A stretch of 64,000 bases of DNA, taken from NCBI RefSeq assembly GCF_021028975.2, contig NC_059439.1, positions 33,976,001 through 34,040,000 on the forward strand, in the 5' to 3' direction. The notes beneath the pieces were generated by a model that was given only the letters and a program-made list of their open reading frames with translations, made no database searches and was not told where the DNA came from. Source of the stretch: Sphaerodactylus townsendi (taxonomy: Eukaryota). Position numbers and translations under genes: made by a program. The number at the start of each line of letters is the position of its first letter. Within the stretch, counting starts at the first letter, position 1. Of the stretch, positions 1 to 64,000 are shown one piece after another.

Positions 1-649
1 GAAAGCTCATAGGGGAATTCAAGTTGTTATTCCTTGAGGTGCCACTGGTTTTGTTTTCTTACCTCTGTCTCATTACTCTGATGAACACTTAGAAGCTGAT
101 AAAAAATTGTGTTGTTGTGGTTGAACAGTCCTGGTCATCTGGAAAACAACAATCCGAAGGTCTTTAGGACAACTAAACTGGTTTGCAACTGGTTTGAACT
201 CAGCATGTACACCTCAGCTGCACGATCAAAATAGCACATTTGTAGTGAGAAGGAAGGGGTCATGGTGGCATCATAAAGTTGAAAAGGAAGCTACTGGGGA
301 GGTTCTTTGCAGTGCCCAGGGGTCATGTGACAAGTCTCGTTTCCTTGTCTCCTTTCTCCATGAAACCATAGTGAAACTACTCACTTGACTCAAACCACTG
401 TGCAGAACTCCTGAAATTCCAAGAATCATTTTCTTGAGGATGAAGTCCTAAGCTGGCAAGGAAGGATGGGATGGTGGCCAGAATTTTGCATCTTTTTCTC
501 CTTGGGAACCCAAGGAGAAGGGTGGGGATATAAATAAATATGAGGGGTCTGTTTCAGAGCACAAGCCTAAACCCAGGTGGAGTGATTGAAGGATGAGACA
601 ATTCAACGCACAGTGACCGATGAGTAAGTCTCCACAGCAGTGAAGATTG

Positions 650-860
650 GTAAAGCGGGCATTGCTTTCTTGAAGACTACCTTCAGGATGGAGAAAAGAG
701 TATGCCATTTGGACTGAGGGGGGCCCCAGGGGTATCCATGAACCTGATCCATGAAATTGTTATTAAAAGGGGTGGTGGTTTATTTAGATGATGTGTTAAT
801 ATATATGGAAACCATGGAACAGCATGTCAAATTGGTCAGGGAAGTTCTTTGGTGGTTTAA
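650..860 (+). mobile_element. Degraded Ty3/Gypsy reverse-transcriptase fragment
   Basis: Translates (with a frameshift) to MPFGLRGAPG...GVVVYLDDVLIYMETMEQHVKLVREVL, containing the Gypsy RT MPFGL and YLDD motifs. Confidence 0.8.
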
Positions 861-1358
861 TGTTAGGTCTCGGACCCTGAATCAATAAATGGACTCTGGA
901 TCGATGATCAGGAGTATTATTTATTGGAAGGCAATGAAGTATCCAATCTGGCAAACCTGGCTTTTGCTACCCCCTTTATTCAGAACCAACCCCCCCCCTC
1001 CCATTCTCCCAAAGAAAGTGAGAAAAAGTGATTGTAGGGCTGAGGCTCTCAAGGTCAGCAAAAGATAGAGATAAACCCACCGGGCCTCCTACCCCCACAG
1101 AGAAACAGAAGCATCCCATTTCCCATGAGAACCAAATGTGTCAGGGGTAAGCCCAGTTATCTATCTAGTGTGTGAAACCATAAAACAGCGAGATCAAGGA
1201 AAGAATGCCCCATCACATAATGGTAACAGGCTGGTTACATATATTTTTCAGCTGTTGCATTGGTGTAGGAATGCATCTCAATCAACTAGATACAATCACC
1301 ATCAGTATTTTGCATCGAGCCAGGAATGCCCCTCAATCTCTGAGACGCATCCCTGACA
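861..1358. mobile_element. Possible solo LTR truncating the RT fragment
   Basis: Begins TGTTAGG and ends CCCTGACA (TG...CA with a short imperfect inverted end). No TSD found. Confidence 0.3.
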
Positions 1359-1414
1359 CAGGGGTCACTATGGCTATTTCAGGTCCAGTCAGCCAAGAAC
1401 ACCACAGGTCTCGG

Positions 1415-1860
1415 TGTTTTTGGTAGTTAATAGTTCTTTATTAAATGTTATCAACAAAACATCACAAATCAACTCCAAGACAACAAATATCATATAACTC
1501 ACATATAAAACATCTATATACAATCTGTCAAGAACAAGAAACAAAAAGAAAAAAAGAAAGTAAAATACATCTACCGGTACTTCACTTCCCACTAACATCA
1601 CATTTTAATCTTAAAACAATTTCTACCAATCTTTATTCTGGAATCTTATAAATACAATCTTTTAATTTAACATATGTACCATTCCTAATATTTACATTTA
1701 AATTACAGCTACTGTACTGCATTCCATTAATTCATACACACGCGCGCACACATATAAGTTCAATATCTTAATGTTACAAATATTCTGACAACTGCATGAG
1801 AGCAGCTCTTTGTTTAGTATAATTCACAATAGGGATCCAATCCTAAAAGATATTTACTGG
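1415..1860 (-). mobile_element. Probable L1-like LINE 3' end
   Basis: AT-rich 3'UTR-like tract. The minus strand near 1790-1860 reads ..DWIPIVNYTKQ..stop, resembling the L1 ORF2 C-terminus at 26.4-26.6 kb. Confidence 0.35.
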
Positions 1861-2663
1861 AAGGTGGTGGCACGAGGCTCGACCTTTCCCTTCTGGATCT
1901 GGAGGAACCGGCAGGGCTTGAGGCCTCGCTGGTGGCTCTTTCCGTCCTCGTATCAGCACGAGTCTTCCTTTACTCACGTTGGAGCAGGGGCGATGGCGGC
2001 GATATGGGGACTTCCATGATGGATTTGAGCTGTCTATGGATGCGGCATGCTGTGGATCCGGATCTCTACCCGTTTACCGGTGTGGATTACCAGGCCTCCA
2101 GTGCAACCTGTCATGGAGGAGGCGGAGAAACTGACCACCTTTCATCGGCAACCCAGGAATCCATTGAACGTTCCTGGACTCGTATTTTGGTGATGCTCCG
2201 GGGCCACCGTGGCTGTACTGGGGCCCGTCAAGGACACGGACTAAACCTGGAATTGGGAGGGTGTCCGTGCAGCTTCCCAATCGGGCCCCCTAATCGGACC
2301 AGCGACGCACCTGAGGTGCCACCGAGAACGCGAGCCTCTGGCGTCTCCGATGTCGCTTCCAGACTGACGAAGAGTCGAGGAAAGCCTGCATTCAGCGGAC
2401 GGTTTCCTCCCATCGAGAGGACTGGGATGAGAGGTAGAGCGACTCACCCGAGATACCCAAAGCGGCATGGAACCGTGAGCATGGCTATGGGAGGAAGGCA
2501 GGTACAGTTGCAACAAAATGAAAACCTGCAGAGGGACGGGAACAGCTTAGCGTAAGAGAAGTCCAGCTCGAGGATTGGACCCCGTGCGCCAAAGCCAGCT
2601 CAAACAATATACTAAATCTGTCAGTCCATGATAAGTCCTGGAACATTTCAGACTGGATTTACA
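1861..2663 (+). mobile_element. GC/CpG-rich segment, probably the 3' part of the 5' LTR/leader of the Gypsy element
   Basis: Ends ...ATTTACA at 2663, the inverted complement of TGTAAAT at 7093 that follows the purine-rich tract. Directly abuts gag-like sequence. Confidence 0.4.
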
Positions 2664-5600
2664 ACGGCAGCGGCGTTCGGAGCTCTCGCCATAAAGCGAG
2701 CTCACTGAAGCCCATGCAGCGGGACGAACTGGCTAAGTGGAGCGAGAAAGCTGCCTTGCATGTACCGGGATGCGATGACTGCGCCAAGGAGGGGCTGGCT
2801 GCGTTGGAGAGGGAACTAAGGAGGCAGCAGACCAGGAAGCCCCAAGTTGGAGTCATATGCTGTTACTGATCAGGCGGTGCCAGGGCGGCGTACCTGGGTC
2901 CTGCCACTAGCCAAGCGCACGCCAGCGCCCGGTTGACCCCGTTACAACAGCTGCCTGCCCAACCTGCTCAACCAGCGCAGCCACCTCCAGCGAAGCCAGA
3001 GCCGTCCGAGCGGGGCTACTACTGACCCCGATACCAGCCCGTTTTGATGGGACGTAACTTCCCTGCTTCATCTTGCAACTCAATGCCCACTTGGAGGAGC
3101 TATGATGGTTATACGGTCTGGCCCGAAAAATCACGGGACATGGTTCAGTCCTGGATGGGGCAGCAGCCGACTGGTTACGTCAACTCTTTGGATTTGCAGG
3201 ATGAGGACTCTCGCACAGTGCCCACATTCCTCCCAAGCCTTAGGCCAGCAAGATCAGGCGAAGATGAAGCTATCCAGCACCATCAAAACTATCCAGCAAG
3301 GAAGGCAACCGCCCGTTTGCAGAATTGCCGATGAATTTCGTGCGGCTGCTGGAAGAAGCTACTCCTGAGTGGCCTGAGCGCGCGGAAATCGCAGTACTTC
3401 TCGGATGCTGTGGGCTGACGAAGCTTCGTGAAGCGGTGTTTTAATTCGGGTTCCGTGCTATTGCAAGTTGGATCAGTTGGGGTCCCAAGTGGCGTCTCGT
3501 TTGGAATCACCTTCGTCAAGGAGGCATGCAGCGAAAACCACTACTGTGTCCCACCAAAGTCAAACCCAGCGCCCCTACGAAACCACCTCGTGCGTCATGA
3601 CTGGGGTTGTGTCTTTACTGCGGAGGCCAGGTCGTGGCAGCCAACTGTCCCAAGAAACAAAACCAACGTACTCCAGCTCCGGCGCACTCCGTCTGCCAAA
3701 CCACCCGCGCCAGGTGGGCCGCCTCCACAGGCTTCGTCTAGCGGTTACGGCTGACAGAGGAGGAAGCAGCTGTTTAACCTTTCTTCAGCCCCATGGACGT
3801 AGGTGACTCCTGGCGGTAGTGAAAGGCAGCGCTCATTTACTGTTCAAGCATTCACAGCCAACCCAGCTAAACACACTCGCATTATAGCCTGGAAGCCCTT
3901 GTGGATTCCGGCTGCTCCCACAGCTTAATGCGGCCCCAGGTGGCAGAGGAGCTGGGTCTGGCCCGAATTACCCTGGCTACGCCCATGCAATTCACCCAAA
4001 TGGACGGCCAGCCCCTGGGGAAGAAAAGTTGACTGATACAAAACGAAAGCGGTTCTCCTCTAGCCCGACCATTGGGAAAATTAGTTTATTTTGGCCAGTA
4101 TTCAAACACTCCATAGTTTTGGGCATGCCTTGATTCATTGTTACATGAACCAAAGTTCATTTGGAAAGAGCGGATCCCTGGGTCACTGACCCTCCCTGCG
4201 GTGGAACACATGAATTGGGGAGAAAACCGCGTCCTGATACACCTCCTGGCTTCCTCAGTGGTGCTCGATTCATTGGCATCCCACCTGCATATCATGATCT
4301 AATGAGTTTTCAGGAGCAGGAATCTGCGATCAATTGCCACCCACAGGAACACTGACTGTAAAATTGTCATACAACCAGGGGCACAACTACCCAAGGTAGA
4401 ATCTACATGAGGGAGAACCGTGCCTTCTTGGACAGAACCTTGCTTTCGCGGGTTCATCGGCTACCAAACGCACGCTGCTCCCGTTTTGTTTTGTCCAAAA
4501 GAAAGATGGTCACGGCTGCTGGAGTGCTCCGAGGTCTCAATGCGGTCTCCCTGTCCAATAAATATCATGCCTTTGATCAAAGGGACCTTTTAAGATGCAC
4601 CGGCAAGGCGCATTTTAAATTGGACTTGAGAGAGAAGCTTACTACAAGTCAGAATTGCTGAAGGCTATGAACACCTGACTGCGTTTAACACAAAGTTTGG
4701 ACAGTTTGGATATTTAATAATGCCATTAGATTTAAGTGGGGCCCCAGACTTTTATCGAAAACATATCAGCGAAGTTCTCCATGATTTACTGTACAAAGAG
4801 GTTGTTGGCCATACTTAGATGACGTTTACTCTAAAACCATAGAAGAGCATGAAATATTGGTTAGAATTATTAAAGCGGCAGCTAACAACTCTCTCTTTGC
4901 CAAACTCTCAAATCTGTTTTCATCAGACCTCCATTATTTAGGTTACGGATCTCGTGAGGCTTAACAATGGATCCTGCTAAATTGAAGCAGTCCTCAATGG
5001 CCTGCTCACCAACGCAAGAACTCCAGTCGTTTCTTGGTTTTGCTAATTTCTATAAAGTGACTTTATGCCCCAATTGGCTGAACTGACTCTCCCTCTCACA
5101 GACCTCACTACGCTAAGGGTAAAGATCCTATCCCGTAAGCCGGGGCCCCCCCCTTTCCTGGTCTGAGGGTGTCAAGCAGCCTTTCAACTATTAAAATCTG
5201 CGTTTACCTCGAACCTATCCTAAACACCCTGACCCAGATCTCCGTTTGTGGTTCGCGTGGATACCTCGGACAAAGCACTTAGAGGGCAGCCTGTTGCGAA
5301 AATAAAGATGGTAGAGCTGGTTCGGTATTGCTTATTTGTCCTAAAATTCTCTGGTGCCGAACTCAACTGGACTGTGGGGACAAAGGGCTGCGGCCATCAA
5401 AGTAGCACTCTCACTTGAAGCCACTGGCTGGGAGGGCTAAGCACCCTTTCAAGTTGGTGGGATCGCAAAACCTGGCAGCTCAACACCCCCCTCAGATGTC
5501 CATAAAACAACCGTTGGGCGATTTCTTTTCTCGTTTCTCTTTTACAGTCCATTTTCCTAGGAAAACCAACAAACTGGCTAGCTCGCCTACCCGGTGGAGC

Positions 5601-7200
5601 TGCCTGCGAGACATTCCCGTATTCTTTCCCCCTCCCAGTTGGGGTTGGCTGTCACCCGATCTCGCGTCCGCTGCCACTCCACCCCATTCCCAGTCTCGTC
5701 TCTCGGCTTTCCTGCGGGAACTGGGAGGCGGGGCTGCGAGCCTCAGCGGCGAAGGAGACTCCCAATTGCGTTTGGAGAATGGAGTTTGGCAAGAGGGGAA
5801 TGTTGGTCGTGCCCCTCCTTAAACAGGTTCTTAAACTTGCCACAATGCCAATTGACTGGACATTTTGGCTTTTGAAAGCTCTGCATTTAGCCATGACGTT
5901 CTGGTGGCACTTAATGCACAAAGACGATGAGGCGCCAGTAAAAGGCTGCTTTCGGTTTATTGCAGAAGCCGACCATCGGGAAGCCCCATGGACTATTGAA
6001 ACCTCTCCCGGTAGCCTCCACGCTATGGGAAGTCATCTCCATGGATTTTATTAGATTTGCCGAAAGTCATGGCAACCGCGGTTTTATGGGTGGTGGTAGA
6101 CTTATTCTCTAAAGCAAGCCCATTTTATTCCATGGCTAGCTACATCCCTCCGGCTCCCAAGTTGTACGGCTGTTTATTCAACATGTTTTACCGTCTCCAT
6201 TCCGCCCCCCCGTTAAGGTGGTCTCCGACCCACATGACCCCAATCATCTCAAAGTTCTGGAAGCGTTTTTTGGTTGTTGAAGTTGCGCCCGTCGCCGCCC
6301 TACCACGTTCAAAGTGGCGAGGCGGAAGCGGAACAGAACCCTAGAGCAGTATTTCACGTTGTTACTACCAACTACCACCAAGACAATTGAATAGCGACAT
6401 TCCGTTCGCGAATCACGCCTACAACAATGCGGTTCCATAGTAGTACAAAACCCGAAATTGTGTCTGGTGTCCTTCCGCCGTTACCCGCAACTGCCATGAC
6501 ATTTTGGACCCCAGAATTTTGCCGTGGATTTCATCCCTAGCCGAGGGATGGAAGTCCCGGTCCAGACAGCTTTACAACAAACAAGGACTCTACAAAACTG
6601 GCGGATAAGTAGCACGCTCGGATTTTCTGCTCGATGTAGGCTCCTGCAGGTGTACTTATCTACAAAATCTCAGAGAGCGTGCATAAATATTCCAAACTTG
6701 GCAGAGATTTGTAGGACCTTTTCTGGTCCTCGAAGTGATTAATGATGCTCACTGCCAGCCGATTGCACTAACTCACCAGTAACATCCCATTACTGTCTTT
6801 CATTCCCAGCTTGCTCAAAGGGAACTCCAGCTTCCGATGCCTGGCTTTACGACCATGGGAGAAAACCCTACAAAACCAACTGGTAGCCACAAGCACTACG
6901 AAAGTGACACTATCCTGGACTCTACAACTGTCATGTAAGCGCTTGCAATGGCTAGTCTCGTGGGTGGGATGTTCTCTGGAGGTATAATCAATGGGTTTTA
7001 TTCGAAAATGTTAGAAGCCCCACCCTTATTTCTACTTTCACCGTGCCTTTCCGCGCCAAACCTGGGGAAGGGGTCTTGCTAGAGAGGCAGAGTGTAAATT
7101 ACACACTGGAATTCCGCCACTGCCTGTGCTCCAGGTCACTGTTGCCCGGGGAGAGGTTTGCAGAGGGTGGCAGGGGAGATGCCGAGAGAGCGCCGGGTGA
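2664..7200 (+). mobile_element. Ty3/Gypsy LTR retrotransposon, chromovirus (sushi-like) type, heavily frameshifted
   Basis: Motifs appear in order: gag PARFDG (~3034) and IKTIQQG (~3282); zinc knuckle CLYCG..ANCP (3610-3650); protease ALVDSGCS (3895-3918); RT LDLRE/TAFNTKFGQF (4620-4710) and YLDD (4812-4823); RNase H VDTSDKA (~5257); integrase MDF..WVVVDLFSK (6040-6113); chromodomain-like Y..DTILDS..LVSWVG..ENVR (6897-7045); purine-rich tract then TG at 7093. Confidence 0.92.
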
Positions 7201-7356
7201 ACATGTGGGACTTTCTGGGAGGCTACAGCAGGCTGGCTCCTGCTTGAAGGGAGTTATTCAGGTTTAAATTGCCCAGGTTGGCACTCCTTGATAAATAAAT
7301 TAGGTTTTGGGTTTTGCAATTTGGGGCACTCAGTCAGAAAGGTTTGCCATCACTGC
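7200..7356 (-). mobile_element. End of a non-autonomous hAT-like DNA transposon
   Basis: Ends AGGTTTGCCATCACTG, a CAGTGATGGCAAACCT-type TIR similar to MITE ends at ~7868 and 48903. Confidence 0.55.
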
Positions 7357-7659
7357 TCTAGAACCAGAGTAAATACAGCATTCCTGCGTAAGGCTTGAGA
7401 ACTGGCTTGCCATATTGTTTGCCCTCATGCACAGAAGGACCTTTGAAATATGACAGATTTATACTGCAATCAGATGGACAGTTACTGTGCTCTAACCTTT
7501 AAATGGACTTACAAGAGAGTAAGAATTGCATTGACAGAAACCTTTTCCCACTGTCTTAAAGGGAAAATGGCCTCTGGAACAATATTGATTGTGATCTTCC
7601 TGTATATGTATGAATGAATGTAATATTGTGTGTGTGTGTGTGTATTTGTGTTTATGTTG

Positions 7660-7995
7660 CTGTGAAGTCACAGCTGACTTGTGGCTACCCTGCAGTGTAA
7701 GAAGTTGTCATTGTCTGCCTCTGGATCACAATCCTGGTATTCCTCAGAGCTCTCCCATTCAAATAACTGCCAGGGCCAAGGCTGAGAGTGTGTGACTGAC
7801 CCAAGGTCATCCAGCAATTTCCATGGCAGAATGGGGATTTGAACCTGGTTTTCTCAGGTCCTAGACCCGTGGTGGCGAACCTTTGACACTCCAGATGTTA
7901 TGGACTACAATTCCCATCAGCCCCTTCCAGCATGGCCAATTGGCCAGAAGGGGCTGATGGGATGGGTATAACATCTCAGATATAAGGTCGCCACC
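7660..7995. repeat. Old SINE (minus strand) followed by a palindromic hAT-like MITE (~7868-7995)
   Basis: GACCCAAGGTCA and GGGATTTGAACC SINE core motifs. The MITE has an ACTACAATTCCCATCAGCC core and inverted ends GGTGGCGAACC...GGTCGCCACC. Confidence 0.6.
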
Positions 7996-9606
7996 TATCT
8001 AATAATACTTTGCCCTGCTCTATTCACGAAAAGGTCTCTGTGGTTTCCTAAGAGATGTGAAAATTTGATCTGCATATGATGAAATGCAGAAGAAGACGCA
8101 ATACAAGGGGTTGGATCTACCCAGTTTTTTCCACGGTTGAAAAGGGAAGGAAAACCCTTTGACCTCCAGAGAAGGTTATGCTGGGACCTCCACGGACCAA
8201 ATCCATGTGTGATGAGGAATACAGAGAAGAAGAACATCAGGTGAGATTGGTTGAATCCCCACTACCGTCTTAGCCAGGTTTCAGAACACAAACTAACCAG
8301 GTTTGAGGTCGTTTGTGTTCTGAAACCTGGCTAAAGGCAATCGAACTCATTTCGTGAAGAAAATCTGCCTCACATTCTCATCCCCTTTATCAGAACTGCT
8401 CCTCCAGTTTTGATTAATGAAGAATGAGAACATAACCTGTCTCGTAGATATACATATGTGTGGGAAAATGCCGGAGATTAGAATTGTGGTAATGGTATTG
8501 TCATTTTTATTAGCAATCATATTGTTTGGTGCCCTGGTTCCTTTAGTCATCTTAGAATATGGGAAGTTATTTTGGAAAGGTCACCCAGCACAGCTGAAAA
8601 ATGTTAGACTCATTCATCATTTTTAGATTCAATAAAAAAAGTTTCCAGATGTATACTTATTAGTTAATAGAGAACCAATATTTCTGTCCTTTCCTTTATG
8701 CTGGGATTTATTTAACCATTTCTGAGGACCATTGATATAATTTATTCTTTGTCACTGTAAACCCAGAAGATGCTTTATCTTATTTAAAGCTCCGCAGGAC
8801 TAGCAAAATTTCACGCCCTTCCTCCGGAGAAGGAGAGGGGGCAGACATTGCGAACAGATTGTCCATGACATTTATCTTCCTTGTAAGTAAAGCCGGAAGA
8901 TTCTTAGTCTTAGCAAGACAGTTTAGTTAGAAATGAAGGTAATTGAACTGTCTCTCTCTGTCTTTAATAATTAGCTGCAGATTTTGGATCAGGAAATAAA
9001 ATATTATTATGGATGGATCTTTGTTCATGAATTTATGTTGCATATTTACATGCTGAGGGTGGGGGAACTGGCCACACCATAGGTTGATCACATTCCACAT
9101 GCCTGGCCTTCCTCTGGCTCTCAAGACTGCCTGCCTGCCTGATTTCCTGTCTGTGCCTCGACTCTGGATTGCCTTAACTATGCCTTTGCCTGCCCTGACT
9201 CTGGACTGTTTGGACTATAACTCGCTTGCTGCCCACCTGGACTCTGGTCTATCAAGCTACACCCTAGTTAGCCCCTACCAACAGACCTATAGTGAGGGGA
9301 AACTGTGCCCGGGACATGTGTGTGCCCTGTGCTACTACGCACGCCACCTGGAATGCCCCTGCCATGGCCTTGCACCAGCACGCTCCTGGAGCAAGATGTC
9401 CCCCCGCCCCCTGGGCGCTACACCACTGCCTGCCAGCAGCATAGAACTAATTTCACAGCATATAATCTAAACCATAGCAATCCGGTAAAACAATACCAAG
9501 CCCTGAAAAGAAGACCATCTAGTTTCACAACGGTTTGCACGGCTTTGAAGAGCACTGAAAGCAGTTTGAAAGTGCATTATTCTGCAATGCTTGGAATGAG
9601 CCTTGA

Positions 9607-9749
9607 GGCCCCTTCCTTTTATGCAAAAAAAACTCAATCGCCTCAATACCTTTGCAGCTGGATTTTACTGTGCGGAATAGCAAAATCCACTTGCAAGCAA
9701 TTGTGAAAGTGGATTGAAAGTGCATTAGTCTTCATGTGCGGAAGGGGCC
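9607..9749. mobile_element. PIF/Harbinger-type MITE (partial second copy at ~9520-9603)
   Basis: GGCCCCTTCC...GGAAGGGGCC termini and the AAAGTGCATTA core, as in the copy at 22591. Confidence 0.7.
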
Positions 9750-9786
9750 CCAGACACCCAGCAAAACTCAAATCTACTGTCTAGAT

Positions 9787-9893
9787 CAGGGGTGTCAAAT
9801 TCTGGTAACCCAGATGTTCACAGACTATGAATTGGTCATGCTGGCAGTGGTAGGGCTGATGAACATTTGGGAAGCCAGAGTTGGACACCCCTG
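9787..9893. mobile_element. hAT MITE with 8-bp TSD
   Basis: TIR CAGGGGTGTC...GACACCCCTG. TSD GTCTAGAT at 9779-9786 and 9894-9901. Confidence 0.9.
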
Positions 9894-10424
9894 GTCTAGA
9901 TAATTGATTGCTAAGCTACATGGTAAAGAGTTCAGAGCATTCTCTGATTTTGCCACTTCTCTCATTTCTTTTTGCACCCTGAACTCTTTGGGAAAGAACT
10001 GAAAATGAAATAAGCATGTATTACAACACGAAATTTTCCCCTGCCCAGTCAAATGCAGCCCACAGCCAGGAATTGCTTGACAAATGTCCAGGTTCTGCAA
10101 CAGGTCAGTTGATCACCAATCAGCTCCATGCCCAGTCACATGTAGCTTAGTTGGGGGTTCATTGTAAGGGTTCAAGTCATCATCATGTAGTGCATCTGAA
10201 GTGTGAAGAAGATGCAGTGCCTTTATTGGAGGGGTGTCAGAAACTGGAAATGCCTTTATTGGTGGAGTGTCAGAAACTGGAAATGGAGGCACTGGGGTTA
10301 ATGTCACAGCAACAAACAGGGGAACAATAATGTGCATGGATTGCAGAACTTGGAGCCACAAGAGAGATCATCACCTTCACACACTTCAAGTCCACTCAGT
10401 GGCCATGTACCCAAATGATGCTGC

Positions 10425-10668
10425 AGGAACGGGTTTGATTCCCAAGCTCAGCGCCTGAGCTGTGGAGGTATCACAGAATTCAGATTAGCCTGTCCCACAT
10501 GCCAGCTGGGTGACCTTGGGCTGATCACAGCTTCTCTCAGGAACTCTCTCAGCCCCATCTACCTCACAGGGTGTTTGTTGTGAGGGGAAGGGCAAAGGAA
10601 GTTATCAGCCCCTTTGGAGTCTCCTGCAGGAGGAAAGGGGGGATATACATCAAACTCTTCTTTCTTCT
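10425..10668 (+). repeat. tRNA-derived squamate SINE (Squam3-like), 5'-truncated
   Basis: Matches the abundant SINE of this window: GGGTTTGATTCCC B-box, GCTGGGTGACCTTGGGC core, (CTT)n tail. Confidence 0.8.
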
Positions 10669-12859
10669 GTAGCAGCATCCTGCTGTCTCCATTGCCACCA
10701 CATCCATTGCCCCATCTCATCTGATAAAGGGCACCTCTCTTTCCCTTTCAGAAATGTTCAGTGGTTTAGATACAGCAGCTTTTTCACTGAAGAGCAAACA
10801 TGATTAAGAGATGTGGACTCCTAATGTGGAGGAAGGGACTTGATTCCTTGCTCTTCCATATGACTAGTGGACTCCAATCCCTGAACAACAATGGGGTTCA
10901 ATTCCCCTCCTCTGTAATGAGTAGCAGACTCTAATCTGGACTACAGGAAATTTTACTCCTCCATAAGAGTGATGTCTCTAGTCTAGACAGGCTACATTCC
11001 CCCACTTCTCCATATGAGTGGCACAATCTAAGTTAGAGAATAGGGTTCTATCCTCCCTCCACACACACAGCCTTTTCATTGGTACTGTTGCATGTCCCAT
11101 TATACTCTGTCTGCTTGACAGGTCTCATGATCACAGCATAGTCTTTTAAGTGGTGGAAGGGGGCTGTCATGCTCACCTTAACAGTGGAAAACCTCAGTAG
11201 TTGTATATAGAATCTCTCAGTGAATGGTGCACAAGCCATGCTTGTATGAGGTTCTAGTAGTCCAGTCTCAAAAATGATACTATATAAAGCTGGAGAAGTT
11301 ACCAGAGGCCCAACTAAAGTGACTGAATAGGGGCAAGCATCTTTCCATAAAGGAAAAGCTGGGTGGGACTTTTTGTTGGTTTAAAAGGACAATATCAGGT
11401 TTGCCCAGTAGGAAACATTGGCCATGTTTGGTAGTAAGAGCTGCCCCAATCTGCCAAAATTTAATTGCATTATATCCCACTGAAAACGTGAACTGTTTAC
11501 ATACAACTAGAGTGATCTTTAGATTTCTATGAGACTCAAAGCGTGACTAGTTTTCTGTTTATTGAGGTTAGAATATTTGAGAGATTAGATGGGAAGGCTT
11601 CCTTCCGTGGCTTTCTTTATTCATTCTCCTGGTCCTTTAATGGGATGCTAGCTTCTCTACAGCATGTTTCCTTTGGAACCTCTAGGTCATGTATCCACAA
11701 TGAACTAGCATAGGGATCAGTCAAGATCATTTGCAATAATATTTGCTGAAGTGAATGATGTGGAAGAAACCAAAGCTTTAGGCGAAATGAATTTAGAGCT
11801 GGAAGTTGGTGCTATATCCTTTAGTTATCCATAAATAAAAATGAATGATTTAAAAAATTAAATGGGAATTTTTTTAAAAATAAAAAAAAAGAACTTTAGA
11901 GGAAAAAAATCTATCTAAAAATAGTTTAAACAGTTTTCTATTTAAAAGATACATTATAGTCAAAGATTATTCATCATGAAATAAGTTAATTTTTTGAGTA
12001 TGTCACATGAGACATGGTGAAATATTTAATTTTTTTTGGGGTAAATATATTGAGTAGCATTAAATTTGTGCTCTTCTAGGGTTTCTGTAAAATTATGTTG
12101 GGCAACTTTTCAATGGCTGATATTAGCACGTTTGTTTTACACTTCTCAAACTATGGCTTTGTGTCTTCAGTTAACATATTCTTTACAGTACACATTTATC
12201 AAATGGCTTTAGAGAGTTGTAAAAAAAGATCTTAATCCCATTGTTCTTTTGCAAATCTATGTACACAGAACCAACCCCTTCCCTCTTAAGTGCTAAGTTT
12301 CTCAGTAAATCCATTTGGATGCTAGTGTAGTCTATTTTGCTGTTAGAGGAACGTAGCTCTTTGCAAATAAATTCAAACAGTTGTAGCAGCAAAATGGAAT
12401 AAGTTGGATATGCAGGTCAAAGTTTATCAGTTACTTTCATATCACCCTTTTAATTAAATGCTCCATCATGGTTTTACAATTATTTTCACAAGAAGAACTT
12501 TTTTTGTTGTCAGAACCTCCTAGTTATTTGGTGTGGTACCACTTCAATTTACATCAGTTAAGTCAGTTAAAACTGTAATTTACAGTAGGAGATCTATGTT
12601 TGATAAGAAGTCTATCATTTTTTTAGCTTAAGCTGATGGGGGAACTCCTCAGTGTCTCTCATTTATAGTTTAAGTTTGAAATGTTGTTAATTCAAAAGGA
12701 GCCAGAGTGAAAGAGTCTTCCAGCCTACTAAAACTGTAGGCGTAAAAGTAAAAGATTCAAAATGATAAAACAATGTTTTAAATGCCAAAAGTGGAGAACT
12801 ACTCACAGCAGCTATCCTTGCTGAGGCTCCCCAGGTGGTATCAAGAGCAAGGTTTCAAG

Positions 12860-12936
<77 letters not shown>
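12860..12936. repeat. (ATC)n microsatellite adjoining an L2-type 3' end
   Basis: About 25 ATC units, followed by ..GGGCTCAGGGCGGTTTACA (L2 tail, minus strand). Confidence 0.9.
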
Positions 12937-13149
12937 TCAATTTAATAGACCACCCTACCCCCAAAGGGCTCAGGGCGGTTTACAGAACAATCAACATTTG
13001 AATACAGCAAATAGTTTTCAATTAAAACAATGAGTAAATTAAACGATAAAACACTGCTTGTAGTGATCTTCCTAGCTAAAATAAATGTAGATGATGTTGG
13101 CATAACCCTCAGGTTTATAAAGATGTTCAACAAATGAGATGGTTTGGAG

Positions 13150-14001
13150 TGAAATGGATCTGAATGGAATAGTGGAGGAAGACAGTGGTATGAGGTTTGA
13201 CAGTTCCCAGGCCTTGCATGGTTTTACCACTATCACTCTTCTGGAGAATATCTATAAGCAGGCCACAAAGAGACATGTCTGGGAATGTTTGTGAAGGTCC
13301 TCTACCTGTGGGTAAGGCAGGCATTACTGTGAAATGAAACCCTTCCATCTGGTTGTGAATAAGTAGGGTCTACCAGCAAGAATGAGTCATGACAGGAAAC
13401 CATGATTTAAATGAAGTCTTGCTGACTAGAGATTTCAATCACGTTTTATTTTGATTTATTTTTGATTTAGACTGATTTGATTTCAATTAAATCCACCTTA
13501 ACTATCACTGAGAAAAATCTACTTTCAAGAGAGTAATAAATGGCCATGTTAAGGTTACCAGCTCAGGTGAAATTTCACAGAGAGTTGGTGGGAGAGGGGG
13601 ATCAGGAGGTGGGAAGTGGGGACCCCTCAGCAGGATTGGACACCATAGAGTCACTCTCTAGGATGTGAGAAGTGATCTGGCTATATGCCACCCACTGATC
13701 CTTAGGGTTGGTCAACTGAACTGGCACAGCTGGTAGGGTGTCCCCTACCTCCCTCACCGCTCCGTGTGCATCCCTCCCGAAGCTGCGCGCTCAGTGGAAG
13801 AGGATGACCATCCCAGATAGGAGTGTATCATTCTTCTTTGGACTGAGTCCACTCTCCAAAACTTCCATTTTCATTAGAGTAAGCATTTTCTGGAGTTTGG
13901 AGCACAGTAGTAATTCCAGGAGGTTGTCCATGTGCATGAAAACACAGGCTTAATGAAAAAGAATCTTTCCACCACTGATATTTTCAGCAATTAAAAGCCA
14001 T
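13150..14001 (-). pseudogene. Possible decayed CEACAM-like Ig-V(N)-domain gene (two domain relics)
   Basis: Minus-strand ATG in good Kozak context at 14001. Leader-like ..SLCFHAHGQPPGITTVLQTPEN, then across frameshifts WRV..IHSY, DAH..RE, SCA.QLTN.RIS. A second relic at 13420-13150 reads SCW*..GPSQT..CGLLIDILQKSDSG. Stops and indels are present; similarity judged by eye only. Confidence 0.4.
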
Positions 14002-14128
14002 CTTCTCGATCAGGAGTCTTCCAAAGCCCCAGTGATCTCTCCCGTCACTGTGGGCTGAGAACTTTAGTACATTATCTGTTGAAGGAGGCTTTGTCCAGTG
14101 CTCTGCATTACACTTGAATGTGTGACCC

Positions 14129-14161
14129 CTTATATAAGCTGCCTGGAGACACAATGAGTCA
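14129..14161 (-). promoter_or_regulatory. TATA box plus AP-1 site, candidate promoter of the Ig-like relic
   Basis: On the minus strand, TGACTCA (14155-14161) lies 18 bp upstream of TATATAA (14130-14136), about 130 bp before the ATG at 14001. Confidence 0.35.
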
Positions 14162-14859
14162 TGGAAAGTTGGAACAAGCAGGCAGGCAGGCTTTACGACC
14201 AGAAATTGTCACTGTATCCTTAAGGATGTGACAAATGCAGTAAGTAAGAAAAGGTAAATCCTTTAGACTTCTCATAGTAATTATGAGTGCAATAAACAAT
14301 AGAGAATTGCAAGTCAAATCGCTAGCGTGAGAGTAATAAAACCATATAGGTTCATCTATGACTGTGACCTTCAGATGTTAAAATGGCATAAGTGATGTCA
14401 TCAGCAGTTTTATTGGGGAGATCATTATTTATTTTATTCCATGGTTTCAATCCTGTTTTTCCTGTAACAGAACATTCCTGTAACAAACTCACAGCATTTG
14501 TTTTACTGCAACTTCTCTGTGGCTATTGATCCTCGTAGCTAATTTGAATGCAAGTCTCCATGACCTGAGCCCATTATCTCTTCTAAGGATATATGCATCA
14601 TACTTATGAGGTAAAACTCTGAGTTTGAAAATATTGAGGGTTTTTTTTAAAATTACTTTGTCACCAGCTACAAATTTTCTATCTATAAAATAATTTGCTG
14701 CCATCTAGTAGTGCTATTTAAGCTCTTTTTTTACTTCAAAATTCTTCAGAAATTTCAATAAGAACATCACCATGGTGCTAAACTGAATGGGATGAAGTCC
14801 TTCAAAATACAAGATGTGCCTAACTTAACAGTTATGAATATATTTTCCAAAGTAACAGT

Positions 14860-15797
14860 AGGAAATAACTCAACAGCAGTGCAAGAGGCAGGCTAAGTGG
14901 ATCTTTTAGACAACTATACCAGAATTGGCTTTTGAGAGCATTCCACAATGAGACATGGAGAAGCATCACAGTTCCTAAGTGATGTAAACAGGGAGAAAAA
15001 GACAGGTTTGGATAGGTTGGGAGGGAACAGAGGACTTATCGTTACCTAAATTCTGCAGAGAAGTTCTGGAAGAGGCAGGGATTCCTATGCTAGTGATGGG
15101 GGCCAGTAGCACCTGGAGCCAGCAGCAGCTAAGGAGCCAGCCTTGGAAAGCCAGCATGGAGAGCATGGAGGCTTGTAAAGCCAGCACTGAGAACTTGAGC
15201 CAGCAGCAGCTGGAGCCAGCATTGAGAATGGGGAACTTGGTTGCTGTATTTTATACCTTAAGCTTGAGTGAGGGGAGGGAGCTAGTAAGTTTCAGTTTTC
15301 CTGTAAGTTTCTATTAAAAAGAGAAGTTTAATTTTCCTGGATTTTCTGGGTTTCCATGCTGGGATTGCAGGCTTGAGCTAATTAGTGGTTCTATCTATTG
15401 TTTCTAAGTGTTGGGATAATGGGAGTCAATTGTTCATGATTACATTAGGGCTCTGAAGGCTTTATGCAGAGTAACACCTTAGGTTTTCTGCTCAATTATT
15501 CAATTTGGTTGAGGCTTTGATTGGATCAGGAAGGGATTGATTGTTAGAGGGAGATCGTATCTAGAGGCAGAGGAAGGCAGGGAAAGGCAATTGTTGAGAA
15601 ATGGTTTCTCAGGTAGATTAAATATAATGTAGCATCAGGGAGTTTCAGGATTCATTGTATCAGAACAGCTTAGCGGAGATTATGATGTCAAGATGTGTCC
15701 ATGGTCATTAGGCTTCCAGCTCCTGTTGCCTGGAGTATCATTCACTGATTTAATCTTGCAAGCAGACCTTTCCTTGGACCTGTTTTTAGGGGTGACA
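14860..15797 (-). mobile_element. Probable solo LTR
   Basis: Minus strand starts TGTCACCCC at 15797, with TATAAAA at ~15250 followed by short internal repeats. The other end is not defined. Confidence 0.4.
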
Positions 15798-16219
15798 CTC
15801 TGCTACCTACACAAATATGAAAAGTGGCTTTTGCCAATACAGTTCTGAAAAATGATATAGGATCCATATTTCAACAATGTGGGATGTGAGGGTAGACTAA
15901 CAAAGCCATTGATAATTTAAAGAAATATACAGCTGTTTCAAGGGCTAATTCTTATCAGGTCACCAGCACAGTGGTCATGCCCCATTCTTTTTTTTTAAAG
16001 TGATGAAATAGCTGTTGGGGGGGTTCTAGAAACTTTAGCTATTAATAAGGCATTAATAAAGGAGGTGAATAAGGTGCCTCTGCCAGCCAGTTCATTGATC
16101 CTTGCACCATTTTAAATAAAGTAAATGGCTAGGACACCCTCACATGGAGTGCTTACAAACTGATTAAAATTAGTAAAATTTATAACTTAAGAATATTTTG
16201 ATCCCACCCTTCATCCAAG

Positions 16220-16341
16220 AATTGACCTTCTCCTTTTAATCCTCACCACAATACTTCTAGGGAGTAAATTGAAAATGGGAAATTGACCTTCTCCTTTTAA
16301 TCCTCACCACAATACTTCTAGGGAGTAAATTGAAAATGGGA
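16220..16341. repeat. Perfect 61-bp tandem duplication
   Basis: AATTGACCTTCTCC...GAAAATGGGA at 16220-16280 and 16281-16341. Confidence 0.95.
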
Positions 16342-16491
16342 AGTGAGTTAGTGCAGTGGGGTAAAAAATCTGTGGGCAGATTAATTTTTAAAAAATACTA
16401 AAAGCATAATCTCAGGCCCAATGGGTTAAAATATCTAAATGATCATTTAAACTTTGAATTATCAACAATCCTTTGAGGTAGGTTAGACAGA

Positions 16492-17023
16492 GGCCCACTC
16501 CGCATGGGCCAACAGACACGGGTGTAGGGTGATGAAAATACAATTGGGTGGGGACTTCGCATGGATTCCGCCCCTAAAATGAGTCTGCCGCATGTTATTT
16601 CCCCCAAACTGGGTTTTTTGAAAATCATGCTATATGCCAGTCTTTTGAAAAATCCCGGGTTGCAGTTGCTTGTGGTAGCGGCCCGGAACAGGAGGGAGTA
16701 TTATTAGAGGCTGTACTCCTTTTTTCATTTGCTGCTTCTATCTGCATAGCCATGCAAATGCAGATGGTCATATCGTGGTATCATGAGATGTCAGCGTGGC
16801 TGTGGGGGGTCATTTGTGCATGCCTGTATAGCTGTGCATTGGTGGGAGGTAAAGAAATAAAAAAGTGGAGCATTACCTCTATCTTGAAGGCATGACAGCC
16901 ACTGCATTGTTCTGTAACTCCAATCACTGCCTGTGGGTATGCGGATGTGAAAACAGGAAAAGCGAGTTAAGCACAGCCCAACTAAAGTAACTGCAGCTAT
17001 TCATTTGCTGTGTGGAGTGGACC
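16492..17023. mobile_element. Older Harbinger-like non-autonomous element
   Basis: Imperfect TIRs GGCCCACTCCGCA / TGTGGAGTGGACC. Confidence 0.5.
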
Positions 17024-17499
17024 ACCTGAGAGAAAGGAGACTGATTCATGGTCCCTTGGATCCGAGTTAGACCTCTAGCTACTATGCTGCACTGCACAAC
17101 TAGTGTAATTTTTTAGAAGCAACTCTCCTCTGTACAACACAGGTATCCCAATGATGGCAGAAAACCATTTTAAAACTTGCTTGGTGTTCCACCAATGTAA
17201 AGAAATGTCCCTCTCTCTCTAATGCTGGATTAGATCAACCAGCTTTCCACTGAATTGAAAAGGAGTCCTTTTGATGAAGAAAAGGGTATGCTGGGGATCA
17301 CAAGATCTGCATGAACCAAAGCCATGTGGGATAGAGGCTGTTGTAATAGGAGGGATTATTGTCAGGATCCAATACACTATCTTTCCTCAGGCACATGTCA
17401 TTTTCACAAGAGGATCACCCAATTTCCTCTCAGTCTTTTTGTGCTTGCTTTAATATCCTTGTTTACATTTCCTATCATCTGTCATTCAAATTCTCAGGG

Positions 17500-18620
17500 C
17501 TTATTTCCCTTGATTCTGCAGGACAATTTCCATTCCAAATGCCTCAAGGAATTTTCTAATAATTTTGAAAGTTTAGGCCTCTCACCCCAGGCTCTCTGGC
17601 AGCAAGGAAGAGACCAAGACAAACAATTCATAAAGCAAGGAGTGGAAGACACTGAATGCCAAATGGACATCTCAAGATCTCCAGCAAACACTAGACACAT
17701 TCTTGCATCAGCCATATATTTGTCACTGTTGGAAACAGACAGTTCCAAAAGGATGCTCACTTTAGCCAGAGGCTTGGCGTTACCCTCTGCAGTGCTGATG
17801 TAACCCCCATGCCCAGAATGGGTTGACCCAGTAAGGGGTGGAGACTCAAAGCAGCAAGAGGCTGCAGCAGACCTCATGTAGTTGGAGGAGACAAGGCTAC
17901 CAGACTCGGACCTTGGTTGTATAAGCCCTTAACACCTTGTTAAGGTAACTGCAATGTTGTTGGGAGCTAGTGGGAAGGCAGTTGTTTGTTTTTGCTATGT
18001 TGTAAATGTTGGAGTTTATTGTTTCTGGGTTTCTTTTTGTGGTTGTAATTGGTGAGAGTTCTCCTGGAAACCTTCATCATGTTGCATCCTGTTCATCAAG
18101 CCCTTGGAGTCTTCAGGAGCCAACCCACTTGCAAAGTAGAATTGGACTTGGCAGTATCAGTAGACTGTAAATATAAGGACTTGAAAATGCAACTTGAACA
18201 GAACCTTGAAATGTGATGTTAAATGTTGATGTTATGTTAAGAAAGTAAACCATTTGGTTTTTAAAAAGTTGTTGTTGCAAACTCATTCCAAGTTCTGCCC
18301 CACAGAACCCACAAGCTGAGGTTACACTGACAGATAGGAAAATCCCCTACCCAGAAAGGCTATGTCCTTGTTTGTCAGATCAGTGGAGTCGTCGGAGCAC
18401 AATTTTTTCCCACTGTCCACATAATACAGATGTTTGCTCTGAGATTATCAACACCTTACTGGACAAGTTTCCAAGTTTCTTTGAGAGAGGTAGGCCTGAG
18501 CATCTTTTGTCTGATGGGACTCCCACGAACTCCCAAGAAGTTGCTAGATTCTGTGCACAGGTCTGCAAAGCTTGGAAATTGCACATAGTTCCTCAAGCTG
18601 TTTAATTTTGTAATTCAGGC
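17500..18620 (+). mobile_element. RTE-X-like LINE 3' fragment, split by a solo LTR
   Basis: RMLTLARGLALPSAVL before the LTR and RKIPYPERLCPC after it. Same LAR..LPS..IP..ER.C.C C-terminal motif as the elements at 26.7, 36.3 and 60.8 kb. Confidence 0.7.
17799..18326 (+). mobile_element. Solo LTR (528 bp), 4-bp TSD
   Basis: TGTAACC...GGTTACA inverted ends. TSD CTGA at 17795-17798 and 18327-18330. TATAA at ~17920, AGTAAA at ~18244. Confidence 0.92.
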
Positions 18621-19572
18621 ATTTTTTTATCTTAAGCAGTTTTATTTTTTTTCCAAATTAATTAATGATGACTGTTTGAACTAGCAAATCTGTTTAAATT
18701 AGCCCAATTGCTCCAATGTTAAACAGTATTTTTATCTTGTTTGCATGTACATATTGTGGGTTGATGACTGTAATGAGGACTGAACTGAACTGAATTATCC
18801 CAATTGCAACAGTTATATTGCACATTTTAGTCAGCACACAGAGATCTTGGGGAGGCGGGGCGGGGGCAGAATCACGTAAGTTCCAATAGTTCACTGGAAC
18901 ATTGCTGAGAGAAATGATGTAATTTGGAGCAATCTGTTCAGTGCCTTCTTCAGAATACCATCCAGCTGTGTTTGAGCTAATGCAATGGGACCAGTGATAA
19001 ATAAAGGGCTTAATTGATGTAATTATCAGTTCAGAGCTTCTTTCACAACAGATGTTGCATCTTGTTCCTGAATGATCATGGCAGTAGTCACAACGTACCA
19101 CTATATTCTCAGTACAATCCTGTGGGGAAAGGGTTAAAGTGCTCTGGGATCTGACTGACTACAGTAAATATACACCAGTTTAAGGTTTAGTTACATTGGG
19201 GCAGGCCCCTAGCACCTCTCCACAGCTCTCTGGCTAGTGTGACACCGTAGCATCCACCCATCCATGCAACAGATGTATTTGGCCCATGAGCCAGTGTGGT
19301 TATGAGTGGGCTTGGGGCATTACCCCATTTAGTCACCTTCCAAAGTTCTTCCAATGGGAAAGTTCTTAGTGCTCTCTCACAGTGGGGCCGTGAGATGAAC
19401 TAGTGCCACAGTTCAGACTGTAATGAATAAATCCCAGTTTAACCAGTGCATTTTGTTGGATATCTTCCTTTTGAGGCATGGAGGCAAAAAGAAGCTTACA
19501 GCAGAAGAAAGTGGGGAAACAGAGGAAGTGATTTTCCAAACTTCTCTCCCATTTCTGTTTGGCTGGCTGATT

Positions 19573-19576
19573 TAAT

Positions 19577-19619
<43 letters not shown>

Positions 19620-20290
19620 TTATATTTGTATACCGCCCTCCCCGAAGGCTCAGGGCGGTTTCCAACAACATAAAAATTTAAAACATCATAAATATAAGTT
19701 AATTAAAATACATAAAATATTAAACTAGAGATGGCTTCAACTATTATTCATTTTGTGTGAACAGGCCAGATGTTTACCCAATTATTGCGGTTGATATCAT
19801 TCCGGCTGGCCAAATGCCTGGCGGGAACAGGTCGTTTACAGGCCCTGCAGAGAGCATGAAATCCCTTGGGGCCCTGAGAATCTCACCTGGAAGCCCTGTT
19901 CCACCAGGTGAGGAGGCCAGAGCCCGTAAAAGCCCTGGCCCTTGCTGAGGCCGGATCACCTTAGAGGCAGGGATCACCAGTAGGTCACTCGATGAGCGGA
20001 GGGGCCTAGAAATATAGGAGAGCGGTCCCTTAGATATGCAGACCAGGCATGAATGGCTTTAAAGGTGAAAACCAAAACTTTAAACATGACCCGGTACTCG
20101 ATCGGCAGCCAGTGCAGTTGGTATAGGACCGGAGTAATCCGGTCCTATACCAATTAATTAATTAATTAATTTATTTATCATATTTATATACCGCCCTCCC
20201 CCAAAGGCTCAGGGCGGTGTCCATCAGTCATAAAACAATTTAAAACATATCATAATATCGTAAATACTAAAACTTTGCAGATGGCTTCAT
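19573..20290 (-). mobile_element. Two adjacent L2 LINE 3' fragments
   Basis: Two (ATTT)n tails, each followed by TACCGCCCTCCC..GGCTCAGGGCGG. 19800-20130 resembles the L2 ORF end at 33 kb. Confidence 0.8.
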
Positions 20291-20338
20291 TTTACATAAC
20301 CTTATTATGGTGGGCCCCCTGGCCCTGCGCGCCTGAAG

Positions 20339-20647
20339 CAGGCGCGCAGGGCCAGGGGGGCGTGTCCCCAGGCCTCGGCGACGCGCCGGAGGCCCGGGGA
20401 GAAGGTGAGTGCCGGGTGGGGGAGGCGGCATGAAGCCGCTGCCGTTCGCTCGGCAGCGGCTTCATGCCGGCGTTTCCCCAAAAAGAGCGCTGGGAAGCGC
20501 TCTGGGGAAACGCCGCCTTCAGGCCGGCCGGGCGGCGCGAGGGCGGCGCGGCTGCGTTGCAGCTGCGCCCCCCGTGCGAATGGCGGCCTGGAGACGGTGT
20601 TTTTACCGTCTCCAGGCCGCCATGAATTGCCCGTGCAGAAATGGCCT
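20339..20647. mobile_element. CpG-rich Harbinger-like MITE remnant
   Basis: Ends ..GTGCAGAAATGGCC followed by TTA. High CpG content suggests it is young. Confidence 0.5.
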
Positions 20648-22369
20648 TAGAGAGTTTCCTGTGCCTGGAAACCTAATTCAAACAGGAAAAAAAGCATTTT
20701 TATTGAAAGCAGGTTTATTGGAAGCAGGGGAAAACAAAGCAGTTCTGGTCCAACTGGGTCAACAATAAAACATATTAAATAATCTCTGTTGCCTGGAGAT
20801 CAGCTGTAATCCCAGGGGGATCTCCAGCTACCCCCTGGAGGCTGGCAACCCTGTAGGAAAGGCCTAAACACACTTGCTGATTTCCAAAGCCTGCTTTCTC
20901 TCAAGCGTTTCAAACCCAACAGGCTGAAGGAATAAACAACTGACGATTAACAGTCCGGTGAGGAAAGTGCTCGGGGGATCGTGGCAGCCCCTTTGGAGCA
21001 GAGCGACAGTCTTTATGATCTTCCCGAATCCTCAGCCCTTTGCAGTATCTACTGCCAAGACAGATCAACGAAGAAGAGCATGCCCCCCCTTCAGTCTGGG
21101 GGTACGTCTGCCCAGCTTCTGAGACCTGACGAGATGAGGCTGGGTGGGCCGTCGAGGTCAGAGAAACTTCAGCTTAGAAGGCTTCAGATACAGGCAGGAG
21201 TCCCTCTCAGCGTGGCTCACGAAAGTCGAATTTAGAGTGCATTCTCTGCACGTATTGCAAAGCGTCCTCGAGTTTCCAGGGCAAGGTGGGGCCCCTGCTT
21301 GGCTGGTTTGTACACCTGCGGCCTGTCCAAGTAGAGAGTGTTGGGTAGAGGGCTCGTTTCCCTGATTTAGCAGACGACAGCTTCTCTCTCAGACTCAGAG
21401 CCAGGAAAAGATGGGCACCAGGAACCATTTCCTTCCATCTTCCACTTGTGATTTGCATCAGGAACAAACTCGGCAGCATACTTGCCAGCCAGCAATGCAT
21501 GTGGCGTGGCTGGGAATGTATGTTGAGAAGCTGTAATTTCTCCCGGAGGTTCCTCAGACACTTCTGGCCATTTTACTGTCGGGGGATTCTAGATTTTCCT
21601 GCTCTTATGCTGGAGAAATAAGTTTTTGGAGTGAAGGCATCAAGGAAGCTATTCAAAGTAGGCTTTTTCAGTAACCCTCACATGATAAGTTCTGCCAATC
21701 TCCCTAGTAAGTTAGGTTGGGAACCTCCGTGATAGAGAAGATGGAAATCCAGTATATGGCCCTAGAGGGACAGGCATCTCCACTGAAAGGGTATCTAGAA
21801 GCAAGATTCAGATAGACATCTGTTTCGACACCTTGGAGAACTTCAGGCATAATTCTCGGCTTGGTGGACCAATTCCCTCACTTTGGAAAAGGCTTACAAT
21901 CCTACTGTCTCCTGAAAGAAACCCAAAGGTATGACTTGGGAGTAAAATGTTGGGGAGCGGGGTGGAGATTTCCCTTTTGTGGCTTTAGCTTTCTCAAGTG
22001 TTCGCTTTACGATGTGTCTGGCAACTGTGAAGGAAACCAAAAATCCCTGACGTTTTACACAAAATGTGCAGGTAGCGTTCACAACAGCCGTTCGTAACCC
22101 TTTTTTCACTCCCATAACCCTGGGCAACCCATTTCCCTAAAACTGTACCCCCATATTAGCAAACTCATTGCTTAACTCTTTTTGCGTATCTCCAACTGAT
22201 CTAGGCTTTCAAAAGATACAGTTACTAACCACACAGGTTCACATTTGATTAAGTTCTGTTTACAATTTGATTTAGTTATTTTAAATGGGCTGGTTTAGTT
22301 CAAATCTATAACCATTATTTTTTGGAATTACTCCCCAGAAATTCTACCCTGCTACTTACCTAGACCAAC

Positions 22370-22934
22370 GCTGTTCTTTATATTCAGAAATAAGGAAAAG
22401 GTTTTTGGAACCAATACTACCTAGGACAGCTTTTTTGTCCGATGATGAGAAACTGATTTTCTTACTATCTGATATTGATTCCTATGTTTCTTACAAGATG
22501 GCTCTCTTTGCCCTGGCGGCTAGGAAATTACGAGCAAAGTATTTAAAGCACTGTTTGAACTGATGTTCCAAAGTACTGGAGGTTAACTTAGGCTCATTCC
22601 GCACATGCAGAATAATGCACTTTCAAACTGCTTTCAGTGCTCTTTGAAGCTGTGCGGAATAGCAAAATCTACTTGCAAACAGTTCTGAAAGTGGTTTGAA
22701 AACACATTATTTTGCGTGTGCGGAAGGGGCCTTAGACTAGCTAAAGAAGCTGCAAAAACATCTGACGTGGAAGTATTTGATGGGGCATTTTAATGTAGAA
22801 ATTGCGAATACAAATAATTTATATTTTAATGTAAAACTAAGTTATTGTTTTAATTTAAATGTTTTAACTGCATGTATCTCTGTATTGTTATAGCCAATGG
22901 CTCAAACAATAAATACTTGACTTGACTTGACTTG
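22370..22934 (+). mobile_element. 5'-truncated LINE (RTE-X-like) with 16-bp TSD and a nested MITE
   Basis: AATAAA plus (CTTGA)n tail. TSD ACTTACCTAGACCAAC at 22354-22369 and 22935-22950. Confidence 0.85.
22591..22731. mobile_element. PIF/Harbinger-type ~140-bp MITE (type copy)
   Basis: TIRs GGCTCATTCCGCAC / GTGCGGAAGGGGCC and TTA TSD. Further copies at 22969-23109, 23879-23990, ~25750-25888, 27268-27408, 28247-28386, 30164-30308, 30871-31020(+31423) and ~55165-55293. Confidence 0.9.
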
Positions 22935-24789
22935 ACTTACCTAGACCAACTGGTAAATTATAATCTTAGGCCCCTTCTGCACACGCAAAATAATGCGTTT
23001 TCAAACCACTTTCACGACTGTTTGCAAGTGGATTTTGCCATTCTGCACAGCTTCAAAGAGCACTGAAAACAGTTTGAAAGTGCATTATTCTGCATGTGCA
23101 GAATGAGCCCTAGATAGGTTATGACTGGAGCAAGATGAAACTCCTTTCCCTCAGCTTTACTCCAAGGTCGTTTTTCTAATATTGCTCATCTTGAGTGAGG
23201 CTGCCTGTTCAGTCTCCATATACCAGACACACTTGCTCATGTCTTACTTCACTGCTCTAAACATAATAATCTTAGATCTGACCTGGTTGCATTATTTCCT
23301 ACAGGATTTGTGTCTCTTCCAGACAAAATAAAAATGATTATGGAATAATCCTGAGGTAGAAATATCCAAAGCTGTAGCCACATTCTTAATACTGTTTTGC
23401 ATGCCTTCTAATAATGTTCTTTTAACTGTAACTTTATTTAGTTTTAACTGTTTGGGGTTTTTTTTTTAATGCGTATTAAAGATTTCTGAAATCTGGGTAC
23501 ACATACCCGAGGTTGTTAACTGCTGGTTGAAGAATCAGTTTTTGCAATGGATTCACGGCCCCACCCCTCTGTTAGAAGAAGGGACGGTCACAAGAACTCT
23601 TGCTTTGTAATCTATTTCTGGGAGACACGCTTGTCTCTTCATGGATGGACACACAGTTTAACAGGGAGGACAGTACTTTGTGGGGAGAAAGGGTGGGGGA
23701 GATTTTTGTGAGGGGAAAAGAGCCGCGAGGTCTCTGATAAAAACCAACCCCTTCCTGCCTTGTCATTTAAGTTGTGATGTACACCTGTCACCACAGGCTT
23801 GATAGAATTACAACAGTTCTGTCATAATTAAGTCACTAATATGCCAATATGCCAAGAGATAGTCATGGGATGGTCTTAGGCTCATTCCGCACATGCAGAA
23901 TAATGCACTTTTGCGGAATAGCAAAATCCACTTGGAACCAGTTGTGAAAGTGGTTTGAAAACACATTATTTTGTGTGTGCGGAAGGGGCCTTAATGTTCC
24001 CAAAACATGCAGAGATTTAGCTTCGTTGTTTGACCTGACTTAGCACATTTCACACCATTGACATCCTGTTCTTTGGATGTTTCTACTTTCTTATCTGAAT
24101 GTGCCTTTATGGCCCTGACTTAAACTAAACAAAGGGAGCAAAGTCTTGGCGCTTCTCTGGGGAATCTCAGAATCCTGGTGCCAGGGAGGGTTTGTTTCTT
24201 GGCAGAGACGGGAGTTTTTCCTCTTTATCATTGAGATGCCTGAATTCCTGGGCATGATTTAGAAATAAAAGGGGTCTTCTGATGACACTATGCCAAATGC
24301 TAATAGACTAGGTCAGAGAGCCGACATGGCTTCTCGCTTAACAGATTATGGCTGTTGCCATCCAGGCCTTGGCTAGGAAAAAGGGAAAAAGGAAAAAAAT
24401 ATCTATTTTTCTGATATGCGCCCACGCACTTGACTGGAAGCGGCATTTGGATTCATGCCGTGTGGACTTTCCGCACCTTCCTCTGAATTGCAAAAAAAAT
24501 TATAAACCAAATTGGTTGAATTAGGCAACAGAATTGGTCGCCGTTTCCAAGTCGGGAGCTCCCTTCTCCCACCACACCTGACATGTACAAGTCCCGGGGA
24601 TGTATTCAAGGAGACCTTGTCAAGGAGAGGAGGAATTCTTCCCATTCTAGAGGTAATTGTGATTCTCACTTGCAAACTGCAGCGGGGGTGGGTGCGGGGG
24701 TGGGAGAGCTTAGTCAGGAGGGCAGGAAGCAGAGCCTAGTTCACCACATCTGCACACTTCCTGTTGGCTAAGCATTTGACCTCCAAAGC

Positions 24790-25472
24790 AGCCAGCGTGG
24801 CGTGGTGGTTAAGAGCAGGTGGATTCTAATCTGGAGAACCAGGTTTGATTCCCCCCTCCCACATAAGTGGCAGACTCTTATCTGGTGAACTGGATTTGTT
24901 TCCCTGCTCCTGCACATGAAGCCTGCTGGGTGACCTTGCACCAGTCACAGTTCTCTCAGAACTCTCCCGGTCCCACCTACCTCACAAGGTGTCTGTGGTG
25001 GGGAGAGGAAGGGAAAGGAGTTTGTAAGTCACCTTGAGCCGCCTTACAGGAGAGGAAGGTAGGGGTATAAATCCAAACTCTTCTCTTCTTCTTCTCTCCA
25101 GGAGGACTGATCTCAACTGAGATTTGATGCTGAGTTCAGTGGGCTGGTTTGTGTCCACTTTGACAACAGAGGAAGAAGAGGAAGAAGAGTTTGGATTTAT
25201 ATCCCCCCTTTCTCTCCTGCAGGAGACTCAAAGGGGCTGACAATCTCCTTGCCCTTCCCCCCTCACAACAAACACCCTGTGAGGTAGGTGGGGCTGAGAG
25301 AGCTCCGAGAAGCTGTGACTAGCCCAAGGTCACCCAGCTGGCATGTGTGGGAGTGCACAGGCTAATCTGAATTCCCCAGGTAAGCCTCCACAGCTCAGGC
25401 GGCAGAGCTGGGAATCAAACTTGGTTCCTCCAGATTAGATACATGAGCTCTTAACCTCCTACGCCACTGCTG
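24790..25472. repeat. Two tRNA-derived SINEs tail-to-tail (+ 24790-25095; - 25172-25472)
   Basis: A/B-box tRNA head (GTGGCGTRGKRGTTAAGAGC..GGTTTGATTCCC) and (CTT)n tails. The same family occurs at approx. 27770-28070(-), 40072-40280(-), 41030-41495(+, two), 43567-43890(-), 45548-45866(-), 47120-47416(+), 48580-48902(-), 50331-50560(-), 51836-52025(-), 53080-53388(-), 54540-54827(+), 55985-56400(-), 57421-57698(+), 62835-63050(+). Confidence 0.88.
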
Positions 25473-25979
25473 CAAAGGTTGGCTTTTTAAAAATAGCTTT
25501 CTACCTCCCAGAGAAGGGCCCTTGCTGACCCATGCGTATGGTTCTCTTTGGTCCTCCAAAACGACTAGGCACCTGGCACCTGTTTCTCGCCCTTGGAGGG
25601 GTTTTCTCTTCAGCATTATGCTGCCACTAAGTGGCCGTTTTGAGAAGCTATGAGAGTATTCCCATCATCCATAAAAACAGCTTACTGCTTTTTTTTTAAA
25701 AAAAAGACTGCATTATTCAGACTTAGAAAACTTACAGGGGCAAAAAAACCTGATGCAGAATAATGCACTTTCAATCCGTTTCACAATTGTTTGCAAGTAG
25801 ATATTGCTATTGCACACTGTAAAATCCAGTGGCAAAGTGGTCTGAAAGTGGATTGGAAGTGCATTATTCTGCACGTGCGGAAGCGGCCTCAGAAAACACA
25901 TTTCACAAGAAGGCTCCCGATTTGCCAGTAGGGATGTCTGTCTTGATTTGTGCTGCCATTGTTCTCCCCCCCCCCCAAT

Positions 25980-26620
25980 AAATGTATTTCCAACCAAAGA
26001 TCACTGACATATATATCAATAATCAAGCTGTTACACAACATAAATATATGACAATTTAACAATCCTTACTAAATATAGATTATTATATTCTAATATTAAA
26101 ACTTGACATATTGTTATTAATCGCACAGATATTTACAAAAAAATCCTATTTACTATATCCACTACTATTCACTATCTATAGCGATTCGTAAACCTTCCGT
26201 AATACACCAGCAAGACAACTATCAGCAGAGTAAGACAAGTTCAATGTCCCCCTTATTACACTAAATGAGTAATATTCCCCCCCTTGTTTCCTCCTATTGG
26301 TCATCCAGAAAATCATTTTTAGCTATTTATCACTAAGAGAACAATTGGAGCCATTCATTCACCCATTTCTTCCTGTATTTGTTTTTATACTTGATATAAA
26401 GTTCAGTATGTAATGTAGTGATGTTTCATATCATTTGTTTCCTTAAAGTAGACAAACCAAGGTTCCCATCTTTCTTTGTATTTTTCATAAGGTATTTTCC
26501 TTATCCTATGAGCTGCCCGATCCATTCTGGAGAAATATTGGACCTTTTCCTTCCAGTCCTCCAGAGTTGGTATCTTATCAGTTTTCCATACTCTTGCAAG
26601 CACAATTCTTGCCGCTGCTG
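25980..26620 (-). mobile_element. L1-clade LINE 3' end
   Basis: ORF 26403-26603 LARVWKTDKIPTLEDWKEKV..KYKERWEPWFVY is a typical non-mammalian L1 ORF2 C-terminus, followed by an AT-rich 3'UTR. Confidence 0.8.
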
Positions 26621-26686
26621 CTAGATGAAAAAACAGATGAATGAATTGTTGGTCAGCAATTTACTTTTCAGAGTATTATATATTTG

Positions 26687-27127
26687 ATAGATTAATTGTA
26701 GCCCAGTACCTTTATCTCCTGGTTGAGGCCCGGTGGCGTAGAGCAATCACCTTAGCTAGGTGTAATGCCCTGCCTTCTTCCTTAAGCCTTGGACGCCACC
26801 TTGGAATCCCACATAAAGAAAGGAAATGCCCGTGTGGCATGGGTTCTGTGGAAACAGTATCTCATATGCTGTTGGATTTTCCTTTTTATGAGATAGGTAG
26901 GAAGAAGCACATAATCCCCTTCCTGCATGGAAGTGAAGGCATTGCAGATAAACAGAAGGTTATATATCTGTTAAACAGCCACAACTACAGGCTGTTGGAA
27001 GCGGTGGGTAAATTTTTAAATGGTGTTATTTTAACTCGTCAGAAGTTGTAAAGTTGTAAAGGCTGTTATTACCTTGCTAAGTTAATCTTAAACAATTTAT
27101 ATGCCATTAAAGGTATTTGAAATCAAA
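26687..27127 (+). mobile_element. RTE-X-like LINE 3' fragment
   Basis: RRAITLARCNALPS..GIPHKERKCPCG..VETVSHML. ATTAAA and TTGAAA tail; probable TSD ATATATTTG. Very similar to 60745-61177. Confidence 0.85.
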
Positions 27128-27559
27128 ATATATTTGGTAAGTCCAACTTTGTCTGGGAATGAGCTGCCGAAAAAAATATTATCATCTGTTTTGTCATCTT
27201 TGTGCTGTCATTGTTCTGAAGGATCACTGAGTATTACTACTTATACAGATATTCCTACTTGCTCTTCGGCTCATTCCGCACATGCAGAATAATGCGCTTT
27301 CAAACTGCTTTCAGTGCTCTTTGAAGCTGTGCGGAATAGCAAAATCCACTTGCAAACAGTTGTGAAAGTGGTTTGAAAACGCATTATTCTGCATGTGCGG
27401 AAGGGGCCTTTGAAAATGTTTGCACTCTCAGGGAAAGAGCAATTTAGCAACCGATGTTTCCTTTTCCTTTGGCACCCGTTTTACGTGGAGCGTTCTCACA
27501 GTGGATTTAGAGAACAACTGCCCGTATATAAAATAGCAAAGATTTTACTAAAATGTATT

Positions 27560-28130
27560 TTTGAAGGCTTTCATGGCCGGAATCAACAGGCTGTTGTGGG
27601 TTTTCTGGGGTGTGTCAATGTCGTCTGGTAGTTTTTGCTTCTAGTTTTTTGCCGGCACCTACGTCTGGCCTCTTCATGTCACAACTGGGCACAGCGAGCC
27701 ATGGAGAGAAACATATCTTATTGTGACTTGCCTCTGAAGATGCCAGCCGTAAATGCAGGTGCAACATTAGAAGAAAAAGAAGAAGAAGAGTTTAGATTTA
27801 TATCCCCCCTTTCTCTCCTGCAGGAGACTCAAAGGGGCTTACAATCTCCTTGCCCTTCCCCCCTCACAACAAACACCCAGTGAGGTAGGTGGGGCTGAGA
27901 GAGCTCTGAGAAGCTGTGACTAGCCCAAGGTCACCCAGCTGACGTGTGTGGGAGTGTGCAGGCTAATCTGAATTCCCCAGATAAGCCTCCATAGCTCAGG
28001 CGGCAGACCTGGGAATCAAACCCGGTTCCTCCAGATTAGATACATGAGCTCTTAACCTCCTACGCCACTGTTTTAGGAGCAAAAACTACCAGGCCATGGC
28101 CACGCAGCCCGGAAAACCAGCAACAGCCAA
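27560..28130. mobile_element. Penelope-like element terminal-repeat remnants in inverted arrangement, interrupted by a SINE
   Basis: GAAGGCTTTCATGGCCGGAATC.. and CCTCTGAAGATGCCAGCC..CAGCCCGGAAAACC motifs. Related pieces at 49155-49250, 49995-50095 and 56728-56815. Confidence 0.65.
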
Positions 28131-28589
28131 ATTACTAACAATTTAAAAGTCCACATACATACACTTCTCTATTGATCGACAACAGCATTCTCACAGGCCA
28201 ACAGAAAACTCTCTTCCTTCTGGACAGCTGCTCAAGAGAAATCTTAGGCCCCTTCCGTACACGCAAAATAATGCGTTTTCAAACCACTTTCACAACTGTT
28301 TGCAAGTGGATTTTGCCATTCTGCACAGCTTCAAAGAACACTGAAAGCAGTTGAAAGTGCATTATTCTGCATATGCGGAATGAGCCTTAGAGTTGACTGC
28401 CAGGTTCCTCTGTATTGTAATTGCATGGCGCTCTTAATGTAATTTTTGAAACATTTTTTCAGTTTTAAAACCATCATTTTACAGGATTTTTTAAAATATA
28501 GATCCCTATTTTATTATATGGAGTGAGTAAGGAATACAAGAGGTGTAAATACAGCATTTCCCTGTACCTTGGGCAATACTTAGCAGCCT

Positions 28590-29067
28590 AACTATCTACA
28601 TCTTCTACATGAGCCCACTCTGAGACGCGCTGTCACCTTAACCAGATGCAATGTTCTTCCCTCTACCAGACGATACAACAGAGAGCACCATCTTCCATCC
28701 TCTGATAGATCTTGCACCTGCAATCCTGGTCTTGAAGAAACCGTCCATCATGTTCTATTATATTGCCCTCTATATGCTGTAGAGCGGGAAAGACTACTTA
28801 ATCCTCTCTTAGCTGCTCTAGGCAACACTACAGATGCTGTCAAAACTTTGTTCTTGTTAGACAGCAACTCAACTGTTACCATCGAACAAACTGCTAGATT
28901 CTTGTGTGTTGTCATCACTGAGCGTTCCCAAATGCTTAGCAGACTCAATCCCAATTCAGTGGCTTAATATTTCAGCTCTCATGGTGCTTGTTTTTTTTAA
29001 ACTCTTTTACCAGCCAATTTTAATTTCCATTGTATAATTTATATATATGCCATTACAGGTTTATTAT
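28590..29067 (+). mobile_element. RTE-X-like LINE 3' fragment in the presumed OR-1 intron
   Basis: CTCNPGLEETVHHVLLYCPLY zinc-finger-like motif. TSD TACTTAGCAG at ~28578 and ~29068. Confidence 0.75.
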
Positions 29068-29219
29068 TACTTAGCAGACTGTTTGCCGCGAGGGAAGCGA
29101 AAAACTTTAAAAGCTAAACGTGGGAGGTTTTTTATTCAGCCCCAAGCCCTTCAATAAAAAGGCCTGTCTCCTCAGTTTCAGTATGAACGTCTCTCTCGCC
29201 CTGCAGGGAGAAGCTCAGA

Positions 29220-30152
29220 ATGGCGACCCACAACCTCAACTCCACAAAGGAAATAATCTTGCTGGGACTTTCCAGTGACCGCACCACTCAAATCCTCCTC
29301 TTTGTGCTTGTTCTGCTAATGTACATCTTTATCCTTGTGGGGAATCTCGGGGTCATAGCGCTGGTACAGTTGGAGTCCCACCTACAGACCCCCATGTATT
29401 TTTTCCTATCACACCTTTCGAGTGCAGAGATCTGTTTTGTCACCACCAACCTTCCCCAGTTGTTGGATCAGCTTCTAACAGGTCGTGGAGTGATCTCCTT
29501 AGCCCGTTGTGCGCTACAGATGTACACCACCTTGTCTCTAGGTTGTATTGAAGCATTCCTGCTAGGAGTCATGGCTTACGACCGCTACTTAGCCGTCTGC
29601 CGCCCCTTAGTGTACGTCACTATCATGGAAAAACGGCGCCAGTTCCAACTTGCTTCAGCCTGCTGGTTAGCCGGCTTTTCCATTGCGGCCATATGCTCCA
29701 GTCTCACCTTTCGGCACACTTTCTGCCACTCCTGCTGCATCAATCACTTTGTCTGTGAGATTCCCATGGTGGTGAAGATGGCGTGCGATGACACGAGTGT
29801 CACAGAGTTAATCATTGTCGTGTTTGCAGGGGTCGTTATCCTGGGTCCCTTTCTACTCATCGTGACCTCCTATTGCCTCATTCTGTTCTCCGTGTTGAAA
29901 ATGCGGTCGGCCACCGGTCTTCGCAAGGTCTTCTCGACATGCGGGTCCCATTTGTTGGCGGTCCTCGTGTTCTATGGCCCAAGCACCCTTAACTATATTA
30001 TACCCCACGAAGGAGAGGCTGCGGATAACGACAAGAAGGTCGCCGTGTTTTACCTCGTGTTCACCCCTCTTCTGAATCCTCTTATTTACACTCTGCGGAA
30101 CAAGGATATCCACGAAGCGATGGCCAAGCTGGTGCGAAGGTGGCAATCGTAA
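29220..30152 (+). CDS. Olfactory receptor OR-1 (class II), intact, 310 aa
   Basis: NST sequon, GN, LQTPMYFFL, MAYDRYLAVCRPL, HFVCE, SY, KVFSTCGSHL, PLLNPLIYTLRNKD. Splice acceptor CCCTGCAG ends at 29206, 13 nt before the ATG. Confidence 0.97.
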   Translation: MATHNLNSTKEIILLGLSSDRTTQILLFVLVLLMYIFILVGNLGVIALVQLESHLQTPMYFFLSHLSSAEICFVTTNLPQLLDQLLTGRGVISLARCALQMYTTLSLGCIEAFLLGVMAYDRYLAVCRPLVYVTIMEKRRQFQLASACWLAGFSIAAICSSLTFRHTFCHSCCINHFVCEIPMVVKMACDDTSVTELIIVVFAGVVILGPFLLIVTSYCLILFSVLKMRSATGLRKVFSTCGSHLLAVLVFYGPSTLNYIIPHEGEAADNDKKVAVFYLVFTPLLNPLIYTLRNKDIHEAMAKLVRRWQS

Positions 30153-31020
30153 AGAAAACCTGAGGCCCCTTCCGCAGAATAATGCGCTTTCAATCCACTT
30201 TGACGATTGTTTGCAAGTGGATTTTGCTATTCTGCGCAGTAAAATCCGGCTGCAAAGTGCATTGAATGTGGATTGAAAGTGCATTATTCTGCATGTGCGG
30301 AAGGAGTCTATGTGTTGACATTGGCCAGTTGCCTAAACTAAAACACTGACTTTTTTGTTATTACATTTTTATCGTATTCTTTATTCATGGAGCCGCAAGC
30401 AGCAAAAATTGTGATCTCCTCTGTTTGATCCTGGCCATAACTCTGTGAGGAAGGCTAGGTCCAGACAGAACGACTATCCCAAGGACAACTATTAGCTGTT
30501 TATTTTGTTTAAAATAACTCCGTGCTGTCTTTCCGCCAAGTGCAATTCTACCCAATTTTGTACAGCCTGCAAAACTGAACTTTTCTGACCGGTGTTCCTC
30601 CAGATTTAGCCCACTGGTTTGTTCTATTACTCTCCAGATTACTGTTGGCCGAGTGGATATCTCTGACTCACAGTGCTGAACACTCATATGGCAATAAGTG
30701 TTGGTTTTTAATTTCATATTGTTGTGATATTCACTGTATTGTAAACCACCCCGAGCTTTGGAAGGGCGGTGCATAAATCTAGTGAATGATTGGACATGAA
30801 AACATTCCAACAGCATTTAAAACAAAGCACATATAAAATAAGCATCTCATTTCAATATGGTCCTCTCAAAGGCCCATTCCGCACATGCAGAATAATGCAC
30901 TTTCAATCCACTTTCAATGCACTTTGCAACTGGATCTTACTGTGAGAAATTGCCAAATCCACTTGCAAGCAATTGTGAAAGTGGATTGAAAGTGCATTAT
31001 TCTGCATGTGCGGAAGGGGC

Positions 31021-31414
31021 CAGAGGTGGGATCCAGCAGGTTCTCACAGGTTCCCGAGAGTAGGTTACTAATTATTTGTGTGTGCCGAGAGGGGGTGACT
31101 AATTGGTGATTTTGCCACGTGATTTTTGCCTTAGTTACGCCCCTCCTCTCAGCAGTAGCGCGCAGAACTTGAAGCAGTCTAGCAGGAGGTGCACCGGCAT
31201 GCGTGGCAGCCTGCGCCTGCGTGCATTCATTTCCCGCCCAAGGACCGGAGCAGCGGCTGCGTCCTTGCCACAGCCCCGCCCAGGAATGCCCCGCCCCCGG
31301 GAAATGCCCGGCCATGCCCCCGTCATGCCCTGCCCAGCCCCATTGGCGCTACGCCACAGTTTGAATCCTACCACCATGGGAACCTGTTACTGAAATTTGT
31401 GGATCCCACCCCTG
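31021..31414. mobile_element. hAT MITE inserted in the TIR of a Harbinger MITE
   Basis: TIR CAGAGGTGGGATCC / GGATCCCACCCCTG. 8-bp TSD GAAGGGGC at 31013-31020 and 31415-31422. Confidence 0.92.
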
Positions 31415-31423
31415 GAAGGGGCC

Positions 31424-31627
31424 AAAGTCTTTCTTAAATGCAGCTTTGACTTCGTGGTAGCTACCTTGTTCTATGGCACCACAATCTCTGCCAATGTTAG
31501 ACTCCGGTCAGGAAAATCTCCTGAAAATGACAAAATCCCCAGGTTATATCATGTAGTTACCCCTTTTCTGAAACGTCTCAATTGCATTATGTGGAACAAG
31601 GATGTCCACGAGGCAGTGGTGTTGTAA
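31424..31627 (+). pseudogene. OR pseudogene relic (TM6-TM7-C-terminus)
   Basis: KVFLKCSFDFVVATLFYGT..ENDK..YHVVTPFL..NKDVHEAVVL is a degenerate form of KAFSTC..LFYG..DK..TP.LNP..RNKDVH. Confidence 0.85.
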
Positions 31628-31689
31628 AGTGGCATTTGTGAAGAAAAGGGGACTGTTTACTCCAACTGCCAAGGATGACTCACGTAAAT

Positions 31690-32075
31690 AAGAACATAAG
31701 AACATAAGAACAAGCCAGCTGGATCAGACCAGAGTCCATCTAGTCCAGCTCTCTGCTCCTCGCAGTGGCCCACCAGGTGCCTTTGGGAGCTCACAGGCAG
31801 GAGAGGTGAAAGCAAGGGCCTTTTGCGGCTGTTGCCCCCGAGCACCTGGTCTGTTAAGGCCTTTGCAATCTCAGATCAAAGAGGATCAAGATTGGGAGCC
31901 ATAGATCGACTTCTCCATAAATCTATCCAAGCCCCTTTTAAAGCTATCCAGGTTAGTGGCCATCACCACCTCCTGTGGCAGCATATTCCAAACACCAATC
32001 ACACGTTGCATGAAGAAGTGTTTCCTTTTATTAGTCCTAATTCTTCCCCCCAGCATTTTCAATGTATGCCCCCTG
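31690..32075 (-). mobile_element. CR1 LINE 3' end
   Basis: (AAGAACAT)n tail and body complementary to the CR1 at 41.7-43.1 kb. Another noisy copy at ~44440-44780. Confidence 0.85.
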
Positions 32076-32804
32076 GTTTTTTTAAATAAGCTTTTTAAAT
32101 GTGGGGTTTTTACTCTAAGGGGAAAAAAATCACATTAACTTTTGTTGTTGTAATTTTGTGTGTTTGTGTGAGCACCCACATGGTGTCGTGATTAAAAGTG
32201 TTGGACTAGGTTCTGGGAAACGCGGGTTCGAATCCCCACTGTGCCATGGAAGCTTTATGGGTGGCCTTGGGCCAGTCATATTTCACCTAGCCCACCTCAC
32301 AGGGTTGTTGTGAGGATGAAACGGAGGAGAGGAGACCGGTGCGAGCCGCTTTTGATCCCCATTGGGGCGGAAGGCAGGATACAAACAAGTGACAAATAAA
32401 GACAACAGATGTTTGCAAACGTGTGCGCCTGTGCTTATACGTGCATGCACTGCCCTCAGCTGACGGACTGAGTTCTGCTATATGTTTGAAATATTTTTGG
32501 AGGGGAGATGTCTTGAAGACCATGCCTCCACAAAAGAGTGACAGATGCCCACCCCCTCCCTGGGGCGAAGGTCCCATCCCTTTGGCTCCAGCTAAATCGA
32601 GGCAATTGGTAACCCTGCNNNNNNNNNNNNNNNNNNNNNNNNNNNNNNNNNNNNNNNNNNNNNNNNNNNNNNNNNNNNNNNNNNNNNNNNNNNNNNNNNN
32701 NNNNNNNNNNNNNNNNNNNNNNNNNNNNNNNNNNNNNNNNNNNNNNNNNNNNNNNNNNNNNNNNNNNNNNNNNNNNNNNNNNNNNNNNNNNNNNNNNNNN
32801 NNNN

Positions 32805-33272
32805 ACCGCCCTATCCCTGAAGGGCTCAGGGCGGTGTACAGATAAAACATCAGCTAAAAACCACAGTCATATCTTAAAGCATCGCCCGCGCCCTTATGAA
32901 ACCCTCCTAATGCGAAATAATGGGTCCTAATGGTATTAGGGCCCATGGGGGTAAAGAGGAGGGGGCAGGGCCCCCTCAGCGGCCGGTCTCTCCAAAGGCC
33001 CGGTGGAACAACTCAGTCTTACAGCCCCTGCGGAAATCCCCAAGGTCCCGCAGGGCCCGGACAGCTGGAGGGAGAGTGTTCCACCAGGCAGAGGCCAGAG
33101 CCATGAAGGCCCTGGCTCGAGTGGAGGCCAGCCGCATCATTGAGGGGCCGGGGACCTCCAGTAAATTGGCCTCTGCTAATCGCAGAGGTCGAGTTGGGAC
33201 AAATGGGGTAATGCGGTCCCGAAGGTACGAGGGTCCCAGGCCGCGCAAGGCCTTAAAGGTCAACACCCACAC
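32805..33272 (-). mobile_element. L2 LINE 3' fragment
   Basis: LTFKALRGLGPSYLRD..RPLR..RARAF..WNTLP..FRRGCKTELF is the classic L2 ORF2 C-terminus; L2 tail near 32810-32840. Confidence 0.92.
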
Positions 33273-34718
33273 TTTAACAAAATGGCTGATTTTAAATTAG
33301 GAGAAGGTTAGAGGAAAAGGTAAAAGCAATGTGAGCTCCCCAGGGAAAGAAGTACTATGTTCATGGAAGCACCCTTTTGGGACTCTAATCTGAAGAGCTG
33401 GACTTGATTCCCCGCTCCTCCACATGAGTGGCAGACTCTAATCTGGTGAACTAGGTTTGTATCCCCACTCCTACACTGGAATAAATGGCTTTAGACTGCT
33501 GTAACTTCTCAGGATTGCTCTGACAGCAACTTTCCTTTCTTGTTTTTGTTCCGTTAAATGCTTTAGACTCAAAGACACTGAGGAAATAAATGACATACTG
33601 TTAATAAACTCAAAGAGGACAGCGCTCGAGGGACCACAATAGCCCCTGTAGAATAGAACTGCAGGAGTTATTATCTTCCTGAATCTTCACACCTTTGCAA
33701 TCAGATGGTGAGGGAAAACATTCACTATGCTGTCGTTTTCTAATCCTGAGAGTAGGTGGCGACTAGCCAGGCTGGCTAGCAACTAGCCAGCCTGGCTAGC
33801 AACTAGCCAGTTTGGCTAGCAAATAGTCAGCTGGAGTAGCCCCCAGACTCAGTAGGCTTTGAACATTTTTTTAATCATATGCTATCACAGTATACCATGT
33901 AGAATGCAGTGTATATGCTTTGCACACATCTCAAAAGACCTCGGGCATCCAGTAAAAATATTGCCGTCAAACCTGAGATTACTTGTCTTATTCAGCCTAA
34001 AGCAACTTCTCTTTCAACCCTAATTTCAGAGAGTAGCCGTGATGGTTTGCAGCAGAGCGAGGGTTAGGAGTTAGGATTGGGTCTCAAGCTCTCTCAGCCT
34101 TAGAGTTTAGGGCGTCTTTGGCAAAGAGGGCCATCCTGACGATTACTGTCTCTTTTTACTCAGACTCTGGTCTCCAGAAGCAGTCTATGAAGCAATATGC
34201 CCCAGATCAGTAACACATACAGTGACTATAACTCTTTTTATAAATCAGTTCAGATAATAACTGCTGTCTTACAGCTTGAGATTCAGTTCTCATTCTAGAG
34301 GACCCAACCACTGCGAATTTAGGCTGCTACAGGTTGGTCTGTCAAAAATCAGCAAAGATCTCCACAGACCTTGTAGCAGAGAAGTCGCTGATTTTGCCTG
34401 CAAGATCCAAGTCAGGAGGAATAGCTTCGTGGCACTCGTTTTACATTCAGAGGATACCTAGTTCGATCTATGGCAACTCCAGTTAGGAGATGGCAGGAAT
34501 TAGGGGTTCAGAAAGACATCTAATTTAATGTCTGCTGTCACTCAAAATTGGGAAAAATGAGACAAACCTGGTTCAGCATGTGGCTAGTTCTGAGGTATAT
34601 GCCTCTGAGTGCAGAGACTCTGGCAGTCTAGTGAGGTTCCTCATGATCTTTAAACATATTGAATCCAAAAGTTTTAAATCCCTTCTGGCATTTGAAGCAC
34701 ACTACTCTAATCGGTGAC

Positions 34719-34768
34719 ATGAAGCTCTCTGCCTTGGATGTCCAGGAATGGCAGGGAAAAGTGCAAAG
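34719..34768 (+). CDS. Candidate upstream coding exon of OR-2 (MKLSALDVQEWQGKVQ-R)
   Basis: gacATG, then 50 nt with no stop to the donor AAG|GTAAGA (GT at 34769). Phase 2 matches the OR-2 acceptor. No transcript evidence. Confidence 0.5.
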
Positions 34769-35273
34769 GTAAGATTATATTCAACAAGTGGGAAATGGAT
34801 TTGATTGGGATGGGGATGGGAAGGTTGGGACAGCTCACCCCCTGAACTCCTTTTAAATTCACTATTTAAAGTTATGGTTTATGTTATGTGTATGTTAAAT
34901 TTATTCACATCTGATGACAGTGTTATATGTGAATTAAGTAAACAATGGTTAAGATAATTTCAGAGAGTAGCTGTGTTTATCTGCAGTAGAATATCTAGAT
35001 TTGAGACTAGAGACCAACATTTGAGGGTGTGGTTAAGGCAATTTCCCTGCCTTTCCTGTCTCTCTCCAACGTGGTGTAGCAGTTAAGAGCAGGTGGATTC
35101 TAATCTGGAGAACCAGGTTCGATTCCCCACTCCTCCACCTGAGTGGCTGAGGCTTATCTGGTGAACCAGATGTGTTTCCGCACTCCGACATTCCTGCTGG
35201 GTGACCCTGGGCTACTCACAGTTCTCTCAGAACTCTCTCAGCCCCATCTTGTCTGTTATGGAGAGAGGAAGGG

Positions 35274-36677
35274 TAATCCCACCTGCCAGATAAGTTGTTC
35301 GTCATCAGGTCCTCTGACACCCAAAATATTGGTCTCAAAGGGGGTAAAACAGGGCTGTGTGTTGGCACCTTATACGATCTTACCCCCATTTTGAATAACT
35401 CCAACCCTCATTGTCCTTATCCGAATGGTGTTCCTTTGGCCATCCTCCTTTATGCCGATGACGCAGTCTTGCTATCGAGAACAAGGTTAGGTCTCAAAAA
35501 CTCCCTGATCAAATGTGAAGAGTATTGCCGAAATAACAGGTTGGTTATAAATCCTGCGAAATCTAAAATAATGGTCTTTTCCAACATCTTTAGACCCACG
35601 AGATGGTCCATCCAAGGGGCTGACATAGAGCAAGTCAAACTGTTCAAATACCTTGGGATAACATTTCACCATAAGTTAAGCTGGACCACTCATAGGAACA
35701 ATACTATTAAAGGTTGCAAGAATCTGTCCACTGCAGTTCTGAGATTTTTTAACATCCATGGTGGGAGGTTTATTCCAGGTGTTTAATGCCAAGGTGGTCC
35801 AGTACCTATTGTATGGTATCCCTGTCTGGATCCAAGCTTGGCACAAGAACCTGGAACGTATCCAATCAAACTTCCTATATAAGATATTTGGCACCCCACA
35901 TTGTGTCCCTTATGGTGTGCTCTGTCTGGAATCAGGGCAACATCTATTAGAAACTAGGGCATGGGCTGTAACGTTTAAGTTTTGGCTGCGTCTATGCTTC
36001 TGCACAGATCCAAAAAGTTTATCTTTGCTAGAAATGAGGGAGCTTCAGCTTTCGAAGTGGTGGCTCCATATTGAAAAAAAAATGTTCTCCTTGAGTTTCT
36101 CATGGGAGTCTCTTCACATGCTTACCACCACGGAAATTGACCATCATCTAAAGATCAGACTGTACGGCCAGGAATACCAATCTCTCCTGAGTGCTGCACA
36201 AAGCTCCTGTTCCCCTCTATACTTTGGGATCACACCCCCGAAATCTAGCCCAGCTGTATATTTAGAACAGCTTGTTATTTATAATGCAGATGGGTCATGA
36301 CAAGAGCAAGGTGCAACTCATTCCCCTCTGTCTATCTTCGTTTCCTTAACATCCCACAAAGTGAGCGTTGTTGTCGGTACTGTCCCAACGCTATGGACTC
36401 AATCCCTCACATCCTGCTTTACTGTTCGAGGTATAATGATGTTAGAACTGATCTGGGAGCTTTACTACCTCTAGAATTTATGTTTCCCCCAGACAAACTA
36501 AAAATGTCTAAGCTATTGAACAGCCCCTAATGTAGAAATTTCTGAAGCAGTTGCTACATTTATAATCCATGTTCTACATGATATATAACAATGACCTTGT
36601 TTTTGTACTTGGAATGTATGGTACTTCTGGTTTATGCCTAATAAAGGTTTTTAGATTGGATTGGATTGGATTGGATT
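35274..36677 (+). mobile_element. 5'-truncated RTE-X-like LINE inserted into a SINE
   Basis: RT motifs GVKQGCVLAP, LLYADDAVL, FKYLGI; C-terminal RARCNSFPS..ERCC..C..H..C; AATAAA plus (ATTGG)n tail. 13-bp TSD GAGAGAGGAAGGG at 35261-35273 and 36678-36690. Host SINE 35068-35273 resumes at 36691. Confidence 0.9.
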
Positions 36678-37329
36678 GAGAGAGGAAGGGAAAGGCGCTT
36701 GTAAGCCACTTTGAGTCTCCTTACAGGAGAGAAAGGTGAGGTATATATTCCAAACTCCTCGTCTTCGTCTTCGTCCTCGTCTTCGTCCTCGTCTTCNNNN
36801 NNNNNNNNNNNNNNNNNNNNNNNNNNNNNNNNNNNNNNNNNNNNNNNNNNNNNNNNNNNNNNNNNNNNNNNNNNNNNNNNNNNNNNNNNNNNNNNNNNNN
36901 NNNNNNNNNNNNNNNNNNNNNNNNNNNNNNNNNNNNNNNNNNNNNNNNNNNNNNNNNNNNNNNNNNNNNNNNNNNNNNNNNNNNNNNNNNNNNNNNNNNN
37001 NNNNNNNNNNNNNNNNNNNNNNNNNNNNNNNNNNNNNNNNNNNNNNNNNNNNNNNNNNNNNNNNNNNNNNNNNNNNNNNNNNNNNNNNNNNNNNNNNNNN
37101 NNNNNNNNNNNNNNNNNNNNNNNNNNNNNNNNNNNNNNNNNNNNNNNNNNNNNNNNNNNNNNNNNNNNNNNNNNNNNNNNNNNNNNNNNNNNNNNNNNNN
37201 NNNNNNNNNNNNNNNNNNGCCTCCCCCCCAAGGCAATTTTTATATTTTTCCAACTTTCTTTCAGGTTCATTATTTTTGGTTCATTATTTTTGCAGGGCTC
37301 GGGATGGTGGTGGGTTTTTTTTAGAAGAA

Positions 37330-38373
37330 CCTCCACATGTTCAGGGCAGCTACAAGTGACCCTCTTTACAAGAACCTACAAGTTAGGTGAAGTTTGGGCA
37401 AGGGGGTCAAATTGTGTCGGTCCTCCAAAAGGGTCCTCCAAAAGGGTGCCCCCATCCATTCTCCACTGGAAACAATGGAGGAAAATTTGGAGCCTCCATA
37501 AAATTGGACCCCCCCCCCCAGCCCAATCTTCAGCAAACTTGGAAGTTGAGGAGAGGCACCAGGAGCCATGCTGCAAATTTGGTGCCTCTACTTTAAAAAA
37601 TATGCCCCCCCCCCCAAGCCCAACAATTTTTTCCCCATTAACATCAGAGCTGTTCCCTTTCAAAAGTTAATCCCTTTAAGGCTCCATGCTACTCTATGTC
37701 AAATCTTTCTGGAGCTGTGGAGAGGGGCTGTTTTATAAGGTACAGGCACCAAATTATCCGTGGGTCTGCAGGTGCCTCTCCTTATGAGAACCCCCAAGTT
37801 TGGTGAATATTGGGTCAGCAGGTCAAATAGAGGAAAAGGGGAAATCAAACTCAGGGACTCTTGTAAGGAGAAGTACCTGCAGACCCATGGAAAATTAGAT
37901 GGCTCTGCCTCAATCCCCCCCCCCCTTCCCAGAACACTGCAAAGATACCTCAAAGAGGTATTGCTGGAAAAAAAAATCCTACCATTCCAAGAATGTCGGC
38001 CAAGCAATTTTAAACCAGAGGATTGAAGTAAGACGAATTTTCCCACCATTTTTGCAATGGTGGGAACATTTTCAACAGCACAGCACTCTTGTGGAGTCTT
38101 TGCGGGCCTCTGGGGGCTGTTATTTTAGGCGGAGGCACCAACATTTGTAGCTTTGCTGCTCTCCTTACAACAGTTTGGTTCAGTTTCGATCAAGGGATCC
38201 AATTTTATAGCTTCCCCCCCCCCCCATTTTCCTCCATTTGGGGACCCATAAAATTGGATCTTCACCCAACTTGGGGGGTTCTCATAAGGGACCAAAAGCT
38301 CCGCTAAAGATTTGGTGCCTCTACCTTTAAAAATATCACCCCTAAGCTCTGGAGCTGGCTGAATCCCACCACT
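37330..38373. mobile_element. Non-autonomous hAT-like element with internal repeated/inverted blocks
   Basis: Repeated CATAAAATTGGA..AACTTGG..TTTGGTGCCTCTAC blocks in both orientations. Ends GAATCCCACCACTG (CAG-type TIR). Confidence 0.55.
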
Positions 38374-38689
38374 GGTTATATGTTTTGTCCACTTCACAAG
38401 CACGTGTGTGTCTGTGGTGTGTGTGTGTGTGTGAGGTGCATTGGCATGTATCCAAGGTGGAGTTCATTTGTGACGGCATTTGCCATTGCGTGAGCATGTG
38501 TCTGGGTGGAGTTTATTTCAGCTGCACTTGAATGTCTCTGGTTTTTGGTTTTGGTGTTTTTTTAGTACCGGTAACCAGGTTTTCTGTTTACTTGAATTTG
38601 GTACAGACAGAACAATGCCTTTTGTTGACCTAATTTCCCTAAAATCAAGAACAACCACTTCATCTTGGTGCTACCCCTTTTCCCTGCAG

Positions 38690-39650
38690 GGAGGAGGCCA
38701 CAGTAGTTGTTGAGAACGTCACCTTGATCACAGAATTCATTTTCGTGGGACTCTCCAACGACCGGAAGACCCGGATTGTGCTTTTTGTGGTGATCCTTCT
38801 GACCTACACGTTGACCATCATGGGGAACCTGGCGGTCATCACGCTGGTACGGTCTGACTCCCACCTCCAAACACCCATGTACTACTTCCTGATGCACCTC
38901 TCATGTCTAGAGATCTGCTATGTCACCTGCACAGAACCACAGATGCTGGCTCACCTGCTGGCCGGAAAAGGAGCCATCTCCTTCACTCGTTGTATGGTCC
39001 AGATATTGGCTGCCATGTTAATGGGCGCTGCCGAATGCTCTCTGCTGGCGGTCATGGCTTACGACCGTTACCTGGCCATTTGCCAGCCTTTGCTGTATCC
39101 TGTTGCCATGGGCAGGTGGCAACAAATGCTCCTGGCATCTAGCTGTTGGGCAATAGGTCTTTTTTTTGGTACCGTATTTGTGGGCTGTGCCCTTCGCCAC
39201 TCCTACTGTGGTCCCAACCGTATGAACCACTTCATGTGTGAGTTGCCGGTGGTGCTACAACTTGCCTGCGATGATACCCACACCACTGAGGTGGTGGTTT
39301 TTGCACTATCTGCCTTGGGCATCCTGATTCCTATTTCTATTATCCTGATTTCCTACGCTGTCATTCTCTTCTCCGTGTTGCAAATACGGTCCGCCACCGG
39401 ATGGCATAAAGCGTTCTCCACCTGCGCTTCCCACCTTGTGGTCGTTACCTTGTTCTATGGAACTCTGGTTTCTATGTACCTGATTCCACGATCCGCCGCA
39501 TCCTCAGATCGTGGCAAACACATTTCTGTGTTTTATGTGGTGGTCACCCCTCTCCTCAATCCTGTCATTTACACCCTGAGGAACAAGGATATTCATCAGG
39601 CAGTGGGCAGAGTCCTGCGAAGAGGTGGGTTTGAACCAAAACGAGTATAG
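38690..39650 (+). CDS. Olfactory receptor OR-2 main exon: intact 7TM frame lacking an N-terminal ATG
   Basis: Open from the acceptor (AG 38688-38689): EEATVVVENVTLITEFIFVGL..LQTPMYYFL..MAYDRYLAICQPL..KAFSTCASHL..PLLNPVIYTLRNKD, TAG ending 39650. The first in-frame ATG (38820) lies within TM1. Confidence 0.93.
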
Positions 39651-39905
39651 ACATCCTTCACCGGAGAATACCTTCAAAGCTACATCTGCCTCCACACATT
39701 TAGTAGGTAAAGATGATATAACAGAGATAGCATTCTGGGGGGGGGGGAAGACAACTTTGTTAGGTGGTAGTGCTCAAACTTTCTCTTAATTTTATCCAGC
39801 TTTCTTCTAACTGATGATCAAAAACACAAAGTTAAGCCGTGCATTTTCAAAAGCTAATATTGTCTCAAAGTCATATCTTAGTAGTGTTTGTGGCTTCAGT
39901 GTCCA

Positions 39906-39922
39906 TAATTAATCCCAGAGGA
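39906..39922 (+). promoter_or_regulatory. Homeodomain + O/E(EBF)-like composite motif, candidate OR promoter element
   Basis: TAATTA-A-TCCCAGAGGA. Copies at 49597-49613 and 50163-50179; diverged copy at 57115-57131. Confidence 0.45.
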
Positions 39923-40599
39923 ACTTCATACCTCTGAGGTTTGCAGCTAGGAAATTCTGCACACTTTCTATACTCATTTAGGAACCAGCTGCATCTTCTG
40001 GAAGAGACAGCCAAAAAACACTTCCCATATCCAGTTTTGAACTTCTCCTTCTCTCAGTTGGCTGCTGCCTTGAAGAAGAAAAAGAGTTGGTTTTTATACT
40101 CCTCTTTTCTCTACCTTAAGGAGTCTCAAAGTGGCTTACAGAAACCTTGTGAAGCATGAAGGGTTGGGAGAGTTCTGAGAGAACCATGACTAGCCCAAAG
40201 TAGGCTTAATGTGGAGGAGTGGGAATTCAAACCTGCTTCTCCAGATTAGAGTCTGCTGCTCTTAACCACTACACCATACTTGTCTACAATGAGGCAAGAG
40301 GAAGAACGCAACAGCTAGCAATCCTTCCACCGTGCCTGGATCTCTACCTTCCTGAGAAGCACTTTTTAAACTATATAAACTTGGCTTTAAAATACTCTGA
40401 GTGCCAGTTTTGGCTCAAAAATGGGTAAAAATGGCACAAATAAAGCTTCAGAAACCCTGACCATTTCAGAGCAGTGTGGAGAAAATTTCCTTCCCCATCT
40501 GAAGTCTCTGACTAGACCAGTGAACGTCCATTTCATTTTCCAACACCTTCCATTAGAAAGTTGGTTGCGGCATGTCTAATTGTTGTATGGCTTAAAATA

Positions 40600-40665
40600 A
40601 GTCAGAGGCACAAGAAACTTCACGTGGGTGGTGGAATATACTGGAGAGGAGCAGAAAGGTAAGAT
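40600..40665 (+). other. Candidate 5' non-coding exon end/splice donor for OR-3 (paralog at ~50943 for OR-4)
   Basis: AAAG|GTAAGAT is conserved in both duplicates and similar to the donor at 34768. TAATTG lies ~80 bp upstream. Confidence 0.45.
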
Positions 40666-41496
40666 CACACCTGTCCCTCTTCCACCTTTACATTTTTAGA
40701 TGGCTAGTTTTCTTCTACGGATAGAACTCTTTAAAATCATATTTGTCTTTATTCCAGAAAAGTCTGTATAGCTCATTAGCTTTTAGAAAATAGAAAAAAG
40801 TAAACACACACAAAAAAAACAAGGAACAGAAATATGTCTGGCAATAGCTGACAATATGAATTTCATTTCCCCGACAGGAGATGCATGATCCAAAAGGAAA
40901 TTATCACGAGAGCTCTTAAAATACTGTAGAATATTTGCATGAACAGAAAAAAAAACATGAACAGGAAAAAAAAGTATTTTAAGGTTTCTTTTTAATCATT
41001 TATTTAACAGAATTAATGTAATGGTGTAGGAGCAGCAGTGTGTGGTGTAGGAGCAGCAGTGGCGTAGGAGGTTAAGAGCTCGTGTATCTAATCTGGAGGA
41101 ACCGGGTTTGATTCCCAGCTCTGCCGCCTGAACTGTGGAGGTTTATCTGGGGAATTCAGATTAGCCTGTACACTCCCACACACGCCAGCTGGGTGACCTT
41201 GGGCTAGTCACAGCTTCTTGGAGCTCTCTCAGCCCCACCTGCCTCACAGTGTGTTTGTTGTGCACAAATTATCTAATCTGGAGGAACGGAAGTTTGATTT
41301 CCCAGCTCTGCGCCCTGGAACTATGGAGAGGAGTTTATCTGGGGAATTCAGATTAGCCTGTACACTCCCACACTGCGCCAGCTGGGTGGACTCTTGGAGC
41401 TAGTCACAGCTTTCTTGGAGTTTCTCTCAGCCCCACCTGCCTACAGGGTGTTGTTTGTTGCTGAGGGAGAGGCAAGAAAGATTGTAAGAAGCCCCT

Positions 41497-43084
41497 TTGA
41501 GAAGGGCAACAAGGATGATTGAGGGACTGGAGCACCTTCCCTATGAGGAGAGGCTGCAGCGTTTGGGACTCTCCTTTAGTTTGGAGAGGAGACGTCTGAG
41601 GGGGGATATGATTGAAGTCTATAAAATTATGCATGGGGTAGAAAATGTTGACAGAGAGAAATTTTTCTCTCCTTTCCTCCACAATACTAGAACCAGGGAT
41701 GGGCAATTCCGTTGAAAATGCTGCAGGGGAATTAGGACTAATAAAAGGAAACACTTCTTCACGCAACGTGTGATTGGTGTTTGGAATATCGCCGTTAGGA
41801 GGGGTGGTGACCCACTCAACCTGGGGTCACTTCATCCGCCTCACCATAAGCCCCACAGCGGGGTCACCCCTCTTTAAAAGCCACGCGGGGTCCTGGGCTC
41901 CCCACATCTCCAAGCGCCACTGCACTGCTGGCCGGGGCCGCTGGGGATTTACCTCTCTCCCCCTCCTGGCTCTTGCTTTGCGCGAGTAGTCTCCCGCTTA
42001 AAAAAGAGCAACTTTTTTAAAACCTCGCTGGTGCGGCGAGGTTAGTGAAGGGAACTCGGCTAAGTTACGGCTGATGATTACTCTGGCTGTGACGGCTGCA
42101 GCTCACGGCCAATCAGGGAACAAGGGCGCCTATCTGATAAGTGGGGGGGCGGTCCCCGTCTAAAGGTGGCGCAGCGCTTGAAGCGATGGCAGTGAACACG
42201 CGTCGTGCGACGCAGTCGAAGCTCACGCGTCTTCACGCGTCTTGACCAACTTGTTTCGAAAGCCGATGCGAGCAAATGGAAGATAATGTCGGCGCTCGGC
42301 CGAATGGGGAAGGAAGTACAAGAGGCGTGCGTGGCGAGCTGGCTTCTGCTTTCACTTCCAAACACTGCTGATGACGTTATGCCTCCACAGAAAGCCGCAG
42401 CCAACGATTTACTGCTGGCGTCAGCGTATGTGCCGGCGATCTTAATAGAGGGCTGTTAAGCCTCTTTTGATGACGTTCGCGCACTGCGCTTCGTCAGGCG
42501 AACCTATCATAAACAACCTCTTCCCAGCCAATCACATTATCTGGAGACCCGCCCTACGGCTGGCCGCCCACTTCCACGTAACTCATGGCCTTAATAATGC
42601 CGCGTTAGTATTGTCGGGCTTCCATTCTCACCCTCATTGCAGCTCCGGCTCTTTGCTACGCCAGCGTTATTTCCAAGAATTGCCAGCGTGTGGGGAACAA
42701 ATGTCTCCGTGGTAGCCAGAAGCCACGGAGGCTTTCGATACTTGAAGGGCTTACGCGAGTTGCAGTTTAGCTGAGTGAGGTAAAGTGGGTGAAATTAGCC
42801 CCTGGATAGCTTTAAAAAGGGCTTGAACAGATTTATGGAGGAGAGAGTCGATTTATGGCTGCAATCTTGATCCTCTTTGATCTGAGATTTACGCAAATGC
42901 CTTAACAGTCCAGGTGCTTCGGGGAGTAGCAGCAACTGGCAGCAACGAGCCATTGCTTTCACATCCCTACATGTGAGTCTCCCAAAGGCACAATTCTGGT
43001 GGGCCACTGCGAGTAGCAGAGAGCTGGACTAGATGGACTCTGGTCTGATCCAGCTGGCTTGTTCTTATGTTCTTATGTTCTTAT
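41497..43084 (+). mobile_element. CR1 LINE 3' portion interrupted by a noisy GC-rich insert (~41830-42795)
   Basis: RRATRMIEGLEHLPYEERLQRLGL..LERRRLRGDMIEVYKIMHG is the CR1 ORF2 C-terminus. (TTCTTATG)n tail at 43060-43084. Confidence 0.9.
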
Positions 43085-43163
43085 AGCAAAGAATGAGAAG
43101 TCATTGGGAGGTACATTGTGCAGAGCAGGGCTTACATTTTCAGGAGATGGCTGTGCCTAGTCA

Positions 43164-43491
43164 CCAGTCTTTATTTGTTAGCCATAGGCCTTTCAAATTA
43201 CATGACAAATCCACAGATTAAGACACATTTTAAAACCAAATTATATACACGAATGGCAAAACATAACCTTAAGGAATTTACACATTTTCGGAACTTACAT
43301 CTTATTCTTTAAACTACAACATTGCCTGAGTCACCAGTCTTTATTTGTTAGCCATAGGCCTTTCAAATTACATGACAAATCCACAGATTAAGACACATTT
43401 TAAAACCAAATTATATACACGAATGGCAAAACATAACCTTAAGGAATTTACACATTTTCGGAACTTACATCTTATTCTTTAAACTACAACT
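43164..43491 (-). mobile_element. Tandem doubled 157-bp LINE-tail-like insertion
   Basis: Two identical copies (period 170), with AATAAA on the minus strand. TSD TGTGCCTAGTCA at 43152-43163 and 43492-43503. Empty site in the paralog at ~51761. Confidence 0.85.
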
Positions 43492-46005
43492 TGTGCCTAG
43501 TCAAACTGTGCCTTCTGTGAAACTATGTCTAGACTTTTTACGTGAGTAACCATGTTGGTCTGCAGTAGAAGAAGAAGAGTTTGGGATATAGACCCCACCT
43601 TTCTCTCCTCTAAGGAGATTCAGGGTGGCTTACAAGCTCCTTTTCCCTTCCTCTTCCCACAACAGACCCCTTGTGAGGCAGGTGGGGCTGAGAGAGTTCA
43701 GGGAGAACCGTGACTAGCCCAAGGTCACCCAGCAGGAATGTAGGAGTGTGGAAACACATCTGATTCACCAGATAAGCCTCTGCTGCTCAGGATGTGGATA
43801 AGCCTCTGCTGCTCAGGTGGAGGAGTGGGGAATCAAACCTGGTTCTCCAGATTAGAATCCACCTGCTCTTAACCACTACACTACGCTGGCTGTCGTAAAA
43901 GCTGATACCCTGGGAGATCGTGTTGGTCTCTAAAGTGCTATGGTATTTGACTCTAGCTGTGTCTAGATTCACTACTAAACACAAATACTGATAGCTGGAC
44001 TCTGTTTCACATAAAGATAGTTTGAGATGCAGCTGTTGAGAAAATTGTATGCTTCCTCATTATAATATAGTCCCAAATGAGTATGAGAATTTATTCGTTT
44101 ATGCCTTTGTCAAAACCTTTATTTTGTGCATTATTGAACATGGTAGTTTGATACAAGACCATTTATGCCAAAATGTATTTTTACTTTGAAACTTTCAAAG
44201 AGCTAGGATGGCTCTAGGACCCAGGTGGCGCATTCTACAACAAAGAAGGTCTGGCATGTTTTGTTCTGTGGTGGAGGAATATACAGTCTGCTAACATCTT
44301 TATGTGAAACAGTATGACAATAATTATTATTATGGTTAATGTTTATCATAGCACATGCAGCAAATCAGTAATTTTGTAAGGTGAATGACAAACACTTCAA
44401 AACAAGGAGTTCAAACCATGGAACCCTGTGACAATTTACATAAGAACATAAGAACTAGCCTGCTGTATCAGACCAGAGTTCATCTGGTCCAGCACTCTGC
44501 TACTCACATAAGAACATAAGAAGTGGCCTGAGTGCCGCTAGTAGCTCACATGAAAGATGTGAAAGCAATAGCACTCTACTCTGATATTACTCAAATGCTG
44601 AACTTCCCTATGTGAAAACAATAACTGAGCACAAGAATCAGATGACTAAGACGCTGCAATCTCAGATCCAAGGAGGATCAAGATTGGTAGCCAGAGATCA
44701 ACTTCTCCTCCATAAATCTGTCCAAGCCCCTTTTAAAGCTATCCAGGTTAGTGGCCATCACCACCTCCTGTGGCAGCAAATTTAGGGTCACTTAAGAGGT
44801 ACTGATGGAACTGTGGAATGGTTGGGTATAGCACATGCCATAGGACCTTAGAAGATAAGCAGGTGGGCACTTAGAGATGGGACACCACCGAGGAAGACTA
44901 TGCAGAGGAAGGTCATGGCAAACCACCTCTGCTTAATCACTTGCCTTGTTAGCCCCTTGCTGGGGTCACAAGTCATTTGTGACATAACAGAACGGACGTA
45001 TGTAAGAGGCATTCAACCCTATTCACAGGTCGGGCTACTGGCCGTGGTGCTGCAGCCGCCCCACTGCAAAGAGGCTTCCCAGTGGTGTGGGAGGGTCTGA
45101 AAGCCTCCCTGCCACCGGGAAGCCCTAACAGGCTGCACAGCACTTACGCCAGCCAAAAGGAGCAGCAGTNNNNNNNNNNNNNNNNNNNNNNNNNNNNNNN
45201 NNNNNNNNNNNNNNNNNNNNNNNNNNNNNNNNNNNNNNNNNNNNNNNNNNNNNNNNNNNNNNNNNNNNNNNNNNNNNNNNNNNNNNNNNNNNNNNNNNNN
45301 NNNNNNNNNNNNNNNNNNNNNNNNNNNNNNNNNNNNNNNNTCAGGTGTAACACCGTCAGGGCCAGGAGGGAGCTGACTAATGTTGGCTCTTATTCTGGCC
45401 TGCCCGTGTCACCTTTGCTATGCCGGCAGGGGCGGCAGGGACACTGGGATGCTCCACAGCCTTCTGTGTGCGTGCTCGCGAAACTGCCCCTCTGCTGGGG
45501 TAAGTGGCCGAGGGAGGGCAATTCCACCATTGTGTAAATCCACCAGCGAAGAAGAAGAGTAGGGGAAGAGTTTGGATTTCCACCCACCCCTTCTCTCCTG
45601 CAAGGAGACTCAAAGGGGCTTACAATTTCCTTTCCCTTCCCCCGCCCCCCACAACAAACACCCTGTGAGGTGGGTCGGGCTGAGAGAGCTCCGAAGAACT
45701 GTGACTTGCCCAAGGTCACTCAGCTAGCATGTGTTGGAGTGCACAGGCTAATCTAGTTCCCCCAGATAGGCCTGCACAGCTCAAGTGGCAGAGCAGGGAA
45801 TCAAACCCTGTTCTCCAGAGTAGAGTGCATAACCACTGCTCATAACCACTATGCCACTGCTGCTCCCACCAGTACACCAGCTTCCCCTTCTGGATGGGGC
45901 TTATAGTCATATAATGAAGAACAAGAGATTTTAGTGAGATCTTGCTACTGTTTGGTTCTCTTGCAGAATTTGATGGGTGTGTTTCCCCTTTTCCAGGAAG
46001 TCCGG

Positions 46006-46959
46006 ATGGCAGCTGAAAACTTCACCTCTGTCCAGGAATTCATCTTGGTGGGACTTACCAACCATCGCAAGACGCAGATGTTGCTCTTTGTGGTCATCCT
46101 CCTTACCTATTCCTTTACCGTTTTGGGGAACCTGATGATCATTGTCCTGGTGCTGACGGACTTCCATCTCCAGACACCGATGTACTTTTTCCTCACAAAC
46201 CTCTCGACCCTGGAGATCTGTTTTGTCACAACCACTGAGCCCCAGATGTTGGCTCACCTCATGGCTGGAAATGGAGTCCTCCCCTTCACTCATTGTGTCG
46301 CCCAGATGTACATTGCTACCTCCCTGGCCAGTATTGAATGTTTTCTCTTGGCTGCCATGGCCTATGACCGCTACTTGGCCATCTGCCGCCCTCTCGTCTA
46401 CACAGTCGCCATGGGTGGGTGGCACTCGCTGCAGTTAGCCTTTGCCTCCTGGGCGATTGGCACCATTCTCGCTTCAATACCTATGATATTCACCCTTCGT
46501 CTCCCCCTTTGCGGACCCAACCTCATAAACCATTTCTGCTGTGAGGTGCCGCTGCTGTTGAAACTGTCATGTGCCGACATCCAAGTTACAGAGCAAATAG
46601 TGGTCATCTTCTCTTCGTTCATCCTTCTATTTCCCCTTTCTTTAATCCTGACCTCTTATGGGATGATTCTCTGGTCTGTGTTGCAAATACGATCGACTGC
46701 CGGAAGACGCAAGGCTTTCTCTACATGCGCCTCCCACCTGGCCGTGGTCTCCTTGTTCTACGGCACCGCCATGTTCATGTACCTGATCCCCCGCTCGGCT
46801 GTAAATTCGAATTATGACAAGTGGATTGCGGTTTTTTATGCCGTGGTCACTCCCATGCTGAACCCGATCATCTATACCCTCAGGAACAAGGACGTTCATG
46901 ATGCCGCAGCCAAGATGATGGGCCGGTGGGGCTTGAGCTACAGACACCAAGTAGTATAG
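46006..46959 (+). CDS. Olfactory receptor OR-3, intact, 317 aa
   Basis: Start MAAENFT lies 9 nt after the acceptor TTTTCCAG (ends 45996). All OR motifs present (LQTPMY, MAYDRYLAICRPL, KAFSTCASHL, PMLNPIIYTLRNKD). Confidence 0.97.
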   Translation: MAAENFTSVQEFILVGLTNHRKTQMLLFVVILLTYSFTVLGNLMIIVLVLTDFHLQTPMYFFLTNLSTLEICFVTTTEPQMLAHLMAGNGVLPFTHCVAQMYIATSLASIECFLLAAMAYDRYLAICRPLVYTVAMGGWHSLQLAFASWAIGTILASIPMIFTLRLPLCGPNLINHFCCEVPLLLKLSCADIQVTEQIVVIFSSFILLFPLSLILTSYGMILWSVLQIRSTAGRRKAFSTCASHLAVVSLFYGTAMFMYLIPRSAVNSNYDKWIAVFYAVVTPMLNPIIYTLRNKDVHDAAAKMMGRWGLSYRHQVV

Positions 46960-48902
46960 TGAGATATAGATACATAAATTCATTTATTTATTTTATTTAT
47001 TTTCAAACTTACATCCCGCCCAACCCCCGAAGGGCTCTGGGCGGTGGACAACATAAAATTCAAATACAATAAACAATACAAATAACATACAATAAATATC
47101 TATTTCTCGCTATAAATAGGGAGCATCAGTGGTGTAGTGGTTAAGAGCAGGTGTACTCTAATCTGGAGGAACCGAGTTTGATTCCCCGCTCTGCTGCTTG
47201 AGATGTGGAGGCTTATCTGGGGAATTCAGTTTAGCCTGTGCACTCCCACACACGCCAGCTGGGTGACCTTGGGCTAGTCACAGCTTCTCGGAGCTCTCTC
47301 AGCCCCACCTACCTCACAGGGTGTTTGTTGTGTGGGGGGAAGGGCAAGGAGATTGTAAGCCCCTTTGAGTCTCCTACAGGAGAGAAAGGGGGGATATAAT
47401 ACAACTCTTCTTCTTCTCACAAGGACAACACTATACTGGGGCTACTCAAGATTAACCAACAGTTCAAACTATTTTATTATATAATATTATATAATAAACT
47501 GCTGACCTCCTGGTGGTTTCCTGTCCTGCTAGCATCAGATTGGTCTAAATGAGGGCCAGGGCTGATTTTGCCCTGGCTCCTATTGGTGGAACCCTCTGCC
47601 ACCTAACATCATTTAATTTCTATTCACCCAAAACCGAAATAATTCTCCTTAATTGCATTGCTGCAGGCCCTAAATCTTTAATCCCCTATTTCTTTATATG
47701 GCTTATGTTGCTGGTCTGTTTTAACTCTGATCTGAAGTTTTTATGCTTTTAGTTGGTTGTTTAAAATTTTTAATGTGTTTTATCTAAATTATATTGGATT
47801 TTAATCATTATAATTGTTGTAATTGTTTATTTAATTGAATTGTTTATGTTGTTTACTGTCGTAAGCCGCTCTGAGCCCTTGTGGAGAGAGCGGCATATAA
47901 ATCGAATTAAAAATAAATAAATGACATCATATGAAAAGGTGCCAACAGAAAAATTAGAAAGATAATGAGCGTTCAGAGTCAAATCCTTGGTTCATAAGAG
48001 AGAAACCAGAACTTCATATATTCCTGCATCTAAGAAAGATGACACACTTTAAATAGGTGAGAGGAAAACGAAAGGCGAGGGGGAGAAAAGGAAAGCGGCG
48101 AAACTGGATGAGCTACCTCCAGAGAAACACTCGCCCAAAACAGGGAAGTACAACAAACTGATTTGTAGCTTAAATGACAAGTCTGAACGCATTAATAGTA
48201 TTATAAATACATTCTTATACGTAAACAGAATTGCACTGAAATCAAGTTCATTCATAAATCCCACAGACAGGAGACCATTCATGAGTACAGGCAACTTTTC
48301 AAAAGTCAGTTTGGGATGGTGTAGATAAATCACATAGGCATGTGGGAGCCGGTGGCTTACCAACCGCCAGAAGAAGATCATAAATTAGACGTGCTGGAGA
48401 AGACGAGCCCTTTCCAAACGCTGGAAGAACATTGGATTCAATAGCAAAGGACGCTGGATAAACTTTGCAATCACCTTTGCATCACCTTTGCAGGACGCTT
48501 TGCGCGCTGTAGAGCGTTTTCGAAAGAATAATCTTCCTCAGTGTATATATTCTTTTGCGTTCATACTGTTATGATTAGAAGAAGAAGAAGAAAAAAAAAG
48601 AAAAAGAAAAAGAAGAAGAAGAAGAAGAATTGGATTTATATCCCCCCTTTCTCTCCTGCAGGAGACTCAAAGGAGCTTACAATCTCCTTGCCCTTCCCCC
48701 CTCACAACAAACACCCTGTGAGGTAGGTGGGCTGAGAGAGCTCCGAGAAGCTGTGACTAGCCCAAGGTCACCCAGCTGGCGTGTGTGGGAGTGTACAGGC
48801 TAATCTGAATTCCCCAGATAAGCCTCCGCAGCTCAGGCGGCAGAGCTGGGAATCAAACCCGGTTCCTCCAGATTAGATACATGAGCTCTTAACCTCCTAC
48901 GC

Positions 48903-48998
48903 CCGTGGTGGCAAACCTTTGGCACTCCAGATGTTGTGAACTACAATTCCCATCAGCCCCTGCCAGCATGGCCAATTGCCAAAGGTTCGCCACCACTG
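48903..48998. mobile_element. Short hAT MITE in a SINE head
   Basis: Inverted ends CCGTGGTGGCAAACCTTTGG / CCAAAGGTTCGCCACCACTG. 8-bp TSD TCCTACGC. Confidence 0.85.
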
Positions 48999-49668
48999 TC
49001 CTACGCCATCAAAGTGGCTATACTTGGCCAGTTTTCATACAGAATCATTCAGATGGTGTTCCTACTTGGATTCAGGGCGTTCCAGGGCGGAGGACGCACC
49101 AGTGCAATGGGAGCTTTTCTCACTTGCTACGCCTCTGACAAATAGTGCAAGCTATTGTCGAAGGCTTTCACAGCCGGAATCACTGGGGTGTTGCGTGGTT
49201 TCCGGGCTGTATGGCCGTATTCTAGTAGCATTTTCTCCTGACGTTTCGTTGTCCTGTTGTCCTGCACACTGGCTATCTATTGGACCCCCTGCCAATCCCC
49301 TCCCTTCCCAGGGTTTGATCACTGGGGTTGGGTGCCAGATGTCTTCTATTACTAATCAATTATTTATTGAAGGCTACTACTGCTGCCGTAGTTTTATAGT
49401 TTTAAGGCTTTGCATATTTTAACTGGGGTTATTCGATTTGTTTTATTGTGTTGTTATTTGTTGTACACCGCCCTGAGCCCTTTGGGGGGTAGGGCGGCTT
49501 ACCAAATCGAATAAATAAAATAAAATAAATAAATGAAATAATGCATTTTCAAAAGCTAATATTGTCCCATAGTCATATTTTAGTAGTGTTTGTCCATAAT
49601 TAATCCCAGAGGGACTTCATACCGCTGAGGTTTGCAGCTAGGAGATTCTGTACGCTTTCTATTCTGTT

Positions 49669-49747
49669 TCAGGAACAAAGATGTTCATGATGCCGCAGCC
49701 AAGATGATGGGCAGGTGGGGATTGAGCTACAGACACCAAGTAATATA
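49669..49747 (+). pseudogene. OR 3'-end relic (RNKDVHDAAAKMMGRWGLSYRHQVI*)
   Basis: Near-identical to the last ~26 codons and the 3' flank of OR-3/OR-4. Confidence 0.92.
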
Positions 49748-49802
49748 GTGAGAAATAGATACATAAATACAAAGACTGGGGCTACTCAAGATTAACAAAT
49801 AT

Positions 49803-49979
49803 CAGAGGCGTAGCTTCAAGGGGACTGGGGGGTGCGTGATGCACCGGGCGCACACCCCTGTGGTGGTGTGGCGAGGGCGTTCCAGGGGTGTGGTTTGGCC
49901 GTTCCAGGGGGGGATGGGGCGTTCCAGGGCGGAGGACGCAGCAGTGCACTGGGCGCTTTTCTCACTTGCTACGCCTCTG
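49803..49979. mobile_element. hAT MITE
   Basis: TIR CAGAGGCGTAGC / GCTACGCCTCTG. TSD ACAAATAT/ACAAATAG. Partial paralog at 49075-49137; empty site at ~54865. Confidence 0.85.
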
Positions 49980-52103
49980 ACAAATAGTGCAAGCTATTAT
50001 CGAAGGCTTTCACGGCCGGAATCACTGGGGTGCTGTGTGGTTTCCGGGCTGTATGGCCGTATTCTAGTAGCATTCTCTCCTGATGTTTCGCCTGCAAAGC
50101 TAAGTAATTCTTTTTCAAAAGCTAATATTGTCCCATAGTCATATTTTAGTAGTGTTTGTCCATAATTAATCCCAGAGGAACTTCATACAGCTGAGGTTTG
50201 CAGCTAGGAGATTCTGTATGCTTTCTATTCTTGTTCAGAAGAGACAAGCTACATCTTCTGGAGGAGATAGCCCCAAACACTTCCCATAACCAGTTTTGAA
50301 CTTCTTCTTCTCTCAGTTGTCTGCTGCCTTGAAGAAGAAGAAAAAGAGTTGGTTTTTGTACCCCACTTTTCTCTACCTTAAGGAGTCTCAAAGTGGCTTA
50401 CGGTCCCCTTCTCTTCTCCCCACAACAGAAACCTTGTGAAGCATGTAGGACTGGGAGAGTTCTGAGAGGACCATGACTAGCTCAAAGCAGGCTTCATGTG
50501 GAGGAGTGAGAATTCTAACCTGGTTCTCCAGATTAGCGTCTGCTGCTCTTAACCACCACACCTACAATGAGGCAAGAGGAGGAAGCAACTGTTAGAAATC
50601 CTTCCACCATGCCTGGATCTCTATCTTCTTGAGAAGCGCTTTCTAAACTATATAGCTTGACTTTAAAATACTCTGAGTGCCAGTTTTGGGTCAGAAATGG
50701 GTAAAAATGGCACAAATAAAGCTACAGAAACCCTGCCATGGGTGACCATTTTAGAGCAGTGTGTAGAAAATTTCCTTCTCCATCTGAAGTCCCTGACTAG
50801 ACCAGTGAATGTCCATCTCATTTTCTAGCATCTTCCATTAGAAAGCTGATTGCAACATATCTAATTGTTCTTTTGCTTAAAATAAGTCAGAGGGACAAGA
50901 AACTTCATGCGGGTGGTGGAATATCCAGGAGAGGAGCAGAAAGGTAAGATCACACCTGTCCCTCTTACACCTTTACATTTTAGATGGCTAGTTTTCTTCT
51001 ACGGATAGAACTCTTTAAAATCATATTTGTCTTTATTCCAGAAAAGTCTATTTAGCTCATTCGCTTTTGGACAATAAAAAAAGTAAACACAAAACCCTCC
51101 AAAGGAACAGAATATTATTCCTGAACTTAAAAGAAGAATGAGCACGGCATAAATTAAAATTGTATATATCAAAGTACATGGGAATTTGACAGACTTACTT
51201 CTTGGTTAATATTGGTTAATGATGACGGTTCAAATTTTAAGAGAAGATGAAATATGTCTGACAATAGCCGGGTGATATGAATTTCATTTCCCCGACAGGA
51301 GATGCAGTATGCGATAATGTCTGCACGATCCAAAAGTAAATTATCACGAGAGCTCTTACAATACTGTAGAATATTTGCAAGAACAGGGAAAAAAAGTATT
51401 TTAGGGTCTCTTTTTAATCATTTATTTAACAGAATCAATGTAACGGTGAGTTATCTGGTTGCGAGGCTGCTGTGAAGGCAAAGCAGAGGAGAAACATGTA
51501 AGACATTTCAGGAGTATAAATGAGGATCAGGTACATAAGAAGGCAGGGTATAAATGAAGAAAATTGGTAAATACATAATGGTTTAGTAGTGTGGTGGTTT
51601 AGGAAATGTTGCAGCTCATTTATGGGGACCCCACAAGGTTTTCTGAGCTTAGATGCTGCTTGTAAGCACTTCTCTGTGGACGTTGCTGAGCATGGCAAAG
51701 AGTGAGAAGTCACTGAGAGACGCATGGTGCTGAGCAGGGCTTACATTTTTGGGAGATCGCTGTGCCTAGTTAAATTGTGTCTTCTGTGAAACTAAGTCCA
51801 GATTTTTTACATGGGTAACCATGTCGGTCTGCAGTAGAAGAATAGTTTGGATTTAGACCCCACCTTTCTGTCCTGTAAGGAGACTCAAGGTGGCTTACAA
51901 GCTCCTTTCCCTTCCTCTCCCCACAACAGACCCCTTGTGAGGCAGGTGGGGCTGAGAGAGCTCTGGGAGAACTGTGAGTAGCCCAAGGTCACCCAGCAGG
52001 AATGTAGAAGTGTGGAAACACATCTGGCTGTGGAATGGTTGGGTATAGCCCATGTCATAGGATCTTAGAAGAGTAGCAGGTGGGCACTTAGATGGGAGAC
52101 CAC

Positions 52104-52572
52104 TGTAGGGATGAGCTGCTGACCCAGCAGCACCGTAAGTAGAGCGCTGGCACACCGGCGCTCCTACGGCCTTCTGGTCGCACCGCTCCCCCACCCCTCA
52201 TCCCCCGATGAGTCACGGGTCATGAACTACCTGGCTCACAACCACCGGGTGTCCCAGACAAAGGGACAATGGTCTTGCCCCCAGGTGAGGATTAGGCCCA
52301 GACGCTGATGCTCCTCTCCGCACGTAGCAGCCAGGTGAGATCATGCATCACATGATGACCTCTCAGTCTCCCGCTCTCCCGCTCTCCCGGAATTCCCCCC
52401 GTTCCGCCCTTCTACACGCCCCCGCTAGAATCATAATAAAAGGTGCCAGGAACCAGCACGCGGCAGAGTCGCTAGGAACACGGACACCCGCGCTCCCGCT
52501 GCTGGCGCTCTCCACCAGATGAAATCACCTTGTCTCGTCTCGTTCTTACGCTGACCTCGTGGCGCGACTACA
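52104..52572 (+). mobile_element. Young solo LTR (469 bp), 6-bp TSD, inside a 5S-like SINE in the presumed OR-4 intron
   Basis: TGTAG...CTACA ends. TSD GACCAC at 52098-52103 and 52573-52578. CpG-rich, ATAATAAAA at ~52433. Empty site in the paralog at ~44883. Confidence 0.93.
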
Positions 52573-53530
52573 GACCACCAAGGAAGACTATGCAGGGGAA
52601 GGCCATGACATACAACCTCTGCTTAATCACTTGCCTTGATAGTCTCTTGCTGGAATCACAAGTCATTTGTGACATAACAGAACGGACATACGTAAGAGGC
52701 ATTCAGCCCCATTCACAAGTCGGGCTGCTGGCCGTGGTGCTGAAGCTGCCCCACTGCCTCCTAAGAGGCTTCCCAGTGGTGTGGGAGGGTCTGAAAGCCT
52801 TCTTGCCGCCGAGAAGCCCTAACAGGCTGAACAGCACCTGCACCAGCCAAAAGGTTGGCTTAAGTGTGGGCTGCCGTTTTCTGGCATTGCACCATCAAGG
52901 ACCAGGAGGGAGATGACGAATGTCGGCTCTTATCCCAGCCTGCCCGTGTCTCACCCTTGCTATGCTGGTAGGGACAACAGGGACACTGGGATGCTCCACA
53001 GCCTTCTGTGTGTGTGCTGGCGAAACTGACCCTCTGCTGGGTCAGTTACACAATTTACCATTGTGTAAATCCACCAGTGTAGAAGAAGAGTAGGGGAAGA
53101 GTTTGGATTTCTACCCCCCCTTTCTCTCCTGTAAGGAGACTCAAAGGGGCTTACACTTTCCTTTCCCTTCCCCCCTCACAACAAACACCCTGTGAGGTGG
53201 GTGGGGCTGAGAGAGCTCCGAAGAACTGTGACTTGCCCAAGGTCACTCAGCTGGCATGTGTTGGAGTGCACAGGCTAATCTATTTCCCCCAGATAAGCCT
53301 CCACAGCTCAGGCGGCAGAGCAGGGAATCAAACCCTGTTCTCCAGAGTAGAGTGCACCTGCTCATAATCACTACGCCACTGCTGCTCCCACAAGTACACC
53401 AGCCCCCCCTTCTGGATGGGGCTTATAGTCATATAATGAAGAACAAGAGATTTTAGTGAGATCTTGCTACTTTGGTTTGGTTTTCTTGCAGAATTTGATG
53501 GGTGTGTTTCCCCTTTTCCAGGAAGTCCGG

Positions 53531-54496
53531 ATGGCAGCTGAAAACTTCACCTCCGTCCAGGAGTTCATCTTGGTGGGACTTACCAACCATCGCAAGACCC
53601 AGATGTTGCTCTTTGTGGTCATCCTCCTTACCTATTCCTTTACCGTTTTGGGGAACCTGATGATCATTGTCCTGGTGCTGACAGACTTCCACCTCCAGAC
53701 ACCGATGTACTTCTTCCTCACAAACCTCTCGACCCTGGAGATCTGTTTTGTCACGACCACTGAGCCCCAGATGTTGGCTCACCTCATGGCTGGAAATGGA
53801 GTCCTCCCCTTCACTCATTGTGTCGCCCAGATGTACATTGCTACCTCCCTGGCCAGTATTGAATGTTTTCTCTTGGCTGCCATGGCCTATGACCGCTACT
53901 TGGCCATCTGCCGCCCTCTCGTCTACACAGTCGCCATGGGTGGGTGGCACTCGCTGCAGTTAGCCTTTGCCTCCTGGGTGATTGGCGCCATTCTCGCTTC
54001 AATAACTATGTCCTCCATCCTCCGCCTCCCCTTTTGTGGGCCCAACCGCATAAACCACTTCTGCTGTGAGGCGCCACTGCTGTTGAAACTGTCATGTGCC
54101 GACATCCGAGTTACAGAGCAAATAGTGGTCATCTTCTCTTCGTTCATCCTTCTATTTCCCCTTTCTTTAATCCTGACCTCTTATGGGATGATTCTCTGGT
54201 CTGTGTTGCAAATACGATCGAAACTGCCTGGAAGAACGCCAAGGCTTTTCTCATACATCGCCCTCCCACCTGGCCGTGGTCTCCCTGTTCTACGCCACCG
54301 CCATGTTCATGCACCTGATCCAATTGCTTCGGCCAAGGTAAATTCGAATTATGACAAGTGGATTGCGGTTTTTTATGCCGTGGTCACTCCCATGCTGAAC
54401 CCGATCATCTATACCCTCAGGAACAAAGACGTTCATGATGCCGCAGCCAAGATGATGGGCCGGTGGGGCTTGAGCTACAGACACCAAGTAGTATAG
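53531..54496 (+). CDS. Olfactory receptor OR-4, young paralog of OR-3; TM6 region scrambled by compensating indels (probable assembly error)
   Basis: Protein identical to OR-3 except in TM4/ECL2 and at 54221-54340, where many small insertions (net +12 nt) remove KAFSTCASHL from the frame. Confidence 0.85.
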   Translation: MAAENFTSVQEFILVGLTNHRKTQMLLFVVILLTYSFTVLGNLMIIVLVLTDFHLQTPMYFFLTNLSTLEICFVTTTEPQMLAHLMAGNGVLPFTHCVAQMYIATSLASIECFLLAAMAYDRYLAICRPLVYTVAMGGWHSLQLAFASWVIGAILASITMSSILRLPFCGPNRINHFCCEAPLLLKLSCADIRVTEQIVVIFSSFILLFPLSLILTSYGMILWSVLQIRSKLPGRTPRLFSYIALPPGRGLPVLRHRHVHAPDPIASAKVNSNYDKWIAVFYAVVTPMLNPIIYTLRNKDVHDAAAKMMGRWGLSYRHQVV

Positions 54497-54868
54497 TGAG
54501 AAATAGATACATAAATATCTATTTGTCACTATAAATAAGGTGCATCAGTGGCGTAGTGGTTAAGAGCAGGTGTACTCTAATCTGGTGGAACCGGGTTTTA
54601 TTCCCCGCTCTGCTGTGGAGGCTTATCTGGGGAATTCAGATTAGCTTGTGCACTCCAACACACACCAGCTGCTTGACCTTGGGCTAGTCACAGCTCTTCT
54701 AAGCTCTCTCAGCCCCACCTACCTCACAGGGTGTTTGTTGTGTGGGGGGAGGGGAAAGGAGATTGTAAGCCCCTTTGAGTCTCCTACAGGAGAGAAAGGG
54801 GGGATATAATCCAACTCTTCTTCTTCTCGCAAGGACAACACTATACTGGGGCTACTCAAGATTAACAA

Positions 54869-55770
54869 GTAGACTTTCATGTGATATGTAGTGAAGTTGG
54901 ACATTACTGGCCACTTTTTGTTTAACTGCTGGAAGTGTTGGATTCTTGACAGCTGGTACAGTATTCTGTGTCATTTGATTATCTCTAATAAAAAAGGCAT
55001 TACTTGGATTTTCTCACTTTTCCTGGATTTTCTTTGGGCCACCATGACTGTTTGGGAGTTTAATGGTACAGTATAGCCCTCTCATCAAATCTGGGAAGCT
55101 AAGTAGGGTCTGGATGGGAGACCACCAAAGGAAGACTATGCAGTGGGAGGCCGTGGCAAACAACCTATGCATTTTCAATCCACTTTCAATGCACTTTGAA
55201 GCTGGATTTTACTGTGCAGAATAGCAAAATTCACTTGCAAACAATTGTGAAAGTGGATTGAAAGTGCATTATTCTGCATGTGCGGAAGGGGCCATAGAAG
55301 CAACATAAATGACGCATAACTAAGGAACATTTGCATTTTTAAATCTTATGCCCTGGGGTGATCCAAGCTGCAACTCTTAGTGATCCAGAGGAGAACACCA
55401 GAGGAAATACTCATCACATTATGAACCTTTCATCAAGCAAATGGTGTAAAATTGAACAGTTAAGGAGAAAAAAAAGTAGACTTTCATGCCGTATGTAGTG
55501 AAGTTGGACATTACTGACTCTTTGTTTAACTGCTGGAGGTGTTAGATACTTGGAAACTTGGACAATATTCTTTGTCATTCGATTACCCCAAATAAAAAAG
55601 GCATTACTTGAATTTTCTCACTTGTCCTGGATTTTTTTTGGGCCACTATGACTGTTTGGGAGTTTTATGGGTCAGTATAGCCCTCTCATCAAATCTGGGA
55701 AGCTAAGTAGGGTCTGGAGGGGAGACCACCAAAGGAAGACTATGCAGAGGGAGGCCATGGCAAACAACCT
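54869..55770. repeat. Local ~300-bp direct duplication (54869-55167 and 55477-55770) including a 5S-like SINE head
   Basis: GTAGACTTTCATG..GGCAAACAACCT occurs twice with moderate divergence. Confidence 0.85.
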
Positions 55771-55984
55771 CTCCTTGATGCCTTGAAAACTCTACAGAGT
55801 CACCATAAGTCAGTTGACATCACTTTATACACACAATATGACTGTTTACAACTCTTTTTTTAAAAAAATGGGAGCAAATTAAAGACAATACGCATTTGAT
55901 TATATCCAGTTTCCATAAATCCCAATTTTAAAAATTTGCATTTCTTTTTCTTTGTGCAAGGATGCATCCAATGTATTGCTGCTA

Positions 55985-56070
55985 GAAGAAGAAGAAGAAG
56001 AAGAAGAAGAAGAAGAAGAAGAAGAAGAAGAAGAAGAAGAAGAAGAAGAAGAAGAAGAAGAAGAAGAAGA
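55985..56070. repeat. (GAA)n microsatellite, expanded SINE tail
   Basis: About 28 GAA units abutting a minus-strand SINE. Confidence 0.95.
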
Positions 56071-59000
56071 GTTTGGATTTATATCCCCCCTTTCTCTCCT
56101 ACAGGAGACTCAAAGGGGCTTACAATCTCCTTGCCCTTCCCCCCTCACAACAAACACCCTGTGAGGTAGGTGGGGCTGAGAGAGCTCCGAGAAGCTGTGA
56201 CTTGCCCAAGGTCACCCAGCTGGCATGTGTGGGAGTGTACAGGCTAATCTGAATTCCCCAGATAAGCCTCCACAGCTCAGGCAGCAGAGCTGGGAATCAA
56301 ACCTGGTTCCTCCAGATTAGATACACGAGCTCTTAACCTCCTACGCCACTGCTGCTCCAACCTCCTACGCCATGAGCTCTTAACCTCCTACGCCACTGCT
56401 AGCAGGCTAATTGACAAAGTTTTCCTGGAGGCCTTGTGAAAAGTTGAGAAAACAGGTTTTTTTTCATACTGGATGGAACCTGAAGTGCTTCTGACTCAAG
56501 AGACAGAGCAAGCTATAACAGACAATTAATAATCCACCATAAAGCTCCAAGGGATCAGACTGCTCCCCATAGAGTAGATCTGCCATCTTTATTTGCTTCC
56601 TGAATCCTCAAACCTTTGACAATTCGCAGGGCAGGGACAGCATGCTGTTCGTTACTTGACACTGGGAATGGTTTTGTGGGATTGACCACCAACATAGTAG
56701 CCTTTGAAACTGTTAGGAAAAGTACAAGAGATGCCAGCCACAGATGCAGGCGAAACGTCAGGAGAGAATGTTGCTAGAACACGGCCATACAGCCCGGAAA
56801 CCACACAGCACCCAGTACAAGAGTGATTTAGTAGCCAGATGGTAGGTTCCAATTTTTGTTTTGTTTGTAAAGGATCGTGGCATCTCCAGCTGAAGGATCT
56901 CAGCTTGTAGGGCATGGAGTACTGAAAAACCTCTCCCAGTCAAGAAAAGCTAAAAATAAAAATAAAATTTAGAAGGGCTAGGATTTTCCACCCAATCCTA
57001 GATGTTGGAACAGTGAAAACCTTCTGACAGTCAGCAGCATAGAGCAAAACTGAATATTTTAAGCCAATGAAGGACATGGTTTATATATTGCTTTTTGTGT
57101 ATATCTATGACCCATAATTAACTTCAGAGGAGCTGAAGATCTTGCTTATAGCTATGGGACTGCAAATGCTTCTGCTTTCCCTCTTAGAGGGACGTGTCAC
57201 TAGACAATTGGCAACTGAAGATGGGTCATGGGTCGCTTTTGCAGAGCTGCATGGGGCAACTTTTCCTCAGTGCCTGTGGGTAGATCTTGAAAAAAACCCT
57301 GGAGAAACATGAAGGTAAAATCAGATTCTACAATTTGGGATTGGATTATGGGGAGCAGATTTCAGTTTGCTGTTTTAGTTGTCAAGGGCATAGTAAATAC
57401 CATTCCTGAATTGGCTGAAGAGCTTGTGTATCTAATCTGGAGGAACCGGGTTTGATTCCCAGCTCTGTCGCCCAAGCTGTGGAGGCTTATCTGGGGAATA
57501 CAGCTTAGCCTGTACACTCCCACACATGCCAGCTGGGTGACCTTGGGCTAGCCACAGCTTCTCGGAGCTCTCTCAGCCCCACCTACCTTACAGGGTGTTT
57601 GTTGTGAGAGGGGAAGGGCAAGGAGATTGTAAGTCCCTTTGAGTCTCCTGCAGGAAAGAAAGGGGGGATATAAATCCAAATTCTTCTTTTTCTTCTTCTA
57701 CTGGAACTTGCAGTGACCTCAAGGCCTAAGTTTGGTAAGAGGTGCCATCCCCCCCAAACCTTTTGGTCTTTAGACAAATGCAACAAATTCAGGACTTCTC
57801 ATTGATTTTTCCCTTTCAATTTCCATCCCTACAGCCACATATGTATTGAAACAATACAAGTAGAGAGGGAAATGGGACCACCCATCCTAGAAGAAGATGA
57901 TTAGATTGGGTTTATACCCTGCTTTTCTCTCCTGTAAGGAGTCACAAAGTGGCTTACAAACTCCTTTCCTTTTTCTAAGCACAATCAACACCTTATGAGG
58001 TAGGTGGGGCTGAGAGAGGTTTGACAGAACTGTGTCTAGTCCAAGGTCACCATCAGGCTTCATGTGCAGAAGTGGAGAAACAAACTTGGTTCACCACAGT
58101 AGAGTCCTGCCGCTCATGTCAGTGAGTGCGGAATCAAACCCAGTTCTCCTGTCCGCTGCTCATATGGATGAGAGGAGAATCAAACTCAGTTGGATCCAGA
58201 CCAAAACAAGTGGTAATCTAAGAAAAGAATCCTTGTAGCTGCTTGCACTGAATCAAACTTACTGTATCCCCACTGGCATTTCTAGTTGCTCACAATCACA
58301 AGATTTTACACAACAGATGCCTTGCCAGGTTGGTGGGTCTGAGAGAGTTCCCAGAGAACTATGACTGGCCCAAAGTCACCCAGCAGGTTTCTTGTGAATG
58401 AGTGGGGAAACAAATCCAGTCCTCTAGGTTAGAGTCTGCAACTAATGTGGAGGAATGGGGCATCAAACCCAATTTTCCAGATTAGAATATACCTGCTCTT
58501 AACCACCACATTGTGCTGGTAGTGCTTTGGTTAGATAAAGATCTGAGAGGCTTAAATTCACAACCTTAATCTACCATGGAATGTGTTAGGACAACAAGAA
58601 TGCATCACGATTTCATCCCAGCCCTTTTCTAACTCCCAGACCAGTTGTGAGGATAAAGGAAAGAAGAACAAGCTATTTACATCTGTATGGTGAATAGAGT
58701 TTACTTGCATATGGCCTTAAGCCTTTACAAAATATTGTAAACTAATTTCACATTTTAAAAAATACATATTAACATTAACATTAGAATCACAGAAGTACAA
58801 ATTATACCAAATCAGGAATTCAGCTGATTCGGCTAGAACGAAAATTTTACAGCCGAATCAAGCTGCATCCGAATTTTACTGAATTTTTTCGGCGTTGCTC
58901 AAGTTTATAAATAACCTTAAAATGATTTAAAAAGCATAACACCGTTAGGGCATCCAATCAACCAATAAGGTCAATTTTGGGTAACTGCTCTCATGGACAG

Positions 59001-59580
59001 TACATTGTCCCTTATTTTCCCAGCTGCCAACTTACACCTGTGTATGAAAAGGGCAATATCGTTTTCTTTAATGAAACCTGCAGATGAAGGAAGGAGCCAG
59101 AAATGCAAAAAACAATCTCCACTCATAAGCAGTGCAGATTGGAAGGCAGTTCTTCTTCATTATACTCTGTCTCATATGGTCAGTTTAGGTGCAGCGGTCA
59201 AGAAAATGGTATGCTTCCGCATTACAATATAGTCCCGAATGAATACGTTAATTATAATTAATTTTTAAGAGCTGCCTTAGTCAAAACCATTATTCAGTGC
59301 ATAACTGAACATGGTATTTGATAAACTGAATGACAAAATGTATTTTTACTTTCAAAAGGATGCAGAGGAGGTCTAGATAGGCACTAGGACACAGATCATT
59401 CTGCCACAAAGAAGGTCCAGTATGCTTATTTCTGTGGAGGAGGAATGTACAACACCACCAATATCTTTTCTGAGACTATACAGTATTTCAGGCAACGAAG
59501 CATAGCTTCTTCTTTTAGGATGCACCCTTTCTGAAACATGTCTTTCTCTCCTTTCTCTGCAGGCAGGAGCCCAGGATAGC

Positions 59581-60525
59581 ATGGAGAACATCACCTTTGT
59601 CACGCAGTTCATCTTGGTGGGACTCTCCAACAACCACAAGACTCAGATTGTGCTGTTTGCAGTCTTCCTCCTCATCTACTTGCTTACCATTGTGGGGAAC
59701 CTGGTGATCATCATGTTGATTCAGGTGGACTCCCACCTCCAGACCCCCATGTACTACTTCTTAACACACCTTTCCATCCTGGAAATCTGCTACATCAGTA
59801 GTACAGTGCCTCAAATGCTAGCTCACCTGCTAGCTGGCAATGGAGCCATCTCCTTCACCCGTTGCGCCGTACAAATGTACATTGCATTATCCCTAGGTAG
59901 CACCGAAGGTCTTCTACTGGGTGCCATGGCCTATGACCGGTACTTGGCCATCTGCCACCCTTTGCTTTATGTCATCGCCATGGGCAGGTGGCGCCAGCTG
60001 CAGCTGGCTTCAAGTGCTTGGACAGGTGGCTTCCTGCTGTCCATATTGAATGTGGGCTGCACCCTTTGCCTCCCTTTCTGTGGCCCCAACCGTGTCAACC
60101 ACTTCTTCTGTGAGTTGCCGGTCATTCTAAAACTGGCGTGCGCTGACACCTGGATTACAGAAGCGGTCATATTTGGGGCAGCAGTCCTGATCCTCCTGGT
60201 TCCCCTTTCGGTCATCCTGACGTCCTACAGCCTCATTCTGTTCTCTGTTTTGCAAATGCCGTCAGCGTCCGGACGACACAAAGCTTTCTCCACTTGTGCT
60301 TCTCACTTGGCTGTGGTCATCTTGTTCTATGGCACGGTCATCTCAATGTACATGAGACCTCGATCGGACACAACTACTGACATTGACAAGAGAATTGCCG
60401 TCTTTTATATTTTGGTCACCCCTCTACTCAACCCCTTCATTTACACCCTGCGGAACAAGGATGTCCATAATGCAGTGGTTAAAGTGTTCCAAAGATGGGG
60501 CTTCCAAATGAAGCTACAACATTAA
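59581..60525 (+). CDS. Olfactory receptor OR-5, intact, 314 aa
   Basis: MENIT, GN, LQTPMYYFL, VPQML, MAYDRYLAICHPL, HFFCE, KAFSTCASHL, PLLNPFIYTLRNKD. Acceptor TTTCTCTGCAG ends at 59562. Confidence 0.97.
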   Translation: MENITFVTQFILVGLSNNHKTQIVLFAVFLLIYLLTIVGNLVIIMLIQVDSHLQTPMYYFLTHLSILEICYISSTVPQMLAHLLAGNGAISFTRCAVQMYIALSLGSTEGLLLGAMAYDRYLAICHPLLYVIAMGRWRQLQLASSAWTGGFLLSILNVGCTLCLPFCGPNRVNHFFCELPVILKLACADTWITEAVIFGAAVLILLVPLSVILTSYSLILFSVLQMPSASGRHKAFSTCASHLAVVILFYGTVISMYMRPRSDTTTDIDKRIAVFYILVTPLLNPFIYTLRNKDVHNAVVKVFQRWGFQMKLQH

Positions 60526-60586
60526 TATCTTGAGCAGCGGCATGGTGTGGACTTTTTAAAAAGTAGCGATGTAAAGTTTATTAAAC

Positions 60587-61177
60587 TTAATGAGTTGTGC
60601 ATTTCCTTGGATGACCTGCTAATGTTTACAGAGCAGGAGGTCTATGGGGCTATCAAGAAGAAACTTTTTGATAAAGAGTTCCAACAGATGCTAGAAGAAG
60701 CTAATAAAACCTGTTCCCCGATCTCTCTGGGAATACCCATGGATGGATTAATTGTAGCCCAGTACCTTTGTCTCCTGGTTGAGGCCTTGTGGCGTAGAGC
60801 AATCACCTTAGCTAGGTGTAATGCCCTGCCTTCCTCCTTTAGCCTTGGACGCCACCTCGGAATTCCGCATAAAGGAAATGCCCATGTGGCATGGGTTCTG
60901 TGGAAACAGTATTTCATATGTTGCTTAATTGTTCTTTTTATGAGATAGTTAGGAAGAAGCACATAATCCCCTCCCTGCATGGAAGTGAAGGCATTACAGA
61001 TAAACAGAAGATTATATATCTTTTAAACAACCACAACTACGAGCTGTTGAAAGTGGTGGCTAAATTTTTAAATGGTGTTATTTTAACTCGTCAGAAGTTG
61101 TAGAGGCTGTTGTTATCTTGCAATGTTCATGTTAAACTATTTATATGCCATTAAAGGTATTTGAAAATTGAAATTTG
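60587..61177 (+). mobile_element. RTE-X-like LINE 3' fragment just downstream of OR-5
   Basis: LARCNALPS motif. 13-bp TSD AAGTTTATTAAAC at 60574-60586 and 61178-61190. Confidence 0.9.
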
Positions 61178-63054
61178 AAGTTTATTAAACCACCCAATGC
61201 ATTTGACAAAGAGAAGAAATGTATTGTCGAAAGAACCTGTCCAATTTGAGAAATTTAAACTCTAGGAAAGGGAGCCCAGTACCCAAATAAAGGCAATCAA
61301 TTCCAAGTCTGTATTGCAGCAAACTACCATGTTTATTGGTTAGTCAAAGCAAGTGCACAACAGCTAACAGAATCCACAGCAGTTGCAAAGATTCAAAGTA
61401 CAATTTAGGCATTCTATAGACATTTAGGTATCATAGTAAGACCAGTATATTTTCATCTAAGCAGTTTACAGTTTTATTGAGGGTTGTTTGAATTTTTAAG
61501 GAAACCAACAAATACCAATTAAAATATGCACCAAAAGAGAAGAAAAAGATGAAAAAGGGTGGGCTCCTGATTCCTTCTGCAAGAATTATAAATGTAGTTA
61601 AAAATTTAACATGTTTCCTAATTAAAATAAAGAAATGTTAATTCAATTAATTCTGACTTATTATTACTAATTTAGCCGGAGTCACACTATTCTCAACTAG
61701 ACCCATTGTCTTATTCTCCTAGTCTTCAAACACACAAAGCAGCTGTTGGGGTGTGTGTGTGTGTGTGTTTTAAGTAAAAAGTCTACCAGGGATTTCCAGT
61801 TATTGATAAACTTAATTCAGTTTTTTTGGAGGCCATTTTTTCAAGGCCCACTCAACTGGCCACTGATCAGATGTCAGGCTTGCCAACAGATCTTGTAAAA
61901 ATGCCCATTCTCATTTCCTTGTGAGCATCAGATAAAACTAAGAAAATATGCTGTGCTTCTCCCTTGCCAAAACAGGGTAAATAAACTGAACGTGTGCATC
62001 ATGGAAGTAAATAATGTGTGCATCATGGAATGTAAGCCCTCCTGGGGAGCGNNNNNNNNNNNNNNNNNNNNNNNNNNNNNNNNNNNNNNNNNNNNNNNNN
62101 NNNNNNNNNNNNNNNNNNNNNNNNNNNNNNNNNNNNNNNNNNNNNNNNNNNNNNNNNNNNNNNNNNNNNNNNNNNNNNNNNNNNNNNNNNNNNNNNNNNN
62201 NNNNNNNNNNNNNNNNNNNNNNNNNNNNNNNNNNNNNNNNNNNNNNNNNNNNNNNNNNNNNNNNNNNNNNNNNNNNNNATGTAAAACTGATAGTGCCAGC
62301 CTACATACGCATTGTGAGAATTTTCCAAGTATGCTGAAGTTAATGGGCATAGAAGGGGGCAACTCAGTTTGAAATTGCCCTGCAAGGAACTTTCCCCCAA
62401 AACACCTAATTATTGAGTTCGCTCAACAGCCCCAAGAGATAAAGTTAACAACTAACGATGAACTATTCCAAGATATCAAGGGACTGGAGAAGTCCCAGGG
62501 AAGCAGATCTACAGTCTTTATCAGCTACCTAAAAGACCATTATAAAGTTCCAGAAGGGGGAGGGTAGATTGCTGTCAGGTTTTTCAAAGCGGAGGTTTCT
62601 TAGGCAGTGAAAAAAGCCAAGTTGTGTGGATTCTTACATTTGAAGTAACTACAAACTGCCTGGAGGAGTGTTGGTCAAAAACGTTTCCCAAACTGGCCTC
62701 CTGAACCAAGAGCCTGTTCTTTGAATGCATGAATTTCTCTATGTTTCCAGTTAAAGAATCGCCATAAACCAGATTTCTCTATTCGGAAACTTAGAGAGAC
62801 GCTGCTAGGCTAAGTGGACCATTTTTTTCAGCATAAAGCCAGTGTGATGACGTGGTTAAGAGCAGTGGACTCTAAACTGAAGAACTGGGTTTGATTCCCC
62901 GCTCCTTCACGTGAACAGTGGCCTCTAGTCTGGTGGGCTGGGTTTGTTTCCCTGCTTCTCCACATGAAGCAACCTTGGACCAGTTCTTCAGAACTCTCCT
63001 ATCCCCACCTGCCTAACAAGGTCACGACTGTGGGGAGGGGAAGGAAAGGACTAT

Positions 63055-63905
63055 GCGGAGCTGCATGGGACAACTTTTCCTCAGTGCCTGCGGGTAGATC
63101 CTGAAAACCCCTGGGAGAAACATGAAGGTAAAATCAGATGCTGCAATTTGGGATTGGATTATGGGGAGCAGATTTCAGTTTGCTGTTTTGGTTGTCATGG
63201 GCATAGTAGATTGAATTGAATCGAAGAAGAATTCAGCCTTGACATTTTATTCTCCTGGAACTTGCACTTACCACAAGGCCTAAATTCTACTGGAACTTGC
63301 ACTGACCACAAGGCCTAAGAGGTGCCATCCCCCCCCACACCTTTTGGTCTTTAGACAAATGCAACAAATTCAGGACTTCTAATTGATTTTTCCCTTTTAA
63401 TTTCCATCCCTACAGCCAGACAAGTATTGAAACAATACAAGTAGAGTGGGAAATGGGACCACCCATCCTAGAAGAAGATGAGTAGATTGGGTTTATACCC
63501 TGCTTACAAACTCCAAAGTGGCTTACAAACTCCTTTCCTTTTTCTAAGCACAATCGACACCTTATGAGGTAGGTGGGGCTGAGAGAGGATTGACAGAACT
63601 GTGTCTAGTCCAGATGTAGGGAACCTGCGGCTCTCCACATGTTCAGGAACTACAATTCCCATCAGCCTCTGTCAGCATGGCCAATTGGGGCTGATGGGAA
63701 TTGTAGTTCCTGAACATCTGGAGAGCCGCAGGTTCCCTACCCCTGGTCTAGTCCAAGGTCACCATCAGGCTTCATGTGCAGAAGTGGCGAAACAAACTTG
63801 GTTCACCACAGTAGAGTCCTGCCGCTCATGTCAAGGAGAGCAGAATCAAACCCAGTTCTCCTGTCCACTGCTCATATGGATGAGAGGAGAATCAAACTCA
63901 GTTCT
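63055..63905 (+). repeat. Segmental duplicate of the OR-5 upstream region (57243-58190)
   Basis: Colinear high identity. Lacks the SINE at 57421-57698 and carries an extra MITE. Confidence 0.9.
63611..63745. mobile_element. Palindromic hAT MITE
   Basis: Long inverted arms GTAGGGAACCTGCGGCTCTCC... 8-bp TSD GTCTAGTC at 63603-63610 and 63746-63753. Empty site at ~58034. Confidence 0.92.
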
Positions 63906-64000
63906 CCAGATTAGAGTCCACCACTCTCAACCACTGCACCATGACAGCACCAAACAGTTTCAGTCTAATGTTGGTGTAGAACCTAAGTATGCAGGCTCTG

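Follow-up and report, generated by a model that had tools for sequence, protein, structure and literature searches.

Loss of the usual start codon in a gecko olfactory receptor gene, with a predicted start in an upstream exon

Results

OR2, one of the olfactory receptor (OR) genes in a 64,000-nt stretch of Sphaerodactylus townsendi DNA (here, the window), has lost its normal start codon while keeping an open frame, and comparison of the DNA makes it likely that the gene is translated from an upstream ATG at position 34719, via a predicted splice to 38690, to give a 336-aa receptor. The relevant features are listed in Table 1.

Table 1. Coordinates of OR2 and its parts in the window
Feature	Position	Strand	Remarks
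Exon 1, 5' part / likely promoter	34486..34718	+	Shares homology with the DNA preceding the donors of OR3 and OR4
Exon 1, predicted coding part	34719..34768	+	16 codons + 2 nt
Splice donor GTAAGA	34769..34774	+	Top-scoring donor between OR1 and OR2
Predicted intron, 3,921 nt	34769..38689	+	Ancestral 5'-UTR intron of the family
Polypyrimidine tract and acceptor AG	38670..38689	+	OR1 and OR5-OR8 have homologous acceptors
Former start codon, now GTA	38703..38705	+	Relatives B and D have GTG; 12/14 gecko-clade members have Met
Main exon	38690..39650	+	NVT N-glycosylation sequon, 7TM body, stop TAG

Predicted structure of OR2

The upstream ATG (34719-21), which has a purine at -3, is followed by 50 nt of open frame up to the donor AAG/GTAAGA (last exon base, 34768); the acceptor AG lies at 38688-89, and the main exon starts at 38690. 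Among four offsets tried, the computed join was in frame at 38690 only, and the joined frame (a computed join, not a transcript) codes for 336 aa with a single stop, TAG at 39648-50. The coordinates, donor, acceptor, phase, and N terminus given in a preliminary description of this DNA were thus reproduced, as was its estimate of an N-terminal extension of about 21 aa: the predicted extension has 21 residues and is hydrophilic. In OR1 the start ATG (29220) stands 13 nt from the beginning of the exon; at the corresponding place OR2 reads GTA (38703-05), as originally described. The unspliced frame upstream of the lost start contains no Met, and downstream of it the first in-frame Met comes at residue 61, past TM1. 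Exon 1 holds the three ATGs counted before (34719, 34738, and 34748) within its last 50 nt, and only the first of them is in frame. Seven upstream ATGs are present in the 320 nt preceding the OR2 start, and exon 1 carries an upstream open reading frame of 24 codons whose ATG (34643) is in a weak context and whose stop ends 1 nt before ATG 34719. A search before the OR2 donor for O/E and homeodomain motifs gave no match. The intron contains SINE-like repeats, a simple tandem repeat, and a LINE reverse-transcriptase remnant (35277-36300). The run of N in it, earlier taken for a gap, is no assembly gap: G000 shows bases at this place, which form a simple tandem repeat.

OR2 gave a full-length match to Pfam 7tm_4 (E, 1.8e-44; profile positions 3-277 of 280). 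It departs from the consensus at 2 of the 89 columns conserved in 95% and at 9 of the 154 conserved in 80%, the latter number being the median of 108 homologues. In the homologue alignment it has no gap, so that, judged from the alignment, none of the seven TM regions has suffered a deletion.

Loss of the canonical start codon

Since most of the close gecko homologues have M-x-x-E-N at the position of the OR2 GTA, 38703-05 is the correct codon to regard as the lost start. The GTA is real, because two further runs (X2 and X5) carry the same codon, with 0 differences on their own contigs, while relatives B and D (X4 and X7) have GTG. The canonical ATG was therefore absent from the main exon in all four runs compared (GTA or GTG), and ATG at 38703 was not seen, which refutes an assembly error masking a true ATG and leaves that explanation with practically no weight. 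The path of the start codon is ATG>GTG>GTA. The original wording, "two substitutions" from ATG, holds for GTA and can be refined: a single change, ATG>GTG, destroyed the start, and GTG>GTA followed as a synonymous substitution. That OR2 and a Euleptes paralogue (P0006, see below) share one loss, reached through an Ile codon, was also weighed but not adopted, as the codon is GTG in both B and D, and D has V-A-V-E-N where Euleptes P0004 has M-A-V-E-N; P0001, P0004, and P0006 were placed without a clear branching order in a quick fallback tree. From these sequences, the start loss in P0006 is likely to be separate from that in OR2.

Conservation of the upstream exon and donor

B, D, and a second sample of A all retain ATG 34719, its frame, and the donor, which answers favorably the check on exon 1 in relatives proposed at the outset. 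By run, the donor is unchanged in X2, X4, X6, and X7, and the acceptor AG shows no change among the differences listed in X2, X4, X5, and X7, this conservation of the junction being that among close relatives, diverged by about 2-4%. The coding stretch of exon 1 has no differences in B and one missense change (34750) in D; one substitution against 3.3 to 3.6 expected is not significant (P, 0.11-0.15).

The preliminary description had warned that a phase match is weak evidence, and rightly: of the region's 614 donor-like GTs, 19% have an open in-frame ATG by chance within 60 nt and 25% have one within 200 nt, so that the match taken alone says little. The homology of the donor carries more information. 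Its score, 7.26 on an approximate donor matrix, is the best between OR1 and OR2, and the 280 nt leading up to it align with the equivalent 280 nt of the best OR3 and OR4 donors (z, 4.6 and 3.9, respectively) with scores equalled by 0 of 608 decoys. By this alignment, the OR2 donor is inherited and homologous to those of OR3 and OR4, whose homologous exon 1 has no open in-frame ATG. Local alignment alone could not separate the OR2/OR3 exon 1 match from background. A homologous exon 1 in OR5, plausible in MAFFT, was not borne out against the decoys, 147 of the 608 scoring as high (z, 0.75).

Maintenance of OR2 since the loss

Aligned with the OR2 locus, the long contigs of B and D showed one gap each, both outside the coding sequence. 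The eight distinct indel events across A, B, and D all fall in about 683 noncoding nt, and none falls in the 1,010 nt of coding sequence (P, 7e-4, or 0.011 on a count of only five events). The dN/dS check suggested earlier gave about 0.36 (P, 0.01) from the 13 synonymous and 11 nonsynonymous coding differences listed, a value that leaves outside it 5 of the 25 differences of B and 8 of the 35 of D; were all of these remaining ones nonsynonymous, the ratio would rise to 0.63 to 0.69 and lose significance, and they may include a stop. The lack of coding indels, the ratio at the listed sites, and the intact conserved OR columns make OR2 look maintained since its start was lost. In the quick tree, the OR2 branch (0.35) is about 5 times as long as its Euleptes sisters (0.06 and 0.07), the figure for another Sphaerodactylus/Euleptes pair being about 3, and the long branch makes some relaxation possible.

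The same data bear on the best-surviving alternative, namely, that the loss of its start disabled OR2, which would now be a pseudogene, either young or in slow decay, with an in-frame upstream ATG that survives unused or matches by chance. The long branch, the upper dN/dS values, the frequency of chance in-frame ATGs, and the commonness of broken ORs in this cluster (3 of 15 examined) would all fit a pseudogene; the eight indels confined to the flanks, the low ratio at the listed sites, and the intact OR columns would not, and we regard it as improbable.

Gecko homologues and gene models

ORF-only pipelines had been expected to call OR2 truncated or pseudogenic. A public RefSeq model, XP_048372733.1 (P0001; olfactory receptor 2D2-like, S. 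townsendi), nevertheless already predicts its exact N terminus, upstream exon, and junction, which is therefore not new; the expectation still applies to single-exon surveys that require a start Met. The first 329 residues of the model are identical to those of OR2. The model then splices out of the main exon near 39624 and into one near 41800, yielding 391 aa, whereas the OR2 homologues end as at TAG 39648-50, and we find its 3' exon implausible.

Two further proteins of the OR2 clade, Heteronotia XP_060110862.1 (P0012) and Euleptes XP_056720135.1 (P0006), have a 16-codon upstream peptide followed by an R-Q/E-E-A-T leader, as in OR2. Both were seen as proteins only: P0012, unlike OR2, retains the canonical Met, and P0006 has Ile in its place. 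The P0012 extension has the same ATG position and length as that of OR2, with 9 of 15 residues identical, and against a genomic null the similarity of the extension peptides gave P values of <5e-5 for P0012 and 0.007 for P0006. The gecko clade comprises 14 rows (SH-aLRT, 99, in a quick tree of 57 of 121 proteins plus OR1 and OR3 of the window). Both members without the canonical Met have the 16-codon extension, a third has both starts, and in the remaining 11 the protein models begin at the canonical Met and show no extension. The three extended proteins are gene predictions, an earlier one of which may have guided the later ones.

A profile search with the homologue alignment returned, among the best 120 of 270 matches, neither a new member of the gecko clade nor a transcript-derived protein with the extension. 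Residues 1 to 40 of P0012 used as a query matched only themselves (one candidate), a search too insensitive to count. A run search with 38690-39800 found no RNA among the 14 runs listed, which is uninformative on expression.

Discussion

The DNA supports well the split coding sequence proposed in the preliminary description; the order of events, in which a 5'-UTR exon was recruited after the loss, should probably be reversed. The upstream ATG probably predates the loss of the canonical start, because in Heteronotia P0012 a homologous extension of the same length precedes an intact Met. With an in-frame upstream ATG present first, the normal start would have become dispensable. We propose that this ATG dates back, in frame, to an ancestor that OR2 has in common with the Heteronotia and Euleptes genes, that scanning ribosomes would reach it first, and that the downstream ATG, now redundant, would decay by drift, in OR2 and independently in the Euleptes paralogue. 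The start would have shifted across the old 5'-UTR intron with no intron gained, and the role of the extension seems to lie in providing a start codon and a linker, not in its sequence.

Two other accounts seem to us equally doubtful, and somewhat more so than a pseudogene. OR2 could be functional and begin elsewhere, at the near-cognate GTG of B and D, which has a purine at -3 and G at +4 and so a strong Kozak-like context, or at an ATG of another upstream exon, three weaker donors (31026, 33225, and 37387; of 18 scoring >2 between OR1 and OR2) also having an open in-frame ATG. Against this, S. townsendi has GTA, which is not known to serve as an initiator codon, and GTG>GTA is a change that an internal Val codon permits; the 34769 donor, moreover, is the one homologous to those of OR3 and OR4 and fits the extensions of two other geckos. 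Alternatively, the 5'-UTR exon could have been recruited as a rescue in this lineage, its ATG arising with or after the loss. The lack of an open in-frame ATG in the OR3 and OR4 exons and of an extension in 11 of the 14 clade models would agree with such an order, but the two-start P0012 and the equally long extension of P0006 would not, and a rescue after the loss requires a nonfunctional interval.

More broadly, the old 5' exon may serve as a standing reserve of start codons in a squamate OR subfamily, an in-frame ATG coming first and repeated independent losses of the canonical ATG following; we offer this tentatively, at slightly less than even confidence. The cases of repeated loss would be Sphaerodactylus OR2 and OR6, the paralogue in Euleptes, and genes modelled in Eublepharis, a python, and a skink. 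The two-start intermediate would be preserved in Heteronotia. An in-exon Met is missing from 2 of the 12 open-frame ORs of this cluster and from 2 of 27 in other parts of the genome (30 of 138 matches taken, less two without an open frame and the mis-anchored L043). If the idea is right, split ORs would come about when the start codon moves to the far side of an ancestral UTR intron, without any gain of an intron, and several per cent of functional genes would be absent from reptile OR counts. Counts of intact and broken ORs are used as a proxy for smell, and surveys requiring a start Met in a single exon, such as PMC2758906, would not score OR2 as intact and would drop such genes. How ORs work is unchanged by the finding.

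Our literature search, which covered journals outside subscription, found no paper on split ORs in reptiles. In mammals, Barnes et al. 2020 (PMC7055050) describe class 1 split OR genes at 41 mouse and 13 human loci (e.g., mouse Olfr1174-ps, Olfr1175-ps, and Olfr1177-ps), and by its sequence OR2 fits this class. Like them, it has no conserved start ATG in the main exon, an upstream-exon ATG that restores an ORF of >300 aa, and an intron within the extracellular N terminus (about 3.9 kb, versus a mean of 3.4 to 3.8 kb in the mammalian genes). In the computed join, OR2 exceeds 300 aa over two exons, and no downstream ATG gives >300 aa; its start Met position is the same in B, D, and two other gecko models and not visible in 11 of the 14, and its donor is conserved in close relatives, as is its acceptor AG among the differences listed. 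OR2 differs in belonging to a reptile and in that its split is predicted from DNA. In Table 1 of that paper, 13.6% of human and 21.5% of mouse coding ORs are intact with an in-frame upstream ATG. Such two-start genes correspond to the presumed ancestral state of OR2, in which the downstream start is now gone. OR2 thus extends split-start ORs from mammals to a reptile, with a stepwise route, two starts and then ATG>GTG>GTA, that can be traced across close relatives.

Organization of the OR cluster

We examined 15 olfactory receptor (OR) genes in the window, beside it, and on contig C3. The window holds an array of five tandem genes on the + strand, and the main exon of OR2, the gene that lost its start codon, is 100% identical to RefSeq model XP_048372733.1 (Sphaerodactylus townsendi). 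The upstream ATG, donor, and acceptor proposed for OR2 in the preliminary description were all correctly placed; of four offsets tried for the exon join, 38690 alone kept the frame open, for 336 aa. The codon 13 nt into the main exon is GTA in OR2 and ATG in OR1, and the earlier alignment of the two codons agrees with the M-x-x-E-N found there in most close gecko homologues; the next Met is residue 61, beyond TM1. The supposed N-gap in the intron is a simple tandem repeat with letters in the assembly, hence no assembly gap.

Coordinates of OR2 and of the related genes OR5 to OR8
Feature	Position	Strand	Further detail
OR2 upstream start	ATG 34719, 50 nt open to donor	+	donor after 34768
OR2 acceptor	AG 38688-89; main exon from 38690	+	stop TAG 39648-50
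OR5	window 57309-57322 and 59563-60525
OR6-OR8	G000:C15 (contig of the window), about 34039100-34055300

Isolated OR 3' fragments lie between full-length copies (window 31424-31618 and 49669-49771). OR4 (window 53531-54496) is a recent OR3 duplicate (92.6% over 1.6 kb), where one indel shifts part of TM6 out of frame and a second restores it, reflecting decay or assembly error. Two minus-strand paralogues are frameshifted (G000:C15 33959254-33960205; C3 1450530-1451470), and a CpG-rich island (window 20000-20800) has a strong donor-like site at 20405, with no gene identified.

Maintenance of the OR2 coding frame

The main alternative is that OR2 is a pseudogene. Over both aligned stretches, the 1,010 coding nt hold no indel and the ~683 non-coding nt hold 8 distinct events (P 7e-4, or 0.011 on a count of only 5 events). 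The long contigs of relatives B (run X4) and D (run X7) have one gap each, both non-CDS. The CDS differences listed comprise 13 synonymous and 11 nonsynonymous ones, a dN/dS of ~0.36 (P 0.01); 5 of 25 differences for B and 8 of 35 for D, possibly including a stop, are left out of the list, and allowing for them gives bounds of 0.15 to 0.63 and 0.22 to 0.69, respectively. The upper bounds count against maintenance, as does the long OR2 branch (0.35 in a quick tree, about five times that of its Euleptes sisters). OR2 nevertheless deviates from the consensus at just 9 out of 154 conserved alignment columns, a count equal to the median for 108 homologues. On balance, these comparisons suggest that OR2 is probably functional and would therefore need a start codon, and that a pseudogene is unlikely.

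The upstream exon

A phase match alone is cheap evidence for exon 1, as 19 to 25% of 614 donor-like sites have an in-frame ATG by chance. The donor at 34769 has the top score between OR1 and OR2 (approximate donor matrix). The 280 nt before it, compared with those before the best OR3 and OR4 donors, gave z values of 4.6 and 3.9, above all 608 decoys, and this donor is therefore an inherited exon end. Three weaker donors among the 18 between OR1 and OR2 also have in-frame ATGs; translation of OR2 from another start seems quite improbable. OR5 exon 1, tried as a homologue of OR2 exon 1, failed the same decoy test, and homology is not claimed. The OR3 and OR4 acceptors (window 45995-46005 and 53520-53530) seemingly lie 9 nt before the ATG, 4 nt downstream of the OR1/OR2 position, a shift that alters the exon-1 phase.

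B, D, and another sample of organism A all retain the upstream ATG, frame, and donor of OR2 unaltered. The sole change in the 50 nt of exon 1 is one missense in D, with flanks ~4% different and several indels; the substitution deficit (1 versus 3.3 to 3.6 expected) is by itself not significant.

Predicted extended proteins in other geckos

The 34768|38690 junction is already part of XP_048372733.1, a prediction. Within window 39625-41990 this model also joins the main exon to another one near 41800, so that ~60 unrelated residues replace the normal C-terminus; the extra 3' exon is implausible and likely a prediction artefact.

In the gecko clade (14 proteins, SH-aLRT 99), two other members, like OR2, carry an extension of 16 codons followed by the same leader. 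In Heteronotia P0012 (XP_060110862.1), 9 of 15 residues are identical to those of OR2 (0 of 20,000 null peptides as high) and the canonical Met is kept; in Euleptes P0006 (XP_056720135.1), 4 of 15 are identical (P 0.007) and Ile replaces Met. Both clade members lacking the canonical Met carry the extension, and the remaining 11 are modelled from that Met, in a comparison that covered protein models. The extended proteins are predictions, and the first model may have informed later ones, but the encoded peptides should be present in the Heteronotia and Euleptes genomes.

The preliminary description had a 5'UTR exon recruited into the CDS, an order that P0012, with its homologous extension and intact canonical Met, speaks against. 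We favour an upstream ATG that came first and a canonical ATG that was lost later, twice; an upstream ATG arising as a rescue after the loss is very doubtful. The extension likely acts as a start plus linker, given its hydrophilic character (mean hydropathy -0.9 to -1.2) and free sequence drift.

Loss of the canonical start codon

The GTA was confirmed in two more runs, X2 (organism A) and X5 (label C), whose contigs match with zero substitutions, and the chance of an assembly error is negligible. Relatives B and D, ~2 to 4% diverged, have GTG at the former start, and V-A-V-E-N of D corresponds to M-A-V-E-N of Euleptes P0004. The most parsimonious path would be one transition, ATG>GTG, before the A/B/D split, followed by a synonymous GTG>GTA in A. 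Besides window-identical contigs, X5 yielded ~85%-alike pieces on window 39028-39657 that share several letters with D, pointing to either another homologue or a mixture in the sample.

Proposed mechanism

Exon 1 would be spliced to 38690, and scanning ribosomes would bypass weak uORFs and initiate at 34719; the seven uATGs upstream are all closed before the donor, and PMC7055050 gives uORFs in 86% of mouse ORs. An ancestral two-start state would have allowed the downstream ATG to decay. The data establish the anatomy of OR2, its mutational path, frame maintenance, and inherited donor, and we consider it likely that OR2 is translated from 34719 via this splice, after a two-start ancestor.

Recurrence in squamate ORs

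In each of OR5 to OR8, an in-frame ATG precedes the shared exon-1 donor by two codons. OR6 (XP_048372738.1), where ACG stands in place of the in-exon Met while the frame stays open, is a candidate second split start in the same cluster. Open-frame ORs without an in-exon Met make up 2 of 12 in this group and, among those sampled elsewhere, 2 of 27. Two open-frame ORs on G000:C6, L057 and L065, have Lys at their paralogues' start Met. The Met is also lost in the Eublepharis P0074 and Liasis P0061 models, the latter chimeric, whose extensions weakly resemble the gecko ones (P 0.0006 to 0.03), and likewise in Tiliqua model P0090.

Comparison with known split ORs

Barnes et al. 2020 define split ORs by an ATG in an upstream exon and also ask for RNA support (PMC7055050); judged on DNA, OR2 agrees with their sequence features. 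A reptile OR survey required a start Met for 'intact' status (PMC2758906), and our literature search found no paper on split ORs in reptiles. The OR2 case is real and the gene probably functional; it is a new reptile case of this known class, already predicted by RefSeq, and its added value is a visible evolutionary route. Unlike the intron insertion by which Barnes et al. 2020 phrase the origin of split ORs (PMC7055050), the OR2 intron is common to single-exon paralogues.
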